64,000 nucleotides of DNA from Chloroflexota bacterium (lineage in GTDB: Bacteria; Chloroflexota; UBA11872; VXOZ01). A program made the translations under genes and the position numbers. A model generated the notes under the pieces. The model did not search any database. It had not been told where the DNA came from and saw nothing but the letters and a program-made list of their open reading frames with translations. Numbering within the stretch: position 1 is the stretch's first letter; each line of letters opens with the position of its first letter. The stretch spans positions 832,001 to 896,000 of the forward strand of contig OZ244922.1 of assembly GCA_965221905.1 (NCBI GenBank), read 5' to 3'. Below are positions 1-64,000 of the stretch, piece after piece.

Positions 1-92
1 CTACCCGTCTCCGTTCGTGAGAGCCGCCTTTGATTTGCAAGATAGGAGGTATAGATACGAAGGACAGAATCCACATCGGTGGTACTCGCCAT
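1..92 (-). CDS. 5' end of a gene running off the window (MASTTDVDSVLRIYTSYLANQRRLSRTETG...), product unknown
   Basis: Minus-strand ATG at 92 preceded by GAGGAGG (plus cctcctc 99-105); frame open to the window edge. Confidence 0.55.
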   Translation of the reverse strand, partial: MASTTDVDSVLRIYTSYLANQRRLSRTETG

Positions 93-311
93 CTGTTGCC
101 TCCTCATCCTGGCAGATGAATTGCTTTACGCAGGACACATCCTTAATTCTAAGCTAAATCTAAGCATTCGTCAACCGTCTGTAGGCCGGTAATTGCCCTA
201 TAATTGGCTTTCCAAGGACCGTCTTCCCGTTGCAGGGATGCGTTTCCGTGCTGCCTGTGTCATAGTTAATTGGAGTGTTTTGCTCACGAAGGGCATTGGA
301 TAAGAGACCTG

Positions 312-1457
312 ATGAGCGGTATTATTGCTTCTTCGGAAGTTGAGAACGCCCCCGAGGCAAAGTCGGACGGCCCCACGTTGCCGGAGTCTCCTGAGCCGCA
401 GCCGACCGGAATTCGCTTCTCCCGACGCACCAAAGTTGCGGTAGTAATGGTGCTTATCGGGCTTACACTTCTATTCGTGTATGGCGTACGTGCGATCATT
501 TGGCCGTTCATTTGGGCGGCGGTGTTGGCCTATCTGTTGGCGCCGCTCGTAACATGGCTCTGCCGGCACTCGCGCCTCCATCGTTTTTGGGTGACGCTCA
601 TACTCATGGTTTTCTTCCTTGGCGGCATTGTCATGCTCTTCACGTTCGGCTACCCACCGTTGAGTCGTGAACTTGAAGGTCTCCGGCTCAGTCTACCCAG
701 TATCGTGAGCAATCTAGAGAGTACCGTCGGCGAGTTCGCGCAAGTGGATCTTTTCGGTCTTGAGGAAGTGATTGGGACTTCCGGTGAGCTCCTTGCAGGC
801 GTCTTGGACTCCGCCACTTCCCAGATGGTTGATGCGGCGCTCGAAATTGCGTTGCACGTGGTGGAACTCTTGCTGAAATTCCTGCTCTGTCTCTTCACTA
901 CGTTCTACCTGTTACTTGAATCGAATCGCTTTGGGGCATGGGCGCGACGCATGGTACCGGCGCCGTACCGCAACGAGATGGCGCGTCTGGGCGGTCAAAT
1001 TGACCGCATGCTCGGCCGCTTCATTCGCGGTGAAGTGATGCTGGTGATCATCATGTCGGTGGCGACCTATATTGGATTGAAGCTATTGGGTATGCCTTAT
1101 GCCCTTGTCTTGGCTCCCGTGGCGGGTGTGCTGGAATTGATCCCTTTTATCGGACCGTTCATGGCCGCCACGCCGGCCGTTTTGCTTGCGCTCGTCTACC
1201 CAAGCCCCTTCGGCTGGTCGCCGGTGGTCAACGCGATTGTGGTCGCGGTCATGTATACTGTGTTGCGGCATCTTGAAGACTATCTCATCATCCCAAACGT
1301 CGTTGGTCGCTATGTGCAGCTTAACCCGGTGCTGACGATTTTTGCTATTCTATCTGGCGGGGCGCTCTTCGGTATATCCGGCATGCTGCTTGCAATCCCG
1401 GCGGCAGCAATCCTCCGTATTGTGCTCAACTACCTCTATGTGAAGCTAACTACCTAG
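312..1457 (+). CDS. AI-2E family transporter (PerM/YhhT-like permease)
   Basis: Multi-TM protein with family motifs (LAYLLAPLV, LELIPFIGP, GGALFGISGMLLAIP); ATG 312 preferred to ORF start 270. Confidence 0.85.
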   Translation: MSGIIASSEVENAPEAKSDGPTLPESPEPQPTGIRFSRRTKVAVVMVLIGLTLLFVYGVRAIIWPFIWAAVLAYLLAPLVTWLCRHSRLHRFWVTLILMVFFLGGIVMLFTFGYPPLSRELEGLRLSLPSIVSNLESTVGEFAQVDLFGLEEVIGTSGELLAGVLDSATSQMVDAALEIALHVVELLLKFLLCLFTTFYLLLESNRFGAWARRMVPAPYRNEMARLGGQIDRMLGRFIRGEVMLVIIMSVATYIGLKLLGMPYALVLAPVAGVLELIPFIGPFMAATPAVLLALVYPSPFGWSPVVNAIVVAVMYTVLRHLEDYLIIPNVVGRYVQLNPVLTIFAILSGGALFGISGMLLAIPAAAILRIVLNYLYVKLTT

Positions 1458-1465
1458 GCCTTCGT

Positions 1466-2002
1466 ATGCGTGTACGCCGCGCAGACCTCAGAGATATCGA
1501 CGCTTGTATACGGCTCGATTCTTCCTATCAAACACAGAACGTTTGGGCTATGGAGACCCGCTGGGAAGGCAAGCGCAAGCTCTCCGGCTTCCAGGTGCGC
1601 CGCCTGCCGCGCGTGCTGACGTTGCAGCCGCCGTTAGACCCGGATGACTTGCACGCTGATTGGCGCAACGGAGATCTCTTCTTGGTGGCAGAGGAAGAAG
1701 GCGTGGTCGTCGGGTATCTGGACATGGTCTCGCCCCGGCGGCTGAGCAACGGTCTCATACAGAGCATTGTCGTGCGGCCCGACCTGCGCCGATGCGGGGT
1801 GGGTTCCGCGTTGCTGCGCACTAGTCTAAACTGGGCCAAGCACAACCGGTTGCAAGGGCTTTGCATGGACGTGCAGTCGCGAAATTATCCGGCCATTCAG
1901 TTTTTGCACAGAAATGGCTTTGTTTATAGCGGGTATAATGACCGCTACTACCCGACCCAAGACGTGGCGCTGTTCTTCGTCTACCGCCTCGGCCACACGT
2001 AG
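1466..2002 (+). CDS. GNAT family N-acetyltransferase
   Basis: Motif A VRPDLRRCGVGSALL and N..AIQFL...GF. Confidence 0.85.
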   Translation: MRVRRADLRDIDACIRLDSSYQTQNVWAMETRWEGKRKLSGFQVRRLPRVLTLQPPLDPDDLHADWRNGDLFLVAEEEGVVVGYLDMVSPRRLSNGLIQSIVVRPDLRRCGVGSALLRTSLNWAKHNRLQGLCMDVQSRNYPAIQFLHRNGFVYSGYNDRYYPTQDVALFFVYRLGHT

Positions 2003-2117
2003 AGAATAGTGGCCGGTTGGGAAACCGGGGTCCGAGTGCGGAGAGAATTGCGGGTTGGTCACGCGTAACTAATGTCGTTTGCGAACTGGCAGCCGCGGCC
2101 GAGGAGCGAATCGCTAG

Positions 2118-3449
2118 GTGAATGACGAGAAGACGGTAAATATCGGCTTGATGGGCCTGGGGGTGGTAGGCAGCGGTGTGCTGCGCATCATCCACGAGAA
2201 GGCCCGCATGTTGGCGATGGCAACGGGTCGTGATCTCCGGGTCAAGAAGATCCTGGTACGGGAGAAGGCGAAGATTCGGGGGGTCGACGTGGAGCCCGCG
2301 ATGCTAACCACCAATCCCAGCGATATCTTGGACGATCCGACAATTCATATCGTGATCGAACTGATAGGCGGCGTTGAACCGGCGTATACATACGCCAAGC
2401 GCGCAATCCAGGCCGGCAAGCACTTGGTCACGGGCAACAAGGACGTGATGGCAGTGCACGGGCCGGAACTCCTGGGCCTTGCCAGCGAACAGAACGTCGA
2501 CATCTATTATGAAGCGAGTGTCGGCGGCGGCATTCCTCTGATCGGCTCGTTTCGTTCAGACCTTGTGGCGAATGAGATTCGCGAGATCTATGCCATTATC
2601 AACGGCACGACGAACTATATTTTAACGCGCATGTCGCGCGAAGGCGCGGCACTGTCTGAGGTGCTGGCGGCAGCGCAGGACTTGGGCTACGCGGAAGCCG
2701 ATCCAACGAAGGACGTGGAGGGCATCGACGCTGCTTTCAAGCTTGCAATCTTGGCGTCGCTTGCATTCCACACAGAGGTCGACCCCGCCGCTATCTATCG
2801 CCAAGGCATCATGCAACTTGAACCGGCGGACTTCCGTTACGCGCAGGACCTTGGCTACGTCATCAAGCTTCTTGCTCTCGCGCGACAGGACGACGTCGCG
2901 CCGTTGGGGCGCACGCGCTATGAGGCGTCGGTCTACCCCGCGCTGGTGCCCCAGGACGCCCCTCTTGCCAGCGTTGACGGTGTGTATAATGCAGTGTACG
3001 TTGTGGGCGATCTGGTGGGAAACGTGATGTTCTATGGCCGCGGCGCGGGATCGGAGCCGACAGCCAGCGCCATTGTCGCCGACGTTATCGACGTGGCCCA
3101 CAATATCATTAGCGGCGTAACTAACCGCGTTCCCTATACCATCGATTCCACCAAGACTATGAAGCCGATAGACGAGATCGAAACCCGATACTACTTTCGA
3201 CTGTGGGTTGCCGATCGGCCGGGAGTGCTTGCCAAAATTGCGACTATCTGCGGAGAACATCGCATTAGCATTGCTTCCGTGATCCAAAAAGAGGCAGACC
3301 CGGTTAATCAGACTGCTGAGCTCGTGTTTACTACCCACGATGCGTACGAGCGGGCAATGCAGGCTGCCGTGCAAGACATTGCGGCGCTGGACGTGGTGGC
3401 GAGGGTAGCGGGCTTCCTGCGCATTGTGGACGTGGGTGAGTCAGCGTGA
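2118..3449 (+). CDS. hom: Homoserine dehydrogenase with C-terminal ACT domain
   Basis: GLGVVG Rossmann motif, EASVGGGIP, INGTTNYIL, GYAEADPTKDVEG, ACT DRPGVLA; next to thrC. Confidence 0.95.
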   Translation: MNDEKTVNIGLMGLGVVGSGVLRIIHEKARMLAMATGRDLRVKKILVREKAKIRGVDVEPAMLTTNPSDILDDPTIHIVIELIGGVEPAYTYAKRAIQAGKHLVTGNKDVMAVHGPELLGLASEQNVDIYYEASVGGGIPLIGSFRSDLVANEIREIYAIINGTTNYILTRMSREGAALSEVLAAAQDLGYAEADPTKDVEGIDAAFKLAILASLAFHTEVDPAAIYRQGIMQLEPADFRYAQDLGYVIKLLALARQDDVAPLGRTRYEASVYPALVPQDAPLASVDGVYNAVYVVGDLVGNVMFYGRGAGSEPTASAIVADVIDVAHNIISGVTNRVPYTIDSTKTMKPIDEIETRYYFRLWVADRPGVLAKIATICGEHRISIASVIQKEADPVNQTAELVFTTHDAYERAMQAAVQDIAALDVVARVAGFLRIVDVGESA

Positions 3450-3554
3450 GCACTGGTGTACGGGCACGAGAGGGAGAATGTGGACGATTGTCGCGAAAGC
3501 GCTGCACCGTCCAATGCGGCGAAGAACGCTCCGGCGTATTCGGAAGTAGGGAGT

Positions 3555-4640
3555 ATGGATAGCCCCGGTTCAAACAATACAGCGCCTGCCGGTCGGAACT
3601 TGCTGGCTCACTATCGTGAGTATCTGCCGGTAACGGAACGGACTCCGCTCATCAGCCGCGGCGAGGGCTTCACCCCGCTGGTCCGCGCCCATGCTCTAGA
3701 AAAGCGCGTGGGGTGCGCCGAGCTATGGTTGAAACTGGAAGGCTGCAACCCGACCGGTTCTTTCAAGGACCGCGGCATGGTGATGGCCGTGGCAAAGGCG
3801 CTGGAGGAAGGCGCTGAGGCGATCATGTGCGCCTCCACCGGCAATACCAGCGCGGCCGCAGCCGCGTACGCCGCCGCCGCGCAGATCAAGGCGGTAGTAG
3901 TGGTGTCACAGGGGAAGATTGCCTTAGGCAAACTTGCCCAGGCGCTGATCTATGGCGCAGTGGTCATCGGCATTGACGGCACTTTCGACGACGCCTTGAA
4001 GATCGTGCGTGAGATTACGGCGCGCAATCCGATTACGGTGGTCAACTCCATCAACCCCTATCGGCTCCAGGGACAGAAGACGGCTGCTTTCGAATGCAGC
4101 GATGTGCTGGGCGACGCGCCGGATATTCTGGCCGTCCCGGTCGGAAACGCGGGCAACATCACGAGCTACTGGATGGGCTATCGGGAGTACCGCCGGGCGG
4201 GCAAGACAACGCGTCTGCCGCGCATGTGGGGCTTTGAAGCGGAGGGTGCGGCCGCTATCGTGGAAAACCGCCCGATTGAAAACCCCGATACCGTGGCGTC
4301 AGCGCTGCGTATCGGCAACCCGGCCAACTGGCAACGCGCTGTGCGCGCCCGCGACGATTCCGGCGGCTTGATTGCGACGGTGAGCGATCCCCAGATTTTG
4401 GAAGCCTACCAACTCCTGGCAGAACGAGAAGGTGTCTTTGCCGAACCCGCGTCAGCAGCCTCTGTGGCCGGCGTCCTCAAAATGGCCGCTGCGGGTGAGG
4501 TCAAGCCTTCCGACCAAATCGTCTGCGTGCTCACGGGCCACGGTCTCAAGGACCCCCAAATTGCCCTGGACGTGGCGAAAGACGTGGTTCCGGCCCCCAA
4601 TGACGTGCGCGAGATCGAGAAGATACTGGACTTGCGATGA
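3555..4640 (+). CDS. thrC: Threonine synthase
   Basis: [13 protein letters not shown] lysine motif, [28 protein letters not shown]; ATG 3555 with GGGAG SD (ORF open from 3456). Confidence 0.93.
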
Positions 4641-4852
4641 TTCCCGTCTGGCGTGCGCAGGTCGTATGACCCGCCATCTGCGACGAAACAGACGGACATA
4701 AACCCGCAGCGATTCGCGGCATGACGAGTGGCTAACCGACGCATGTCAGAAGGTTCCGCAACTCTTTGGCACTACGGGGATTAGGCGCGGCTGCCTGATA
4801 GCGAAATGACTCTCCCATACATTCGCAATTGTCGGGGGAGCTCAGCGTTCGC

Positions 4853-6112
4853 CTAGCACGAGAGCTGTTCTTTCCGCACCTCGTCGCGGTTTGCTTCGCT
4901 CGTGCGGCCCATGGCGCGGTATATTTGGGCGCGGATGCTATAGACGTCGCGCTCATTGGGGCCGGATTCCGCCGCGGCATTGGCATCGGCCAGCGCCGCA
5001 TCAAGCCGGTTCTTGGCGAAGTAGACCTTGGCACGCCCCACGTAGGCCCAGCTCGCATCGTCACTCAGTTGCAGGGCTCTATCGGCGTCGGACTCCGCCG
5101 CGTTGAGGTCTCCTAGGCCGATCCGAGCCAACGAGCGGGTGTCGTAGCACTCCGCGCATTCGTCGTCGAGCTCAATTGACTTGTTCGCGTCTTCCAGGGC
5201 CTTCTCATACTCGCCTGCTTTGGCGTAGGCCCAGGCGCGGGCGTTGTACCCGAAACTAAAGTCCGGCGCCATGTCTATCTCCCGCGTCGCGTCAGTGACG
5301 GCATTGCCGTACTGCTCTAGTGCGAGATAAACGGCAATCCGCGCCAGATAAGCGCCGGAGGCAGTTGGCGCCATTTCCGTAACCACGTTGGCATCCGCCA
5401 GTGCATCCACGCAGGCTCCGACCTTTATTCCCAAGTACGCGCGCACGCGGTACAATTCCGGTTGGGTTGGATCGAGGAGTATTGCTTCATCGGCGTCCTC
5501 GAGCGCTCTTTCGTAGTCTCCCATCGCTTGATAGATCTTCGACCGTGTCAGATAGCGGTGGGCGGATTCGGAATCTAGAGAGATCGCGTAGCTGGCGTCG
5601 TCCAATGCCGGTTCCAGATCATTCTGCAGCAGGTAGACGTTGGCGCGCAGGCCGTAAGCATCGACCATACCGGGATCAGCCTCGATGAGCGTGTCCAGAT
5701 CCTCCAGGGCCTTGCTAAAGCGTTCCAACTGTACCGCCACGATCGCACGGAGAAAGCGGTACCTTGGCTCTTCGCCGTTCAGCTCTACGGCGCTGTCCAA
5801 TTCCCGCATGGCGCCGTTGAAATTGGCTTCTTGGAAGTATTCAAGCGAGCGGGCAAAGTGCTCTTGCGCTGCCGCTTCCGTCCCACCGCGCATATTGGCG
5901 ACTGTTTGTTGTTGCAGGGGTTGTATGAAGCGAGGATAGATGATGAAGGCAAAGAGCGCGACGACTGCGATTACGCCGACAACGACAATGCCGAGGGTAC
6001 GCTCGCGCTGGGTCTTTCGCCTAGAATCTATATCTTCCGTGTCCGCGTCTTGCGGGCCGCGCACAGGCCTTACGTCATCTTCATTCTTGTCTGGGGGGTT
6101 TAGCTCGCTCAT
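4853..6112 (-). CDS. Membrane-anchored tetratricopeptide repeat protein
   Basis: One N-terminal TM helix then many 34-aa TPR-like repeats (A..D...AI.LDP); GGAGG SD upstream of ATG 6112. Confidence 0.85.
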   Translation of the reverse strand: MSELNPPDKNEDDVRPVRGPQDADTEDIDSRRKTQRERTLGIVVVGVIAVVALFAFIIYPRFIQPLQQQTVANMRGGTEAAAQEHFARSLEYFQEANFNGAMRELDSAVELNGEEPRYRFLRAIVAVQLERFSKALEDLDTLIEADPGMVDAYGLRANVYLLQNDLEPALDDASYAISLDSESAHRYLTRSKIYQAMGDYERALEDADEAILLDPTQPELYRVRAYLGIKVGACVDALADANVVTEMAPTASGAYLARIAVYLALEQYGNAVTDATREIDMAPDFSFGYNARAWAYAKAGEYEKALEDANKSIELDDECAECYDTRSLARIGLGDLNAAESDADRALQLSDDASWAYVGRAKVYFAKNRLDAALADANAAAESGPNERDVYSIRAQIYRAMGRTSEANRDEVRKEQLSC

Positions 6113-6151
6113 AGCATCCTCCACGTCATCGTGATAGGAACCGCGCCGTTG

Positions 6152-7045
6152 TCACTCTCTTGCTATTTTAGGAAACTCTACCCACGAGGTCACGTCCAGG
6201 CCGCAGTTGGCGGCTTGACCGATGCGAACGTCGCCATAGGCGCTGATAAGCATGAATCCCTCGTGGTAGGGCACGTGCAATTCGCGAGACAGAAGAGCGG
6301 ACATGTCCGCCACGGATTCTCGGGTGGCGATCTCCAGAGTCTCGCCGTGCCCGTAGGTGATCCAGGATTCATCCGTCTCCCACCATACCTTTTCCCAGCC
6401 GGCATCTTTGACGACATCGATTTGCACCGTAACGTCGGAGGAGATTTCGATTGCGCCGCCGCTGGATTCCGCATCACCCATAGCGGCGTGTACGTCCCCC
6501 AGGCCGAACTGCGCGCCCGGCACCCACACCGGCAGGTGCACCACTGTGCCTTCCTTGATGCTGTTGCAGTCCATATTGCTCCCGTTGATGTCGGGGTCGG
6601 CGGTAAAGACCACGCGATCGGGCAGCGCGGTGCCTACCACGCCGACCATGGGACGCGCCGGCAGGCGAATGCCGTTATCCATGACGAGCGTATTGTCTTC
6701 CACGTCCACAATTATAATCGCCGGTGACTCTGCCGCATCGGCCAGAATGCCGGACCCCGGTGTAAAGCGCAGAATACCGGGGGCCACCAACGCGATGCGC
6801 TCGATGCGAACATTGAGCCCGTCTCCAGGCATGGCGCCCTTCACAGTGACCGGTCCGCAGGCGGGATTCGACTCATGAGTCTTGCGCACGGAAAGGTAGT
6901 AGTCGAGGTCTTCGCGGCGCTTGATCCGACCAGTCGATGAATCGTGGGTTTCAAGCGTGAGTCGGTCGCCGGACTCGATCTCAGCTATCGCCGGAACGTC
7001 TTTATCGAAGCTATACGTATAGTGCTCACGTGCGATCCGCAGCAT
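6152..7045 (-). CDS. Acetamidase/formamidase family protein
   Basis: GPVTVKGAMPGD, PMVGVVG, GSNMD, GDVHAAMGDAESSGGAIE motifs. Confidence 0.85.
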   Translation of the reverse strand: MLRIAREHYTYSFDKDVPAIAEIESGDRLTLETHDSSTGRIKRREDLDYYLSVRKTHESNPACGPVTVKGAMPGDGLNVRIERIALVAPGILRFTPGSGILADAAESPAIIIVDVEDNTLVMDNGIRLPARPMVGVVGTALPDRVVFTADPDINGSNMDCNSIKEGTVVHLPVWVPGAQFGLGDVHAAMGDAESSGGAIEISSDVTVQIDVVKDAGWEKVWWETDESWITYGHGETLEIATRESVADMSALLSRELHVPYHEGFMLISAYGDVRIGQAANCGLDVTSWVEFPKIARE

Positions 7046-7436
7046 CCGTTCGCCTTTCACTGCCGAGAGTGGCGTCCCAAGCGTTCTTGGTACAGCCAAA
7101 GTGCATTCTTCAATGGGGACAATAGCACAGACTCTTACGCTATGCCTACCGCTATGCATCGCTCTGCGCCGGGCAGGCACGGCGTTGGAGGCGTGTTTGT
7201 CGCTCTTTGTGCGGCATGTCTACCATTGGCGGCAAAGTAGCGGCTGCCTGCCGGTAGTCGGCCGTTGCAGCAGATTTAGATTGAGAAAGAGCAGCCACAG
7301 TGGCAAGTGAGCTTTGCCATGGTTTCGCACACGGGCGCCGTTATGCGGTCAACACGCGTGTCTTGCAGACTCCCGTCGCTGTGTGTCGCTTTTCCTCTTG
7401 CGCATGGGACTCAAAGCATCTCCTGGCTACGTCGCG

Positions 7437-7445
7437 TGGTATAAT
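7437..7445 (+). promoter_or_regulatory. Putative extended -10 promoter (TGGTATAAT) for recJ-rel
   Basis: Perfect TGn-TATAAT about 45 nt upstream of the recJ ATG. Confidence 0.45.
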
Positions 7446-7489
7446 ACAGGCAATAAGCTAACTGATTGACACTCAAAGAAGGACAATAT

Positions 7490-9211
7490 ATGTTGTCTCC
7501 GCGCTACCAATGGCAGGTAGCGTCCCGTGCTCCGGATTCCCTCCTAGAATCGCTCTCGGCGTACCATCCGCTTGTCGTGCAACTGCTCTTCAACCGTGGG
7601 TATACAACATCCGAGACAATTCGGGCCTTTCTTGACGGCGAGGACGCTCGGGAAAACGATCCGTTCCTCCTGAAAGGCATGGATGTCGCTGTTGACCGCA
7701 TACTGCGTGCAATTCGCACGGGCGAGTGCATCGGCATATTCGGGGACTATGACACGGATGGCATCACCGCCGCCGCGCTTCTCAGACAGGCATTGGAGCA
7801 GCTTGGCGGGCACGTTGTCGTCCGGTTACCACACCGGGTCGAGGACGGTTATGGCGTGTCGAACCGTGCCATTGAGGAATTTGCGGCGCAGGGCGTCACG
7901 CTGCTAATCACCGTGGACTGCGGCATCAGTGCGGTAGAGCCTGTGGCGCTGGCGGCAGAGCGGGGGATGGATGTGATCGTCACCGACCACCACCAGCCGC
8001 CAGCGCATTTGCCCCCTGCGCACGCCATTGTCAATCCCTGGCTCCCCGACTGCACATATCCTTTCAGGGATCTTTGTGGCGCCGGTCTGGCGTATAAACT
8101 CGCGTGCGCGCTCCTTACTTCCGTTGGTATCGTTGGCGATCAGGAAACCGCCGAACTGCGTGCGTTCGCGGCCCTGGCCACCGTCGCGGACGTGGTTCCC
8201 TTGCGCAGCGAAAATCGTGCCATTGTCGTTGGGGGCATTGCGGCGCTGCGGCGAACCGACCATGCCGGACTGCGCGCTCTCATGCAGGTGGCCGGCGTGG
8301 ACCAAGCGGCGGTTAGTAGCGGCAATATCGGCTTTGCGCTGGCTCCACGTCTCAACGCGGCGGGTCGGATGGCGCATCCTCGCCTTGCGTACGACCTCTT
8401 GACGACGCGGGATCATGCCCAGGCACAGGTTTTGGCCTCGCAGTTGCAGCAGCTCAATCAGGAGCGCCAGCGAGAAACCAAGCGCCTCATCACCGCTGCG
8501 CGACTACAGGTGGAGGCGGGACAGCAACACGAGGTGCTGCTCTGGGTCGAGGGCGAAGACTGGCCCGCCGGAATCATCGGTCTCGTGGCAGGGAGACTCG
8601 CCGAGGAATTCGGTAAGCCGACGCTTGCCGTCGCGGTAGGCGCGACAGAGGCAATAGGCTCCTGCCGCAGCATTCCGGGCTACGACATTGCCGCCGCGCT
8701 CGCCGCGCAGGGAGAACTGATGCAGCGCCATGGCGGGCATCCGCAAGCAGCGGGCTTTGCCGTGGCAACCGACCGGCGCGCCGCACTGCGGGCGGCGCTG
8801 CAAGCTAAAGCGCGTGCCCAGCTCGATCCGGCAGAGACCCGGCCGCGGCTTTCCATCGACTGTCAGGTGCCGGCCCAGAAGATGGACCTGGGGCTGCTTG
8901 AAGAGATTAATGTACTCGCCCCTTTTGGCGCGAGCAATCCGGAGCCGCGCTTTCTGAGCCGGGGCCTCACGTTGAGCGGCGCGCGCACCGTCGGCACCGA
9001 CCACCTGAAGGCCACGTTTGCCGTTGGCGGGGGCTCCGTCTCCGGCATTGGGTTCCACATGGCAGACCGTACCGCACACCTGCGGCAAGGACAGGCGGTC
9101 GATGTGGTATATTCGATGCAGGAGAACACCTGGGGCGGGTTTTCGCGCCTGGAGTTTCACCTGCAGGACATGCAGTTGGCCGACCATGACCGAATCGCAT
9201 ACAGCAAGTGA
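7490..9211 (+). CDS. recJ: Single-stranded-DNA-specific exonuclease RecJ
   Basis: GDYDTDG, TVDCGI, TDHH (DHH), ATVADVVPL, PRLNAAGR, GGHPQAAG motifs; upstream of rel. Confidence 0.95.
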   Translation: MLSPRYQWQVASRAPDSLLESLSAYHPLVVQLLFNRGYTTSETIRAFLDGEDARENDPFLLKGMDVAVDRILRAIRTGECIGIFGDYDTDGITAAALLRQALEQLGGHVVVRLPHRVEDGYGVSNRAIEEFAAQGVTLLITVDCGISAVEPVALAAERGMDVIVTDHHQPPAHLPPAHAIVNPWLPDCTYPFRDLCGAGLAYKLACALLTSVGIVGDQETAELRAFAALATVADVVPLRSENRAIVVGGIAALRRTDHAGLRALMQVAGVDQAAVSSGNIGFALAPRLNAAGRMAHPRLAYDLLTTRDHAQAQVLASQLQQLNQERQRETKRLITAARLQVEAGQQHEVLLWVEGEDWPAGIIGLVAGRLAEEFGKPTLAVAVGATEAIGSCRSIPGYDIAAALAAQGELMQRHGGHPQAAGFAVATDRRAALRAALQAKARAQLDPAETRPRLSIDCQVPAQKMDLGLLEEINVLAPFGASNPEPRFLSRGLTLSGARTVGTDHLKATFAVGGGSVSGIGFHMADRTAHLRQGQAVDVVYSMQENTWGGFSRLEFHLQDMQLADHDRIAYSK

Positions 9212-9230
9212 GGCCATGTAGGACTCTCTC

Positions 9231-11648
9231 ATGGCACTAGCACCTTACACAGCGTCACCCGAAGAGACTCAATCTAATACGATTGAGGGGTTGATCGCGG
9301 CTGTATCTGCGTATAGCAGCGAAAATCCTGACCTCCGGAAGAAGGACCTCAACCGCGTCAGGCAGGCCTACGCGTTTGCCGCGCGCGCCCACGAGGGGCA
9401 ATTCCGCAAGTCCGGCGAGCCATTCATCCAGCATCCTCTCTGCACCGCCCTCCTTCTCTCGGAAATCCGCATGGACACGAGCACCATCTGCGCCGGTCTG
9501 CTCCATGACTGCGTGGAAGATACCGACGCTACCCTGGACGACATTCGCACGCAGTTTGGCGTCGACGTGGCGTTGCTCGTGGATGGCGTTACAAAGCTCA
9601 CCCAGCTCGACTTCCTGAATCTGGAAGATACCCAGGCCGAAAACCTACGCAAGATGTTCTTGGCCATGGCGCGGGACATTCGGGTTGTGATCGTAAAGCT
9701 CGCGGACCGTTTGCACAATATGCGCACGCTCGCGTACGTCGAGCCGGAGCGCCAGCGCCGCAAGGCCCAGGAGACTCTCGATATCTACGCCCCCTTGGCA
9801 AATCAGTTGGGGATGGGGCACTGGAAATGGCAGTTGGAAGATGCAGCATTTGCCGTGCTGCATCCAGACGTCTACAAGCAGATCGAATCTGTCTTGGCAG
9901 AGAGTTCCTTGACGCAAGACGAAGTCCTGCAAGATGCGGTGCAAACCCTGACGCGAGAGCTTGAGGAGGCCGGAATTCAGGGGGAGGTGAGCGGCAGGCC
10001 GAAGCACATTACGAGTACGTGGTTCAAGATGCAGCGCAAGAGTGTCGGCATCCAAGAGATTTACGATCTCATCGGCGTGCGCGTGGTTGTGAGCACGGTG
10101 CAGCAGTGCTACGGGGCACTTGGGCTTGTGCATACGTTGTGGAAACCGATTCCAGGCCAGTTCGACGACTATATCTCGGTTCCCAAATCCAATAACTACC
10201 GCTCGTTGCACACTGCCGTGATCGGGCCGCGCGGCCAGCCGGTCGAAGTGCAACTCCGAACCCAACACATGCACCAGGAAGCGGAGCTAGGCGTTGCCGC
10301 CCATTGGCGCTACAAGGAAGGGGAACGAGGCGCGAACGTCGATGAACGCTTGGCATGGCTGCGCCAGTTGATAACCTGGCAAGAAGAGCTTTCGAGTGCG
10401 CGCGAGTTCGTGGAGACGGTGAAAGCGGATATCTTCGAAGACCAGGTCTTCGTGTTTACACCTCGCGGAGACGTGAAGGACCTGCCGGCCGGCTCTACGC
10501 CCATTGACTTTGCATATCGCATTCATACTGACGTGGGACACCGTTGCCTTAGCGCTAAGGTCAACGGCCAAATAAAACCGCTCTATACGGAGCTTCAGAA
10601 TGGCGACGTGGTTGACATCCAGGTGAGCAAGGCGCCGAAAGGCCCCAGCCGCGACTGGATCAATATCGTCAAGAGCAGCCATACGCGCGAGAGGATTCGC
10701 CAGTGGTTCAAGAAGCAAGAGCGGGCCGAAAACGTCACGCGCGGGAGAGAGATGCTGGACAAGGAAATTCGACGGTTGGGTCAGGGTGATCTGAGCAGCG
10801 TCGATGAGGCCCGCGTCCGGACGCTGTGCAAGTCGTTCACGTTCAACTCCGCGGATGACCTCTTTGCGGCCATCGGATACGGCGCAATTTCCACGCAACA
10901 AGTGGTGATGAACTTGAGCCGATCGGGTGAGCAGCCTGCACAGACTGCATTCGAGCCGGAGACGTTGCCTGCGGAACCGCGTACCGACAAGACTACGGGC
11001 ACGGTACAGGTTATGGGTGAGGGCAACATGCTCACGCGCCTGGCGACCTGTTGCAAGCCGTTACCCGGCGATCACATCGTCGGCTACATTACGCGCGGAC
11101 GCGGCGTTACCGTTCACCGCCGTGACTGCCGCAACGTGCATAGCGCGAAGGACAAAGAGCGCTTGGTGCCGGTGGATTGGGGAGATCAGGTTATTAGTCA
11201 TGAGACCCGCAATTTGCCGCTCCAACTGGCACAGTGCTGTGGCCCTCAAACGAGTGACAAGATCAAAGGCTACGTTGTGGATGGCAGCGTGGAGGTGCAC
11301 CGCAGCGACTGCCGCCGCGTTCGCCAAAATGGGCCGCCAGGAATGCAGGTCAGAGTTTCCTGGTCGCGCACGAGCAAGCAACAGTCGCTCTACCCGGTAG
11401 CCCTGCGCGCCGAGTGTGTAGACAGACCGGGGCTCCTCCGCGACATTAGCGCGGTCGTGACGGAAGAGAAACTCAACATCAGTGCCGCGAACGTCAATAC
11501 GGACGGCGGCGCGGCGACGATCACGTTTACGGTTGAAGTTACCGGAGTGGGGAGACTGGCCGGCCTCATGGCCAAAATCGAGCGCGTCGGCGGCGTGGTC
11601 GGCGTGCAGCGTGATGTGCGTACCGATCGTCCTCAGCAAGGAAACTGA
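9231..11648 (+). CDS. rel: Bifunctional (p)ppGpp synthetase/hydrolase Rel, with duplicated zinc-finger (CC) domain
   Basis: HD domain (LLHDCVED), synthetase (GRPKH, YRSLHT, EVQLRT), TGS (FTPRGD..STPIDFAY), two CC...H...C domains, ACT (DRPGLLRDI). Confidence 0.95.
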   Translation: MALAPYTASPEETQSNTIEGLIAAVSAYSSENPDLRKKDLNRVRQAYAFAARAHEGQFRKSGEPFIQHPLCTALLLSEIRMDTSTICAGLLHDCVEDTDATLDDIRTQFGVDVALLVDGVTKLTQLDFLNLEDTQAENLRKMFLAMARDIRVVIVKLADRLHNMRTLAYVEPERQRRKAQETLDIYAPLANQLGMGHWKWQLEDAAFAVLHPDVYKQIESVLAESSLTQDEVLQDAVQTLTRELEEAGIQGEVSGRPKHITSTWFKMQRKSVGIQEIYDLIGVRVVVSTVQQCYGALGLVHTLWKPIPGQFDDYISVPKSNNYRSLHTAVIGPRGQPVEVQLRTQHMHQEAELGVAAHWRYKEGERGANVDERLAWLRQLITWQEELSSAREFVETVKADIFEDQVFVFTPRGDVKDLPAGSTPIDFAYRIHTDVGHRCLSAKVNGQIKPLYTELQNGDVVDIQVSKAPKGPSRDWINIVKSSHTRERIRQWFKKQERAENVTRGREMLDKEIRRLGQGDLSSVDEARVRTLCKSFTFNSADDLFAAIGYGAISTQQVVMNLSRSGEQPAQTAFEPETLPAEPRTDKTTGTVQVMGEGNMLTRLATCCKPLPGDHIVGYITRGRGVTVHRRDCRNVHSAKDKERLVPVDWGDQVISHETRNLPLQLAQCCGPQTSDKIKGYVVDGSVEVHRSDCRRVRQNGPPGMQVRVSWSRTSKQQSLYPVALRAECVDRPGLLRDISAVVTEEKLNISAANVNTDGGAATITFTVEVTGVGRLAGLMAKIERVGGVVGVQRDVRTDRPQQGN

Positions 11649-11724
11649 CCGTCGCTGCGGCTGTGCTGCGGCCGGTACGGCGTAGCCGGACTTCCTTGCT
11701 GCATCGACTCTGGGGGGCCGTGGC

Positions 11725-12348
11725 TTAGTCTAGGTCCAGCGCATGGGGATTGAATCCGGCGATGTCGAACATAGAGAAGGCGTAGCCGCTGGTCTGGCCC
11801 GTGAATGACGAGGCGGTGAGTGGCGCGGCGGGGGTCTCCAGCGCCATTTGCGCGAAGTACTTGCTGACCGGCGCAAGTTCTGCCAGCGCTTCGAATTCGT
11901 GGAGCGCCAGGAATTCAGCCCGATCAACCTCCACCTCGTCACACTGGGGGCCGCCGCCGAGGTCTTTGAGGGTGAAGACGATGTAGACGTTGCTATCGCG
12001 TTGAGTGAGACTGTTGCGTGCCGCCAGCACGCCTTGTACTTCCGTGCGGACGCTGGTTTCCTCAAAGAGTTCGCGCACCACTGCTTCCTCGAAGGGCTCG
12101 TCCTGCTCGACGTAGCCGCCCGGTATGGTCCAACGGCCCTTGCCGGGGTCTTGCCCGCGCCGAATAAACAACACTTTGTTATCGCGCACCACAATGCCGC
12201 CCACTCCGAGGGAGAAGGTGCTGAAGTGGATGAAGCCGCACGCCCGGCACGTCGCGCGTTGACGCCCACCGTCGGGCTGCAGCGACAGCGATTGGCCGCA
12301 GCGGGGGCAGTAACGGAAGTGGTTCGGTACTGTAGGTAGCTCTGCCAT
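11725..12348 (-). CDS. NUDIX hydrolase with N-terminal zinc ribbon
   Basis: CPRCG..CRACG ribbon; Nudix box GGYVEQDEPFEEAVVRELFEETSV. Confidence 0.9.
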   Translation of the reverse strand: MAELPTVPNHFRYCPRCGQSLSLQPDGGRQRATCRACGFIHFSTFSLGVGGIVVRDNKVLFIRRGQDPGKGRWTIPGGYVEQDEPFEEAVVRELFEETSVRTEVQGVLAARNSLTQRDSNVYIVFTLKDLGGGPQCDEVEVDRAEFLALHEFEALAELAPVSKYFAQMALETPAAPLTASSFTGQTSGYAFSMFDIAGFNPHALDLD

Positions 12349-12690
12349 GATCCACTTTCATGCGGTGCTGACGATATTACTCTCTCGATGATATGGTGCT
12401 CCACAAGCGCGGTCAATTGCAAGAAGACCGGTTTTGCATGGGACGGCAGTTGCAGAGAGATGCTTGATTGCCAACGGGAGTCTGAGGAACGGCGCATGCG
12501 TCAGATGGAAGATGTGGAAAGGAGCAGGCGTCCGCGTTGGTTTACAATGCCAGGTGAGGCCGGGCGGCCTGTCTTCGTGAAGTAGGGAGCGCTCGTGCGC
12601 GATGTCAACGCAGAGTCACTCGGCCGCGATGCGCGATAGCGTCGCAGGATGCAGTGGTGTGACTAGACATAAAACTACAGGAGCTAACGC

Positions 12691-13443
12691 ATGGGAGACC
12701 TTTGCTTCGGGGTAGGCGAGAAAATCGTATTCATCGGCGATAGCATTACCGACTGCGGCAGGCGCACGGAGCAGGATGGGCCGTATGGAAAGGGCTACGT
12801 CAGCCTTGTGCGGGCTTTGCTCCACGCGCGCTATCCGGCGCACGGGCTGACGATCGTCAACCGTGGGATCGGCGGCAATACCATACGCGATCTAGCGGCG
12901 CGTTGGCAAGAGGACGTGCTGAACGAAGCTCCGGATTGGCTCTCGGTGAAGATCGGCATCAACGACGTGGGGCGTCTCATCGCCGGCAATCTCGCAGACC
13001 ACGTGCGGCTCGACGAGTACGAAGCAACGTACCGGTCGCTTCTCCAACAGACTCCGGCAGTTGCCAACGGCAAGCTCATTCTCATGGAGCCGTATGTTAT
13101 TGCTCCGCCGGTGCTGGGCGATCCGGCAGCGAAATCAGGTATAAGCCTGGCGGAAGTGCAGCAGCAATTCGGCGCTCTGCGCGCCAGCGGCGCGCGGGAG
13201 GGCGCGCTCCTCACCGCTGGCTGGATGCACTTCCGGGCCTATATTGACTCCTATATTGAGGTAGTGCATCGTCTCGCCGCGGAATACGACGCGATTCTCG
13301 TCCGCACCCAAGCCGCCTTCGATGTAGCGATGGAGGCGCAGCCTCCCGCGGTCTGGGCAGCGGACCGCATCCATCCCGACTTGCCCGGCCATGCTGTGAT
13401 TGCCCGCGCACTTCTGGCGTCGGTAGGATACGGCGACATTTGA
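12691..13443 (+). CDS. SGNH/GDSL hydrolase
   Basis: FIGDSITD, NRGIGG, IGIND, DRIHP blocks. Confidence 0.9.
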   Translation: MGDLCFGVGEKIVFIGDSITDCGRRTEQDGPYGKGYVSLVRALLHARYPAHGLTIVNRGIGGNTIRDLAARWQEDVLNEAPDWLSVKIGINDVGRLIAGNLADHVRLDEYEATYRSLLQQTPAVANGKLILMEPYVIAPPVLGDPAAKSGISLAEVQQQFGALRASGAREGALLTAGWMHFRAYIDSYIEVVHRLAAEYDAILVRTQAAFDVAMEAQPPAVWAADRIHPDLPGHAVIARALLASVGYGDI

Positions 13444-13582
13444 TGCGGCGATTCTGTACACTCCGGTTGGGAAAGGTATGGTTGAAAGAGAGAGTTGGGC
13501 GACGCCGGCGGGGCATCGCCTGAGTGATTGCCGGAGGCCAATGGAAAGAGTGTTCGATTCCGGGGAGTAAAGGGAGGGTCGT

Positions 13583-14587
13583 GTGAGCACAAAGCTACGG
13601 GTCGGCTTAGTGGGTGTTGGCGGCAATGGCGGCCGGTTCTTGGAAGCGTACGCCACCAACCCGCGCGTTGCGGTTGCAGCCATTTGCGACGTTCGCGACG
13701 ATCACCGCCAAGCCATGCAAGAACAGTACAGCGTGCCGCATGGTTACGCAGACGTTGCAATGCTGCTGCAAGACGATGCGGTAGACCTGGTCTCAATTCA
13801 TGCACCGGACGGTCTCCACGCGCGTTTCGCGCTGGCCGCGCTCGACGCCGGCAAGCACGTGTTCGTGGAGAAGCCCATGGCAACCAGCATCGAGGACTGT
13901 CTGCAGGTGGTTGAACGCGCGGATCGCGCCTCGACGCGGATGGCCGTCGGGCAAGTGCTGCGCACGCGGCCGTACTTCCGCATGGTCAAGGAGATGGTGG
14001 ACGCGGGAGAACTCGGCAGCATCTATGCAATGCGTACGCACTACCTCACGGATGTGATGCGGAGAGGTCCCGCATTCCTAGACAAAGCGAAAGAGAGCTA
14101 CTCGCCGCCGATGCTTACGATGGGCGTGCACCCGGTGGACCTGATGCGCTGGTACGGCGGCGACATTGTAGGGGTGCAGGCCATGGAAAACCGGGGCTTG
14201 GCGATGCGAGGCACCGGCAATCCACTCGACGAATCAGTGACGGCGGTGTACCGCTTTGCCTCCGGCGCAACCGGCAGCATTACCGTGTGTTGGGCGTCGA
14301 ACTACGTATTCGACTCCTTCTACGGTCTCGAAGTCCACGGCAGCGAGGCCAGCGTGGTCTGGGACAAAATACATGGCAAGGAGCCGCACAAGGCGGTGCC
14401 GCTGCCTGAGCCGCCGGAGACGGGCCGGGACGGATACGCCGCGGAGGTGGATTGTGTGGTCGATAGCCTTCTGGACGATACGCCGCTCTTTTGCGATGTC
14501 CACGAGGGGGCCCGCAGCGCCATCGCGTGCTTAATGGCCATTGAAGCCGCAAAGTCTGGCGAGACCCTGGAAGTGCCAAATCCGTAG
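13583..14587 (+). CDS. Gfo/Idh/MocA oxidoreductase
   Basis: GLVGVG, GKHVFVEKPMA, GVHPVDL motifs. Confidence 0.88.
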   Translation: MSTKLRVGLVGVGGNGGRFLEAYATNPRVAVAAICDVRDDHRQAMQEQYSVPHGYADVAMLLQDDAVDLVSIHAPDGLHARFALAALDAGKHVFVEKPMATSIEDCLQVVERADRASTRMAVGQVLRTRPYFRMVKEMVDAGELGSIYAMRTHYLTDVMRRGPAFLDKAKESYSPPMLTMGVHPVDLMRWYGGDIVGVQAMENRGLAMRGTGNPLDESVTAVYRFASGATGSITVCWASNYVFDSFYGLEVHGSEASVVWDKIHGKEPHKAVPLPEPPETGRDGYAAEVDCVVDSLLDDTPLFCDVHEGARSAIACLMAIEAAKSGETLEVPNP

Positions 14588-14698
14588 CGTCAAATCTCCG
14601 CGAGCATAGAGCAATGAGCAGCACAGCGGCAAGACTTGGTACAATTGACGTGAGCAGCGGGAACCGAACCCATCTCGCAAGTGAGTGGAGTGAGACCG

Positions 14699-15115
14699 AT
14701 GGCGATCATGGATACCCACGAAGCCTTTAAACTCTTGCAGAGCGCGGGACTTGACGAGGAGAAAGCCGAAGCGATAGTGCGCGTGGTGGGCGTGGGGCAA
14801 GACGCCCTGGCGACAAAGGTTGACCTGGAAGCGTTAGCGCAGACGACCAGAGCAGACCTGGAAGCGTTAGCGCAGACGACCAGAGCAGACCTGGAAGCGT
14901 TAGCGCAGACGACCAGAGCAGACCTGGAAGCGTTAGCGCAGACGACCAGAGCAGACCTGGAAGCGTTAGCGCAGACGACCAAAGCCGACCTGGAAGCGCT
15001 GGAGTTGCGTTTGCGGCATGACTTGACGCTACGCTTGGGAGCGATGGTGTTCGCGGCCGCGGGAGTGCAAGTGGCCATCGTCGGTTTCCTGCTCGCACAA
15101 TTTCTGCCCAATTAG
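14699..15115 (+). CDS. DUF1640/CCDC90-like membrane-anchored coiled-coil protein with 11-aa tandem repeat
   Basis: DTHEAFKLLQSAGL.EEKAEAIV head, LATKVDL neck, coiled coil, C-terminal TM helix. Confidence 0.7.
   Translation: MAIMDTHEAFKLLQSAGLDEEKAEAIVRVVGVGQDALATKVDLEALAQTTRADLEALAQTTRADLEALAQTTRADLEALAQTTRADLEALAQTTKADLEALELRLRHDLTLRLGAMVFAAAGVQVAIVGFLLAQFLPN
14822..14998 (+). repeat. 33-bp tandem repeat, 5 full copies plus a partial copy (GACCTGGAAGCGTTAGCGCAGACGACCAGAGCA), encoding DLEALAQTTRA
   Basis: Read directly; first four copies identical, fifth ends AAAGCC. Confidence 0.95.
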
Positions 15116-15297
15116 CTAGAGACAACGATTCGTTAGAAAAAACGAACATCACACGAATGAACTCGCCGGCAGGTAAGCGCAGGTCTGAAACCTGTGCTTA
15201 GGTGTTTGCCCCAGGGCTTGTACTAAGCGCTTCGGGCAAGTGGACCGGGCTGCGCTGCCAAACACGAACCAGTTTCTGACACCTGGTACAAAGGGAA

Positions 15298-15325
15298 AGA
15301 GCCCGGAAAGCGCTTTCCGGGCTCT
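15298..15325. terminator. Hairpin between convergent genes, probable terminator
   Basis: AGAGCCCGGAAAG-CG-CTTTCCGGGCTCT inverted repeat; A-rich left flank gives a U-rich tail on the minus strand. Confidence 0.6.
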
Positions 15326-15374
15326 CTCAATTGTCTACCAGTATCGTGTCAGACGATAGGTTAAACCCGTCAGC

Positions 15375-16766
15375 CTACAGGTTGGCCGAATTCCAGTCGT
15401 CCACGATTATCTGGCAGTCTTCCTCCGCCTTTTCCAGGGCCTGCTTGGCGGTGGTTTCCTCCGCGCCCCACCACGGACTCATCGCAGCGGCGTAAGCGTC
15501 CCGCAACACGCCATACTGCGGATGCGGGAAATACGGCTTGGCGTAGTCGGCTGCCCGCGCAAAGGCCAGCAGGTTCGCCGGATCCGGCGAATCCGCTGAC
15601 GGGACGAAGACTTCCTCGGCTAGTGATGAAATGGACGGGATTATGTTGCCCTGGCCGCCGGTCCAACCCAGGTGTTCCGGCCCGACGAGGAAGGACAGGA
15701 ACTCGGCTGCGGCGTCCAGCTTCTTGGTGGTGGCTACCGTGAAGATCTCCTCGATGCCGAAGAACGCGCCTTTGCCTTCCTCCCCGTCGCCAACCGCCGT
15801 CGGCTGCTCGACAATGTCGAAGTTCACGCCGGCCTCGTGACGCCGCATTGGCTCCAGACCCCACGTGCCGTACACGGACATGGCGACTTTGCCGTTCGCA
15901 AACGAGTTGAAGAACTGCGCGTCATCTTGCCGGTTATAGTCCTCAGGCCGCGGGCCAACCTCATATTTGGCCCAGTTGTCCCGCCACCACTCGACCGCTT
16001 GCAGTCCCAAGGGCCCATCCACCAGCACCTCGGTGCCGGTATCGTCCATGAAGCCCTGATACATGCCCGCGATCCAGTAGGCGACGTAGTGTACGGTCGC
16101 CACGCCCCAGATCTTCTCATCGGCGGTGCTCAGGCTGTTGGACACCTTCTGCGCCGCCGCCAGGCGGTCGTCAAACGTGTCGCTATCTTGCGGATAGGGC
16201 ACGCCGGCCTTGTCGAAGAGGTCCTTGTTGTAGAACCACGCCGTAGTGTTGATGCCGATCGGCGCCGCAATCAATTTGCCTTGCCAGGTAAGACCGTTCA
16301 CCAGCGTCGGGTTGAGCTGGCTCATGTCGTACTTCATGCCCTTGAGGAGCTCGTTGGCGTCGTACAAGATACCGGCAAAGGGATGTAGCCCCACACCAAA
16401 CCAGCCCATGTCCGGTGCTGCGCCGCCCGCCACCGTGGCTCGTAGCTTGCTGGCCGGGTTGCCGCCAAAACTGCCGGCAACGTCCAGGGTGTTAACCGTG
16501 ACACCAGTCTCCTTGGCGTTGTAGGTCTCCAGAATCCACTCCAGCCAACGAGTCTTACCCGCCGAATAATGGGGCCACAGGAAGGTGATTTCCGTCGGCT
16601 CCATCATCGCCGGCTTTTCCGCCTCTGCGGCCATCTCGGCGCCCTCTGCCGGGGCCATTCCGGTCGCACCGGTCTGGGCGCATGCAGCCAACAACGCCGT
16701 ACCGCCGACTAATACGGCGCTACCACGCAGGAACTGGCTCCGTGAAATGTGCGCTTCGCTAAGCAT
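15375..16766 (-). CDS. Carbohydrate ABC transporter substrate-binding lipoprotein (orphan)
   Basis: Tat-like SRSQFL plus lipobox LAAC; WFYNKDLFDKAGV and FANGKVAM motifs. Confidence 0.85.
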   Translation of the reverse strand: MLSEAHISRSQFLRGSAVLVGGTALLAACAQTGATGMAPAEGAEMAAEAEKPAMMEPTEITFLWPHYSAGKTRWLEWILETYNAKETGVTVNTLDVAGSFGGNPASKLRATVAGGAAPDMGWFGVGLHPFAGILYDANELLKGMKYDMSQLNPTLVNGLTWQGKLIAAPIGINTTAWFYNKDLFDKAGVPYPQDSDTFDDRLAAAQKVSNSLSTADEKIWGVATVHYVAYWIAGMYQGFMDDTGTEVLVDGPLGLQAVEWWRDNWAKYEVGPRPEDYNRQDDAQFFNSFANGKVAMSVYGTWGLEPMRRHEAGVNFDIVEQPTAVGDGEEGKGAFFGIEEIFTVATTKKLDAAAEFLSFLVGPEHLGWTGGQGNIIPSISSLAEEVFVPSADSPDPANLLAFARAADYAKPYFPHPQYGVLRDAYAAAMSPWWGAEETTAKQALEKAEEDCQIIVDDWNSANL

Positions 16767-16934
16767 GCAAGACCTCCTATTTTGGTCTCTCTCAGCTACT
16801 CTCACCCTATCTCATCTCGGTATATCACCAGATTGATAGTCCTTACTATGTTAACATATTGCTGCGTTGATTTCCTGCACGTTACCGCCCAGCCTTGCTG
16901 ACCTCTCCTGCTGGGAAAGTATCGGCCGGCGCCG

Positions 16935-17420
16935 TCACTCCTGCAACGTGCGTATCATGGCGATTTCGTCGCACTTCGAGAACTTGGGACAGCGGTAGCA
17001 CTCCTGCCATACCTTGATTGAGAGCGTATCCCGTTCTACCCGCCGAAATCCGCACTTGGTAAAGAACGTGGGCTCCAAGGTAAGCGTGAATACGGTCTTG
17101 ATGCCCAGTTCGCGCGCCTCCGCCACACAGGCATCAACCAACTGCCGTCCGATGCCCTGGCCCTGGTACTCCGGCAAAACTGCCAAGCCTCGGACCTCGG
17201 CGAGGTCTTTCCACATCACGTGCAGCGCGCAGCAGCCTGCCACTGTGCCGTCCTGCCGCCAGACGACGTAGTCGCGGATTCCCCCGTAAAGCTCCGCCAG
17301 CGAACGGAAGAGCATGCGGTTCTGTTTGGCGTAGTAATCGATGATCTGCTTCATGGCGGGCACGTCCGTCACTTGCGCCCGCTCAGCCGTGCCGGTATTG
17401 ACGAGTCGTAGGGCTGCCAT
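16935..17420 (-). CDS. argA: Short-form N-acetylglutamate synthase (GNAT, ArgA-like)
   Basis: MLFRSLAELY, LAEVRGLAV..YQGQGIG, KVWQECYRCPK..CDEIAM signature. Confidence 0.75.
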   Translation of the reverse strand: MAALRLVNTGTAERAQVTDVPAMKQIIDYYAKQNRMLFRSLAELYGGIRDYVVWRQDGTVAGCCALHVMWKDLAEVRGLAVLPEYQGQGIGRQLVDACVAEARELGIKTVFTLTLEPTFFTKCGFRRVERDTLSIKVWQECYRCPKFSKCDEIAMIRTLQE

Positions 17421-17739
17421 GTTGCTGAATCCTCTAATAGCTACCGCTGCGCTTGGGAGATTGGGAGAAGAGCCTTCTTTACTATCGTAACGTATACGTC
17501 AACATGGTGAAAGTGCGAAACGTACGCTTGTTTAGACGGTGTTACTGCAGAAGAGAGAGGTGCGTGCCATAGGAAACCGGCACGTAAGATTCCAACTCTG
17601 TAGAATCCGACCGCGAGTTTGGAGTGAACTCCCACCGATAAGGCTCTTTACTACGGACGGCCTAGATTCCGCGAACGCTGTTCGACGCTGCGCTCGGAAT
17701 GACATGACCCAGCGTAATGACACGGTCCATTTGCGCAGC

Positions 17740-18591
17740 CTAGAGCCTGCCTGCGCTCTCACGCTTAACGAGTACCCGCCGGATATCTTCGGCAAATGAG
17801 ACTTCCGAGTCATCCTGCGGCGCGTAGCCAATCACATTACGCGCGTTCGCGATGCTCCAGAAGGCGCGCGCATTGTTGGAAACACCGTAGAAGATCTGGA
17901 ATGGGATGCCGTGTTCATTCTCGATTGCCGGGGTGTCGATGGACTTCACGAAAAGCTGCTGCAGGTCGCGCGGGCTGATATAGGCGCCGAGGTTGCGCTT
18001 GTAGCTCGTTAGGTTTTCTGAAGCGTTCTCTGCCGGTATCGGCCGCGGCGCGCCGATCCGCACCTGCACGTTCTCCAGCACGCGCCCCTGTGTGCCGGTG
18101 GCGAAGAGAAATCCCAAGTGCTCGTAACACGCTTTTGCCCAGCCGTAGTAATTGTCTGAAAGCGGCGGCGCCGTCACGTCCAGCATCTCCAGTTTTCTCT
18201 GCCGCAGCAGATGCTCGTACCAGTCGGCGGCGTGGTTCGAACTGGCAACCACCACTCGCCGCACTCCCTCTTCCAGGCATGTTTGATAGACGTGAAAGGC
18301 GAGGTCGAGGTTTCCCCGCTCCGCATAGTAGTCACCGTCATTCATCGATCGCCCCGGCTGGCGATTGAAGGCCAAGTGCACGACGGCGTCCGCCCCTTTG
18401 AAGAAGCTGCGGTACGTCTCTCGGTCCGAATCGCGGAGGTCGGTTATGTGCACGCCCTCCACCAAAGCGCCGTCGCGGGTATGCTCTCGATTGTCGAGTA
18501 AGACCAGGTCGTACCGCTCGCGAAATGCGGGCAGAAGCTGGGAAGCAATATAGCCCGCGGCTCCGGTTACGACCACTTTCAATCGTGCCAT
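17740..18591 (-). CDS. NAD-dependent epimerase/dehydratase (uronate dehydrogenase-like)
   Basis: TGAAGYIA, ASSNHA, YGWAK (YxxxK), IGYAPQD. Confidence 0.8.
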   Translation of the reverse strand: MARLKVVVTGAAGYIASQLLPAFRERYDLVLLDNREHTRDGALVEGVHITDLRDSDRETYRSFFKGADAVVHLAFNRQPGRSMNDGDYYAERGNLDLAFHVYQTCLEEGVRRVVVASSNHAADWYEHLLRQRKLEMLDVTAPPLSDNYYGWAKACYEHLGFLFATGTQGRVLENVQVRIGAPRPIPAENASENLTSYKRNLGAYISPRDLQQLFVKSIDTPAIENEHGIPFQIFYGVSNNARAFWSIANARNVIGYAPQDDSEVSFAEDIRRVLVKRESAGRL

Positions 18592-18724
18592 ACGGTTTCG
18601 TCCTTCATCTCGCTAGATTGCACTGCCGTGACGGTCTCAAACTGGATCGGCGCCGCTGAGATCCAAAGCGGAAACCTGCATTGTTGCCGTCATGAGTTCG
18701 TTGGCGCTCAACGTGTTACGGGCC

Positions 18725-19774
18725 CTAGGTGAGAGATACCGTCTGGCCGCTCTCGCCCGACTCATAGATCGCGTCCACGATCCGCTGCACAACCAGCGCC
18801 TCTTCCGCTTTGACCAGCGGCGGCGTGCCCTCCTTGACGTTTCTCACGACGTGGGCAAACTGCTCGATATGGGTATTCTCTCTGCCTTCCTCATGCGCAG
18901 GCGTGCAGTCAAGCAGTCCGGCATTGGGCACCTCTTTGAGAATCTTCAGCGGCCGCAACGTGGCGCCGCCCTCGGTGCCGCAAAGATACGCGTTCACTTC
19001 ACTCTCGATGTTGAGGGCCCAACTGGTCTCCAGATTGATGACGGCGCCGGTGTCGAAGCGGATTTGCGCCGTGGCAAAGTCTTCTACGGTGTACCGTTCC
19101 GGATCTACGGGATTACGTCGGGTATACAAGCCCGGTCGCTTCGCCAGTTTTGTAAAAACAGCGCCCGTAACTGCCGTGGGCGTTGGGTGTCCCATCAGCC
19201 ATAGCGTGAGATCGAGCGTGTGGACGCCAATATCGATCAGTGGGCCGCCGCCGTTCTTGTCCTTCTCAATGAACACGCCCCAGGTGGGAATGCCCCGCCG
19301 CCGCAACGCCAGTACGCGCGCATAATAAATCTCGCCCAGTTCGCCTTGCTCGATAAGGTGCTTGAGAAACTGTGCGCGTTCGCCAAAGCGCGACTGGAAG
19401 CCGATAGTGAGCATCTTGCCATTCTGCTGTGCTGCGGCGATCATCTCTTCGCCCTCAGCCGCATTCATCGCCATGGGCTTCTCGCAGATGACGTTCACGC
19501 CCGCGTTGAGCGCAGCCACCGACGCGGCGCAGTGCAGAAACGGCGGCGTGCATACGCTTACCAAGTCCAAGTCTTCCTGCGTGACCATCTCGTTGTAGTC
19601 GGCGTAAACCTTGGAAATCCCGAATTCGTCCGCGACCTCTTGCGCACGGGGCTCATCGATATCACTGATAGCCACCACCGTGGCTTCATCGGGAATCTTT
19701 GCGTACCCCGGCAGGTGGGCGCCGCGGGCGATGCCACCGGCTCCGATAACGCCGACCCGCACCTTTGTACCCAT
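18725..19774 (-). CDS. Gfo/Idh/MocA oxidoreductase
   Basis: GVIGAGGIA, CEKPMA, GGGPLIDIGVH. Confidence 0.9.
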   Translation of the reverse strand: MGTKVRVGVIGAGGIARGAHLPGYAKIPDEATVVAISDIDEPRAQEVADEFGISKVYADYNEMVTQEDLDLVSVCTPPFLHCAASVAALNAGVNVICEKPMAMNAAEGEEMIAAAQQNGKMLTIGFQSRFGERAQFLKHLIEQGELGEIYYARVLALRRRGIPTWGVFIEKDKNGGGPLIDIGVHTLDLTLWLMGHPTPTAVTGAVFTKLAKRPGLYTRRNPVDPERYTVEDFATAQIRFDTGAVINLETSWALNIESEVNAYLCGTEGGATLRPLKILKEVPNAGLLDCTPAHEEGRENTHIEQFAHVVRNVKEGTPPLVKAEEALVVQRIVDAIYESGESGQTVSLT

Positions 19775-19883
19775 TGCACTCTCCTCTTTCATTTCCAGGC
19801 AAATTGCGCGTTAATCTAGTATACATTGACGCAGCCCCAGCCGCCCCGTACGATGACTTTAGAAGCAACGATTGGGAAAGCAC

Positions 19884-21059
19884 ATGATTCTCCTTGCCGG
19901 CGGTACAGTCTACACGCCTCTGCAGCAGCTCCCGCAGACCGGCGTCGCCATTGACGACGGCCGCATCGCGCGGGTGGCTCCCGCTGACGCGTTCGCGGAC
20001 TTTGCCGGACCTGCGGAGACGATCGACGTATCCGACTGCATCGTCTGTCCCGGCTTTATCGATATGCACGTGCATGGGGCCTTAGGGGCCTCATTCCGCA
20101 CGAATGCAGTGGAAGACGTGCATAAGATCTGCGCGTACCGGGCAGAGACAGGCACAACCGGACTGCTCGCGACGGTGGGCACGGCATCATGGGAGCATTC
20201 AGTCACGGCGTTACGGACAATTGTGGATGCCGCGTCTACCCCCATCGGATCACAGATTCTTGGCGTGCACATGGAGGGGCCCTATCTCAGTCCTGACCGC
20301 CGGGGGGCCATGCGCGTTGAACTCATGCGTACGCCCGATAAAGACGAGGTCACAACGCTCCAAGACATTGCGCAGGGGATGATCAAGGTGATGACCGTCG
20401 CGCCGGAGCGTGAAGGGGGCTTAGGGCTGGTAGAGCACCTCGCCTCCATGGGCATTGTTCCCGCAATCGGTCACTCCGACGCCACGTTTGCCCAGGTGGC
20501 GGCAGCAGTCGCCAGCGGGGTCAGCCAGGCGACACATACGTTCAATGCGATGCGTCCGCTCCACCATCGCGATCCCGGCACCGTCGGCGGTGTGATGGCG
20601 CACGCGGAAATCACCGCCGAGTTGATCGGCGACGGCGCCCACGTAGACTCTCAAGCAGGCAAATTGCTCGTCACGGCGAAGGGCTGGGAGCGTGTCGCCC
20701 TCGTTACCGACGGCGTCGAGTTCTCCGGTTTGCCTCCGGGTACCTATCAAAGGGCGAGCGGCGTCACGGTAACGGTCTCGGACGTGTTGGGCACGCGGGA
20801 CGATGGTACGATCACGGGAAGCGCGTCTTCAATGAATCGCAATGTCAGTGTATACGCGGAGGCCGGCATACCCCTGCCGCATGTGCTTGCTATGGCTAGT
20901 CTTGTTCCGGCCGGGCAACTCGGTTTGAGTAACCGAAAAGGCACAATACGCCCCGGCGCTGATGCCGATATCGCCGTGCTCAGTAGGGACTTTCGCGTCA
21001 TGCTGACGATAATTGGCGGTAAGGTCGTGTACCGCGCGCCGGAGTTTTCACCAGGGTAG
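19884..21059 (+). CDS. nagA: N-acetylglucosamine-6-phosphate deacetylase
   Basis: PGFIDMHVHG, GVHMEGPY, GHSDAT, THTFNAM, LVTDG motifs. Confidence 0.92.
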   Translation: MILLAGGTVYTPLQQLPQTGVAIDDGRIARVAPADAFADFAGPAETIDVSDCIVCPGFIDMHVHGALGASFRTNAVEDVHKICAYRAETGTTGLLATVGTASWEHSVTALRTIVDAASTPIGSQILGVHMEGPYLSPDRRGAMRVELMRTPDKDEVTTLQDIAQGMIKVMTVAPEREGGLGLVEHLASMGIVPAIGHSDATFAQVAAAVASGVSQATHTFNAMRPLHHRDPGTVGGVMAHAEITAELIGDGAHVDSQAGKLLVTAKGWERVALVTDGVEFSGLPPGTYQRASGVTVTVSDVLGTRDDGTITGSASSMNRNVSVYAEAGIPLPHVLAMASLVPAGQLGLSNRKGTIRPGADADIAVLSRDFRVMLTIIGGKVVYRAPEFSPG

Positions 21060-21064
21060 TAACC

Positions 21065-22009
21065 ATGACGGGAATCGGCGTAGACATTGGCGGCACCAAA
21101 GTCGCTGTGGGTATTGTGGACGATTGCGGCGACATGCTGGCGACGGCACGCGGGCCGATCGTAAAGGATGCGCATGCCACGATCATGGAGAGCATTTGCA
21201 CTGTCGTCGACGACGTGCTCGCGCAAGCGGCCGAGCGGCCGAGCGCCATTGGTGTTGCCGTGCCCGGCACAGTTGATCGCGACCGGGGCATTGCGGTTTC
21301 TGCGGTCAACGTCGGCTGGCGAAACCTGCCGCTTGTTGCGCTCTTGCAGGAGCGGTACGATCTGCCGGGTGTTGTCGCGAATGACGCGAATTCGGGCGCC
21401 TGGGGCGAATTTGTGTTCGGCACGGGCAAGTATATGCAGAATTTGGTGTATATTACCGTTGGCACGGGCATCGGCGGCGGCATCATAGATGCCGGACGGG
21501 TGATGCGAGGTAGCGGTGCTGCGGGCGAAATCGGCCATATTCTGGTAAACCCAGGCGGTCCGCTCTGCAACTGCGGCGTACACGGCTGTTTGGAGTCGCT
21601 GGCTGCCGGGCCCGGCATCGCGCGGCGTGGCCGCAAGGCGGCGGCTGCCGAACCAACGGACATAGTCCATCGCCTCACCGGTGGGAACATAGATAGCTTG
21701 ACAAGCTTCACCGTGCACGACGCCGCCGAAGCGGGCGATCCGGTGATGCAAGCCGTGCGCGACGATACAGCCCGCTGGCTTGCCATAGGCTGCCAGATTT
21801 CCCAGCAGCTTTTCGCGCCGGAGTGTATTGTGTTTGCCGGTGGCGTGATGCAGGACGGCGGAATCCTGATCCAGGGGACTCGCGATTGGTTTCAGCGTCT
21901 TGCCGGGAGCCCGCACCCTGACATAGAGTCCTTTATCCGGCTCGCCGCGGAAAGTGAGCATGCTGGAATCGTGGGTGCAGCAGCGCTCGTCCTCCAACCG
22001 GAGGACTGA
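21065..22009 (+). CDS. ROK family sugar kinase (likely GlcNAc/glucose kinase)
   Basis: GVDIGGTK, NDAN, GTGIGGG, GEIGH..CNCG..GCLE; no N-terminal HTH; adjacent to nagA. Confidence 0.88.
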   Translation: MTGIGVDIGGTKVAVGIVDDCGDMLATARGPIVKDAHATIMESICTVVDDVLAQAAERPSAIGVAVPGTVDRDRGIAVSAVNVGWRNLPLVALLQERYDLPGVVANDANSGAWGEFVFGTGKYMQNLVYITVGTGIGGGIIDAGRVMRGSGAAGEIGHILVNPGGPLCNCGVHGCLESLAAGPGIARRGRKAAAAEPTDIVHRLTGGNIDSLTSFTVHDAAEAGDPVMQAVRDDTARWLAIGCQISQQLFAPECIVFAGGVMQDGGILIQGTRDWFQRLAGSPHPDIESFIRLAAESEHAGIVGAAALVLQPED

Positions 22010-22333
22010 ACATAGAGGTTGCAGTAAGCCCGCGGCACAGCGGTCTTTCCCCATGCGCACGTTCTAGCTCATCTTTGCCATCGCGCCGCATCTCGCTTTG
22101 CCCCTGCCCAGCGGCGTCGCGTGCGCACTTCCGGAAACTAAGAGTCCTACCCCTTTCAATCCTTGCTTTCAGATCTACTGTAGCGCGTAGGTACTCCGGC
22201 GCATGTAACCTTGGAATGCCAGCAGAGCCTTCGCGCCACGCGGCAAAGCAACGTAGTAGCTGCGCGCCCGTAGCTGCCACGGTCGATTTGCACAGACCTC
22301 ATCGCCCGTTGCTACTATGTAAGGGAAAGCCCG

Positions 22334-22807
22334 ATGATTCGATTTAGCCATACAGTGATTCCTTATCCCGCGCGCGCGGAGAGCATCGTTCTGCTCGCTC
22401 TGTTGGCCGCGCTCATTCTCATCGCCTGTGGGGCGCGCGGGGAACAGACCGGCGGACTCGACGTGACCGTTGTTTCTGCGTCACCCGACCCGGCAACGGT
22501 GGGCGATGCCGTGATCACCCTGGAAATTCGCGATGCGGACGGTAATCCGGTTGAAGGCGCAACCATCGAGGTGGAAGGCACCATGACCCACGCAGGCATG
22601 AAGCCGGTCATCGTAGAGACTAAGTCCCTCGGTGAGGGCAAGTACGCTACCAAGGACTTCAAATTCACAATGGGCGGCGACTGGGTCCTTATCGTGCGTG
22701 CCACGCTCGCCGACGGCAGCACGGCTGCGCAGCAGGTTGATCTGAAGGGTGTGCAGGGCGAGATGAAGATGGAAATGAAGTCCGACAAAGCCAAGGAAGG
22801 CAACTAG
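22334..22807 (+). CDS. FixH/YtkA-like lipoprotein
   Basis: Lipobox LIAC, MTHAGM metal-type motif, F.MGGDW; Met-rich tail. Confidence 0.7.
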   Translation: MIRFSHTVIPYPARAESIVLLALLAALILIACGARGEQTGGLDVTVVSASPDPATVGDAVITLEIRDADGNPVEGATIEVEGTMTHAGMKPVIVETKSLGEGKYATKDFKFTMGGDWVLIVRATLADGSTAAQQVDLKGVQGEMKMEMKSDKAKEGN

Positions 22808-23455
22808 CCGTGGCCGTGCTGCGGACCCCACAGAAAGGGCAGCGGGATCTCCTCAACCTACCCGTTATCGGACGCTTCCTGCGCTGGAAGCATGCCCGCA
22901 CGTCCATGCAGGCAGTGCTCCTGGCAGTGTCGGCCCTGATCCTCTATGATGGTTTCTGGGGTCCGCAGCTTGCGTCAAAGAACCTCGCGGGCGTGCTCCC
23001 GTGGGTGCATTGGCGCGGCTTCGTGGTGCTGGCTCTGCTGGTAGCAGGCAACCTCTTCTGTATGGCGTGCCCGTTCATGCTGCCGCGCCGCTTAGCCAAG
23101 AAGCTCCTGCCCGCCAATCGCCTGGCCCAAGTTCATCCGCAGCAAGTGGCTGGCAATCGGCGTGCTTTTGGTCTTCTTCTGGGCGTACGAGGCCTTCGAC
23201 CTCTGGGCGAGCCCGTGGCTTACCGCCTGGGTGGTGCTTACGTACTTTGTCGCCGCCTTTGCGATAGACGGCATCTTCCAAGGCGCAGCTTTCTGCAAGT
23301 ACGTCTGTCACATCGGACAGTTCCACTTCGTCCATAGCATGGTGTCGCCGCTGGAGGTCAAGGTGCGCCAGCCTGCCATCTGCGGCACGTGCACAACGAA
23401 AGACTGCATCAAAGGGCGCTACAGCCAAAAGCCGGAGCAAAGTATGCTCCGTCAT

Positions 23456-24446
23456 GGTGGATTCACATTTCAAGTGCAACGTTTGTTTGAGGAATACTTC
23501 TGTTGGGGTTTGATAGTCAAGGCACTTGCGTGGCGTGTGATTGTAGGCTTGGATAAGTTGCGCAAAGCGCTCTGCAGACATCTCCGCCAGGTCGGTCTTG
23601 CGCGGCAGCACCCGCCGCATGCGTCCGATGGCGTTCTCAATGCCTCCTTGTCTGCCACGGCGCGTGGGTGTCGCAGAAGAAGGTCTGGATGCCCAAGTCA
23701 TGGAGATGGTAATGACGCGCGAACTCGGTGCCGTTGTCGAAGGTGACGGTCTGTCGCCACGCTTCAGGCAAGACCGCGAGCAGATCGTGCATGGCAGCGG
23801 CGATGGGCTCTGCCGCCTTGCCGGGCTGGCGCGCAGCGATGAGCAAGCGCGAGTGGCGCTCGTGCAGGGCGAGCACCGCGTGGCCGCCTCTGCCAAAGAG
23901 CATCAGGTCAGCCTCCCAGTGGCCGGGGGTTTGGCGGTCGGCGGCCGCCTGGGGACGTTCCGCCAGTGGACGGCGCTTGGCAATGAAGGAGGCCGGACTG
24001 CGCCCACTGCGCCGATGGGGCCGCCGTTGCGCCTTGCCTCGCGGCAGGTACTGCCGCCAACTGTAGTCCTTGGTGCGCGCCACCTGTCCGTATATGAAAC
24101 GATAGATGGTCTCGTGGGAGATGACCGGTGCTCCCGCTTTCTGCGCCATGTGTCCCGCCACCTGCTCCGGCGACCAGCCGCATTGCAAGTACTCCAGCAC
24201 GGTCTTGCGCAACGCAGCATCCCGTTCCAGCTTGCCGCCAACCCAGCGCCGCGCCCACGCCTGTTCATCGGCATACCCCGCTTGGTAGCCCTGCGTACGA
24301 GACCCATTGCGTTTCACCTCCCGCATAATGGTCGATGGCGCGCGATCCAGAGCTGCAGCAATTTGCCGGTACGAGTGCCCCGCGGTGTGAAGTCGGGCCA
24401 GTTCACACCGCTCTTCAATGGAAAGTTGACTGTACTGTGTTCCCAT
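23456..24446 (-). pseudogene. IS30 transposase, frameshifted
   Basis: ORF 23637-24446 ends prematurely; C-terminal GGIENAIGRMRR..PRKCLDYQTP lies in the frame of ORF 23075-23896. Confidence 0.88.
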
Positions 24447-24490
24447 GGCAACACCTTAGCATGGTGTTGCACTTCGTTTGTGAGTCTAGC
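23456..24490 (-). mobile_element. IS30-family insertion sequence (1035 bp) with frameshifted transposase
   Basis: Imperfect 25-bp IRs (GGTGGATTCACATTTCAAGTGCAAC / GTTGCACTTCGTTTGTGAGTCTAGC); transposase HTH, GHWEAD, TFDNGTEF, then a +1 frameshift near 23650 splitting PWQ/KGGIEN. Confidence 0.92.
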
Positions 24491-24639
24491 GAATCCAGGT
24501 ATCCAGGAGCAACTTCCCCAAACGCCCGAGCCGCCTCAGCCCCGTCAATCCTGGGTAAAGAAACAAATGCGTGACTTCCTCTATCCGATGGACTCGGGCC
24601 GGGCTGCGGGTAATCACCCTCACCCTAACCCTCTCCCTC

Positions 24640-24903
24640 TGTATAGACCGGGCACATGGGTTACACCAAGAGACATAGGGTTTTTGTAGAAGAGAATGGC
24701 CATGCCATGGAAGATTAATACAGTCAATGTCGTTGTGCAAATAGGTTGTGGCCCAGGCACAAGCTAACGTGTTGAACACGAGCGCATTGTGTCGTCTTGA
24801 ACGTCTTCTTCTCGGACCAACCTATAACATCCATAGATCTCAGGGAGCAAATTGTGTAACCCATGTCCCCGAACAACTGTTACCTATGTCCCCAGTCTGT
24901 ACA
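24640..24903 (+). mobile_element. Internally deleted IS481-family element (MITE, 264 bp) with 5-bp target duplication CCCTC
   Basis: TGT...ACA ends (TGTATAGACCGGGCACATGGGTTACA / TGTTACCTATGTCCCCAGTCTGTACA), tandem end repeats, residual MPWK start at 24702; CCCTC at 24635-24639 and 24904-24908. Confidence 0.85.
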
Positions 24904-24992
24904 CCCTCAAGGGAGAGGGGATCCCTACACTTCAGAACAGGGCAGTGCTAAGGTCTCCGCAGGTGAGAACTCAGGCGATGAGCCTGCCCTCC

Positions 24993-25090
24993 GTCATTCC
25001 GGCGAAAGCCGGAATCCAGACGACATGGACAAGCCCTTCCAAGCGCCAGAACGACGTCTGCTCCGTCATTCCCGCGAAAGTGGGAATCCA
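24993..25090 (+). repeat. Two GTCATTCC-type REP palindromes in frame inside the 4Fe-4S gene
   Basis: GTCATTCCGGCGAAAGCCGGAATCCA (24993-25018) and GTCATTCCCGCGAAAGTGGGAATCCA (25065-25090), read as RHSGESRNP and RHSRESGNP. Confidence 0.85.
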
Positions 25091-26055
25091 TCTTCCAGGG
25101 AGCAGCAACGCCAAGCGGCTATGTCCGCCGAATCCCAGTCTCCTCCTCAAACGGGGCGAGAAGCGTCTGTCCCAACCGGACTTCAACTCGTGCAATCCGG
25201 CTGCGAGCTGTGGCTCTTCCAAGAACGCAAGGTCGGCAACATGGACTGCACGTTCTGCCTGGACTGCATCCAGGCGTGCCCCTACGACAACGTCGGCATC
25301 CAGTTACGCGCGCCCACCAGTGAGTTTCGCCGCTTGCAGGAGTGGCACTCCGGCGTGGGCACGCTGGTAAAACGCACTGACATAGCGGCGCTGGTGATTG
25401 TGCTCGTATTCGCGGCGTTCGTAAACGCCTTTGGGATGGTGGCGCCGGTCTACGTCCTGGAACAATGGCTGGCCGCGCTGCTCGGCATCCGCAGTGAGCC
25501 AATGGTGCTTGGCGTGGTCTTTCTTGTGGGGCTGATAGCGTTGCCGTTCGTGCTTGTTACCCTTGCCGCTTGGTCGAGCCGTGCGCTTGTCGGCGGAACC
25601 GAGCCGCTGGGCTCGACCGTAACGCGCTACAGTTTCGCCCTCGTTCCCATTGGCTTTGGGATGTGGCTTGCGCACTACGGCTTTCACTTGTTTATCGGCG
25701 CCCTAACCGCTGTTCCCGTGATGCAAAGTTTCTTGGCTGACTTTGGATTGCCAATTCTGGGCGATCCACGCTGGGAGCTGGCTGCCGTCGTGCCCGACTC
25801 CTGGCTGGTGCCGCTGGAACTCCTGCTGCTGGAGCTCGGCATGCTCGTCTCACTGACCATCGGCTACCGCATTGCGAAAGAACAGCAAGGCGCAGTGTCG
25901 AAGGCCATACGCGCTCTCTTGCCGTGGGCAGTTCTAATCGTCGCTCTGTTCTTTACCGGAGCCTGGCTGATGACGCAACCGATGGAAATGCGGGGTACGA
26001 TTCTCGGATAGATCGCGCTAAGCCCAAACGCAATAGTACGTTCGTGCCTTAGGAG

Positions 26056-26199
26056 GCGACCTTTGAGTAACTCGGTCTTTGCGGCGAAAGCCGGAAATCA
26101 GGGGGAGGCGGGAAGTGTACAGAAACTTGCCGTGAAGTCCTTTTCACCCCCATCCCGACCTTCCCCCGTCAAGGGGGAAGGGGCTTCGCAGAATTCTCC
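26056..26199. mobile_element. Degenerate REP-containing MITE-like unit
   Basis: Left end GCGACCTTTGAGTAAC resembles the 61974 element; contains two REP remnants; TAGGAG on both sides. Confidence 0.4.
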
Positions 26200-26222
26200 T
26201 AGGAGGTAGAGATAACAACCCA

Positions 26223-26471
26223 ATGGCAGCCCGTCGCTCGCAATTCTCTTGGCTCATGGCCGGACTTGGGAAGAGTCATGGCAAGGCCGGCCATTTGCGC
26301 CCGCTCGCGCTTGGAGTTCCGCTAGCCACGCTTTCGGCCCCGCTGGAGCACGGCGCGTTGGGCGTGTGGGACGAGGTGGCCGTGGGAGCGGTCCTGATCG
26401 GCTGCGCAATCGCGTATGCGATTTGGTTCTACCTCAGCGGACGTAAGGAAGGGCCGCAGGACAAAGAGTAG
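26223..26471 (+). CDS. Small single-TM membrane protein
   Basis: HGALGVWDE then a TM helix; AGGAGG upstream; follows the FixH/FesM-like genes. Confidence 0.5.
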   Translation: MAARRSQFSWLMAGLGKSHGKAGHLRPLALGVPLATLSAPLEHGALGVWDEVAVGAVLIGCAIAYAIWFYLSGRKEGPQDKE

Positions 26472-26575
26472 GTAATACCACGAATTGTCAGGCCTTATTC
26501 TTGAATGAGATTTGGCCGATACGTCAGCAATTGCCTCCCGCTCTTTGCCGTACGAGCATGCAAGACTTCGAAGGC

Positions 26576-26871
26576 GTCATTCCGGCGAAAGCTGAAATCC
26601 ATCTTCGCTGCATTTTTGTACTTCCACTCACCATCAAGTTCGTGGCAAGTGCTCCATCGCAATTACCAAAACCGTAGAGGCACGACATGTCGTGCCTCTA
26701 CTCTTCCCGTTCATGCTTCGACAGGGGCTTCGCGCAGCCCTCAGTACGAACAGGGGCAAACGCAGACTTTGGTGAGGCCAGGGGCGGGGGGCAAGCCCCC
26801 GCTCTACAAAAGATGAAGCGGCACAAATTCTGCCAGACCCGCGCAAGCGAGAATCTGTAGGGGTGCACCCT
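26576..26871. repeat. Cluster of REP-like palindromes between convergent genes
   Basis: GTCATTCC-type (26576-26601), perfect 28-bp GTAGAGGCACGACATGTCGTGCCTCTAC (26674-26701), CTTCGACA..CTCAG-type (~26707-26753) and further GC hairpins. Confidence 0.75.
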
Positions 26872-26907
26872 TCAAGTCTCAGTCCGTGTCCTTTCGATTG
26901 AGACCGC

Positions 26908-28623
26908 TTAGCGCCGCCACTCGGCGATATTCCACGTCTCGCTATCCCAGTAGTTGATGCGGACACCGTGCAGCGTATTTAAGGTAGCGGAAATTGAATT
27001 CCGGTTGACCAGCGGAATCTGGTAGTAGCTCTGCACAATGATGTCGTTTAGCCGCTTCACCAGCGCCTCGCGCTCCGGTCCGATTGGGGTTTGGGCGAGT
27101 AGGGCAAAGGTTGCATCGTACTCCGCATTGCACATGCGGGCGTTATTGCCGCTGGACCAACCGTTGTCACGTGTCTGGACATTACTGCAAAGTCCACGTG
27201 AGAGATACTGCTGAGGATCTACGCCGGAATTTGCAGTGTACATTTGCACGTCCGCGAAGAAACGACGGTACGACTCCTCCTCGTGGACCGCCGGGTCGCC
27301 GCCAAAGAAGAGGTCGGCGTCGTGCTGAATGAGCACGGTCTCGATACCAATCTCCCGCCACCACTCTTGGATAAGGGCTTGGGTAGCCTGCCTGATGTCG
27401 TTTTCGGTGGTCTGGTACGTGATCCGCAACGGAACGCCATTGTATTCGCGGATGCCATCGCCATCGCTGTCGACGACGCCGTTTTCATCCAAAAGCTGCT
27501 TGGCGCCGGCAATGTCTTGCAGCAGACAGTCTTGATTCGCAGTCGAAATGTATTTGAGGGGAGACGCGACCACATTGCACTCGGGCACTGCGGTGAAGCC
27601 ATAGACTTCCGCAGCGATGAGGGTGCGGTCTATCGCCATGGACTTCGCCTGGGTGATGGGCGAAAACGTCAAGAACGGGTGGGGGTTCTGTCCGTCCAGG
27701 TACTCAGAGCGATCGTCGCCCAGCGCGGGGTCCGGATTGGTCTGGTTGATGACGATGCGCTCGACATGAGCGGAGATAACCGCAGTATTAGCCTTCCCAA
27801 GTCCCTTGGCTTCCATCTCCAGCAAAACGTCCGGCTTCACCTGCAAGTTCCAGGCATAATCGACTTCACCCTTTTCCAAGACGGACTGCGCTGCCGCAAG
27901 CGCATCCCCTCCACCCAGCAGTACGATTCGGTCGAAATAGACCGGCTCGCCGTGGTAGAAGGGATTGCGCTCGTATGTCGCCCCTTCGTTTGGCACAAAT
28001 GTCACGAGCCGGTAGGGTCCGGTGCCCAGAGGAAGGGCATTTTGATCTTCACAAGTTCTGGCAGCGGCGCCGACACAACCGGCAAACTGTGCCGCACTGA
28101 TGATGGGCGCGTCACCGCTGACAAACGCTGTGTAGGGATAGGGCGTAGGCTTATCGAAAGTTATGGTAACCGTATGGTCGTCCAGAGCTTCAATGGAGGC
28201 AATATTGGCAAATGAATCACCCTTCGTGCAGCCGGTACCCTCATCTGCACAGTAGCGCCACGTGAATATCACGTCCTCCGCAGTCATGGCGCTGCCGTCC
28301 GACCAGCGCACTCCTTGTTTCAGCTTCCACGTAATTGTCAACAGATCTTCCGAAACGCCGCCATTCTCAAGTGTGGGGATTTCAACGGCAAGCTTCGGCG
28401 CCAAGTTGCCATCCGGATCGTAATTCGCCAAAGGCTCCAAGGTAATTGCGCCCGCGTCCCTATCCTTGAAGCCGCCGGTCAGGTACGGGAACGGCAGGGA
28501 AGGCGCTTGCCAGTAGCGCATGGTTAAGACTTGCTCTTCCTCCGGCGCTTCGCCTTCGCCGCCGCAAGCAACGAGCAGGAGCGCGATGAGGGTAGTAAAT
28601 GCGAGAGCCAAAGAACGATACAT
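26908..28623 (-). CDS. Peptide/nickel ABC transporter substrate-binding lipoprotein (family 5, orphan)
   Basis: Lipobox LVAC, GVRWSDGSAMTAEDV, LGTGPY. Confidence 0.88.
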   Translation of the reverse strand: MYRSLALAFTTLIALLLVACGGEGEAPEEEQVLTMRYWQAPSLPFPYLTGGFKDRDAGAITLEPLANYDPDGNLAPKLAVEIPTLENGGVSEDLLTITWKLKQGVRWSDGSAMTAEDVIFTWRYCADEGTGCTKGDSFANIASIEALDDHTVTITFDKPTPYPYTAFVSGDAPIISAAQFAGCVGAAARTCEDQNALPLGTGPYRLVTFVPNEGATYERNPFYHGEPVYFDRIVLLGGGDALAAAQSVLEKGEVDYAWNLQVKPDVLLEMEAKGLGKANTAVISAHVERIVINQTNPDPALGDDRSEYLDGQNPHPFLTFSPITQAKSMAIDRTLIAAEVYGFTAVPECNVVASPLKYISTANQDCLLQDIAGAKQLLDENGVVDSDGDGIREYNGVPLRITYQTTENDIRQATQALIQEWWREIGIETVLIQHDADLFFGGDPAVHEEESYRRFFADVQMYTANSGVDPQQYLSRGLCSNVQTRDNGWSSGNNARMCNAEYDATFALLAQTPIGPEREALVKRLNDIIVQSYYQIPLVNRNSISATLNTLHGVRINYWDSETWNIAEWRR

Positions 28624-28728
28624 AGTAATGAGCTCTCCTATAGAGTGAGCGAATTCGGTTTTCAAGCAGGCGTAGCAGCGAGCTTACTCACCCGGGTGGG
28701 AAGGAAGCTGTTGCTGACCCGCCTGCAC

Positions 28729-29673
28729 CTACCGCGCGACTGCCGCCGCAACCCCGGCGTTTGCCTTCGCCACAAACGGCGCCATGTAGTCCTTGAATTT
28801 CTGCGCGTAGGCATCCAGGTCTTCCAGGTTGCCGCCGTCGCGCAGGGAGGAGCACATCTCGTAGGCCACCGTGCCGGTGTAGCCTTCCGCGATGAGCGTG
28901 TCGAAGAATGTCTCGTAATCAATAAGCCCTTCGCCCATGGCCACCCCCAACATGCGCGCGGGCTCCGCGACATAGTTCACCAGCGCCGGTTCGTAGCGGT
29001 AGCGCGGCAGAGCTACGTAGTCGGCCACGGTGGTGTACGCCATGAAGGGTGTCATGCGGCGCACTGCCGCTGCCAGCGCCTCGCCGTGCAAGCCCTGTAC
29101 GGCGGGCGACCAGGCGTCGAAGGCTGCTCGGCAGTTGGGGTGGTCTACCTCGCTGAGGAGTTGATACATGCTTTCGTAGTCGACAGCAAAGTCGTGATGA
29201 TTCTGGACCGTGAGGGCCACGCCAAAGTCGGCGGCCAGCCGCGCCGCCTCGCGCAGGCCAGTGACAACACTCGTCCAGCCCGCATCGTAAGAAATACCGG
29301 CACGTTCGTAACCGGTGAAGACGCGAATTGCAGGGCAATCGAGATCGCGGGCCAAGGAAGCCAGTTCGGCAATGTAGACGATCTGATGCTCCCAGAAGGG
29401 CACGTCGGGCCGTTCGGGGCCGACGGTAAAGTCGTTGTACCCTGCCAGAGAGTTAACGCTGAGGTCGTGTTCGGCCAGCAGCGCGCGCAGGGCTTGCCGT
29501 TTCTCAGGCCGGTGCGACGGGTAATCGAGCAGCGAAAGATGGGGGCGCTTGGCGACCAGCATCACCGCTTTGAACCCAAGCGCCGCCGTGCGCGGGATGA
29601 ATTCCTCCAGTGTCAGCCGTTCTTGCCCCGGCCACACTCCCGCATAACTTACCGAATGTAATGCTAGTTGCAT
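28729..29673 (-). CDS. Sugar phosphate isomerase/epimerase (xylose isomerase-like TIM barrel)
   Basis: QNHHD, MGEGLIDY, GYTGTVAYE motifs. Confidence 0.8.
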   Translation of the reverse strand: MQLALHSVSYAGVWPGQERLTLEEFIPRTAALGFKAVMLVAKRPHLSLLDYPSHRPEKRQALRALLAEHDLSVNSLAGYNDFTVGPERPDVPFWEHQIVYIAELASLARDLDCPAIRVFTGYERAGISYDAGWTSVVTGLREAARLAADFGVALTVQNHHDFAVDYESMYQLLSEVDHPNCRAAFDAWSPAVQGLHGEALAAAVRRMTPFMAYTTVADYVALPRYRYEPALVNYVAEPARMLGVAMGEGLIDYETFFDTLIAEGYTGTVAYEMCSSLRDGGNLEDLDAYAQKFKDYMAPFVAKANAGVAAAVAR

Positions 29674-29761
29674 CGGAATTCCTCCTAATTAATCTGCCAA
29701 AGTTTATTGCCGTATTGGTCGATCTCCGCGCGTAGCATTATCGAAAGTCACATACCCTCTT

Positions 29762-32383
29762 CTAAGTAGGGCGAACATCCTCCGTCGGTTCACCGTTGGT
29801 CCTAGCGTCCGGCTCTTCCTGTCCATTCTCCGTCATTGTTGGTTTTTGGCGCACTGCTTGCCGAGTTGCAACGGCAGTATTGCCTTGGGTTTCGGCCTCG
29901 TTCGCCGGGCCGTCCGCGCTGCCGCGTGGAGAGTCGTCAGTACCGGCTTTTGCGCCGTGTCGGGGCGGCTCTCCGTTTGCCGGGGCGTCGATTTCTCGCG
30001 ATGCGTCCGGGGTAGAGGAAGCCTGATCGCTTGCTGCCTGCGCAGCCGCCGGAGGGGGCGTGTCGGCCGCTTGCTTGAGTTGTGGAGGAAAGTCTGCTTG
30101 GCTGCTTTCAGTTACTGCCGGTTGAACGACGCCCCGGACTTCGCCGGAAATGCCCGCGCCGTCGGGGTCACTGCTCGCTTCGGATGGAGCATCCGCGGGG
30201 GCAGCGCTGCCACCGACTTCCAGCGCAAGCTGGGCGACGCGCAACAGGTGCGTCCGCAAAACGTCGTTTTCAGAGCGCAGCGTGCGCAGTGATTCCGCCT
30301 CGAGTTTCGCCTGCATCTCCTGGGCCAGAATGGCTGCTTGCTGGGCCAAGGCCGTTTCCATCTGCTTTTGCTGCGTCAGGTCGCGCACCACACACAGAAA
30401 CTGATCGTCCACCAGCGCCGCGATGCCACCCGCGAGCACCTGACCGCCAACCGGATGGCACGTGAAGCGCTGCGGCTGTCCGTCACTCTGTACGCGCTCG
30501 ATGGCGGCCATCATCTGCGATGCGAGGTCGACGGAAAGTGCCTCGCGTGCTCTGGCGCCAACCATACTCTCCGCGTCTTGGGGTCCAAAGCTCTCAGCGG
30601 GCTTGCACTCAAGTATCGTGCCGTCGGCTCGCACGCGCAGCACGAGGTCAGGCAGGAGGGTGCGTAGGACACGCGCAGACGCCTCCGCAATGGTTAGCAC
30701 CGCAGCTTGCTCAGAGTTCAGTTGCTCAAGGTGCGTTCGCAGCGCTTGATTGCTTTCCTCACTCTCCTGGAGCTGTGCCATGGCCTCCTTAAGTTCGGTC
30801 GTGTCACGCAGGAGGCAGAGCACGGTGTCCTTCGCATACGTTGCAACGCGCACTGCCAGCACTTGTCCGCTCTGTCGTAAGAAAGAGAGTTCTTGCACCT
30901 CGCCGCTTTCCAAAGCCGCTTCCGCCGCGGCCACCAGCGGCGTTACGTCGTCGCCCTGAAAAACGTCTTCCAGTTGTTTGCCGGCGAACATGTCCTCGTA
31001 TGCCGCTAATTGGGTGGCGGACGGTGGCTTGAGGTCTTGGATCGTGCCTCCGCGCGTCATGCGGATGAGCCAATCACCCGTCACGCGGCGCAGGGAATCT
31101 GCCGCGCGCCGCTGCGCGTCCAACTCTTGGAGCGTATGCGCATGTGCGGTGTTATCCCGGATGATGCACAGCGCCTGATCGGCGGTGTGCACAGTCACGT
31201 AACCCTCCAGAATCACGCTGCCGTCAGTGGCGGCGTAGTGCAGGCGCTCCGTCTTGCCCGCTTGGAGGACCCGCCCAACTGCGGCCATGACGGCTGCGGA
31301 TTGATCGGACGGCAACACCGCTTGGATGTTCTTGCCCAAAAGGTCGCTCGGCATTGCCGAAGGGCCGAAATCGGCGGCGGCCTTCCAATCCGTGATAGTG
31401 CCGTCACTGCGCATGCCTACCAATAGTCCCTCGGTGGCGTTGCGCAGCGCGCGATGGCTGGCCTGCAGGTCGCGCAGGGCGAGTTCCGGAGCGGTAGCGG
31501 GCTTTTCATCTGCGGTGCCAGGTGCGAGCGAGGCTTCTGCTGCAACGGGCCTGACCGCTTCAGCTACTCCTGCGGTCGCCGTGGCACGGCCGGTTGCTTT
31601 CCAGTAAATCCCAGCAATAACGCAGAGATAGCTCGCCACGGTTAGGCCCTGCGCAAGCAGAAGCAGTTCCTCGAGTTGCCACGCGTTGAGCAATGGAAAG
31701 CGGGCCAGAGCAAAGAGGGTGACAATGAAGGCAAGAAGCAACCAGCGGGCAATGGGTTCCCTGCGCAATCTACCGTTGCGCAGAATCCCCGTCATGCCGA
31801 CGAGCGTAAGCGCGGCCGCGAGCAGGAGTTCCGGCTGGGCCGCCAGCGGCACGATTGGCTGGCCCAGAACCCAAACGACGTCGTTGGAAGGCGGAAATGG
31901 AAATACTAATGAAGCGACAGTTACGATGAAGGCGAGAGTGGCAGCAGCGAAGTAGATACCCCCCGGTTGAGCGGTTGAAGGGCGGTCCTGCCTGCTCGCG
32001 AGGAGACTCAAGCCAAGGAAAAGACTAAAGAAGAGCGTGGGAAGGAGCGCGCCCCGCAGTACGGAGGCTGCAGTGAGCGACGAATCGGCGGCGCCGAAGA
32101 AGCCGGTGTACGCCGCGAAGTGGTACAGGTGCAGTGCGGCAGTAACCCACAGACCCGCACTGATAAGCAGGAAAGCGTCGCGCTGCTCCGCACGGAACCG
32201 CTGCAAAGCGAGCGCGCCGGCAGCCAGCGCAATCGCCACCGCAATGATTATGCTAAGAGCGTAGGTGGCCTCACCAAAAGTCGCGAAGGAACCGATGCGG
32301 GCTACATAGACTATTGCCAAGATGATAAAAGCAGCCGCATACGCTGCGGTGCGCATTGGATTTTCTTGCAATACTGCCGCCAT
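29762..32383 (-). CDS. Membrane protein: ~8 TM sensor region, three PAS-like repeats, coiled coil, disordered tail
   Basis: Three repeats of R.DGTI...GK...LC..RD.T; no kinase/GGDEF/MCP motif visible. Confidence 0.7.
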   Translation of the reverse strand: MAAVLQENPMRTAAYAAAFIILAIVYVARIGSFATFGEATYALSIIIAVAIALAAGALALQRFRAEQRDAFLLISAGLWVTAALHLYHFAAYTGFFGAADSSLTAASVLRGALLPTLFFSLFLGLSLLASRQDRPSTAQPGGIYFAAATLAFIVTVASLVFPFPPSNDVVWVLGQPIVPLAAQPELLLAAALTLVGMTGILRNGRLRREPIARWLLLAFIVTLFALARFPLLNAWQLEELLLLAQGLTVASYLCVIAGIYWKATGRATATAGVAEAVRPVAAEASLAPGTADEKPATAPELALRDLQASHRALRNATEGLLVGMRSDGTITDWKAAADFGPSAMPSDLLGKNIQAVLPSDQSAAVMAAVGRVLQAGKTERLHYAATDGSVILEGYVTVHTADQALCIIRDNTAHAHTLQELDAQRRAADSLRRVTGDWLIRMTRGGTIQDLKPPSATQLAAYEDMFAGKQLEDVFQGDDVTPLVAAAEAALESGEVQELSFLRQSGQVLAVRVATYAKDTVLCLLRDTTELKEAMAQLQESEESNQALRTHLEQLNSEQAAVLTIAEASARVLRTLLPDLVLRVRADGTILECKPAESFGPQDAESMVGARAREALSVDLASQMMAAIERVQSDGQPQRFTCHPVGGQVLAGGIAALVDDQFLCVVRDLTQQKQMETALAQQAAILAQEMQAKLEAESLRTLRSENDVLRTHLLRVAQLALEVGGSAAPADAPSEASSDPDGAGISGEVRGVVQPAVTESSQADFPPQLKQAADTPPPAAAQAASDQASSTPDASREIDAPANGEPPRHGAKAGTDDSPRGSADGPANEAETQGNTAVATRQAVRQKPTMTENGQEEPDARTNGEPTEDVRPT

Positions 32384-32555
32384 GTGAATTTGCTCTACGA
32401 ATTTGTAGCTATAACGGCAGCGAGGCTGCGTTTATTGCGACACCGCTACGTGCTGCGCCCGAGATCCCGTTCGCACGGAGAATAGGTAGTTTTCATTCCC
32501 GGCGCATGCTTGGGGTGATCCGGCGTTCGATTGGTGGTCCGACCGGTGGCCTACG

Positions 32556-33434
32556 CTAGCAATTGACGTCTTTGCCCTCGCTCCCGAACACGGCCATGCG
32601 TTCATCCTGCTCGATTCGCTCGATGCCCGCCGGAATGAAATGAAATTGAAGCGCCCGGCGCCGGCTTTCGCTGCGATTTGCCGGTGTGCCGTGGTGCATG
32701 AGTCCATCGAAGAAGAGCACACCGCCCGGTTCGAGCGGCACGGCCACGTCGCGATTGAGATCAAGATGGTCGTCGCAGATCTGCCAGTCGCGCCGACGAA
32801 AGTGCACCATCGGCCCTTCTTTGTGGGTACCGGGTTTAACATGCATGCACCCATTCTCAAGCGTGGCTTCATCGAGCGCCGTCCACGTGCCCACAATCGG
32901 CGTGCCCATCGGCAGGTTGAAGAAGGCGTGGTCTTGGTGCCAGGGCTTTTCGCGTCCGATGCCGGGCGGCTTGCTGAGAGCTTGGTCCGCAAAGAGTTCC
33001 GGCTCGGCCTCGATCAAGCGCCGGACGACGCGTTGCAGATTCGGATGGTCCGACATGGCTTTCATTCGCGGTTCGAACTCCACGAAGTGTTGCAGCTTGC
33101 GCACGCAATCAAGCTGCTGCTCCGGCGGCAAAGTGCGGACGTACTTCTTAGAAGCGGACTCAAACTGCACACCCCGGAACTCAGAGTACTTGCCAGTCAC
33201 GAGATCAACAAAGCCCGCAATCGCTTCTTGGATCTCCGCGGGCTTAAACACCTGCTGAATAACGAGGTAGCCGGTCTCGCGATAGAACGTGACGTGCTCA
33301 TCGGTGAAGTCGTCGATGTGGGTAATCCCAGTGGCGCAATTGTCGTAGCGGTAGAGCTGTTCGTTGTACTGCAGGGCCTCGTGTTCGTCGAACTTGAGCT
33401 CTACGGCAGTTGCTTGTTCCTGTGCTTGTGCCAT
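32556..33434 (-). CDS. Phytanoyl-CoA dioxygenase (PhyH) family 2OG-Fe(II) oxygenase
   Basis: PWHQD, WTALDEATLENGC..PGTH, HHG..N.S..RR. Confidence 0.9.
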   Translation of the reverse strand: MAQAQEQATAVELKFDEHEALQYNEQLYRYDNCATGITHIDDFTDEHVTFYRETGYLVIQQVFKPAEIQEAIAGFVDLVTGKYSEFRGVQFESASKKYVRTLPPEQQLDCVRKLQHFVEFEPRMKAMSDHPNLQRVVRRLIEAEPELFADQALSKPPGIGREKPWHQDHAFFNLPMGTPIVGTWTALDEATLENGCMHVKPGTHKEGPMVHFRRRDWQICDDHLDLNRDVAVPLEPGGVLFFDGLMHHGTPANRSESRRRALQFHFIPAGIERIEQDERMAVFGSEGKDVNC

Positions 33435-33656
33435 GGTGCTGTCCTCGCGCGGGAGTGAGCAAGGGGAATACAGATTCGCCTGAGTATGATGGTAGAACTG
33501 TCCCTGCCTAGTGTCAAGCTTGAATCTCTGTGGGGACCGGCGGGCGCTCGTCGCCTTTTGACCGGTATTCCGACAGGCTTCGTAGCCGCGCTTCCTTCGC
33601 AGGAACCAGAGAGCTTGCGCGTCCGCTCGACTGCGGTGCAGGCCTGCAATTGCAAC

Positions 33657-33684
33657 GTAGGGTCATGGCATGCCGTGACCCTAC
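33657..33684. repeat. GTAG-type REP palindrome variant
   Basis: GTAGGGTCATGGCATGCCGTGACCCTAC, same 28-bp architecture as 26674, 44793 and 47488. Confidence 0.75.
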
Positions 33685-34114
33685 GCACCCAAGCGCCATG
33701 TTCATTCCAACTGCGCAGACCGCACATCCCTTGGACGCCTTAGCGCGAACACATAGTTGATTCTCGGTGGGTTTGCCGCACAATCTCGCTTCGACGGCGA
33801 AAGTGACCGGCGAAATATCTAACGCTGACAGTTGCGGCGAATTGCTCAAAGCCACCACGAGCGGGTTGCCGGAAACCGTTTCCCCTTGTCTCCGGAGTCC
33901 GGTTTGCGCCGGCGTGACGGCGAGAACGGTGAAAGCTTCATCCTGCCGCAGCATAGGCGGGGAAGCTCTTCATCATTTGATACAATAGAACGAAGGCGAT
34001 CTGACCGGTCTCTCCCTAGCAAACGGCACACCGCAAAGTTGAGGCCGTAGCATCAGTCCCCGCGTGAAGCGGAATATATCTGATCAAGACAACATTGCTC
34101 CGAGTACGTTCTCT

Positions 34115-35905
34115 GTGAATCAACAACACATCCGCAACTTCTGCATCATCGCGCACATCGACCATGGCAAGTCCACGTTGGCGGACCGGCTATTGGAGAA
34201 GACCGGCGCGCTCGACGCCCGCAAAGTCGTGGAGCAGTCGCTCGATTCGATGGAACTCGAGCGCGAGCGCGGCATTACGATCAAGGCCAAAGCCGTGCGC
34301 ATGCTCTACGCGGAGGCTAACGGCCAGACCTACGAATTGAACCTGATCGACACGCCAGGGCACGTGGACTTCGCCTATGAGGTGTCGCGCGCGCTCTCGG
34401 CCTGCGAAGGCGTGCTGCTTGTCGTGGACGCCTCACAGGGCATCGAGGCGCAGACGCTGACTAATCTCTACCAAGCGCTCAACCACGACCTCACCGTGAT
34501 TCCCGTAATCAACAAGATCGATCTCCCCAGTGCGCAGCCCGATATGGTAGCGGCAGAGTTGGAGAACCTCGGTTTCACACACGAGGAGATGATCTATACC
34601 TCCGCCAAGACCGGTCTGGGTACCGATGAGGTGCTGGCGGCAATCGTGGAGCGCATCGCGCCGCCGTCCGGTGCTGAAGCAGCGGCTACCCGCGCGCTCA
34701 TCTTCGACTCGCACTACGATCTCCATAAAGGGGTTGTTGCGTACGTGCGCGTGGTGGAGGGCGCCCTGACGGCCGGTCAAGAGATTTTGCTGATGCAATC
34801 CGGCGCGCGTTCCGAGGCGATGGAGATCGGCACCTTTCGCCCCCATCCGGTCAAGGAGACGCGCCTTGCCACCGGCGAGGTAGGCTACGTTGCAAGCGGC
34901 CTCAAGACACTGCGCGAGTGCCAGGTGGGCGATACGATCACGGCGGCGTCCGCAGCGGCGGCACAGCCCCTTCCCGGCTATCAACCGGCCAAGCCGATGG
35001 TATTCGCGGGGTTCTATACGATGGAGAGCGAGGACTACGAACCGCTGCGCGACGCTCTGGATAAGCTCAAGCTCAACGACGCGGCGCTGACCTATGTGCC
35101 GGAAACGAGCCCGGCGCTCGGCTTTGGCTTTCGCTGCGGCTGTTTGGGACTGCTCCACCTGGACATCGTGCAGCAGCGGCTGGAGCGCGAATACGGTCTG
35201 GAAATCCTTACCACTCTGCCGAATACCGAGTACCGCGCCGTCACCACCGGCGGCAAGATCGTGGCGGTGGATACGCCGGCGCAGCTACCGGACCCGTCGG
35301 ATCTCGATCGCATCGAGGAACCGTGGGTCGAGCTAAATCTCATCACACCGTCCGGTTACATTGGGTCCATCATGGACTTGTGCGAAAACCGGCGCGGCGC
35401 GTTCAAGGCGCTTGAATACTTGGACGAGCGGCGCGCAATTCTAAAATACGAGGTGCCGTTTGCCGAGATTCTTACCGACTTTTACGACCAACTGAAGACT
35501 CGCAGCCAAGGCTATGCCAGCATGGATTATACGGTGACGGGCATGCGGCCCGGCGACCTGGTGAAGCTGGAAATTCTCGTGAACGGCCAGCCTGTGGACG
35601 CCCTTTCCAGCATCATTCCCCGCGATCGCTCGCAGCAGGTCGGACGGGGCTTGGTCGAGGAATTGCGCAGACAGATACCGCGCCAGCTCTTCGAGGTGCC
35701 CCTACAGGCCGCCATTAGCGGCCGCATCATCAGCCGGGAGACCATCCCGGCCCTGCGCAAGAACGTGCTTGCCAAATGCTACGGCGGCGACGTGACCCGC
35801 AAGCGCAAGCTGCTGGAAAAACAGAAAGAAGGCAAGAAGCGTATGAAGCGGATCGGCCAGGTCGAGATACCGCAAGAGGCGTTCCTGGCGCTGCTGAAGG
35901 TGTAG
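34115..35905 (+). CDS. lepA: Elongation factor 4 (LepA)
   Basis: [46 protein letters not shown]; GTG 34115 likely start (ORF open from 34064). Confidence 0.97.
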
Positions 35906-36115
35906 TTCGGTGTGTGAAGGCGTAGTTCAAGGATTTTGAGAGAGTTACGCTAAGGTAGAAGTCGGCCCAATCGTGTGGCATGGAAGGTGCGTGCGAGCAC
36001 AAGTCGTACCGAAGGACTATCCACAAATCAAGACCCAAACAAGTGCAATGCAAATGAGGCCCGCAGCGGGCGGCCCTCGCGTGCGTGATGACTAACCCAA
36101 GAGGAGCATGACCAA

Positions 36116-37942
36116 TTGATTGAAACACCAGAAGCGACGAACACAAAGCAAAATACCGGCGCGGAGGCGGTGCGTTGGGACTTGGCGGACCTTTACGCCG
36201 CGCCGGACGATCCCGCGATAGAGTCGGATTTCAAAGCAGCGTTGGCGCAGGCAGAGGTGTTCCAAGAACGCTACAAAGGCCGCATTGCCTCAGGGGAGAT
36301 CACGCCGGACGAGTTCTTGGCGGCAGTTGAAGAAATCGAGCGGATCTTCATGTGCGGCCATAAGGCCATAATGTTCGCGCATCTGGTCTTCTCGGTGGAT
36401 ACGGCCGACCCGGCACACGGGGCCTTGCTGCAGCGCACGGAGGAGCAGGTAACCGCGGTGCAGAACGCGCTGCTCTTCTTCGACGTCGAGTGGCGGCAGG
36501 CGGACGGCGCCTTTGCCCAGCGCATCTTGGCGCATCCGCCGCTGGCACGTTACGCCCACTCGCTCGCGCACGAACGGGTGTTTGCGCGCCACACTCTCAC
36601 AGAAGCCGAGGAGAAGCTCGCCGCCGAGAAGCGCCTCACCGGAATCAGCGCCTTCCAGAGGCTCTTCGACGAGCGCACCAGCCGCCTGCGCCAGACCATG
36701 ACGGTCGACGGCGAGCGCAAGGAGATGAACGAGACCGAACTCCTGGCCCTGCTTTACCACGAGGATCGCGGCGTGCGGCGGCGTGCCCAGGTCGCCATGA
36801 CCAAGGCGCTGCAAGGCGATGCCCACATTCTCACTTTCATCTTCAACGTCGCGGCGCAAGAGAAGGCCATTGAGGACCGTTTGCGGGACTTTCCAGATCC
36901 GATGTCGTCGCGCAACATGGGAAACGAGGTTGACGACGCCACGGCCCACGCCATGCTCGACGCGGTGACGCAACGCTACGACATCGTGGCCGATTACTAC
37001 ACGCTTAAGCGCCGCATGCTGGGCTACCGCAAACTCTACGACTACGACCGCTACGCGCCGGTATTTCCCACGCCGGAAGGCGGTGTCAGCTTTGCTGAGG
37101 CCAAGGCGCTCGTGCTGGATGCCTACCATGCGTTTTCCCCTGAGGTGGGAAACCTGGCCGGAGAGTTCTTCGAGAAACAATGGATCGATGCTGCTGTCTT
37201 ACCCAGCAAGCGCGGCGGCGCGTACTGCCAGCCCTGCTTGCCGAGCCTGCACCCTTACGTTTTCCTCAACTACACCGGCAATCAGCGCGACGTGATGACA
37301 CTGGCCCACGAGCTCGGCCACGGCATCCACGCCCGCCTCTCCCGCGAGCAATCGTACCTTGAATTCGGTACGTCTCTGGTGGTGGCGGAGCTTGCAAGCA
37401 CGTTTGGGGAGATGCTGACGTTCCACGAGCTCATGGAGCGCACCACCGACCCACGGGTGCGCTTGACCTTGCTGGCGCAGAAGATCGAGGATTCGTTTGC
37501 CACGGTCTTCCGACAGGCGGCGATGCACCAATTTGAGTACGGGCTGCACACCCGCCGCCGCAGCGAGGGCGAACTCACCACGGAAACCATCGGCGAAATC
37601 TGGATGGAGCAGCAGTCGGCGATGTTCGGCGACTCCGTGGTTATGACGGAGAACTACCGGCACTGGTGGGCGTATATTCCGCACTTCATCCACGTGCCGT
37701 TCTACGTCTACGCCTATCCCTTCGGCGAACTGCTCTCGCTCTCCCTCTACCATGCGTATCAGCAGCAAGGCGCGCCCTTTGTGGACGTGTATCGCGGCAT
37801 GCTGGCGGCAGGCGGCAGCGAAACTCCCGCGCAACTCATGCAACGTGCAAACATAAACACCGCCGATCCCGCCTTCTGGCACGGCGGCCTGGACATAATC
37901 CACGACATGGTGCAAGAGGCGAAGGCGCTGGCTCAGGCGTGA
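36116..37942 (+). CDS. pepF: Oligoendopeptidase F (M3B family)
   Basis: KRGGAYC, TLAHELGHGIH (HExxH), AELASTFGE, HF...FYVYAY. Confidence 0.9.
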   Translation: MIETPEATNTKQNTGAEAVRWDLADLYAAPDDPAIESDFKAALAQAEVFQERYKGRIASGEITPDEFLAAVEEIERIFMCGHKAIMFAHLVFSVDTADPAHGALLQRTEEQVTAVQNALLFFDVEWRQADGAFAQRILAHPPLARYAHSLAHERVFARHTLTEAEEKLAAEKRLTGISAFQRLFDERTSRLRQTMTVDGERKEMNETELLALLYHEDRGVRRRAQVAMTKALQGDAHILTFIFNVAAQEKAIEDRLRDFPDPMSSRNMGNEVDDATAHAMLDAVTQRYDIVADYYTLKRRMLGYRKLYDYDRYAPVFPTPEGGVSFAEAKALVLDAYHAFSPEVGNLAGEFFEKQWIDAAVLPSKRGGAYCQPCLPSLHPYVFLNYTGNQRDVMTLAHELGHGIHARLSREQSYLEFGTSLVVAELASTFGEMLTFHELMERTTDPRVRLTLLAQKIEDSFATVFRQAAMHQFEYGLHTRRRSEGELTTETIGEIWMEQQSAMFGDSVVMTENYRHWWAYIPHFIHVPFYVYAYPFGELLSLSLYHAYQQQGAPFVDVYRGMLAAGGSETPAQLMQRANINTADPAFWHGGLDIIHDMVQEAKALAQA

Positions 37943-38112
37943 GGAGCAAGATCTGATTTTGCTGATGAGTTGAGAAACTGAGTTATAATGTTGCTTGAGT
38001 GATTGTTGTCCAAAGCCCGCAACAGGTGCTTGGATGGCGATTCACGAGTTCTTAGCTTACAAAGCCGAATGCTTCTTCACAGATAAATTCGGGCTTGCGG
38101 AGTAGCTGACTC

Positions 38113-39204
38113 ATGATTGAAGTAGCAGATTCGAGAAGTGATACTGAGGTTGAAGATAGCCTTGCTACAGAGGAAGATATTCCCTTTAAGTACTCGATTA
38201 CGAGCTATGGGGCCGACTTCACGCTCGACGGTTTGGTGCGACGCATTCAGGACGGAGACGTTGTAGTCCCGTCCTTTCAACGTGGCTACGTTTGGAATAA
38301 GAAGCAAGCCTCCCTGCTTATTGAGTCCTTTCTAATGGGATTGCCTGTACCGGGAATCTTTCTTTCTCAGGAAGAAGACCAGACACTGCTTGTGATTGAT
38401 GGACAGCAACGCTTACGAACGCTTCAGTATTACTACGAAGGATCCTTTGGTCCGGAGAGTCCCCGCTTATCGGGCAAGAAGTTTGCGCTCACCGACGTTA
38501 GTGATGCATTCGAGGGCAAGACCTGTGAGACGCTTACTCCCCAAGACCGACGACAACTCGACAATTCTCTTTTGCATGCGACAATTGTCAGGCAAAATGA
38601 GCCCAAAGATGGCAACAGCAGCATCTATCTTCTCTTTGAGCGCCTAAATACTCAAGGAGTTCAACTACAACCGCAGGAGATTCGCAATTCTATCTATCGT
38701 GGGGCATTCAACGAGATGCTCAAGGACTTGAACGAGAACCAGGCCTGGCGCCACATTTTTGGAAATATACATACTCGCGCCAAAGATCAAGAGCTAATTC
38801 TGCGATTTCTTGCCCTATATTTCGATGGTGATAAGTATTCGAGGCCGATGAAGAAGTTTCTCAATGACTATATGGATAAGAATCGAAGCCTAGGAACTAA
38901 CACGCGCCAAGATATAAGTCAGGCTTTCCTGCCCACAATAGAACTGATTGACAGTGCGCTAGGAAGAAAGGCATTCCGACCCACGGCAGCATTGAATGCA
39001 GCAGTCTTCGATGCAGTAATGGTTGCTACCGTAAAGAGACTCGAGCGAGGCGCAATCGCCAGTCTAGGAGAGTTCGAGGAAACATACGATGAGCTGCTAA
39101 GTAACGATGAGTTTATCTCGTTTACAAGAAGTGGCACAACGGATGTAGTTCGCGTTCGCCGAAGACTTGATTTGGCCACTGTTGCATTTTCTGACGTGTG
39201 TTGA
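38113..39204 (+). CDS. DUF262 (ParB/GmrS-like NTPase) domain protein
   Basis: PSFQRGYVW, IESFLMGLPVP, VIDGQQRL, FERLNTQG motifs; AT-richer than flanks. Confidence 0.88.
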   Translation: MIEVADSRSDTEVEDSLATEEDIPFKYSITSYGADFTLDGLVRRIQDGDVVVPSFQRGYVWNKKQASLLIESFLMGLPVPGIFLSQEEDQTLLVIDGQQRLRTLQYYYEGSFGPESPRLSGKKFALTDVSDAFEGKTCETLTPQDRRQLDNSLLHATIVRQNEPKDGNSSIYLLFERLNTQGVQLQPQEIRNSIYRGAFNEMLKDLNENQAWRHIFGNIHTRAKDQELILRFLALYFDGDKYSRPMKKFLNDYMDKNRSLGTNTRQDISQAFLPTIELIDSALGRKAFRPTAALNAAVFDAVMVATVKRLERGAIASLGEFEETYDELLSNDEFISFTRSGTTDVVRVRRRLDLATVAFSDVC

Positions 39205-39665
39205 TGCGAGAACGACAGTCATACCGAAATCGTCTTGACAATCTGATTAGTCAGATTCCAACCCTCTCAAGTGACCTCTATCTTCAGTCTAATCTTGTAA
39301 AATTCGCGTGTGTGTTGGTCTGCGGATATGTCGAAGTCTCCTTGCGCGATGTATTGCAAGAATATACGAGAAAAAGAGCTTCGGTCGAAGTCGGAAAGTA
39401 CGCTAATAGACAGTTAGAACGAATTCGAAATCCGAAGATGGAGGTTATCCTGGAGTTAGTGGGTGCGTTTAGTCAGGACTGGAAAAAGAGTATGGAGAGT
39501 GAAACGCAGGGAAGACTCAAGCTCCACGTGGACTCATTAGTCAATGACCGGAATTTGATTGCGCATGGCAAGGACGTCGGATTGAGTTACGTCCAGTTAC
39601 AGGGTTATTATCGAAGTGCACTAGCAGTAATCGAACTCATCGAAAAGCACTGCAACGCTGGCTAA
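39204..39665 (+). CDS. HEPN-domain protein (MAE_28990/RiboL-PSP-like)
   Basis: RNLIAH (Rx4H) motif with upstream YVE; ATG overlaps the DUF262 stop (TGATG). Confidence 0.78.
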   Translation: MRERQSYRNRLDNLISQIPTLSSDLYLQSNLVKFACVLVCGYVEVSLRDVLQEYTRKRASVEVGKYANRQLERIRNPKMEVILELVGAFSQDWKKSMESETQGRLKLHVDSLVNDRNLIAHGKDVGLSYVQLQGYYRSALAVIELIEKHCNAG

Positions 39666-39830
39666 CTCTTGTCCCATTGTCTGCGCAAAGACCTGCACAT
39701 TCTTGCCCCGGGCTAGTTATCCAAAGGCGCATAGGGAGCGATCGTAATTGCGGCACTCCTGCGACTAAACCGTGCCACCCACTAAGGGAAGGCTGGTTGG
39801 TCGCCTTCTCGCTTTAGGTGCGCGAACAAC

Positions 39831-40274
39831 TTAGCGTTTGGTAGCTTCCTTATTTAGCCTTGTGAAGAATTGCTTCATGAGCAGTTTGGCGGCTTGCTTC
39901 ATGAGGCGTTGGCCGACGCGGGCCAGGGTGCCGCCGGCTTGGGCGTCGCCTGCTACGTGGATGGTGGTGGCGCCGGGCTTGTCCTCGGTCAGCGTAAAAG
40001 CTCCTTCGCCTTTCACAAAGCCCGGGCCGCCCTTGCCTTCCACGATCATGCGATAGCCGTTGGGCGGGTCGCGGTCAGCCACCGCCACCGTGCCCTGGTA
40101 GCGGCCCTTGATGCCGGCCACGCCCACGTTCAGGGTCGCCGCAAAGGTATCCTCGCCGGTCGGTTCCAGCTTCTCGCAACCGGGAATGCACGCCGCCAGC
40201 ACGTCGGGGTCCTGCATTAGCTCCCAGACGCGATCTTTCCCCGCCTTGATCGTGAACGTGCCTTCTACCTTCAT
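39831..40274 (-). CDS. coxG: CoxG/SRPBCC family protein
   Basis: DPDVLAACIPGCE, GGTLARVGQRL; divergent from coxSLM. Confidence 0.85.
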   Translation of the reverse strand: MKVEGTFTIKAGKDRVWELMQDPDVLAACIPGCEKLEPTGEDTFAATLNVGVAGIKGRYQGTVAVADRDPPNGYRMIVEGKGGPGFVKGEGAFTLTEDKPGATTIHVAGDAQAGGTLARVGQRLMKQAAKLLMKQFFTRLNKEATKR

Positions 40275-40427
40275 GCGACATCCCTTTGCTCGGTATCCTT
40301 GGCTTTTTGCTATCCCAATCATACCGCCAACCATGATCGGCATCCTAATGTCTTGAAAGGCTTGTGCCATTCCAATCTTTCAATGTTATAAGGCTGTCGC
40401 TACCATTATTCATTGGATACGCCCAAC

Positions 40428-40482
40428 CGTTCATACATCGACCCTTCGGCAGGCTCAGGACAGGCAAGCTCAGCACGAACGG
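40428..40482. repeat. CCCTTCG(A/G)CAGGCTCAG-type REP-like repeat
   Basis: CCGTTC...CCCTTCGGCAGGCTCAGGACAGGCAAGCTCAGCACGAACGG; related copy near 26707. Confidence 0.6.
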
Positions 40483-40738
40483 CTGGTATTCGCTCAGGTG
40501 TTGCTCTTGGATACTACTACTAATCCGTTACTTCAACGGCCTCCGGAAGGACCGTCCGTTGCTGTCGACAGACGGACTTTGGGTTGGCCAACTTGCTGCG
40601 AACGGACTTCTCAGCCACTTGCGACTCATAATTGGCCTCTTTCATAAGTGATAGACACGTGTGTAATCATGGCGCAGTTGGTATACTAGACCAAATATTC
40701 TGGAGCATGCAGGCGCGCTTTGCGTAGGGGGTAGCGGT

Positions 40739-41215
40739 ATGCCCAATGAGATTTCGGTAACGATAAACGGCACACGTCGCACAAGCAGTGTCGAGCCGCG
40801 CACGTTGCTGGTGCACTATTTGCGTGACGACTTGGGACTCACCGGCACGCACGTTGGTTGCGATACCAGTCAATGCGGCGCGTGCACGGTGGTTGTGGAT
40901 GGCGCGGCGGTCAAGTCCTGTACGGTGCTTGCGGTGCAGGCGGACGGCGCCGAGGTAGTCACCATCGAAGGCCTGGCGCAGGATGGCAAGCTGCACCCGT
41001 TGCAGGAAGGCTTCTGGGAAGAGCACGGCTTGCAGTGCGGCTTCTGTACGCCCGGCGTCATTATGACCCTCCACCAGGTGTTGGAGGAAGAGCCGGACCC
41101 GAGCGAACAGGAGATTCGGCACAAGCTGGCAGGCAATATCTGCCGCTGCACCGGCTATCAGAACATCGTGAAAGCGGCCCAATTTGCCGCGCAGCGCATG
41201 CAGGAGCAGGCCTAA
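40739..41215 (+). CDS. coxS: Molybdenum hydroxylase 2Fe-2S subunit (CoxS/CutS)
   Basis: [27 protein letters not shown]. Confidence 0.92.
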
Positions 41216-41449
41216 TAGCGCCAACGGCGTTTGCGGTTTAGGCGGTGCGCGAGAGATGACCGGAGGCGGACTCCACCCGCTGCGCATACTCGATGAAACA
41301 GCCGCAAGCAGTCCGGTTGTCAAAGATGGGGGCCTCTTGCCATACCGAATTTGCAGACACAACCGGAAGTGCTCGTAGAGTAAAACTCACGAAAGAACAG
41401 TCCACCCAGTAACGGCGTCGGCCAGGTGCGTAAGTAAAGGAGCGAGGCG

Positions 41450-43831
41450 ATGATCGCGGGCCAAGTATCCAAATTGATCGGTTCGCGCGTGAAGCGCAAA
41501 GAAGACCCTCGCCTCATCACGGGTGAGGGTAAGTTTACCGATGACGTCATTCTGCCGGGCATGGCCTACATGGCGGTGCTGCGCAGTCCGTATGCCCACG
41601 CGCGTATCCTAAGCATCGATACAGCGCAGGCTGCCGCACACCCCGACGTGTTGGGTGTCATGACCGGTGCTGAAGTCAACGATCGCTGCAGTGAGCCTTT
41701 TCCGCTCTTTGCGATCCTGCCGGGCATGCAGTATCCGAAGCGCTGGCCGATGGCGGCGACGAAAGCGAATTACGTTGGCGAGCCGGTTGCCGCCGTGGTT
41801 GCCGGTTCGCGGGCGGCAGCGCGCGACGCGCTCGATCTCATCGAAGTAGACTACGATCCCCTCCCCGTCGTGACAGACATGGAGAAGGCGGTGGATGCAG
41901 ATGCGACCGTCATCTTCGAGGAATTGGGCTCCAACCTCTGCTACGAGGCGACCGATCAGGCGGGTGATCCGGACCGCGCCTTTGCCGAGGCCGACGGCGT
42001 GGTGGAAGCGCGCATGGAGCAGCCGCGCCTCATTCCGAATCCCATGGAGACGCGGGCAACAGTGGCGGACTATGAGCGCAGCAGCGGCAACGCTACTTTG
42101 TGGGTCACGACGCAGAACCCGCACATTGAGCGCATGGTCGCGGCCCGGATGCTGGGCATGCCGGAGAACAAGCTGCGCGTGGTCGCCATTGACGTGGGCG
42201 GCGGTTTCGGCTGCAAGATCAACACGTACTCCGAATCAATCATGGCTATCGTTCTGGCCGAGCATGTGGGCCGGCCGGTGAAGTGGGCGGAAGACCGCAC
42301 GGAGCATTTTGTCTCTACGAGCCACGGCCGAGGCCAGGCCCAATATGTGAAAGCCGCCTACAAGAAAGATGGCACTCTGCTGGGCATGAAGCTGAAGATT
42401 TACGCAGACTTAGGTGCGTACGCCCAGGTGATCTCCCACGTTATTCCGACCCTCACGCCTTCGCTGTCGCCGGGCGTCTACGGCATTCGCGACATTGGTT
42501 GGACCACGATAGGCGTCTTCACGAATAAGATACCCTACGACGCCTATCGCGGCGCGGGACGGCCGGAAGCGGCGTACATCATCGAACGGGTGATGGACTT
42601 GATCGCCGATGCGACGGGAGTAGACCCCGTAGCCGTGCGGCGAAAGAACTTCATCCCCAAGGACTCTTTCCCCTACGAGACGCCAACCGGGATGATCTAC
42701 GACTCCGGCGACTATGATGCGGCGCTGGATAAGGCGCTGGCAATCGCAGACTACGACAACCTGCGGGCGGAGCAAAAGAGCCAGCGCAAAGACGGGAGAA
42801 TCGTGGGGATCGGTGTGACCGTGACCACCGAGGTCTGCGGCTTCGGCCCCGCTGCCGCCATGGGCGGACTGGGGGGTTTCGAGAGCGCCACGGTGCGCGT
42901 TGATCCCATGGGCAAGGTCACAGTCCTTACCGGCGCGTCGCCCCACGGCCAAGGCGAGGAAACCTCCTTTGCGCAGATCGTAGCCGATGATCTTGGGGTT
43001 TCTTTCGAGGACATCGAGGTGATCCATGGCGATACAAGCATAGTCGCCAGGGGCGTCGGCACCTTCGGCAGCCGCACGCTGGTGGTGGGCGGCACGGCAA
43101 TCCTCAAGGCCAACGAACAGATCAAGGAGAAGGCCACACGCATCGCGACGGCGCTCCTGGAGGACAAGATCGGCGATACGCTCAACCCGCAACTGGTCAC
43201 GCTCGAGGACGGCATATTTGCCGTACAGGATATGCCCGACCAGTACGTTACCTGGGCCGAGGTAGGCGCCGAAGCCTACGACGGCCAGTTGTTGCCGGCA
43301 GACCTGGATCCCGGCTTGGAGGCGGTCTCCTTCTGGGAACCGCCGGGGCTGACGTTCCCCTTCAGCGCCCACATCGCGGTGGTTGAGATCGACCCGGACA
43401 CCGGCGAGGTCTCCCTGAAGCGCTACGTCTCTATTGACGACTGCGGCACGGTGATCAACCCCACACTCGTGGAAGGGCAAATCCACGGCGGCTTGGCACA
43501 GGGCATCGGACAGGCACTGCTGGAGCAGGCGGTCTGGGACGATGAAGGCCAGCTTGTTTCCGGTTCGCTCATGGACTACGCCATGCCGTTTGCAGAGGAA
43601 TTCCCCATGTTCGAGCTAGACCGGACGGTGACGCCAAGTCCGGTCAACCCCCTGGGCGCGAAGGGCATCGGCGAGATGGCGACCATCTCCGCCACGCCAA
43701 CGGTCGTCAATGCGGTCGTGGACGCGCTTTCGCCCCTCGGCGTGACACACGTGGACATTCCCATGACGGGGGAGCGCATTTGGCGGGTACTGCAGAAACA
43801 TGGCCGTAGCGGGAGAGGAGGCCGCTCATGA
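41450..43831 (+). CDS. coxL: Molybdenum hydroxylase large subunit, form II CoxL-like
   Basis: VGGGFG, AYRGAGR (form II motif), GQIHGGLAQGIG, AKGIGE. Confidence 0.9.
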   Translation: MIAGQVSKLIGSRVKRKEDPRLITGEGKFTDDVILPGMAYMAVLRSPYAHARILSIDTAQAAAHPDVLGVMTGAEVNDRCSEPFPLFAILPGMQYPKRWPMAATKANYVGEPVAAVVAGSRAAARDALDLIEVDYDPLPVVTDMEKAVDADATVIFEELGSNLCYEATDQAGDPDRAFAEADGVVEARMEQPRLIPNPMETRATVADYERSSGNATLWVTTQNPHIERMVAARMLGMPENKLRVVAIDVGGGFGCKINTYSESIMAIVLAEHVGRPVKWAEDRTEHFVSTSHGRGQAQYVKAAYKKDGTLLGMKLKIYADLGAYAQVISHVIPTLTPSLSPGVYGIRDIGWTTIGVFTNKIPYDAYRGAGRPEAAYIIERVMDLIADATGVDPVAVRRKNFIPKDSFPYETPTGMIYDSGDYDAALDKALAIADYDNLRAEQKSQRKDGRIVGIGVTVTTEVCGFGPAAAMGGLGGFESATVRVDPMGKVTVLTGASPHGQGEETSFAQIVADDLGVSFEDIEVIHGDTSIVARGVGTFGSRTLVVGGTAILKANEQIKEKATRIATALLEDKIGDTLNPQLVTLEDGIFAVQDMPDQYVTWAEVGAEAYDGQLLPADLDPGLEAVSFWEPPGLTFPFSAHIAVVEIDPDTGEVSLKRYVSIDDCGTVINPTLVEGQIHGGLAQGIGQALLEQAVWDDEGQLVSGSLMDYAMPFAEEFPMFELDRTVTPSPVNPLGAKGIGEMATISATPTVVNAVVDALSPLGVTHVDIPMTGERIWRVLQKHGRSGRGGRS

Positions 43832-44700
43832 TCCCGCAAGCGTTTGATTACTATGCGCCGACGTCGGTTGCCGACGCCCTGCGGTTGCTCAGGCAACATG
43901 GGGACGACGCGAAATTGCTGGCAGGCGGCCACAGCTTGCTACCCATCATGAAGCTCCGGCTTTCCACGCCGCAATGCTTGATCGACCTGGGCAGAATTCC
44001 GGAACTGCGTTTCATTCGCGAGGAAGACGACGGCGGACTGACCATCGGTGCGATGACGACCTATCACGACCTGATGCACTCGGCGGCAGTTAAGGCGCGG
44101 GTGCCTGCGCTCGCCGAGGCCGCGGGTGAGGTGGGTGACGTGCAAGTGCAGAACAAGGGCACCATCGGCGGCAGCTTGGCCCACGCCGATCCGGCTGGCG
44201 ACTTGCCCGCTGTGGCGCTGGCGTTGGGTGTCGAGCTTGTCACCGCCACGCCGCGCAGCAGCCGCACCTTGGCCATCGACCGCTTCTTCCGCGATCTGCT
44301 GACCACGGCGCTGCGGCCCACCGAGATTCTGACCGAAATTCGCGTGCCGGCCCTCCCGGCCCGCACCGGCGTTGCATACAAGAAGCTGCCGAATAAGGCC
44401 TCTCACTACGCCGTGGTGGGCGTGGCGGCGGTGATTTCGCTAGATGACGACGGTGTCTGCACAGAGGCGCGCGTGGGCGTGACCGGAGCCGGCCCAACCG
44501 CGGTTCGGGCGCGCAATACGGAGCGCATCCTCAAGGGCAAGCACATCGACGCGGCGGTCGTTAGCCGGGCCGCCAAACGCGCCGCCGCGAACATCGAGGA
44601 CATCAACGACGACCTCCACGCTTCGGCGGAATACCGAGAACATTTGACGACTGTGTTTGCTGCAAGGGCCATTGAGGAGGCGGTGTCGCGAGCTGGGTAA
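43828..44700 (+). CDS. coxM: Molybdenum hydroxylase FAD subunit (CoxM/CutM)
   Basis: AGGHSLLP, GTIGGSLAHADPAGD, ASAEYR. Confidence 0.92.
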   Translation: MIPQAFDYYAPTSVADALRLLRQHGDDAKLLAGGHSLLPIMKLRLSTPQCLIDLGRIPELRFIREEDDGGLTIGAMTTYHDLMHSAAVKARVPALAEAAGEVGDVQVQNKGTIGGSLAHADPAGDLPAVALALGVELVTATPRSSRTLAIDRFFRDLLTTALRPTEILTEIRVPALPARTGVAYKKLPNKASHYAVVGVAAVISLDDDGVCTEARVGVTGAGPTAVRARNTERILKGKHIDAAVVSRAAKRAAANIEDINDDLHASAEYREHLTTVFAARAIEEAVSRAG

Positions 44701-44792
44701 AGGCAACTGAAGTGAGCGTTGCGGTACCCGGAAGGCGGATCGCGTTGTAGGTAGTGTGACAGACAGCCTGACCAGCGCGTTATGACGGAAGT

Positions 44793-44820
44793 GTAGGGGC
44801 ACGACATGTCGTGCCCCTAC
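44793..44820. repeat. Perfect 28-bp GTAG-type REP palindrome
   Basis: GTAGGGGCACGACATGTCGTGCCCCTAC, identical to 47488-47515. Confidence 0.9.
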
Positions 44821-44967
44821 GTTTTTTGCCAAGCCTATAAGTTCGCCTCTGTTTGCATTGAGGCCAAAATCCAGGCAAGTAGCTATTCTAGATTCCAGCT
44901 TGAGCCGGCATGGGCGTTTTACTGGCGGGAACTGCACGGCGTGTGACGTTGAACCCTGGACGCAGAA

Positions 44968-45372
44968 ATGCGGATGGACGCGCGGACGATTAGGCATCTT
45001 ATGGAGGACGCATCGACGAACAGGATGTTCTGGATGGATACACATGACATCATGGCGCTGATAGGCCGCGCCCCCTGGCGTGAGGCGGTCACCTACAGGG
45101 ATACGTGGCCACACGAGTACGTCGTCATCAAGAAGGACGGCCAAGAGGAGTTGCTGGCCGCGTTCTGTGAGCGCATCGCGCGAGGCGAGGGCGTGGAGTG
45201 CGCGTTTTTCGGCCAGAGAAGGAAGTACCTCTTTCTGGGGGAGCACAAGTACTGGACCATGACGGACTGCCCCGATATAGACTTAGAGACAGAGGATTAT
45301 GTGCTGAACAGGGCCCTCTTGTACCGAGACCGCCGGGACTTCGTGATTGAACCTGGCGATACAGGGACGTGA
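44968..45372 (+). CDS. Conserved-looking hypothetical protein (W..A.TY...WPHEY...KYWTM...LNRA); true start probably further downstream
   Basis: Aromatic-rich motif pattern; directly upstream of the DUF4268 gene. Confidence 0.55.
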   Translation: MRMDARTIRHLMEDASTNRMFWMDTHDIMALIGRAPWREAVTYRDTWPHEYVVIKKDGQEELLAAFCERIARGEGVECAFFGQRRKYLFLGEHKYWTMTDCPDIDLETEDYVLNRALLYRDRRDFVIEPGDTGT

Positions 45373-45384
45373 AAGGAACGCACA

Positions 45385-46347
45385 ATGGATGCCTGTGAAG
45401 ATGAGTTTGAGCAGTTGGATGTCCACACCATGTGGCAGCATGAGGCGCACGACTTCACCCCGTGGCTCGCCGAGAATCTCCACATGCTGGGCGATGCGAT
45501 CGGATTGAAACTGGAATTTGTCCAGAGGGAGGTGCTGGTGGGACCGTACTTCCTGGACATCAAGGCGAAAGCGGCCGACGGCGGCGCGATAGTAGCCATT
45601 GAGAACCAATTGGAAGTGACCGACCTGCACCATCTCGGGCAACTGCTCACCTACGCCACCGGATGCGGGGCGCAGACCGCGGTATGGGTCGCGCCGGCAT
45701 TCGGCTACGAGCACGCGCAGGCCCTGCACCGGCTCAACGAATGGACGAAAGACAGCATCCGGTTCTACGGCGTCAAGGTCGAGGTCATCAAGCAGGCTGG
45801 TGGCGACCCTTCGCCTAGGTTTCGCAAGGTCGTGTGGCCCGGCGGCTGGTGCAAAGAGGCCACTCTCCAACCAGGAGAGATGGACCCGGAGCAACTGCGG
45901 TACCATGAGTTTTTCCGGCCACTGATCGCAAGACTGCTTAGAGATGGCTTTGCCGATAAGGCGGTCCAGCGCTTTTACTACGCCGACCGGATATTTCCCT
46001 CCCGCCTCAACCCGGGCATCGGGTACGCGGCGGAATTACACAGAGGCAGCGCCTGGGTGATACTGAGTATCCGAATGGAAGAAAAGGAGTGTACCAAGCG
46101 CATCTTCGACTTGTTGAAGGCCGACCGGGCGGAGATTGAACGGAGCGTCGACGCCGGTCCCGCTCTGGACTGGCATTGGCTCAGGCATGACAATTTCAGT
46201 TTCTCCTCCATATGCATCAGGAGAGATGGATCCATAAACTATCCTCCTGAGAAGCTGGAAGAGACCAGGGCATGGATGATTGATCTCCTTCCCAAGCTTA
46301 AGGAAGTCTTTGATCAGCGTCTCGCACACGTATTGGATTCCCGGTAA
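45385..46347 (+). CDS. DUF4268-domain protein with N-terminal NucS-like PD-(D/E)xK nuclease domain
   Basis: W.HEA.DFTPWL, DI...IENQL..TD..HLGQLLTYA; C-terminal DUF4268-like region. Confidence 0.75.
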   Translation: MDACEDEFEQLDVHTMWQHEAHDFTPWLAENLHMLGDAIGLKLEFVQREVLVGPYFLDIKAKAADGGAIVAIENQLEVTDLHHLGQLLTYATGCGAQTAVWVAPAFGYEHAQALHRLNEWTKDSIRFYGVKVEVIKQAGGDPSPRFRKVVWPGGWCKEATLQPGEMDPEQLRYHEFFRPLIARLLRDGFADKAVQRFYYADRIFPSRLNPGIGYAAELHRGSAWVILSIRMEEKECTKRIFDLLKADRAEIERSVDAGPALDWHWLRHDNFSFSSICIRRDGSINYPPEKLEETRAWMIDLLPKLKEVFDQRLAHVLDSR

Positions 46348-46684
46348 CCGCTATCCGGAGCAACCCCGTGGCCGCAAGCTTGTGTGAAGATTGGTTGCGC
46401 TACGTGCGAACAAGTAGGATTCGTCAGAGTGAACGAGAGGCATCTAGCCCTTGAAGGCGACCAGTAAATGGACCATTAGACCAGGTCCCGCTCTGAAGAG
46501 TCCTGTCCCGTTGAAGTCGTGGCAATCAGTGTGGGAAATTCTTGACGGATTGCCGCTATTTCATAGCTGGGTACGAATCCTCCCATCTCCATCAGGGAGA
46601 CTCGAACGGAACCCCATCGGTTGAAATCGCCTTCAACCCACAAAATACGGTGTCCGCGGCCTCTAGGAAGGGCAATATTAAGAA

Positions 46685-47413
46685 ATGCCGCCACAGCCTG
46701 TGCTGGTTTCGTGGTCGTCGGGGAAGGACTCGGCCTGGGCGTTGCACGTGCTGCGGCAGCAGCCGGAGCGGTACGACGTGCGGGGCATATTCACGACCGT
46801 AACGCCGTATTTCGATCGCGTGGCGATACAGGCGACGCCGTTGTGGGTGCTCCGTGTGCAGGCGGAGCGATTGGGTCTGCCGTTGTACGAAATTCCCATT
46901 CCCTATCCCTGTTCCAATGAAGAATACGAAGCGGCAATGGCGCAGTTTCTCGCTCAGGTACTCGCTCTTCCAGCCGATCTAACGGCCAACACCTTCGCTT
47001 TTGGCGATCTCTTTTTGGAGGACATTCGCGCGTACCGGGAGTCGAAACTCGCGGGCACGGGGTTTGACGCCATCTTCCCGGTCTGGGGCATGCCCACAGC
47101 GGAATTGGCACAGACGATGCTGCACGCTGGGCTCAAGGCGATAGTCACGGCGGTGAGTCCGTCTTCGCAGTTCGACCGCAGCTTTGCCGGCCGTTGGTTC
47201 GATCAGTCGCTCCTGGTAGACCTTCCCAATGGCACCGATCCGCTTAGCGAGAACGGGGAGTTCCACACCTGCGTCGTGGCCGGTCCCATGCTCAGCCGAC
47301 CGATACGTGCCCAGCCCGGCGAGATCGTCGGCAGGCCGGTCAGCCGCAACCACGACGGCGCCGGCGGCATGGTAACCGCATGGTATGCGGACGTTGTGCT
47401 GCAAGAGGACTAG
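46685..47413 (+). CDS. PP-loop ATP-binding protein (diphthine-ammonia ligase/Dph6-like)
   Basis: SWSSGKDS, FGDLFLEDIRAYRE, ENGEFHT. Confidence 0.85.
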   Translation: MPPQPVLVSWSSGKDSAWALHVLRQQPERYDVRGIFTTVTPYFDRVAIQATPLWVLRVQAERLGLPLYEIPIPYPCSNEEYEAAMAQFLAQVLALPADLTANTFAFGDLFLEDIRAYRESKLAGTGFDAIFPVWGMPTAELAQTMLHAGLKAIVTAVSPSSQFDRSFAGRWFDQSLLVDLPNGTDPLSENGEFHTCVVAGPMLSRPIRAQPGEIVGRPVSRNHDGAGGMVTAWYADVVLQED

Positions 47414-47487
47414 GGCGCAGTCCCTACAAGCGGCTTGAGATTTACAGTCCCACATCTACTGTCTTCGCCATTCACCTTGCTTGACAC

Positions 47488-47515
47488 GTAGGGGCACGAC
47501 ATGTCGTGCCCCTAC
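47488..47515. repeat. Perfect 28-bp GTAG-type REP palindrome
   Basis: Identical to 44793-44820. Confidence 0.9.
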
Positions 47516-47545
47516 CTCATTGGCGCCGTGGATCGGATATCCCAA

Positions 47546-48376
47546 TTAAGCAGGATCCAATGGCAGTTCCAGAAACTCAGCGAATGTCTGCAGGTAGCGT
47601 TCGCCGCCGAAGTGATAGACGTCGTCGTGATTTGCGCCGCGCACGATATAGAGCTGCTTTGGCTCATTGGCCGCTGCGTAAAGGGTATCCGCGTGTTTCA
47701 CCGGGACTTGCTCATCGCGGTCACCGTGAATGATGAGCACGGGCGCATGGATCGCGGCGAGGTGCTGGCGGTTGCTGTAGCGTGTATAGAGAAAAGGGCG
47801 CAGCGGCAGGAACGGGAACTGCACCCGCGCCATGTCCGGCGTGGACGTGAACGTGGATTCCAGAATTAGCCGGTAGGGTGGATTCTGGGTGGCAAGCTGG
47901 GACGCCACCGCCCCGCCCAGCGACTTGCCGTAGTACACGATGCCTTCGGGATTGACGTCGTCGCGACTCCGCAGATACATGAGCGCATCCTGGGCGTCTT
48001 GGTAGAGTCCGGGCTCCGAGGGTCTGCCCGCACTGCGCCCATACCCGCGGTAATCGAAGATAAAGAAACTGACGCCCAGCCGGACGTGCAGCCGCTTGAT
48101 GTATTCCACCCGTCCGGGGTGGGAAAGGTTGCTGCCGTTGCCGTGAAACCAGAGGATGGTTGTGTCGGTACGGCCGGGAACGAACCACCCGTGCAACCGC
48201 TCCCCCTCGCCGAACCAGACTTCCTCGTAGGCAAGTCCGAATTCTGCAGGCGTACTGTACGTCTCGTGGTCGGGAAAGTATATGAAGGTATCTTCCAGCC
48301 GCAGGACGCGCGCGAGAAGGACGAGTCCGGTCAGTACGAGTACGGCAATGACAATGCTTTCAACCATTTTCCGCAT
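47546..48376 (-). CDS. Alpha/beta hydrolase (ABHD13/Bem46-like)
   Basis: FHGNG, DYRGYG.S.G.PSE, GKSLGG, HGDRD, GANH. Confidence 0.88.
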   Translation of the reverse strand: MRKMVESIVIAVLVLTGLVLLARVLRLEDTFIYFPDHETYSTPAEFGLAYEEVWFGEGERLHGWFVPGRTDTTILWFHGNGSNLSHPGRVEYIKRLHVRLGVSFFIFDYRGYGRSAGRPSEPGLYQDAQDALMYLRSRDDVNPEGIVYYGKSLGGAVASQLATQNPPYRLILESTFTSTPDMARVQFPFLPLRPFLYTRYSNRQHLAAIHAPVLIIHGDRDEQVPVKHADTLYAAANEPKQLYIVRGANHDDVYHFGGERYLQTFAEFLELPLDPA

Positions 48377-48533
48377 GATTCTATCGGCGTCTTGCACGGA
48401 TTGGCATTTGATTTCAAACCCATCATACTAAAGGAGGAAACAGTTCGTTTTCTTGGAGTTCGTATAACTGCGTGTGCGGATTCTAGTCTCATTTCTAGAT
48501 CCAAGACTATGGAGAGCTAAAGGTAGCGGGACG

Positions 48534-49229
48534 ATGGTGCCTAATTTGGAGACAGTTTCCAATGATTGGCGGACCCTACCGGCCTACACAGTGAGTGAGG
48601 CCGCAAAGCTGGCGGGTACGACAGCGCCAACTGTTCGACGGTGGTTCTGGGGTAACGAAATCGCGCCCGTGTTTGGTGAACAGTCGCGTCCTGCAGAGCA
48701 ACCCGTTGCTATTTCTTTCCTTATGCTGGCCGAGATTGTAGTGGCGGTGCAGTTTCGCCGCAGTAACGTAAAGCTGGATACCATCCGACAGGCACACCAG
48801 TTTGCGCGTGAACACTTTGAGGTCGCGTATCCTTTTGCTTTCAAAGACTTCGAGGTGCTTGGCGGCCATGTCATGCATGAATTCGCGTTAGAGAGCGGCG
48901 AAGCGGCCCTATATCGCGCGGTTGATACGGCGGGTAGGCAAGCGGCATTGCCTATGGGGGTAATAAAGCGAATACGACAATTGGAGTTCGTTGCAGAGCA
49001 GGATTTTGCCGCGCGGTGGTTTCTGCTCGGTCGTGACATACCTGTAGTAGTGGATCCACGCTTCGCCGCTGGTCGCCCCTCCGTAGCGGGCAGTGGTATC
49101 CGGGCCGAAACTATCCTCGCGAGATTCTTCAGAGGTGGCGAGAGTATTGATGCGCTTGCTGAGGATTTCGAACTCAACTCCAATGTGATCGAGTACATCA
49201 TTCGCAACAAGCAGGCGCTTGCGGCGTGA
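48534..49229 (+). CDS. DUF433-containing antitoxin (VapB45-like)
   Basis: N-terminal YTVSEAAKL HTH, C-terminal VDPRFAAGRP DUF433; overlaps the PIN gene (GTGA). Confidence 0.8.
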   Translation: MVPNLETVSNDWRTLPAYTVSEAAKLAGTTAPTVRRWFWGNEIAPVFGEQSRPAEQPVAISFLMLAEIVVAVQFRRSNVKLDTIRQAHQFAREHFEVAYPFAFKDFEVLGGHVMHEFALESGEAALYRAVDTAGRQAALPMGVIKRIRQLEFVAEQDFAARWFLLGRDIPVVVDPRFAAGRPSVAGSGIRAETILARFFRGGESIDALAEDFELNSNVIEYIIRNKQALAA

Positions 49230-49621
49230 TCCTCTTCTTCGATGAGGACATGGGTACAGCTATCCCTAAGTTCCTCAGGGGCGCTGACGAGGATGTGGAA
49301 GTACTGTGGCTACGTGCGCGCTTTCCCAATGAGAACGACCCACGCCGCCAGGACATTGGATGGCTTGAGGAAGCCGGGCGAGAAGGCTGGCTGGTCGTCT
49401 CATGTAACAAGAGCATGCTCAAAGTGGAATATGAACGGCAGGCGGTAGTACAGCACGGCGTAGGGGTCGTGTTCTTGGCGAGCGGCCAAATCGGGCGGCT
49501 CCCTATGATGAGTGCCATACTGCGGAAATGGGATTGGCTCAAGTCGCTATACTTGACCGCACCACGCCCATTCGTCCATTACCTTTACGCAAGCGGAAGA
49601 ACCAGGCCCGCTAAAATCTAG
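49226..49621 (+). CDS. PIN-like toxin (VapC45-like)
   Basis: FFDEDM, DIGWLEEAGREGWLVVS pattern; coupled to the DUF433 gene. Confidence 0.75.
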   Translation: MILFFDEDMGTAIPKFLRGADEDVEVLWLRARFPNENDPRRQDIGWLEEAGREGWLVVSCNKSMLKVEYERQAVVQHGVGVVFLASGQIGRLPMMSAILRKWDWLKSLYLTAPRPFVHYLYASGRTRPAKI

Positions 49622-49678
49622 CACGGCTTGGTTCTTCTCACGCGAATTCGTCGCGGTGCAAACGCTCGTAGTGTCGCC

Positions 49679-50572
49679 TTACCCCCGGTCGGGGATGTGG
49701 CAGTTGGCGTACCAGATCGAGTCTTCCGGCGGCGGCTCCGGGGCCTGCTGCATCGACTTGAAGTTCTTGAGTGCCGGACGCACCTCGTCTTCCCAAATGT
49801 CCTCGACATCCGCGAATGTCAGCGGCGCTCGGGTCGGCTGCAGCCGGTCGTATTCCGCCAGGAGTTCTTTGGCGCTTTCGCCAAGGCCGGCCACAATGTC
49901 GGCATTCATGCGTTCGCCTGCCCGGCGATCGGATTCGTACGCGTCGTCACCCATGGCAAAGTGCGGCCCGGGGGTGCCGGCCGGCGGGATGCGGGAGAGG
50001 TCCACGCCGTCGGGTGTTACTGCCCACAGGAGCGACGTTTCGCCGCGGCCGGCGTGTCCGCCAATGCCCTCATCGTCCTCGAAACGCGACTCTTCCGTGC
50101 CCATCCCAATCGGCATGTGACAGTGCAATCGGGTGGCGACGTGCCGCTGCATGATCTCCAAGAACACCGGGATGTCCGGGCTGTGGGGACCGGCGTGGCC
50201 CGAAAAAATGACGGCCCCGTGAAACCCGAGGACGTCCACGGCGCGGATATGGTAGCTCATGTTCTTGAAGAACATCCACGGCGGCACTGACGTCAGCCAC
50301 GTCCGCGCATTGCCTATGGTGCGATGCCCCCATACAGCGGAGGTCCCGGCTTCGTGACAGTGCCAGTACGTGGTCGGCATCACAATGCCGCCGTATTGCT
50401 CCGCCGCTTGGCGCATATGGCCCTCGGGCCGCAACGCGTCACACCCCAGCACGTTCTGCGGCCCATGCGGCTCGCACAACCCATAGGGCATATAGACAAT
50501 CGGAAACTCCGCAACCGCCGCCTCCAACTCATCCGGGAACATTAGCTCCCAACGTACTTCTCGCCGTTGCAT
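49679..50572 (-). CDS. Creatininase family amidohydrolase
   Basis: G.CEPHG...GCD, SGH, HAGRGETS. Confidence 0.85.
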   Translation of the reverse strand: MQRREVRWELMFPDELEAAVAEFPIVYMPYGLCEPHGPQNVLGCDALRPEGHMRQAAEQYGGIVMPTTYWHCHEAGTSAVWGHRTIGNARTWLTSVPPWMFFKNMSYHIRAVDVLGFHGAVIFSGHAGPHSPDIPVFLEIMQRHVATRLHCHMPIGMGTEESRFEDDEGIGGHAGRGETSLLWAVTPDGVDLSRIPPAGTPGPHFAMGDDAYESDRRAGERMNADIVAGLGESAKELLAEYDRLQPTRAPLTFADVEDIWEDEVRPALKNFKSMQQAPEPPPEDSIWYANCHIPDRG

Positions 50573-50793
50573 AGTTCAGTACTCCTTTATGATGTGTCAA
50601 GGCTGACTGTAGACAATTCTACCTTCGAATTGGTTGTTTTACTTTGACCGCCAATACAATTAGAGACAGTCTGCTGTCCATTGGGCAGGGCCTAACCTGT
50701 AAAGCCGTGGCTTTCACTTGCCTCTGTCTAAATCGTCCTCTGTCCTCGCCTTGCCGAATTCCATTTCCTGTAAGCCTTGGGCCGAACGCGGCG

Positions 50794-51642
50794 TCAGGCT
50801 CCTTTCTTCAGCTCCCATACGATCACTATCGGTAAACCTCTAACTGCGGCCTCCGTTAGATCGGGCATTTGCGCGGCGAATCCCATTGTAGCGATTTCTT
50901 GGTCTCCCCAGAGAGGCTCTATGCATTGGACGACTTTGAGTCCCGCCTTGTGGAACGCCGTGAGATAGTCAGATGCCAGGTGGACATTGTTCCTGACTAC
51001 TCCATATTCAGTTTGGCTAAGCCGGTAGCCGACGTGCACGCCAAGCAGCACCATCATGGGGTGGACGTCGGAGATGACTACATGCCCGCCGGGTCGCACG
51101 ACCCGCGCGAGCTCTCTGATGGGCGGCCCCAGATCGGCGCAGTGGGTCAGCGCCAGTGAACAGACAGCGCTGTCCATAGTTTCATCCGATAATGGGATCG
51201 CCGTCAGATCGCCGGTCTCGAACTGGGCCGCAGGCACCTTCGCCCTAGCTCTCTCCAGCATCTCAGCCGTAGAATCAATGCCGGTAACCCGATGACCCAA
51301 TGAGGCCAGGTATGCAGCGTGCCTCCCTGTGCCGCAGGCGGCGTCAAGTGCTGCACCAAGCGGGTATTGTCCGAGAAGTCCGTGCACAACGGGTTCTTCG
51401 GCGAGAAACATGGGGTTGCGGTCAGTGTCGTAGCTAGCGGCCCGTTCGGCATATCCGGCTGTGACCGTCTGTTCACCCGCAACGATGGGGGCCGACCACG
51501 GCGCTTTTTCATACTCTCCGGCTATCTCAAGTATCTTATGCGCTCTGGCTTTGACGGTCGCAAAATCCAACATCCAGGACCTAAGAATCGCAAGCCCCTG
51601 TAACCCTAGGATGAAGTCACCGAATCTAGCTTGGTCGGCCAT
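50794..51642 (-). CDS. Class I SAM-dependent methyltransferase
   Basis: ALDAACGTGRH, ELARVVRPGG..ISDVHP. Confidence 0.88.
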   Translation of the reverse strand: MADQARFGDFILGLQGLAILRSWMLDFATVKARAHKILEIAGEYEKAPWSAPIVAGEQTVTAGYAERAASYDTDRNPMFLAEEPVVHGLLGQYPLGAALDAACGTGRHAAYLASLGHRVTGIDSTAEMLERARAKVPAAQFETGDLTAIPLSDETMDSAVCSLALTHCADLGPPIRELARVVRPGGHVVISDVHPMMVLLGVHVGYRLSQTEYGVVRNNVHLASDYLTAFHKAGLKVVQCIEPLWGDQEIATMGFAAQMPDLTEAAVRGLPIVIVWELKKGA

Positions 51643-51686
51643 GGCCGGGTCTCCTTTAGCTATGGCGCTCACTCCCAGCGAAAGCA

Positions 51687-52397
51687 TTAGTCTATTAGGT
51701 CTGAGAGCGCCCTAATAGTCATATCCGGGCGAACTGTGGTCGCATCCGGCAGTCCGCCTCCCCGCGCATCCACCCAAACGGCGTAGATGCCCACATGCTG
51801 CGCGCCGCGAATATCGAACTCCAGGTTGTCGCCGACCATCCAGGCCTCGGTATGCCCTACGCTCAGAGACTCGATGGCGTGTTGGAAGGCTCTCTCTTCC
51901 GGCTTGCCGATCCCAAGCTCGCCCTCGATCTGAATGTGGTCGAAATACTTTGCCAGGGAGAACCGCTCTATCTTAGCTCGCTGCATCTCGGCACTGCCGT
52001 TTGTAACCAGACCCAAGTGGATGCCTGTCTTCTTTAGCTGTCGCAGCGTCTCGATGGCTCCCGGAAACGGTCGCATCGCCTCATCGCTGATGTGATTGTA
52101 CCGCTCACCCATGCGGGTTATGAGCCGGGAATCGGAAAAATCGAAACGAGCGAAGGCTGCAAGCAAGATGTCTCTCCTGGCTTGTAGCATGTTAAGGCGA
52201 CCCAGGCGCGCACGCTCCATGTCGCTCCAATACCAGTCTCGGGCTTGAAGTACGGCAGCCTGGAGCTCTTCTGCAGGCACGTCTCCGAGAATGTCGGCAA
52301 ACTCGCGGCAGAGCTGGAGCCACGCCAAGTCTGGATCGCTGTACCAGTCCAGAATCGTGTCGTCGAGATCGAGAAGAAGCACTTTGGGCAGTTTCAT
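51687..52397 (-). CDS. HAD-family hydrolase
   Basis: DLDDT, TNG, KP, VGDN..DI motifs. Confidence 0.9.
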   Translation of the reverse strand: MKLPKVLLLDLDDTILDWYSDPDLAWLQLCREFADILGDVPAEELQAAVLQARDWYWSDMERARLGRLNMLQARRDILLAAFARFDFSDSRLITRMGERYNHISDEAMRPFPGAIETLRQLKKTGIHLGLVTNGSAEMQRAKIERFSLAKYFDHIQIEGELGIGKPEERAFQHAIESLSVGHTEAWMVGDNLEFDIRGAQHVGIYAVWVDARGGGLPDATTVRPDMTIRALSDLID

Positions 52398-52812
52398 GTG
52401 GGCAATTATAGTTATACAGACAGGATGAAGCTAGGGGAGTGAGTGGCTCAGTTGCCGGTTGAGAAACCCATCACGCGCGGGCTTTTGCGGTATACAGCCG
52501 GGAGGATCGAGTCGTCGGTATCCAGAAGTCAAACCTCAGGAGTGGCAAATGCGTCAAACTCGCCTTGTTTGCGTGTGGCAGACGTGGCCATGGTGTCAGA
52601 CTAGGCGTCACACGAGCTCCCAGAACCACTGCCTCATTTACTTCAACCTGTGATGTCTATTAGCATCAGGGTAACTCTCTAGGCGAGAATGTACAGTAGA
52701 ATACGCACATCGCGGGCACCTAATGCTATGTCGCCATTCCAGTCTTCTCAACTGACGTTCGCCAAATTGAACAGGGCACGCATAATCACGGCCACCCACG
52801 GAGAAAGCCTGT

Positions 52813-53271
52813 ATGGAGACTTCCCTCCCGCTATCGGACCGTCTAAAGCTACGGAAGGCTAGCCAAGACGACATGGAGTTCGCTTTCCAAGTAAAGCGGG
52901 CCGCCTTCAGAGAGTACGCGGAGCTCGTATGGGGCTGGGACGAAGACATGCAGCGGCAGCTTCACGACCGACGATTCCGGGAACAGGACTACCGCGTCAT
53001 CAGTCTGGACGGCAAAGACATCGGGATCATATCGATGGCTGTAGAGCCCGATTGTGTGTTTGTAAATAATCTATATATTCTGCCGGAGCACCAAGGCCAG
53101 GGAGTTGGCCGGAAATGCATGCAAGTCATCTTGGAACGAGGGCGTGATCTGGGCTTGACGGTAAGACTTCAAGTGCTGAAAGTTAATCCTAGAGCGGTGG
53201 CGTTCTATAAAAGGCTGGGCTTTACGATCACGGACGAAACGGACACCCACTTTCTGATGCAAAGTATGTGA
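52813..53271 (+). CDS. GNAT family N-acetyltransferase
   Basis: ILPEHQGQGVG, NPRAVAFYKRLGF. Confidence 0.88.
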   Translation: METSLPLSDRLKLRKASQDDMEFAFQVKRAAFREYAELVWGWDEDMQRQLHDRRFREQDYRVISLDGKDIGIISMAVEPDCVFVNNLYILPEHQGQGVGRKCMQVILERGRDLGLTVRLQVLKVNPRAVAFYKRLGFTITDETDTHFLMQSM

Positions 53272-53434
53272 GTCCGTGAAGCTTCATCCTAGAGAATTGG
53301 CTCTAGGCGGCAAATGTAGACGGTCTTCCCACTCGGATCACTTCACCGCCTCTGGAGTATTCGTTACCCTGGAATTCGGGGACGTCTTCACGTTCTGCTA
53401 TCGCCTTGCGCCAATCGGCTCTCGCGAACGACAA

Positions 53435-54115
53435 TTATGTAGTCACACTGATGATATCTTGGACTTCGGTGACGCAGTCGATAATGTGATCTGGGGGTTG
53501 GAGATCGGTCGGATACTGCCGACCGCGTTGCACCCAAGCCGCCTGCATGCCGCAGCGCTTGGACCCATCGATGTCTGCTATGGGATTGTCACCTACGAAC
53601 ATGACCTGACTGGGCTTTTTGATACCGGTCGCCTGCAGGGCGTCGCGAAATATCCTTGGGTCCGGCTTCGCATACCCGGCATCCTCGGAAACGATGATGA
53701 ACGGGGCGAGTTGAGCCAGTCCCGCTACCCGGCACTTGACGTGCTGGTTGCTTGAGCCGTTCGTGACAATGCCCCACGGCACTCCTCGCTCGTTGAGCCA
53801 GGCAAGGAAATCGTTGACCTTGTGGTCCGGCTCCACGTGCCGCGCTATCGCGGCGCGGTACCATTCCATCACCGCCTCAACGTCGAGTCCGGTCTCCGGC
53901 CACTCGGTGACCCACCTTTCGAACATCGTCGCGCGGTCAGGGTAACCGTCTTCGTCCCAACGCATCATTGCCGCGACCGCATCTTCTCGTGTCACGGAGG
54001 TCTTTCCACTGAGGTGCTCTGCGTAAAAGCTTTCGGCAACCTTGAAGAAGGTCGCGTTTCTATCAAGCAAGGTGTTGTCTAAGTCGAATATCAAGCCTGT
54101 GACGGCGGTATTCAA
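53435..54115 (-). CDS. HAD-family hydrolase
   Basis: FDLDNTL, TNG, AKPDPRIF, VGDNPIADI. Confidence 0.9.
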   Translation of the reverse strand: MNTAVTGLIFDLDNTLLDRNATFFKVAESFYAEHLSGKTSVTREDAVAAMMRWDEDGYPDRATMFERWVTEWPETGLDVEAVMEWYRAAIARHVEPDHKVNDFLAWLNERGVPWGIVTNGSSNQHVKCRVAGLAQLAPFIIVSEDAGYAKPDPRIFRDALQATGIKKPSQVMFVGDNPIADIDGSKRCGMQAAWVQRGRQYPTDLQPPDHIIDCVTEVQDIISVTT

Positions 54116-54248
54116 GGTCTCTCTCCGATTCGTTGAGCTGGATGGTGGGTGTCTCGTGGCCGGGGTTGATGGTAGTAGCCGCTCACCTCTCTTCTATACA
54201 CCGCGATGTGACTAGCGAACCCAACTACACGGCCAAGTCTCAAGGGCA

Positions 54249-54356
54249 GTCGGCAAACTAATAGTAAAGCTGGAGCCAAGCTTCATCAGGGTCGCTGTAC
54301 GAGTCCAGAATCGTGTCGTCGAGATCGAGAAGGAGCGCTTTGGGTAGACTTTTCAT
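54249..54356 (-). pseudogene. Truncated 5' paralogue of the 51687-52397 HAD gene
   Basis: Translates MKSLPKALLLDLDDTILDSYSDPDEAWLQLYY*FAD versus MKLPKVLLLDLDDTILDWYSDPDLAWLQLCREFAD; upstream DNA also similar. Confidence 0.85.
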
Positions 54357-54521
54357 GCGGGTAATTATAGTTGCAGAGACAGGTAGAAGCCAGGGCAAAT
54401 GGGCGTTCTATCCGCCCCGCCAACTCGCAGTCCACTGACTCGAGCGCGTGGGTATCATTGTCCGGCTTGGTCGCATACGCCTTACCGAACCGGCCGGTCC
54501 TTTGGTATCGTTAGATGTCAA

Positions 54522-54836
54522 TCAGACCATAGGTAGACTAATCAACGCTTCCAAATCGTCGGGTTGCACGGTGTCGCTGGCGACTCTGTTGGCCCGAACC
54601 ACTCCGCAGGTCATGCACCGGTGGACCAACTGAAGACCCTTTTTCGAATTGTGTCTTATTGCTATCGGCTGCATCATGCCTTTACACGAAGAGGCCCTGT
54701 CCCCAGGCGCCATGTCGAGATGTTGCGAATAGAGGCACTGTGGGCAGTGGTTTCGGTAGCTTCCGTTCGTCAGGGGAACCACTTCCAATCCGCAGCGAAG
54801 GCATGTGAATGCCGTGTTTTTTCTGGCTCTGCTCAC
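54522..54836 (-). CDS. RNHCP domain protein
   Basis: FTCLRCG..YRNHCPQCLYSQH.D..PGDRAS.C.G.M.P..HRC..CG. Confidence 0.9.
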   Translation of the reverse strand: MSRARKNTAFTCLRCGLEVVPLTNGSYRNHCPQCLYSQHLDMAPGDRASSCKGMMQPIAIRHNSKKGLQLVHRCMTCGVVRANRVASDTVQPDDLEALISLPMV

Positions 54837-54837
54837 A

Positions 54838-54878
54838 CCTGATCTCCTTAATCTGAGTTGTCAGATCAAGAGATCAGG
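54838..54878 (-). promoter_or_regulatory. 18-bp hairpin sequestering the Shine-Dalgarno (AAGGAG) of the RNHCP gene
   Basis: Minus strand CCTGATCTCTTGATCTGA-CAAC-TCAGATTAAGGAGATCAGG, ending just before the GTG start. Confidence 0.75.
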
Positions 54879-55131
54879 GTTCCGTTTGCTCTTACCTAGG
54901 CTTCCAGGCTTGGCTGAGTCATTGACTGATTCGCCGTCGTTCCTTTGGGGTCAACGGCTACTTCCGGTTCCACCTTCAACGGGGCTTCTTCCATCCCCGC
55001 ATCCGAACCACGGCCGACTTTGTTCGTCTTTGTATCGGCCACTGTGGGGCACCCGTGGTACGCATTGCCCGTCCGGCACCCCCCACCGGTATGTGTTCTC
55101 TCAGCCTCACTGGCTTCGGCGTCGTCCCCCG
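54879..55131 (-). ncRNA. Candidate large structured cis-regulatory RNA in the RNHCP leader
   Basis: Purine-rich minus-strand sequence with consecutive stems (54895-54908, 54933-54958, 54980-54999, 55008-55047, ~55047-55070); no minus-strand ORF in the track. Confidence 0.55.
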
Positions 55132-55167
55132 TCAGGCGTGAGCAGAGTTAGTGTTTTGGCGGCTCAA
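55132..55167 (-). CDS. Putative leader peptide MSRQNTNSAHA
   Basis: Perfect AAGGAGG (55174-55180), 6-nt spacer, TTG start, TGA after 11 codons. Confidence 0.55.
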   Translation of the reverse strand: MSRQNTNSAHA

Positions 55168-55516
55168 CTATTGCCTCCTTTTTGGCTTTAAGAGCTTCGA
55201 ATAGCCGTTGGATCCCAGCTATGCAGCAGACCCATCGGCAAAGCAAAGTTTATCAGAAAACTCGCTACAGAAGATATCATGAGCGGTCAGTCTGCGTGCA
55301 CGCTTGCCGGAAAAAACCAAGAGAAGGTGAATTGATGGTGTCGTTCTTGCAGCATTCGGATATACTGCACTGTGCAGCGCTGCACCGACCTTGCAAAGTC
55401 AAGCAATAGTAAAGTGTGCCAGTTATGAGTCTTGTTGGCACATTGCGGGATTGAATGAATGGCAACTAGCGCTGCCTAATCGGTCCCTTGACAGGAAAGC
55501 GAAAAAGGAAAGAGTG

Positions 55517-56425
55517 ATGGTATCTCTAACGTACGATGCCGAGAATAGCGTTTACGACTTTGAGACTTCTGAATTGAAAGGTTCCCTGCGGGCGCAGTCG
55601 CCGGATCCGCAGGTGGATATTCGGCACGGGATTAGTCAGCTGGTGCACAAGCCGAGCGGGGTCTCCATCATTCATCCCAAGTATTCGGCGCTCAATCTCT
55701 TTCGGCTGTTCGCGACGCATACGGGTCTGGGCGAACCGCGTCTGTTCGAGCGCACCGTAAGTGTGGACGGCGACACGCTGGTCGTGAATTGGGGCCCGGC
55801 TGATGAGCACTTTGCCAGCATTGAGGCGCGCTATCAGGTCAGGGAACCCAATCTGATCGACCTGACGATCACGGTGTGCGCCGAGGCCACGTACGAGAGC
55901 TACGAGATATTTCTTTCCAACTACTTCGATCCGCCGCTGCTGGCGCACGTCTACCTGGCCACCGACCGCTACACTCGCGAGCCGGGGGCCGAGGAGCTTG
56001 TCGCGCCCCAGGAGAACCCCATCTTCAAGGGCATGGGGCTTGTGTATACGCGGGATGCGCATGCGGCGCGGCGCTGTGTGGACGGCCGCTGGGAGCGCAA
56101 GGAGATGGGGCATCCGACCGCGCAGTTCCGACCCCAGCGCGAGTACGCCGTGCCCGTGGCGTTTCAGGCCGATATGGACAAGCGGGTGGCCGCGGTGGTG
56201 ATGTCGCGGCCCCAGGACTGCTTTGCCGTCACCAGCGGGTACAACACGGACGATCCCGAAGACGCCTGGAAGGTGCAGAACCCGCTTTACCTTTCGCTGT
56301 TCGGCAGCGACTTTGTGCCGGGCACGGTGCGCACGGCGCACGTGCGGCTGGCAATAACGCCGCTGGATGACGCAATGTCGCAGCCGCTGGCGCTGTACCG
56401 GCAGTTTCTCGCGGAGACAGAATAG
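55517..56425 (+). CDS. Hypothetical protein, beta-rich
   Basis: Long ORF with host-like codon usage; no motif recognised. Confidence 0.7.
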   Translation: MVSLTYDAENSVYDFETSELKGSLRAQSPDPQVDIRHGISQLVHKPSGVSIIHPKYSALNLFRLFATHTGLGEPRLFERTVSVDGDTLVVNWGPADEHFASIEARYQVREPNLIDLTITVCAEATYESYEIFLSNYFDPPLLAHVYLATDRYTREPGAEELVAPQENPIFKGMGLVYTRDAHAARRCVDGRWERKEMGHPTAQFRPQREYAVPVAFQADMDKRVAAVVMSRPQDCFAVTSGYNTDDPEDAWKVQNPLYLSLFGSDFVPGTVRTAHVRLAITPLDDAMSQPLALYRQFLAETE

Positions 56426-56492
56426 ACCAGTAGTTCAACAACATTGTAATGATAGGCAATTGCTCCTGGCGTTATTGGCGACAACGCAGGAG

Positions 56493-56519
56493 GCGCAGGT
56501 TGCAAACCTACGCTACCGG
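56493..56519. repeat. GTAGCG-type REP-like repeat
   Basis: GCGCAGGTTGCAAACCTACGCTACCGG, exact reverse complement of 61857-61883. Confidence 0.75.
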
Positions 56520-56585
56520 GCTGCAACCCAGCAATACAAACGTGTCGCACCGCTCGCTTAGCGGCGAGAGGAAGGACTATCTGAG

Positions 56586-57794
56586 ATGAAGAAGCTACGC
56601 ATTGCCGTCATTGGTGCGGGATCGGGGCCCGGTGCGCGGGCGCGCGGGTGGATCGAGACCGTGGCGAAACTCACCGACCACTTCGATCTGTGCGCCATCT
56701 GCGACATCAACCCGGCGGTTGCGGAAGAAATTTCGGCAAAACATGGCGTGGCGCAATCCTTTACCAACGTGGCCGCCACGCTGGACGAGGCCAAACCTGA
56801 TCTGGCGCTTATTCTGGTGCCGACCGACGGCCAATCGGCGGTAGCAGTTGAAGCAGCCAAGCGCGGCATCAACATCATTACCGAAATACCATACGGCATC
56901 ACCCTGGAAGTCGGCGATGCCATTCGCGACACGTGCCAGGAGCATGGTGTGGTCTGGGAGATTGCCGAGCAGGTCTGGCTCTGGCCGCAGGAACAGCTCA
57001 AGGCCAAGATCGTCGAATCCGGCTACATCGGCAAGCTCTCCATGGCCCGTCTCTGGTATGCGAGCGGAAGCTATCACGGCTTCAACGCCGTGCGCATGAT
57101 TCTGCGCGATTCGGTGCGGCGCGTGCTGGCGTACGTGGCGGAATCAGAAACCGATCAGTACCTGACCTACGGCGGCGAACAGGCGACGACGGTTGTTTGG
57201 GAGTCCATGTGGATCGAGTACATGCGGGGCACGATGTGCCTCTACGAACGGGCGCCGCGACCGTTCTCCAAGCACTCCAAGGCAAACCATTGGGATATCG
57301 AAGGCTCCAGCGGGCACATCTCCGGCCGCGACGTAGTCCTGCTTGCCGGTGAACCCGACCAGCCGCAGACGATACAAGAGCAGTACGTGACCGTCGGCGG
57401 CGAGCACGTGTTGGAATACGTGTACCTGGACCGCGTGCCCGACCTGCGGTGGGAGAATTCCTACAAGGCGTACCGGGTAGGCAACTTGGACGACGTGGCA
57501 AAAGCGGAAATCCTCACGAGCACGCACCAGTCGATCGTGGAAGGCACGCCGGTGCAGTACGGGCCGGAGGGTGCCCGCGCCGACTTGGAACTCTCGTTTG
57601 TCATGGCCGAGAGCCAGCGGCTGGGGAATGTCTGGGTTGACGTGCCACTGCCGGGACCGACGGAACTCTCCGAGCGTATCGAGCGTATGTTCGTTGAGAC
57701 GTACGGGCACGATCCCATTGCGGGCAGCCGGGAGTTGCTCGACGTGCCGATTGGCCGTAAGGGAGTCTGGTGGCCGGCAGCGCAGTGGCTATAG
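56586..57794 (+). CDS. Gfo/Idh/MocA oxidoreductase (divergent)
   Basis: IAVIGAG, CAICD, ITEIP at the EKP position. Confidence 0.75.
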   Translation: MKKLRIAVIGAGSGPGARARGWIETVAKLTDHFDLCAICDINPAVAEEISAKHGVAQSFTNVAATLDEAKPDLALILVPTDGQSAVAVEAAKRGINIITEIPYGITLEVGDAIRDTCQEHGVVWEIAEQVWLWPQEQLKAKIVESGYIGKLSMARLWYASGSYHGFNAVRMILRDSVRRVLAYVAESETDQYLTYGGEQATTVVWESMWIEYMRGTMCLYERAPRPFSKHSKANHWDIEGSSGHISGRDVVLLAGEPDQPQTIQEQYVTVGGEHVLEYVYLDRVPDLRWENSYKAYRVGNLDDVAKAEILTSTHQSIVEGTPVQYGPEGARADLELSFVMAESQRLGNVWVDVPLPGPTELSERIERMFVETYGHDPIAGSRELLDVPIGRKGVWWPAAQWL

Positions 57795-57988
57795 AGATGT
57801 TGCCTAGGCGTACAGCCGCGTGGTGCCCGTTCAGGACACCGAACATGCGCTGATCTAAAGGTGCGGGGTACTTCTCGAAGATAAGCGAGTTTTTGTTTCC
57901 ATCCCGTAACACTCTTGTGAGCATTAGCCAATCTACGGACAGGCTTTACTTTATGGTTGGCGTCGATGGTTGAGGGCTCACAGCTTTC

Positions 57989-58056
57989 GTCATTCCGGCG
58001 AAAGCCGGAATCCATCCTCTCTGGTTTTCCTGGACTCCGGCTTTCGCCGGAGTGAC
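57989..58056. repeat. Inverted doublet of GTCATTCC-type REPs (REPIN-like)
   Basis: GTCATTCCGGCGAAAGCCGGAATCCA ... TGGACTCCGGCTTTCGCCGGAGTGAC. Confidence 0.85.
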
Positions 58057-58201
58057 GAGCAGGTTGCCACACCTAACCCATCAATTAAAGTGGCATAACC
58101 GACTGCGCTGCTTTTTATGGGAATCGCTGGCCCAAGTTTGGCCCTTCCCGCTTGCCTTCTCTTACCAAATCAGTCAGCGAATTACATGGCACCTTAGATT
58201 T

Positions 58202-59539
58202 TTACCGCACCAGACGCCGGAACGGTTCGCGTTTCGTCTCGGCCTCGAGCAACGTGTCAAGCTCGCCGGCCAGGGCGCATTTGACTACCTCTAATGACTC
58301 TGCGGCGGCCGCAGCCGTGATGGCGATGTCCTCATCGGAGTGCGCCAGCGTGGCGGTGAACGTCATCGGGCAGAAGATACCGCGCTTCACCATCTCCTGA
58401 ATGAAGAGCGTTTCGATGGGCTTCTTGAGTGAGGGGTCCGGCAGATCGAATTCGAGCGTCGGCATGGTGTGAACGCCAGTAACTGAGGCAGCGATGCCGA
58501 CCGATTCGATGGCGTCCTGCAGCGCCGCCTTGACCTTCTCGCCGATTTCCTCGAAGCGCGCCGGGCCGTTGCGCCGCTTGAGCTCGGTGATGTTCGCCAC
58601 CGACGCCGCCAGGCCGACGGCTTCGCTCCAGTACGAACTCGACACGAACATGCGGCCGGCGGGCTCCATGGCTTCGCGGGAGCCGACCACGCAGCCCATG
58701 GCATAGCCGTTTGACATGGACTTGGCGAAGGTGGACATATCCGGCGTGACGCCGAGCCACTCTTGCGCGCTGCCCAGGGACAACCGCCAGCCCGACGACA
58801 CCTCGTCGAGGATGAAGAGCGCGTCGTTGGCGTGACAGAGCGCCTTGACAGCTTCCAGATAGCCGGGTTTGGGAGGTTGGGAGCGCATCGCCTCCATCAT
58901 CACCGCCGCCACCTCGCCTCTGTTTTCGGCGAACAGTTGCTCCAGACCGTCGAGATCGCCATAGGTGAATGGGAGTGCCGTGCCCGCCAGCGCCCGGGGC
59001 ACGCCGATGGGCTCGATGCCGGCGAAAGGAAAGTCGCCGGATTCGGGATCGACCAGGTAGTTGGCGGACTGGTACCAATCATGCCAGCCGTGGTAGCCGG
59101 AAAAGAGAATCTTGTCCCTGCCGGTGGTGCCGCGCGCGATGCGGACGGCCACGGCGCACGCCTCGCCGCCGCCCTTGGTGTAGCGCACCATCTCGGCGCT
59201 GGGAATGGTGTCAACCAAGATCTCGGCAAGCTCGATTTCCAGTGGGCTGTTCAGGCTGTACAGGCTGCCCTTGTCGATCTGCTCCTTCACGGCGGTGTCC
59301 ACCACGTCGTCGGCGTGACCGAGGATGATGGCAGTCACGGCGTTGACCCAGTCGATGTACTCGTTGCCGTCAACGTCCGTGAACTGCGATCCCTTGGCAT
59401 GAGCGGCGTAGATCGGACTAATCGGATGGGCGAAACTGCTCGCCCGGCGGCTGATGAGCTGCGTCCTGCCGGGAATGAGCTGCTCAGCCTTCTGGTAGAG
59501 GTCCAGGGACCGCTGTACTTTGCTCTGCGTCTTAATCAC
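58202..59539 (-). CDS. Class III aminotransferase (glutamate-1-semialdehyde aminomutase-like)
   Basis: DVDGNEYID, ILGH, GYHGWHDW, ILDEV, FAKSMSNGY. Confidence 0.85.
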   Translation of the reverse strand: MIKTQSKVQRSLDLYQKAEQLIPGRTQLISRRASSFAHPISPIYAAHAKGSQFTDVDGNEYIDWVNAVTAIILGHADDVVDTAVKEQIDKGSLYSLNSPLEIELAEILVDTIPSAEMVRYTKGGGEACAVAVRIARGTTGRDKILFSGYHGWHDWYQSANYLVDPESGDFPFAGIEPIGVPRALAGTALPFTYGDLDGLEQLFAENRGEVAAVMMEAMRSQPPKPGYLEAVKALCHANDALFILDEVSSGWRLSLGSAQEWLGVTPDMSTFAKSMSNGYAMGCVVGSREAMEPAGRMFVSSSYWSEAVGLAASVANITELKRRNGPARFEEIGEKVKAALQDAIESVGIAASVTGVHTMPTLEFDLPDPSLKKPIETLFIQEMVKRGIFCPMTFTATLAHSDEDIAITAAAAAESLEVVKCALAGELDTLLEAETKREPFRRLVR

Positions 59540-59871
59540 ATTCAGGCTTTTCTATTACTTGGGATGTTTGCTGGCACTTCACCGGAGGGTGCAACAAGGC
59601 TATCCACGCTGCCGGTGCATCGGCAGTGTACCCTTTTCTGCCAGTAATCTCAAGATTAAAAGAACCCATGGTTTGAGGCGACGCGCTCTAATGTGCTGGT
59701 GCTCCCATTGCCCGGTGCATGGACAGGCGCACTTGCTTTAACTTCCCTGAACTGATGGAGAGTTCTGCTGCAAGCGAGTGCGAGAGGTCTTCATAACTGT
59801 TTACCAGAGTGTCTTCCGTGCGAAATCGCCGGGTCAGTGCACGTTACCGTTCAAGTAGAATCAGCAGCACC

Positions 59872-60594
59872 CTAACGGTCGCTCGTCTCCGTGAATACGG
59901 CGCGGGCGGTCAAGAGTTGCTCGGCGTAGAACTGGGAATCGGTGCTACCCCGCGCCTGCAGAGACGCGACTGCGGCGCTAAACTCGGCTTCGCCAGATTC
60001 CTCCCGGCCTTCGAGCAAGGCCGCTAGCCCGATATAACCTTCCAGCATCAAGCGGCCCTCCGGGTCCTCGCCATGCTCCAGATTGTAGACATGGGCTGCT
60101 CTAAGCACTTGCAGGGCCTCCGCGTAATGCTTGTGCGCAATAAGTTGGGCACCCAGGAACCAATAGGTGAACGCCAGTTGCGCGGCAGTTGGGTCGAGTT
60201 CATGCAGTTGGCGCACGCTGTAGCGGGCGAAGATGAGGCCCTGCTCCATCTGCTCATCTGAGATCGACATTCCCGGTTCGCTCCACCCGGGCCACGTGAA
60301 AGAGGCAACATTGGTCGCCATGCGCTTGGCCGCGAAACGAAGATCCTTGGCAGCGGTTTCGTCCTTGCCATCGTGTGCGTGTGCAGCGGCCAAGCAGTAG
60401 TGGATGCCGGCACTGCCGAAGTGCAGCACCTGCTCAATTGATTTGGCCCTGTGGTAGCAATTGAGAATGAGGTCTCCGAACGCCGCAGCAACTGTTTGCG
60501 TATCTCCAAGGCCAAGCACGAATGCGCTGGCGGCAAAGAGGTCTTTTTCCTCAATCAGGGCTTGCACCGATTGGTAGATTTCTTCACGAGTCAT
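59872..60594 (-). CDS. Hypothetical alpha-helical protein
   Basis: 240-aa ORF, NVASFTWPGW motif, helical pattern. Confidence 0.65.
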   Translation of the reverse strand: MTREEIYQSVQALIEEKDLFAASAFVLGLGDTQTVAAAFGDLILNCYHRAKSIEQVLHFGSAGIHYCLAAAHAHDGKDETAAKDLRFAAKRMATNVASFTWPGWSEPGMSISDEQMEQGLIFARYSVRQLHELDPTAAQLAFTYWFLGAQLIAHKHYAEALQVLRAAHVYNLEHGEDPEGRLMLEGYIGLAALLEGREESGEAEFSAAVASLQARGSTDSQFYAEQLLTARAVFTETSDR

Positions 60595-60759
60595 GGGTAC
60601 TGTTTTCTGCCGAGCCTCCCGGCCGAAATTGGCGTTTCTGAATCAAACATCTTGTAGGAGGGAGGGGCGACTTAGTTTTTACCACACTGTTGCCTCGGAA
60701 TTCTATTCAGGCTTGCAGATCATAGCCAATTGATTGGCAGAGATCGCAATTCAGTCACT

Positions 60760-60809
60760 TGAATGGGACTAGAAGGGTGACCGGTGAATGGGACTAGGAG
60801 GGTGTCCGG
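60760..60809. repeat. 25-bp direct tandem repeat, 2 copies
   Basis: TGAATGGGACTAGAAGGGTGACCGG / TGAATGGGACTAGGAGGGTGTCCGG. Confidence 0.7.
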
Positions 60810-60813
60810 CTCC

Positions 60814-60881
60814 GTCATTCCCGTGAAAACGGGAATCCATCTTCTCCGCGTGCCCTGGACTCCGGCTTGCGCCGGAGTGAC
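60814..60881. repeat. Inverted doublet of GTCATTCC-type REPs (REPIN-like)
   Basis: GTCATTCCCGTGAAAACGGGAATCCA ... TGGACTCCGGCTTGCGCCGGAGTGAC; same 68-bp length as 57989-58056. Confidence 0.85.
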
Positions 60882-60921
60882 GGTACTCGGGCATTAGATC
60901 TGTCGGGGTATGCCTCTATGC

Positions 60922-61701
60922 TCAGTCCGATTGCAGTGCTTGCACCGCCACGCGGTAGAGCATTTCCAGGCCCACGCGCGTGGTATTGGAGCGAAAGTGC
61001 GGGTCCCAAGTTAGGTCTCCGAGCGTATCGCTGATCGTCAGGAGCACTCCCATCTCAACGCCCCGGTATGCCGCGACGGCAAAGAGCGCCGCGGCCTCCA
61101 TCTCGACGGCGAGCACGCCCGCCGCCTGATAGTGTTGCACTTCCGCAATGGTCTCCCGGTAGGGGGCATCTGTGGTCCAACTGGTACCAACGCTATACGG
61201 CGTGCCGGTGGCCTGCAGCGCGTCTACCAGCCGAGCGGTCGCGGCCGGCGAAGCGTGGGCGTACGTATCCGGCGGCAGGTAATGGTGAGACGTGCCCTCA
61301 TCCCGAATCGCGCGGTCGCAGACGACAATGTCGCCAATGGCAAGGTCTCGCTGGAGACTGCCCGCAGTGCCAATCGAGAGGAAGCGCCGTATTCCCTGAA
61401 CGATCAGCTCTTCCAGTACCACGATTGCCGCCGGCGCTCCAATGCCGAAGCCACCTTTGACGGCCACCCGGTTCTCCGTCTCGTTCAGCGAGTGCAGTTT
61501 TACGATTGCACCCCGTTCCGTGGTTGTGGTCTGGTGCTGCTCGAGGATGTGCGCCAGTAAGGAACTCTGGTAGCAAAGAATGACCGCTTCCGGTACGGGC
61601 ACCGTAGATGCGCTCTTGTTCCCTTGGAAGTATTCGAGAGAGGCTTCCGGTGTGATAAAGGCGTTTTCACGATGCTTATTGGGGAAGTTTGGATACGGCA
61701 T
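60922..61701 (-). CDS. Nucleoside phosphorylase (PNP/UDP family)
   Basis: GIGAP, IGTAGSL, AIRDEGTS.HY, WTTDAPYRET, VEMEAAA. Confidence 0.88.
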   Translation of the reverse strand: MPYPNFPNKHRENAFITPEASLEYFQGNKSASTVPVPEAVILCYQSSLLAHILEQHQTTTTERGAIVKLHSLNETENRVAVKGGFGIGAPAAIVVLEELIVQGIRRFLSIGTAGSLQRDLAIGDIVVCDRAIRDEGTSHHYLPPDTYAHASPAATARLVDALQATGTPYSVGTSWTTDAPYRETIAEVQHYQAAGVLAVEMEAAALFAVAAYRGVEMGVLLTISDTLGDLTWDPHFRSNTTRVGLEMLYRVAVQALQSD

Positions 61702-61856
61702 GAGACTTTTTCTGAAGATTTCTGAAACTTGCACGTTCTTTACGGCTACTAGCTTACTATGTATTACTAGCAACTGACTAAACGGGGTCTGCGTCCAGTT
61801 AGCGTCACTCAAAGCCTTGCAGTAAGGATTAGGGGCCCTAAATTCACCACGCATTT

Positions 61857-61883
61857 CCGGTAGCGTAGGTTTGCAACCTGCGC
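61857..61883. repeat. GTAGCG-type REP-like repeat
   Basis: CCGGTAGCGTAGGTTTGCAACCTGCGC; reverse complement of 56493-56519. Confidence 0.75.
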
Positions 61884-61973
61884 TCGTGCGGCGAAGGAGT
61901 TTTCGGCGTAAACGTGACCCTCTTCAAGACAGCCCTGCCCGTCTTCCCCCTCACCCTAGCCCTCTCCCTCGAT

Positions 61974-62211
61974 GAGACCTTTGCGTAACTTCCGCCAGAG
62001 GCGCAAGAATTACTCCCTCTCCCTGGAGTGTACAGACCGGGGTGAGGGGATTCTTGCTTACCCTGTCTTTTCTACCTCTAAGACCTATATGTAAGTGTGC
62101 AATATCGGTGAAAATGGCCCCGATTGCGGGGATTCCCCCCCCCCTCACCCTAACCCTCTCCCGGCGGGAGAGGGGACTTTGTCGCCTCGGCAAGGGTTAT
62201 GCAAAGGTCTC
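61974..62211. mobile_element. 238-bp MITE with 16-bp IRs and 6-bp target duplication, inserted in a REP loop and carrying two more REPs
   Basis: GAGACCTTTGCGTAAC ... GTTATGCAAAGGTCTC (15/16 match); CTCGAT at 61968-61973 and 62212-62217. Confidence 0.8.
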
Positions 62212-62358
62212 CTCGATGGAGAGGGAACAATACGCGGTCATGAGGGATGGCGGAAGGCGTCCCTGGCCTATGGTCGGACTCAACGGATGCCCCTACTAAA
62301 TCCTAGAACGACAGCAAGGGGCCGAACTCTCGCGTGGCATCCTGCGACGGAGGAGAAT

Positions 62359-64000
62359 TCAATCCTTCTTCACGAAGACCGGACTGCACCACGCCATCTC
62401 GCCGTCGTACTGGGTGACGCGCACGAAGTAGGGCGTTACGTCTTGGTGCAGGGGTTCAGGGTCTTGGAACGTGAAGGCAACGTCGTAGGGAGCGCGCTCC
62501 TCATTGTCGCGGCTGATGCGGACCTCGCTGCCAATGCCGGTAGTGACCGGGCGTACGAGTTCGTCTCTGTCGGCCAACTCGTCCAGGCGCACCGTAAACG
62601 TGGCGGGCGCAGAGGTGAAGGTGAGCGACGTCTCGGCGTTGCCGTCGAGTTCCAGCGCTACGCCGTCCCAATCGCCGGATGTCTGCGAGACCCAGCGTAT
62701 GCTCTCCTCATTCTGCTCGATGATGCCCTCCACCGGATCGTCAAAGGCCCAGCCTCTTGCCGAGAGAATGCGGCCCTTTTCCACGCGCAGGCTGCCGTCC
62801 CAGCGGAGGCGGCGGGTGCGGTCCTTCACGCGCGAGCCGCGCCAGCCGACGCGAATCTTCGTGGGCAGACCGCTCTCCGGCTCGACAAGGGCATGTGTGT
62901 AGACCACCGTCGTGCCCCGCAGTACCTCCACCTTCTCCAACGGCGCGGTGCCTGCTACTTTGACGTTTAACACTGGTGGCTGGGTGGAACAAAAAACCTC
63001 ACCCATGGGGTGCCCGTCGGCGGTCAAGTTGAGAATCATGCGCGCGCCGGTGGAGGCAAAGGTATGGCGGGCGCGGATGGCATCCCAAATCGACCGGCGC
63101 TGCAGGCTGGGCGCATAGGCGCCGAGCAGCCCGCCACGTACGCCGAACATGCCGCCGTTGGTGGGACGGCTGGTGCCGGGGCGTCCCGTGTGATCGTCGC
63201 TGCCGGCCGCAAAGCCCGTGATCAGGCCGCGCTCCAGCGCCTCCTGCCAGACCCACTCGAACCAGCCGTGGGCTGAGGCGATCTCGATGAGTGGCATAAC
63301 TTCCGAGTCGAAGTAGTCGAGATTGGCGCGCCGCCCGCCGATGTGGGGAATCATGAATACGTCGTCCAAGCCGCGATAGAGATCGACCAGCGTCGAGACC
63401 GGGCACTTATCCTCCCACGGCCCCGGATCGCCCGGCACCTGCCAGTGGGACGAGCGGTGCAGCGGGCCTTCATCGCCGAGAAAGTGCACGTTGTGATCGC
63501 CGCCCGCCGGATGGTTGCCCGACCACTCGTAGCCCAGCAGCGTAAGAAAACGTCCGGGTTCGTTGTAGCGCTTTACTATTTCCTGTAACTCATACCAAAA
63601 CTCGGCAGTGATTTGAAAGTCGTTGCCCTGAATGCCCAGGAAGTCGACCCCCGCGTGGTCGCGGGCGTAGGTGAAATATTCGTCCGGACTGCCAGTGCCG
63701 ACGGTCTCTTCGGTCTGGGCGTGCATGTCGCCCCAATAGAGCCGCAGGACGGGCGCCTGCTCCTGCACGTGGATGGGATTGCTCTGGACGGCAAAGGCCG
63801 GATCCACGCTGCGCGCCTCGAGGCGCGTGATGCCGGCTTCATTCAGAGTTAGGCCGGTAAAGCGAAAAGTCCCGCCATCGTGCTCGCTAAAGGCATGGCT
63901 CGCCAGCGGCTCGGCCTGGTGTGGCAGGTAGAGGCCAACCTCACCACGAAAGCCGGAGGCCGTGTTGCCCCAGGCGTCGTCGGCGCGCACCAAGACTTCG
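62359..64000 (-). CDS. DUF3604-like PHP-fold metallohydrolase, 5' end outside the window
   Basis: LYWGDMHAQT, GYEWS, GGDHNV, IPHIGG, GSDDHTGRPG, Y.VRVTQ.DG..AW.SPV. Confidence 0.8.
   Translation of the reverse strand, partial: EVLVRADDAWGNTASGFRGEVGLYLPHQAEPLASHAFSEHDGGTFRFTGLTLNEAGITRLEARSVDPAFAVQSNPIHVQEQAPVLRLYWGDMHAQTEETVGTGSPDEYFTYARDHAGVDFLGIQGNDFQITAEFWYELQEIVKRYNEPGRFLTLLGYEWSGNHPAGGDHNVHFLGDEGPLHRSSHWQVPGDPGPWEDKCPVSTLVDLYRGLDDVFMIPHIGGRRANLDYFDSEVMPLIEIASAHGWFEWVWQEALERGLITGFAAGSDDHTGRPGTSRPTNGGMFGVRGGLLGAYAPSLQRRSIWDAIRARHTFASTGARMILNLTADGHPMGEVFCSTQPPVLNVKVAGTAPLEKVEVLRGTTVVYTHALVEPESGLPTKIRVGWRGSRVKDRTRRLRWDGSLRVEKGRILSARGWAFDDPVEGIIEQNEESIRWVSQTSGDWDGVALELDGNAETSLTFTSAPATFTVRLDELADRDELVRPVTTGIGSEVRISRDNEERAPYDVAFTFQDPEPLHQDVTPYFVRVTQYDGEMAWCSPVFVKKD

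Follow-up and report, generated by a model that had tools for sequence, protein, structure and literature searches.

A conserved leader RNA of an RNHCP gene that appears to reproduce, in miniature, the core of the 16S rRNA 3' major domain

By analysing a stretch of DNA of 64,000 nucleotides (the window), we found a leader of about 350 nt upstream of an RNHCP gene on the minus strand (about 55183-54829), whose central domain of about 250 nt is, as judged from sequence and comparative structure, a miniature of the core of the 16S rRNA 3' major domain, with counterparts of helices 28-30 and 41-43. The design recurs in many bacterial phyla and seems to be undescribed. The mimic suggests that RNHCP would bind the ribosome and limit its own synthesis. 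Our preferred reading, to which we give a probability somewhat below one half (about 0.45), is that the leader may work as a cis-acting translational operator by 16S mimicry, coupled to an upstream open reading frame (uORF) and bound by RNHCP itself.

The leader comprises, in order, a Shine-Dalgarno sequence (SD) with an 11-codon uORF, the multi-helix domain of about 250 nt and an 18-bp hairpin over the SD of RNHCP. A sequence-only reading had proposed a large structured leader at 54838-55180, coordinates that take in nearly the whole element; such a leader is indeed real, and it is also conserved and without an Rfam 15 family. The minimum free energy (MFE) of the 356-nt leader was -135.3 kcal/mol, against -113.4 +/- 6.0 in 100 shuffles (z -3.63), none of which folded as well. 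The parts that frame the central domain are the following:

55183-55219, minus strand: possible zone of the transcript 5' end, from RNA-library contig ends
55174-55180, minus strand: SD of the uORF (AAGGAGG), seen in the sequence; in 51 of 59 homologous leaders, too, the start of the uORF follows an SD-like motif
55132-55167, minus strand: uORF of 11 codons with a TTG start (MSRQNTNSAHA); its TGA stop (55134-55132) abuts helix P1
55132-55145, minus strand: 5' strand of P0 (CUGCUCACGCCUGA), the last five uORF codons and the stop, pairing with 54842-54829
55127-55131, minus strand: 5' strand of P1 (CGGGG), pairing with 54879-54875; with 55124-55123 (pairing with 54884-54883) it closes the whole domain in the comparative consensus structure
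55109-55113, minus strand: 5' strand of P2 (CCAGU), pairing with 54909-54904
54838-54878, minus strand: SD-sequestering hairpin of 18 bp with one bulge (-25.1 kcal/mol), burying AAGGAG at 54849-54844
54829-54842, minus strand: 3' strand of P0 (UCAGGUGUGAGCAG), containing the GTG start codon at 54836-54834
54522-54836, minus strand: RNHCP gene, 104 aa, GTG start, PF12647

P0 has 14 bp with one G-U pair and is part of the MFE fold; a duplex calculation gave -32.0 kcal/mol (z -6.5). In the predicted fold, P0, P1 and the SD hairpin join in a three-way junction, which would thus bring the uORF stop codon beside the RNHCP start codon. The hairpin of 18 bp that had been described over the AAGGAG SD before the GTG is present, and the 4-5 bp at its base compete for bases with P1 and the inner P0.

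To place the leader among its relatives, we rely on 80 RNHCP loci. It was detected by nhmmer in 64 of them, and with our leader model (R1) 63 loci gave a full-length match (154-295 bits) that ends at the RNHCP start, and 2 more a partial match; the leader therefore sits at the translation start of RNHCP, in the 5' UTR, as rRNA-mimic leaders do. The leader-bearing loci span at least six phyla. The leader is absent from 14 of the 79 testable loci, so the RNHCP protein does not need it; the leaderless loci are either flanked by genes that we interpret as CTP synthase and enolase or have unrelated surroundings. A full-length leader occurs in exactly one copy in the genome of the window and in each of five other complete genomes. 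When this genome and 60 relatives were searched by blastn, only G003 carried the leader, with an identity of 96.9% in the leader core, 89.4% in the coding sequence (CDS) and 90.3% upstream; the core is thus under selection, being conserved more than the adjoining CDS. RNHCP itself is patchy: it is found in 2 of 61 relatives, and 150 other genomes sampled from the phylum gave no match at E <= 1e-20 with strict filters. Within the genus, leader and RNHCP look like a cassette insertion, and RNHCP loci show no conserved neighbour genes, which makes of the two a stand-alone module. No match was found by blastn in plasmid and phage collections. We found no description of the element in the literature, where supplementary tables of motif-discovery papers might list it.

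Then, we compared the helices across aligned leaders. The covariation that the sequence-only reading had put forward as a test is strong: compensatory changes occur in 44 of 58 pairs in one comparison and in 45 of 57 in another, although the fitting of alignment A5 to the model structure inflates the pairing counts. Paired cells reached 96.2%, against 79.4% in shuffles (0 of 500 reached the observed value) and at most 47% when the partners were slid. Three of the four stems that had been picked out by eye, GCCGAU/GUCGGC (55039-55034/55018-55013), GCGGGG/CCCCGU (55000-54995/54984-54979) and GCCGUU/GACGGC (54958-54953/54938-54933), belong to the comparative consensus and show compensatory changes. 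Two other pairings had to be dropped. First, the positions of the fourth stem, CCUGG/CUAGG (54908-54895), pair in only 18-23 of 36 sequences; CCUGG pairs instead with a CCAG far upstream (55113-55110) in 35-36 of 36 sequences, with 12 swaps from C-G to U-A. Second, in the long-range CCGAA/UUCGG pair, three of five positions are paired in only 14-19 of 36 sequences, without compensation. P1 (helix 1 of the alignment) is paired in 95.5% of cells, with compensation in 3 of 5 pairs, and P2 in 100%, its outer pair changing from C-G to U-A in 15 sequences. An antisense ORF of 128 aa across the leader (54805-55191, plus strand), belonging to a cluster conserved in 47 loci, was rejected as a by-product of the RNA conservation since single-base indels along the alignments break its frame.

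The helices enclosed by P1 and P2, extra helices that start directly 3' of the uORF stop codon, correspond to those of the 16S core as follows:

55100-55106, minus strand: 5' strand of the helix 28 mimic (GGCUGAG), pairing with 54918-54912 (CUCAGCC)
55046-55089, minus strand: 5' strand of helix 29 (55089-55085), helix 30 mimic (55082-55075 with 55053-55046) and cap
55013-55039, minus strand: truncated helix 41 mimic (GCCGAU/GUCGGC, ACAAA-type loop), 6 of 6 pairs compensated
54979-55007, minus strand: conserved GUUCGGAU junction and helix 42 mimic (55000-54995 with 54984-54979), 6 of 6 pairs compensated
54933-54971, minus strand: GGAA junction, 3' strand of helix 29 (54968-54964), AGUA and helix 43 mimic (54958-54953 with 54938-54933)
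54875-54931, minus strand: return strands with the 3' strands of helix 28 (54918-54912), P2 (54909-54904) and P1 (54879-54875), a variable hairpin (54901-54894) and the conserved AACGGAACC

Compared with the 16S 3' major domain (RF00177/RF01959), helices 28, 29, 30, 41, 42 and 43 come in identical order, and the junction strings ACA.UGG, ACAAA, GUUCGGA, UGAAG, GGAA, AGUAAUCG and CGGUGAAU are shared. In contrast to 16S, the stems differ in sequence, P0, P1 and P2 are added, and the element is single-copy, lies in an mRNA leader and, for the window's copy, scores below the Rfam thresholds. A short cap takes the place of 16S helices 31-40: in relatives, 0-4 nt stand for about 270 positions of the small-subunit (SSU) rRNA model. 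Helix 41 has likewise lost its distal part; the window's leader and that of G003 carry an extra insertion of 18 nt in the cap. Besides the two helices compensated throughout as listed above, compensation affects 6 of 6 pairs of the helix 28 mimic (helices 4-5 of the alignment), 5 of 5 of helix 29 and 7 of 8 of the helix 30 mimic. The Rfam SSU model aligned the helix 28 mimic segment of relatives to the strands of helix 28 (L095), and the stretch 54933-54971 to its consensus GGAauCGCUAGUAaucG...CgguGAAU. The GGA of the GGAA junction is invariant in 36 of 36 sequences, and the loop of helix 42 is conserved in the leaders and similar to its counterpart in the Rfam consensus. For the P1/P2 part, with its invariant internal loops, a 16S counterpart was looked for and none was found.

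Eight of 20 related loci reach the gathering score on Rfam SSU rRNA models (51-68 bits, gathering being 50 bits); these matches are partial, starting at model positions of about 880-925, ending at 1323-1387 and lacking the ~270 positions in between that form the middle. The only non-rRNA match in the 20 loci was a Moco riboswitch elsewhere in L063. The window's own leader gave no Rfam match at gathering, nor any at E <= 10 on 54700-55450. Its 16S likeness hence rests on four other observations: a blastn match to the 16S of its own genome (47 of 69 nt identical, 68%, E 1e-5, over the part with the GUUCGGAU junction and helix 42), the recovery by R1 of both 16S genes of that genome (43.3 bits, E 2.6e-11), the identity of 44 of 53 family-conserved columns to its own 16S, and homology to the relatives that match. 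The true 16S genes lie elsewhere (C1:1927659-1929189 and 2436217-2437747, 1420 bits). The resemblance to an rRNA site thus extends to structure and key nucleotides, over about 190 nt of the SSU model span and not the full ~1.5-kb set of 16S domains. One further R1 hit, C1:3210897-3210931 (17 bits), resembles the helix 42 part; it is antisense in a 294-aa ORF, has no Rfam match and was set aside as a chance match.

These comparisons bear on what the sequence-only reading had made of the domain. No characterised Rfam family, riboswitches and ribozymes included, matches the window's leader, in line with the novelty that it had claimed; its suggestion of a riboswitch- or ribozyme-sized RNA did not hold, since by the evidence here the domain is neither a small-molecule aptamer nor a ribozyme but seems to be a 16S miniature. 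Its statement that leaders containing GGAACCGGAAGTAGCC occur before ribosome-related genes has a better explanation, since with this string the leader reproduces a stretch that is conserved in 16S (Rfam consensus GGAauCGCUAGUAaucG).

The partial SSU matches of the relatives could also be expected from a decayed, functionless fragment of a 16S gene. We consider this refuted: R1 places the matches before RNHCP, and at least six phyla share both the deletions and the extra helices; the helices are kept by compensatory changes in sequences unlike the host 16S; and the core is more conserved than the adjoining CDS. It is therefore left with virtually no probability.

The presence of a 16S miniature in a leader points instead to a protein-binding operator. 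According to our preferred model, ribosomes translating the short, efficiently initiated uORF would melt P0 and expose the RNHCP start, or be handed over to it, such that translation of RNHCP would be coupled to that of the uORF. A protein that recognises the core of the 16S head could bind the mimic, lock the junction and shut the coupling off. This protein would most likely be RNHCP itself, which would then be a 30S-head-binding factor kept at low levels by negative feedback. In this model, protein binding to the mimic, the identity of the ligand, the coupling and the direction of control are inferences. A more specific version, which we advance tentatively, is that RNHCP docks on the 30S head core (28-30/41-43) as an accessory ribosomal, hibernation, protection or modification factor kept at very low levels, the operator, a self-folding miniature of this whole subdomain, looping out about 250 nt and its occupation by RNHCP blocking the hand-over of ribosomes from the leader peptide to the RNHCP start.

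The start codons of RNHCP (ATC 21, GTG 17, TTG 2 and ATG 21 of 63 loci, ATC being used in actinobacteria) include weak ones, consistent with coupled and tightly limited translation. However, the SD hairpin stays closed in the predicted fold with or without P0 and P1, so that opening P0 may not by itself be enough for initiation. In the 61 leaders for which we computed an equivalent hairpin, the median was -24.4 kcal/mol, the values for L110 and L092 being weak because the anchor is misplaced in those two rows.

The protein itself matches PF12647 with 114.3 bits (E 2.6e-33, residues 8-90), above the curated cut-off of 24 bits, and the RNHCP motif is invariant in all 30 aligned homologues. It has two Cys/His clusters, which we read as zinc ribbons, and is net basic by hand count. 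We searched the PDB by Foldseek with its AlphaFold2 model (mean pLDDT 87.8); there was no solved relative, the best matches being zinc-ribbon subunits of RNA polymerase I at E 0.039. By sequence, the PDB gave nothing below E 0.22, NCBIfam only sub-threshold zinc-finger matches and the ESM Atlas no usable match. A relation to ribosomal proteins or assembly factors was not detectable by Pfam, NCBIfam, fold or PDB sequence. We found no longer, fused forms of RNHCP, which is weak evidence, and no functional study of it in the literature.

The mimicked 16S region is the classical site of uS7, and uS7 is therefore an equally natural ligand. Its binding is the main rival to that of RNHCP: with the same architecture, uS7, possibly followed by uS9, uS13 and uS19, would bind the mimic, and free head proteins would signal that the synthesis of rRNA and that of ribosomal proteins are out of balance or that assembly of the 30S head has failed, switching RNHCP as an assembly-stress response factor. 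We judge this rather unlikely. The leader moves with RNHCP between phyla as a self-contained cassette, which fits self-contained feedback better; the conserved P1/P2 with invariant internal loops may be a site specific for RNHCP; no similar structure was found by R1 elsewhere in the genome of the window, upstream of rpsG included, apart from the 16S genes and the chance match; and no ribosomal protein is known that controls a non-ribosomal gene in such a manner. In favour of uS7, the conserved helix 42 loop suggests more than one protein contact, and the leader keeps just those helices and junction nucleotides from which the 3' major domain nucleates, a process that uS7 begins with uS9, uS13 and uS19 (PMC10931766). 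Moreover, uS7 offers a precedent, being the only protein known so far that acts on coupled translation as a repressor via an mRNA structure like rRNA: in the Escherichia coli str operon, it represses only the coupled translation of rpsG, via an rRNA-like structure between rpsL and rpsG (PMC10931766).

As in that operator, a structure resembling the uS7 region of 16S separates an upstream frame from a gene with a paired start. The parallel is one of architecture only, the end of the upstream frame being paired with the downstream start: here this frame is a uORF of 8-15 codons and not rpsL, the regulated gene is RNHCP and not rpsG, and the leader lies elsewhere than between rpsL and rpsG, is spread over many phyla, and carries a far larger mimic (six helices, ~250 nt) that in relatives scores on the Rfam SSU model. 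Other autoregulatory leaders of ribosomal proteins, for example the uS8 operator of the spc operon, also copy an rRNA site in the mRNA (PMC10931766), and the RNHCP leader is likewise a cis element with such a copy at a translation start. However, the known ones copy one helix or junction before a ribosomal protein gene, whereas the RNHCP leader copies a whole multi-junction subdomain with its junction nucleotides, adds a conserved uORF, and precedes a gene that is not known as one for a ribosomal protein.

A uORF together with an SD-occluding hairpin is the logic of ribosome-stalling attenuators of antibiotic-response genes. Both had been seen in the sequence-only reading and proved to be conserved parts of the leader: 51 of 59 leaders have a uORF of 8-15 codons whose stop lies 1-12 nt before the G-run of P1, where shuffled sequences gave 1.2 +/- 1.0, and the hairpin was computed for the 61 leaders mentioned above. 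A P0-like duplex with z < -2 occurs in 29 of 61 leaders (median z -1.75, median -23.6 kcal/mol). Thus, as in leader-peptide attenuators such as those of erm and cat, a short SD-led uORF pairs through its 3' half with the downstream initiation region, and the SD is sequestered. By contrast with erm and cat, the peptide lacks conservation, uORF and hairpin are separated by a 250-nt rRNA-like domain, and the downstream gene has no known resistance function. The peptide varies between groups and phyla, length and stop position alone being kept, and no conserved stalling motif was found across phyla. Of the antibiotic-stall attenuator that had been proposed, the pairing of uORF and start and the buried SD thus stood, and the lack of peptide conservation argues against a peptide-specific, antibiotic-dependent stall.

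In a broader form, antibiotics, starvation or problems of termination would slow or stall ribosomes on the uORF, and these ribosomes would hold P0 open and turn RNHCP on, the rRNA-like domain serving as a scaffold or as a target mimic for a small molecule that binds the 30S head. The SD and uORF conserved at a fixed distance from the structure and the pairing of the uORF with the RNHCP start agree with such a sensor of translation stress, as does the patchy, accessory distribution of RNHCP with its cassette insertion, a pattern common for resistance genes. We nevertheless find it improbable. The peptide differs between phyla; the uORF is followed by the anti-SD arm only after about 250 nt, and stalling on it would thus leave the SD buried; a scaffold role leaves unexplained a 250-nt domain at 97% identity with 16S junction nucleotides; and no antibiotic is known that needs only helices 28-30/41-43.

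Finally, P0 encloses the domain as a processing stalk encloses 16S, which is cut from a precursor. The RNA could therefore itself be the product, a stable mini-head RNA cleaved out in the P0 or hairpin stems and held in a particle with RNHCP and/or head ribosomal proteins, where it might act as a decoy or sponge. The contig with the leader had a mean depth of 11.9 in one RNA run, against 3.5 for the contig of the distal CDS, although contig depth cannot rank parts of a gene. However, contigs from RNA libraries span the leader and run uninterrupted 60-230 nt into the CDS, with no sign of processing, and the uORF, the SD hairpin and the pairing of the start codon are hallmarks of translational control; we therefore see little chance for this explanation. 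In four metatranscriptome runs from two studies, contigs ended at 55183 (two runs) and at 55218/55219 (two runs), a weak hint that the 5' end of the transcript lies in 55183-55219, as contigs cannot show a start. No RNA contig covered 55220-55380, which proves nothing by itself, and a promoter scan returned 0 sites.

If the operator reading with RNHCP docked on the head core is true, no rRNA mimic known in an mRNA would be larger or more literal, and the cellular target of the RNHCP family would come to light; in any case, the family gains a testable one, the 30S head core. The leader extends rRNA mimicry from single helices before ribosomal protein genes to a whole subdomain before a non-ribosomal gene, and adds to it a uORF at a conserved position and, in actinobacteria, the start codon ATC. 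In at least six phyla, selection appears to have maintained six helices of 16S, without helices 31-40, as a unit that folds on its own; this may serve as a naturally occurring minimal 3' domain in work on the assembly of the head and on binding by the uS7 family. For annotation, such leaders give partial small-subunit rRNA matches and could be taken for rRNA fragments.

On the minus strand, the RNHCP gene, which encodes a small, putatively zinc-binding protein, is preceded 5' to 3' by an AAGGAGG Shine-Dalgarno (SD) sequence, a uORF, about 250 nt and an SD hairpin. No credible ORF was found in the ~250 nt between the uORF and the hairpin.

Features of the leader and of the RNHCP gene in the window
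55180-55174, minus: uORF SD, AAGGAGG (sequence)
55167-55132, minus: uORF, TTG start, 11 codons (sequence)
55145-55132 with 54842-54829, minus: helix P0, 14 bp (minimum-energy fold)
55131-55127 with 54879-54875, minus: helix P1 (consensus structure)
55113-55109 with 54909-54904, minus: helix P2 (consensus structure)
54878-54838, minus: SD hairpin, 18 bp, containing the RNHCP SD AAGGAG (54849-54844)
54836-54522, minus: RNHCP ORF, 104 aa, GTG start (PF12647, E 2.6e-33)
54409-55498: leader and RNHCP cassette, ~1 kb
54717-55219, 54734-55183, 54605-55218 and 54773-55183: RNA contigs over the leader

The leader is covered by contigs of four metatranscriptome runs (two studies) that extend 60-230 nt into the coding sequence, while the contigs of these runs did not cover 55220-55380. 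RNA libraries thus contain the stretch, DNA carry-over being possible, and the contig ends, which in themselves prove no start, hint weakly that the transcript may begin near 55183-55219, immediately ahead of the uORF SD. A 128-aa antisense ORF also crosses the leader (54805-55191, plus strand), with comparable antisense ORFs in 47 loci; we rejected it as a gene and regard it as a by-product of RNA conservation and a gene-calling trap.

The 356-nt leader stretch folds far more stably than its own shuffles (z -3.63). In the minimum-energy fold, P0 closes the entire region by pairing the last five uORF codons and the stop with the surroundings of the RNHCP start, the start GUG facing a CAC codon of the uORF. 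P0, P1 (which carries a 16S rRNA-like domain) and the SD hairpin are predicted to form a three-way junction, where P1 and the inner part of P0 compete for the lowest 4-5 bp of the SD hairpin; the latter is closed in every predicted conformer. Such a junction would thus place the uORF stop a few nt from the RNHCP start, with the ~250-nt domain looped out.

A protein-based scan of species genomes yielded 80 RNHCP loci from Chloroflexota, Actinomycetota, Bacillota, Planctomycetota, Zixibacteria, WOR-3, Gemmatimonadota and other phyla. By using nhmmer with the window leader, we matched 64 of them, each time directly upstream of RNHCP. A covariance model, R1, built on 36 leaders (303 positions, 57 pairs) gave full-length matches terminating at the RNHCP start in 63 loci (154-295 bits), partial matches in two further loci (L075 and L041) and no credible match in 15, including L091, which lacks upstream sequence. 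Exactly one full-length match per genome was found in the window's own genome, where the leader is single-copy, and in five other complete genomes. No protein family was common to the neighbourhoods of the RNHCP loci. The module is rare: two of the 61 genomes, counting the own one, encode an RNHCP that passes the cut-off, the second being G003, the only one of 60 relatives with the leader, and R1 had no match at E <= 1e-20 under strict filters in 150 other sampled genomes of the phylum. Between the window and G003, identity reaches 96.9% in the structured core, compared to 89.4% in the RNHCP coding sequence and 90.3% in the upstream DNA, which makes the non-coding core the most constrained part.

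The structure is also supported by covariation. First, RNAalifold predicted 58 pairs from 41 leaders, with compensatory changes in 44. Second, in a 69-row alignment, fitted to the model and taking in a 16S row and four weak rows, 96.2% of cells were paired versus 79.4% in shuffles (0 of 500 as high), double changes occurred in 45 of 57 pairs, and sliding the partners lowered pairing to at most 47%. Three of the four stems proposed in the sequence-only reading are part of the comparative consensus. The fourth, the CCUGG/CUAGG hairpin, is absent from it; CCUGG pairs with a far-upstream CCAG instead. The proposed long-range CCGAA/UUCGG pair did not appear either.

Searching the window with Rfam 15 gave no match at gathering scores, and over 54700-55450 none at E <= 10. 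Of the leaders at 20 related loci, 8 passed the gathering threshold of the bacterial or archaeal small-subunit rRNA models (51-68 bits). In these alignments the leader tracks the 16S 3' major domain through helix 28, then 29 and 30; about 270 model positions (helices 31-40) are reduced to 0-4 nt, after which come helix 41 in truncated form, helix 42, the 3' strand of helix 29, helix 43 and the 3' strand of helix 28. The model's single-stranded junction strings are preserved with hardly a letter changed. Over helices 41-43, the window leader and its own 16S are identical at 47 of 69 positions (E 1e-5). Conversely, R1 recovered both 16S genes of the own genome (43.3 bits, E 2.6e-11), and of 53 columns in which at least 90% of the leaders agree, 44 have the identical base in this 16S; additional weaker matches in five other genomes (48-61 bits) are taken to be 16S genes. 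The leader stems differ in sequence from the host 16S and covary independently, and the deletions are identical in all phyla, which makes the domain a maintained mimic rather than a decayed rRNA gene. Between this mimic and the expression platform lie the connecting helices P1 and P2, accompanied by invariant internal loops, and no 16S counterpart was found for either.

The cap replacing helices 31-40 bears an extra insertion of ~18 nt (55054-55074) in the window and G003 only, and the majority of the few sites at which these two differ fall within it. Elsewhere in the own genome, 35 nt similar to the leader's helix 42 segment (G000:C1:3210897-3210931; L117:1501-1535) recur in several genomes of the genus; lying antisense within a 294-aa ORF, they were discarded as a second element and put down to chance resemblance.

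A uORF was found in 51 of the 59 leaders with sufficient upstream sequence, against 1.2 +/- 1.0 in shuffled upstream sequences (maximum 4, 200 shuffles), when requiring an SD-like motif, an ATG, GTG or TTG start, 8-15 codons and a stop 1-12 nt before the P1 G-run. This count omits L034 (duplicate of L033), L045 and L104 (anchor pattern failed), L057 (contig too short) and L075 (partial match). Eight leaders fell short of these criteria: in G003 a 1-nt deletion extends the frame to 19 codons, and the other seven, read by eye, show ATT (three) or CTG (four) where a start codon would be expected. The peptide keeps its length and end point while its sequence differs between groups. The uORF is part of the leader design. 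The predicted duplex between the 5' flank and the RNHCP initiation region has a median of -23.6 kcal/mol and a median z of -1.75; 29 of the 61 leaders clearly outdo their shuffles (z < -2). The SD-sequestering hairpin, computed for 61 leaders, has a median of -24.4 kcal/mol.

RNHCP start codons are mostly weak (n = 63: ATG 21, ATC 21, GTG 17, TTG 2, mis-registered by the script 2). ATC is restricted to actinobacterial records (L046, L048, L058, L065-L070, L075, L080, L083, L085, L088, L089, L092, L093, L097, L103, L105 and L106), mostly at locus position 2501-2503 and at a normal distance from a GGAGG SD. No in-frame ATG, GTG or TTG was seen near it in these 21 loci. As a start codon, ATC is both highly unusual and conserved here.

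The closest known parallel is the Escherichia coli str operon where, according to section 2.5 of PMC10931766, uS7 binds a structure resembling rRNA in the rpsL-rpsG intercistronic region and represses rpsG translation only insofar as it is coupled. By analogy, we propose that the leader works in two steps: ribosomes translating the uORF would open P0 and drive RNHCP initiation, and a protein recognising the mimicked part of 16S would bind the mimic and block this coupling. Because the module is self-contained and travels with RNHCP, RNHCP itself is the most economical candidate ligand (probability of roughly 0.45), although fold, PDB sequence, NCBIfam and ESM Atlas comparisons revealed no likeness to a known ribosome-binding protein. 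The main rival is uS7, which together with uS9, uS13 and uS19 nucleates exactly the mimicked domain (PMC10931766); we consider it the less probable ligand. RNHCP would seem to be a protein needing to stay scarce, as suggested by its weak start codons, its double sequestration and its patchy distribution. While rRNA mimicry in leaders is an already known principle, one mimic combining four features seems undescribed: an entire multi-junction subdomain is copied, an Rfam rRNA model recognises it, it precedes a non-ribosomal gene in many phyla, and it is linked to a conserved uORF. Rfam 15 holds no family for the element, nor was it found in literature searches on RNHCP, rRNA mimics and uORF motifs (supplementary motif lists fell outside this search).

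Of 16 other genomes in the genus, 15 lack both leader and RNHCP. The flanks lie 188-245 nt apart in 13 of these 15, compared to 1,090 nt in the window; leader and gene thus arrived jointly as a cassette of ~1 kb. Next to it lies a 46-aa N-terminal fragment of a HAD hydrolase (54258-54398), resembling the start of an intact paralogue at 51687-52397. Beside the cassette, a divergent gene (55517-56425, plus strand) encodes a 302-aa protein without a Pfam family, found genus-wide at 86-92% DNA identity.

Leaderless RNHCP genes occur in Anaerolineales-type records (L040, L042, L044, L051, L053, also L047 and L071), directly 3' of a ~545-aa gene and 5' of a ~450-aa gene, which from their sequences we take to be CTP synthase (pyrG) and enolase, respectively; we read this as insertion into a housekeeping gene pair. 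Another leaderless RNHCP, in a Defluviitaleaceae record (L077:1653-3644), is flanked by ABC-type ATPase and CbiQ/EcfT-type transporter genes. Finally, one Dehalococcoidales genome has a Moco riboswitch (RF01055, 77.9 bits; L063:3858-3978), unrelated to the leader, ~1 kb downstream of its RNHCP gene.
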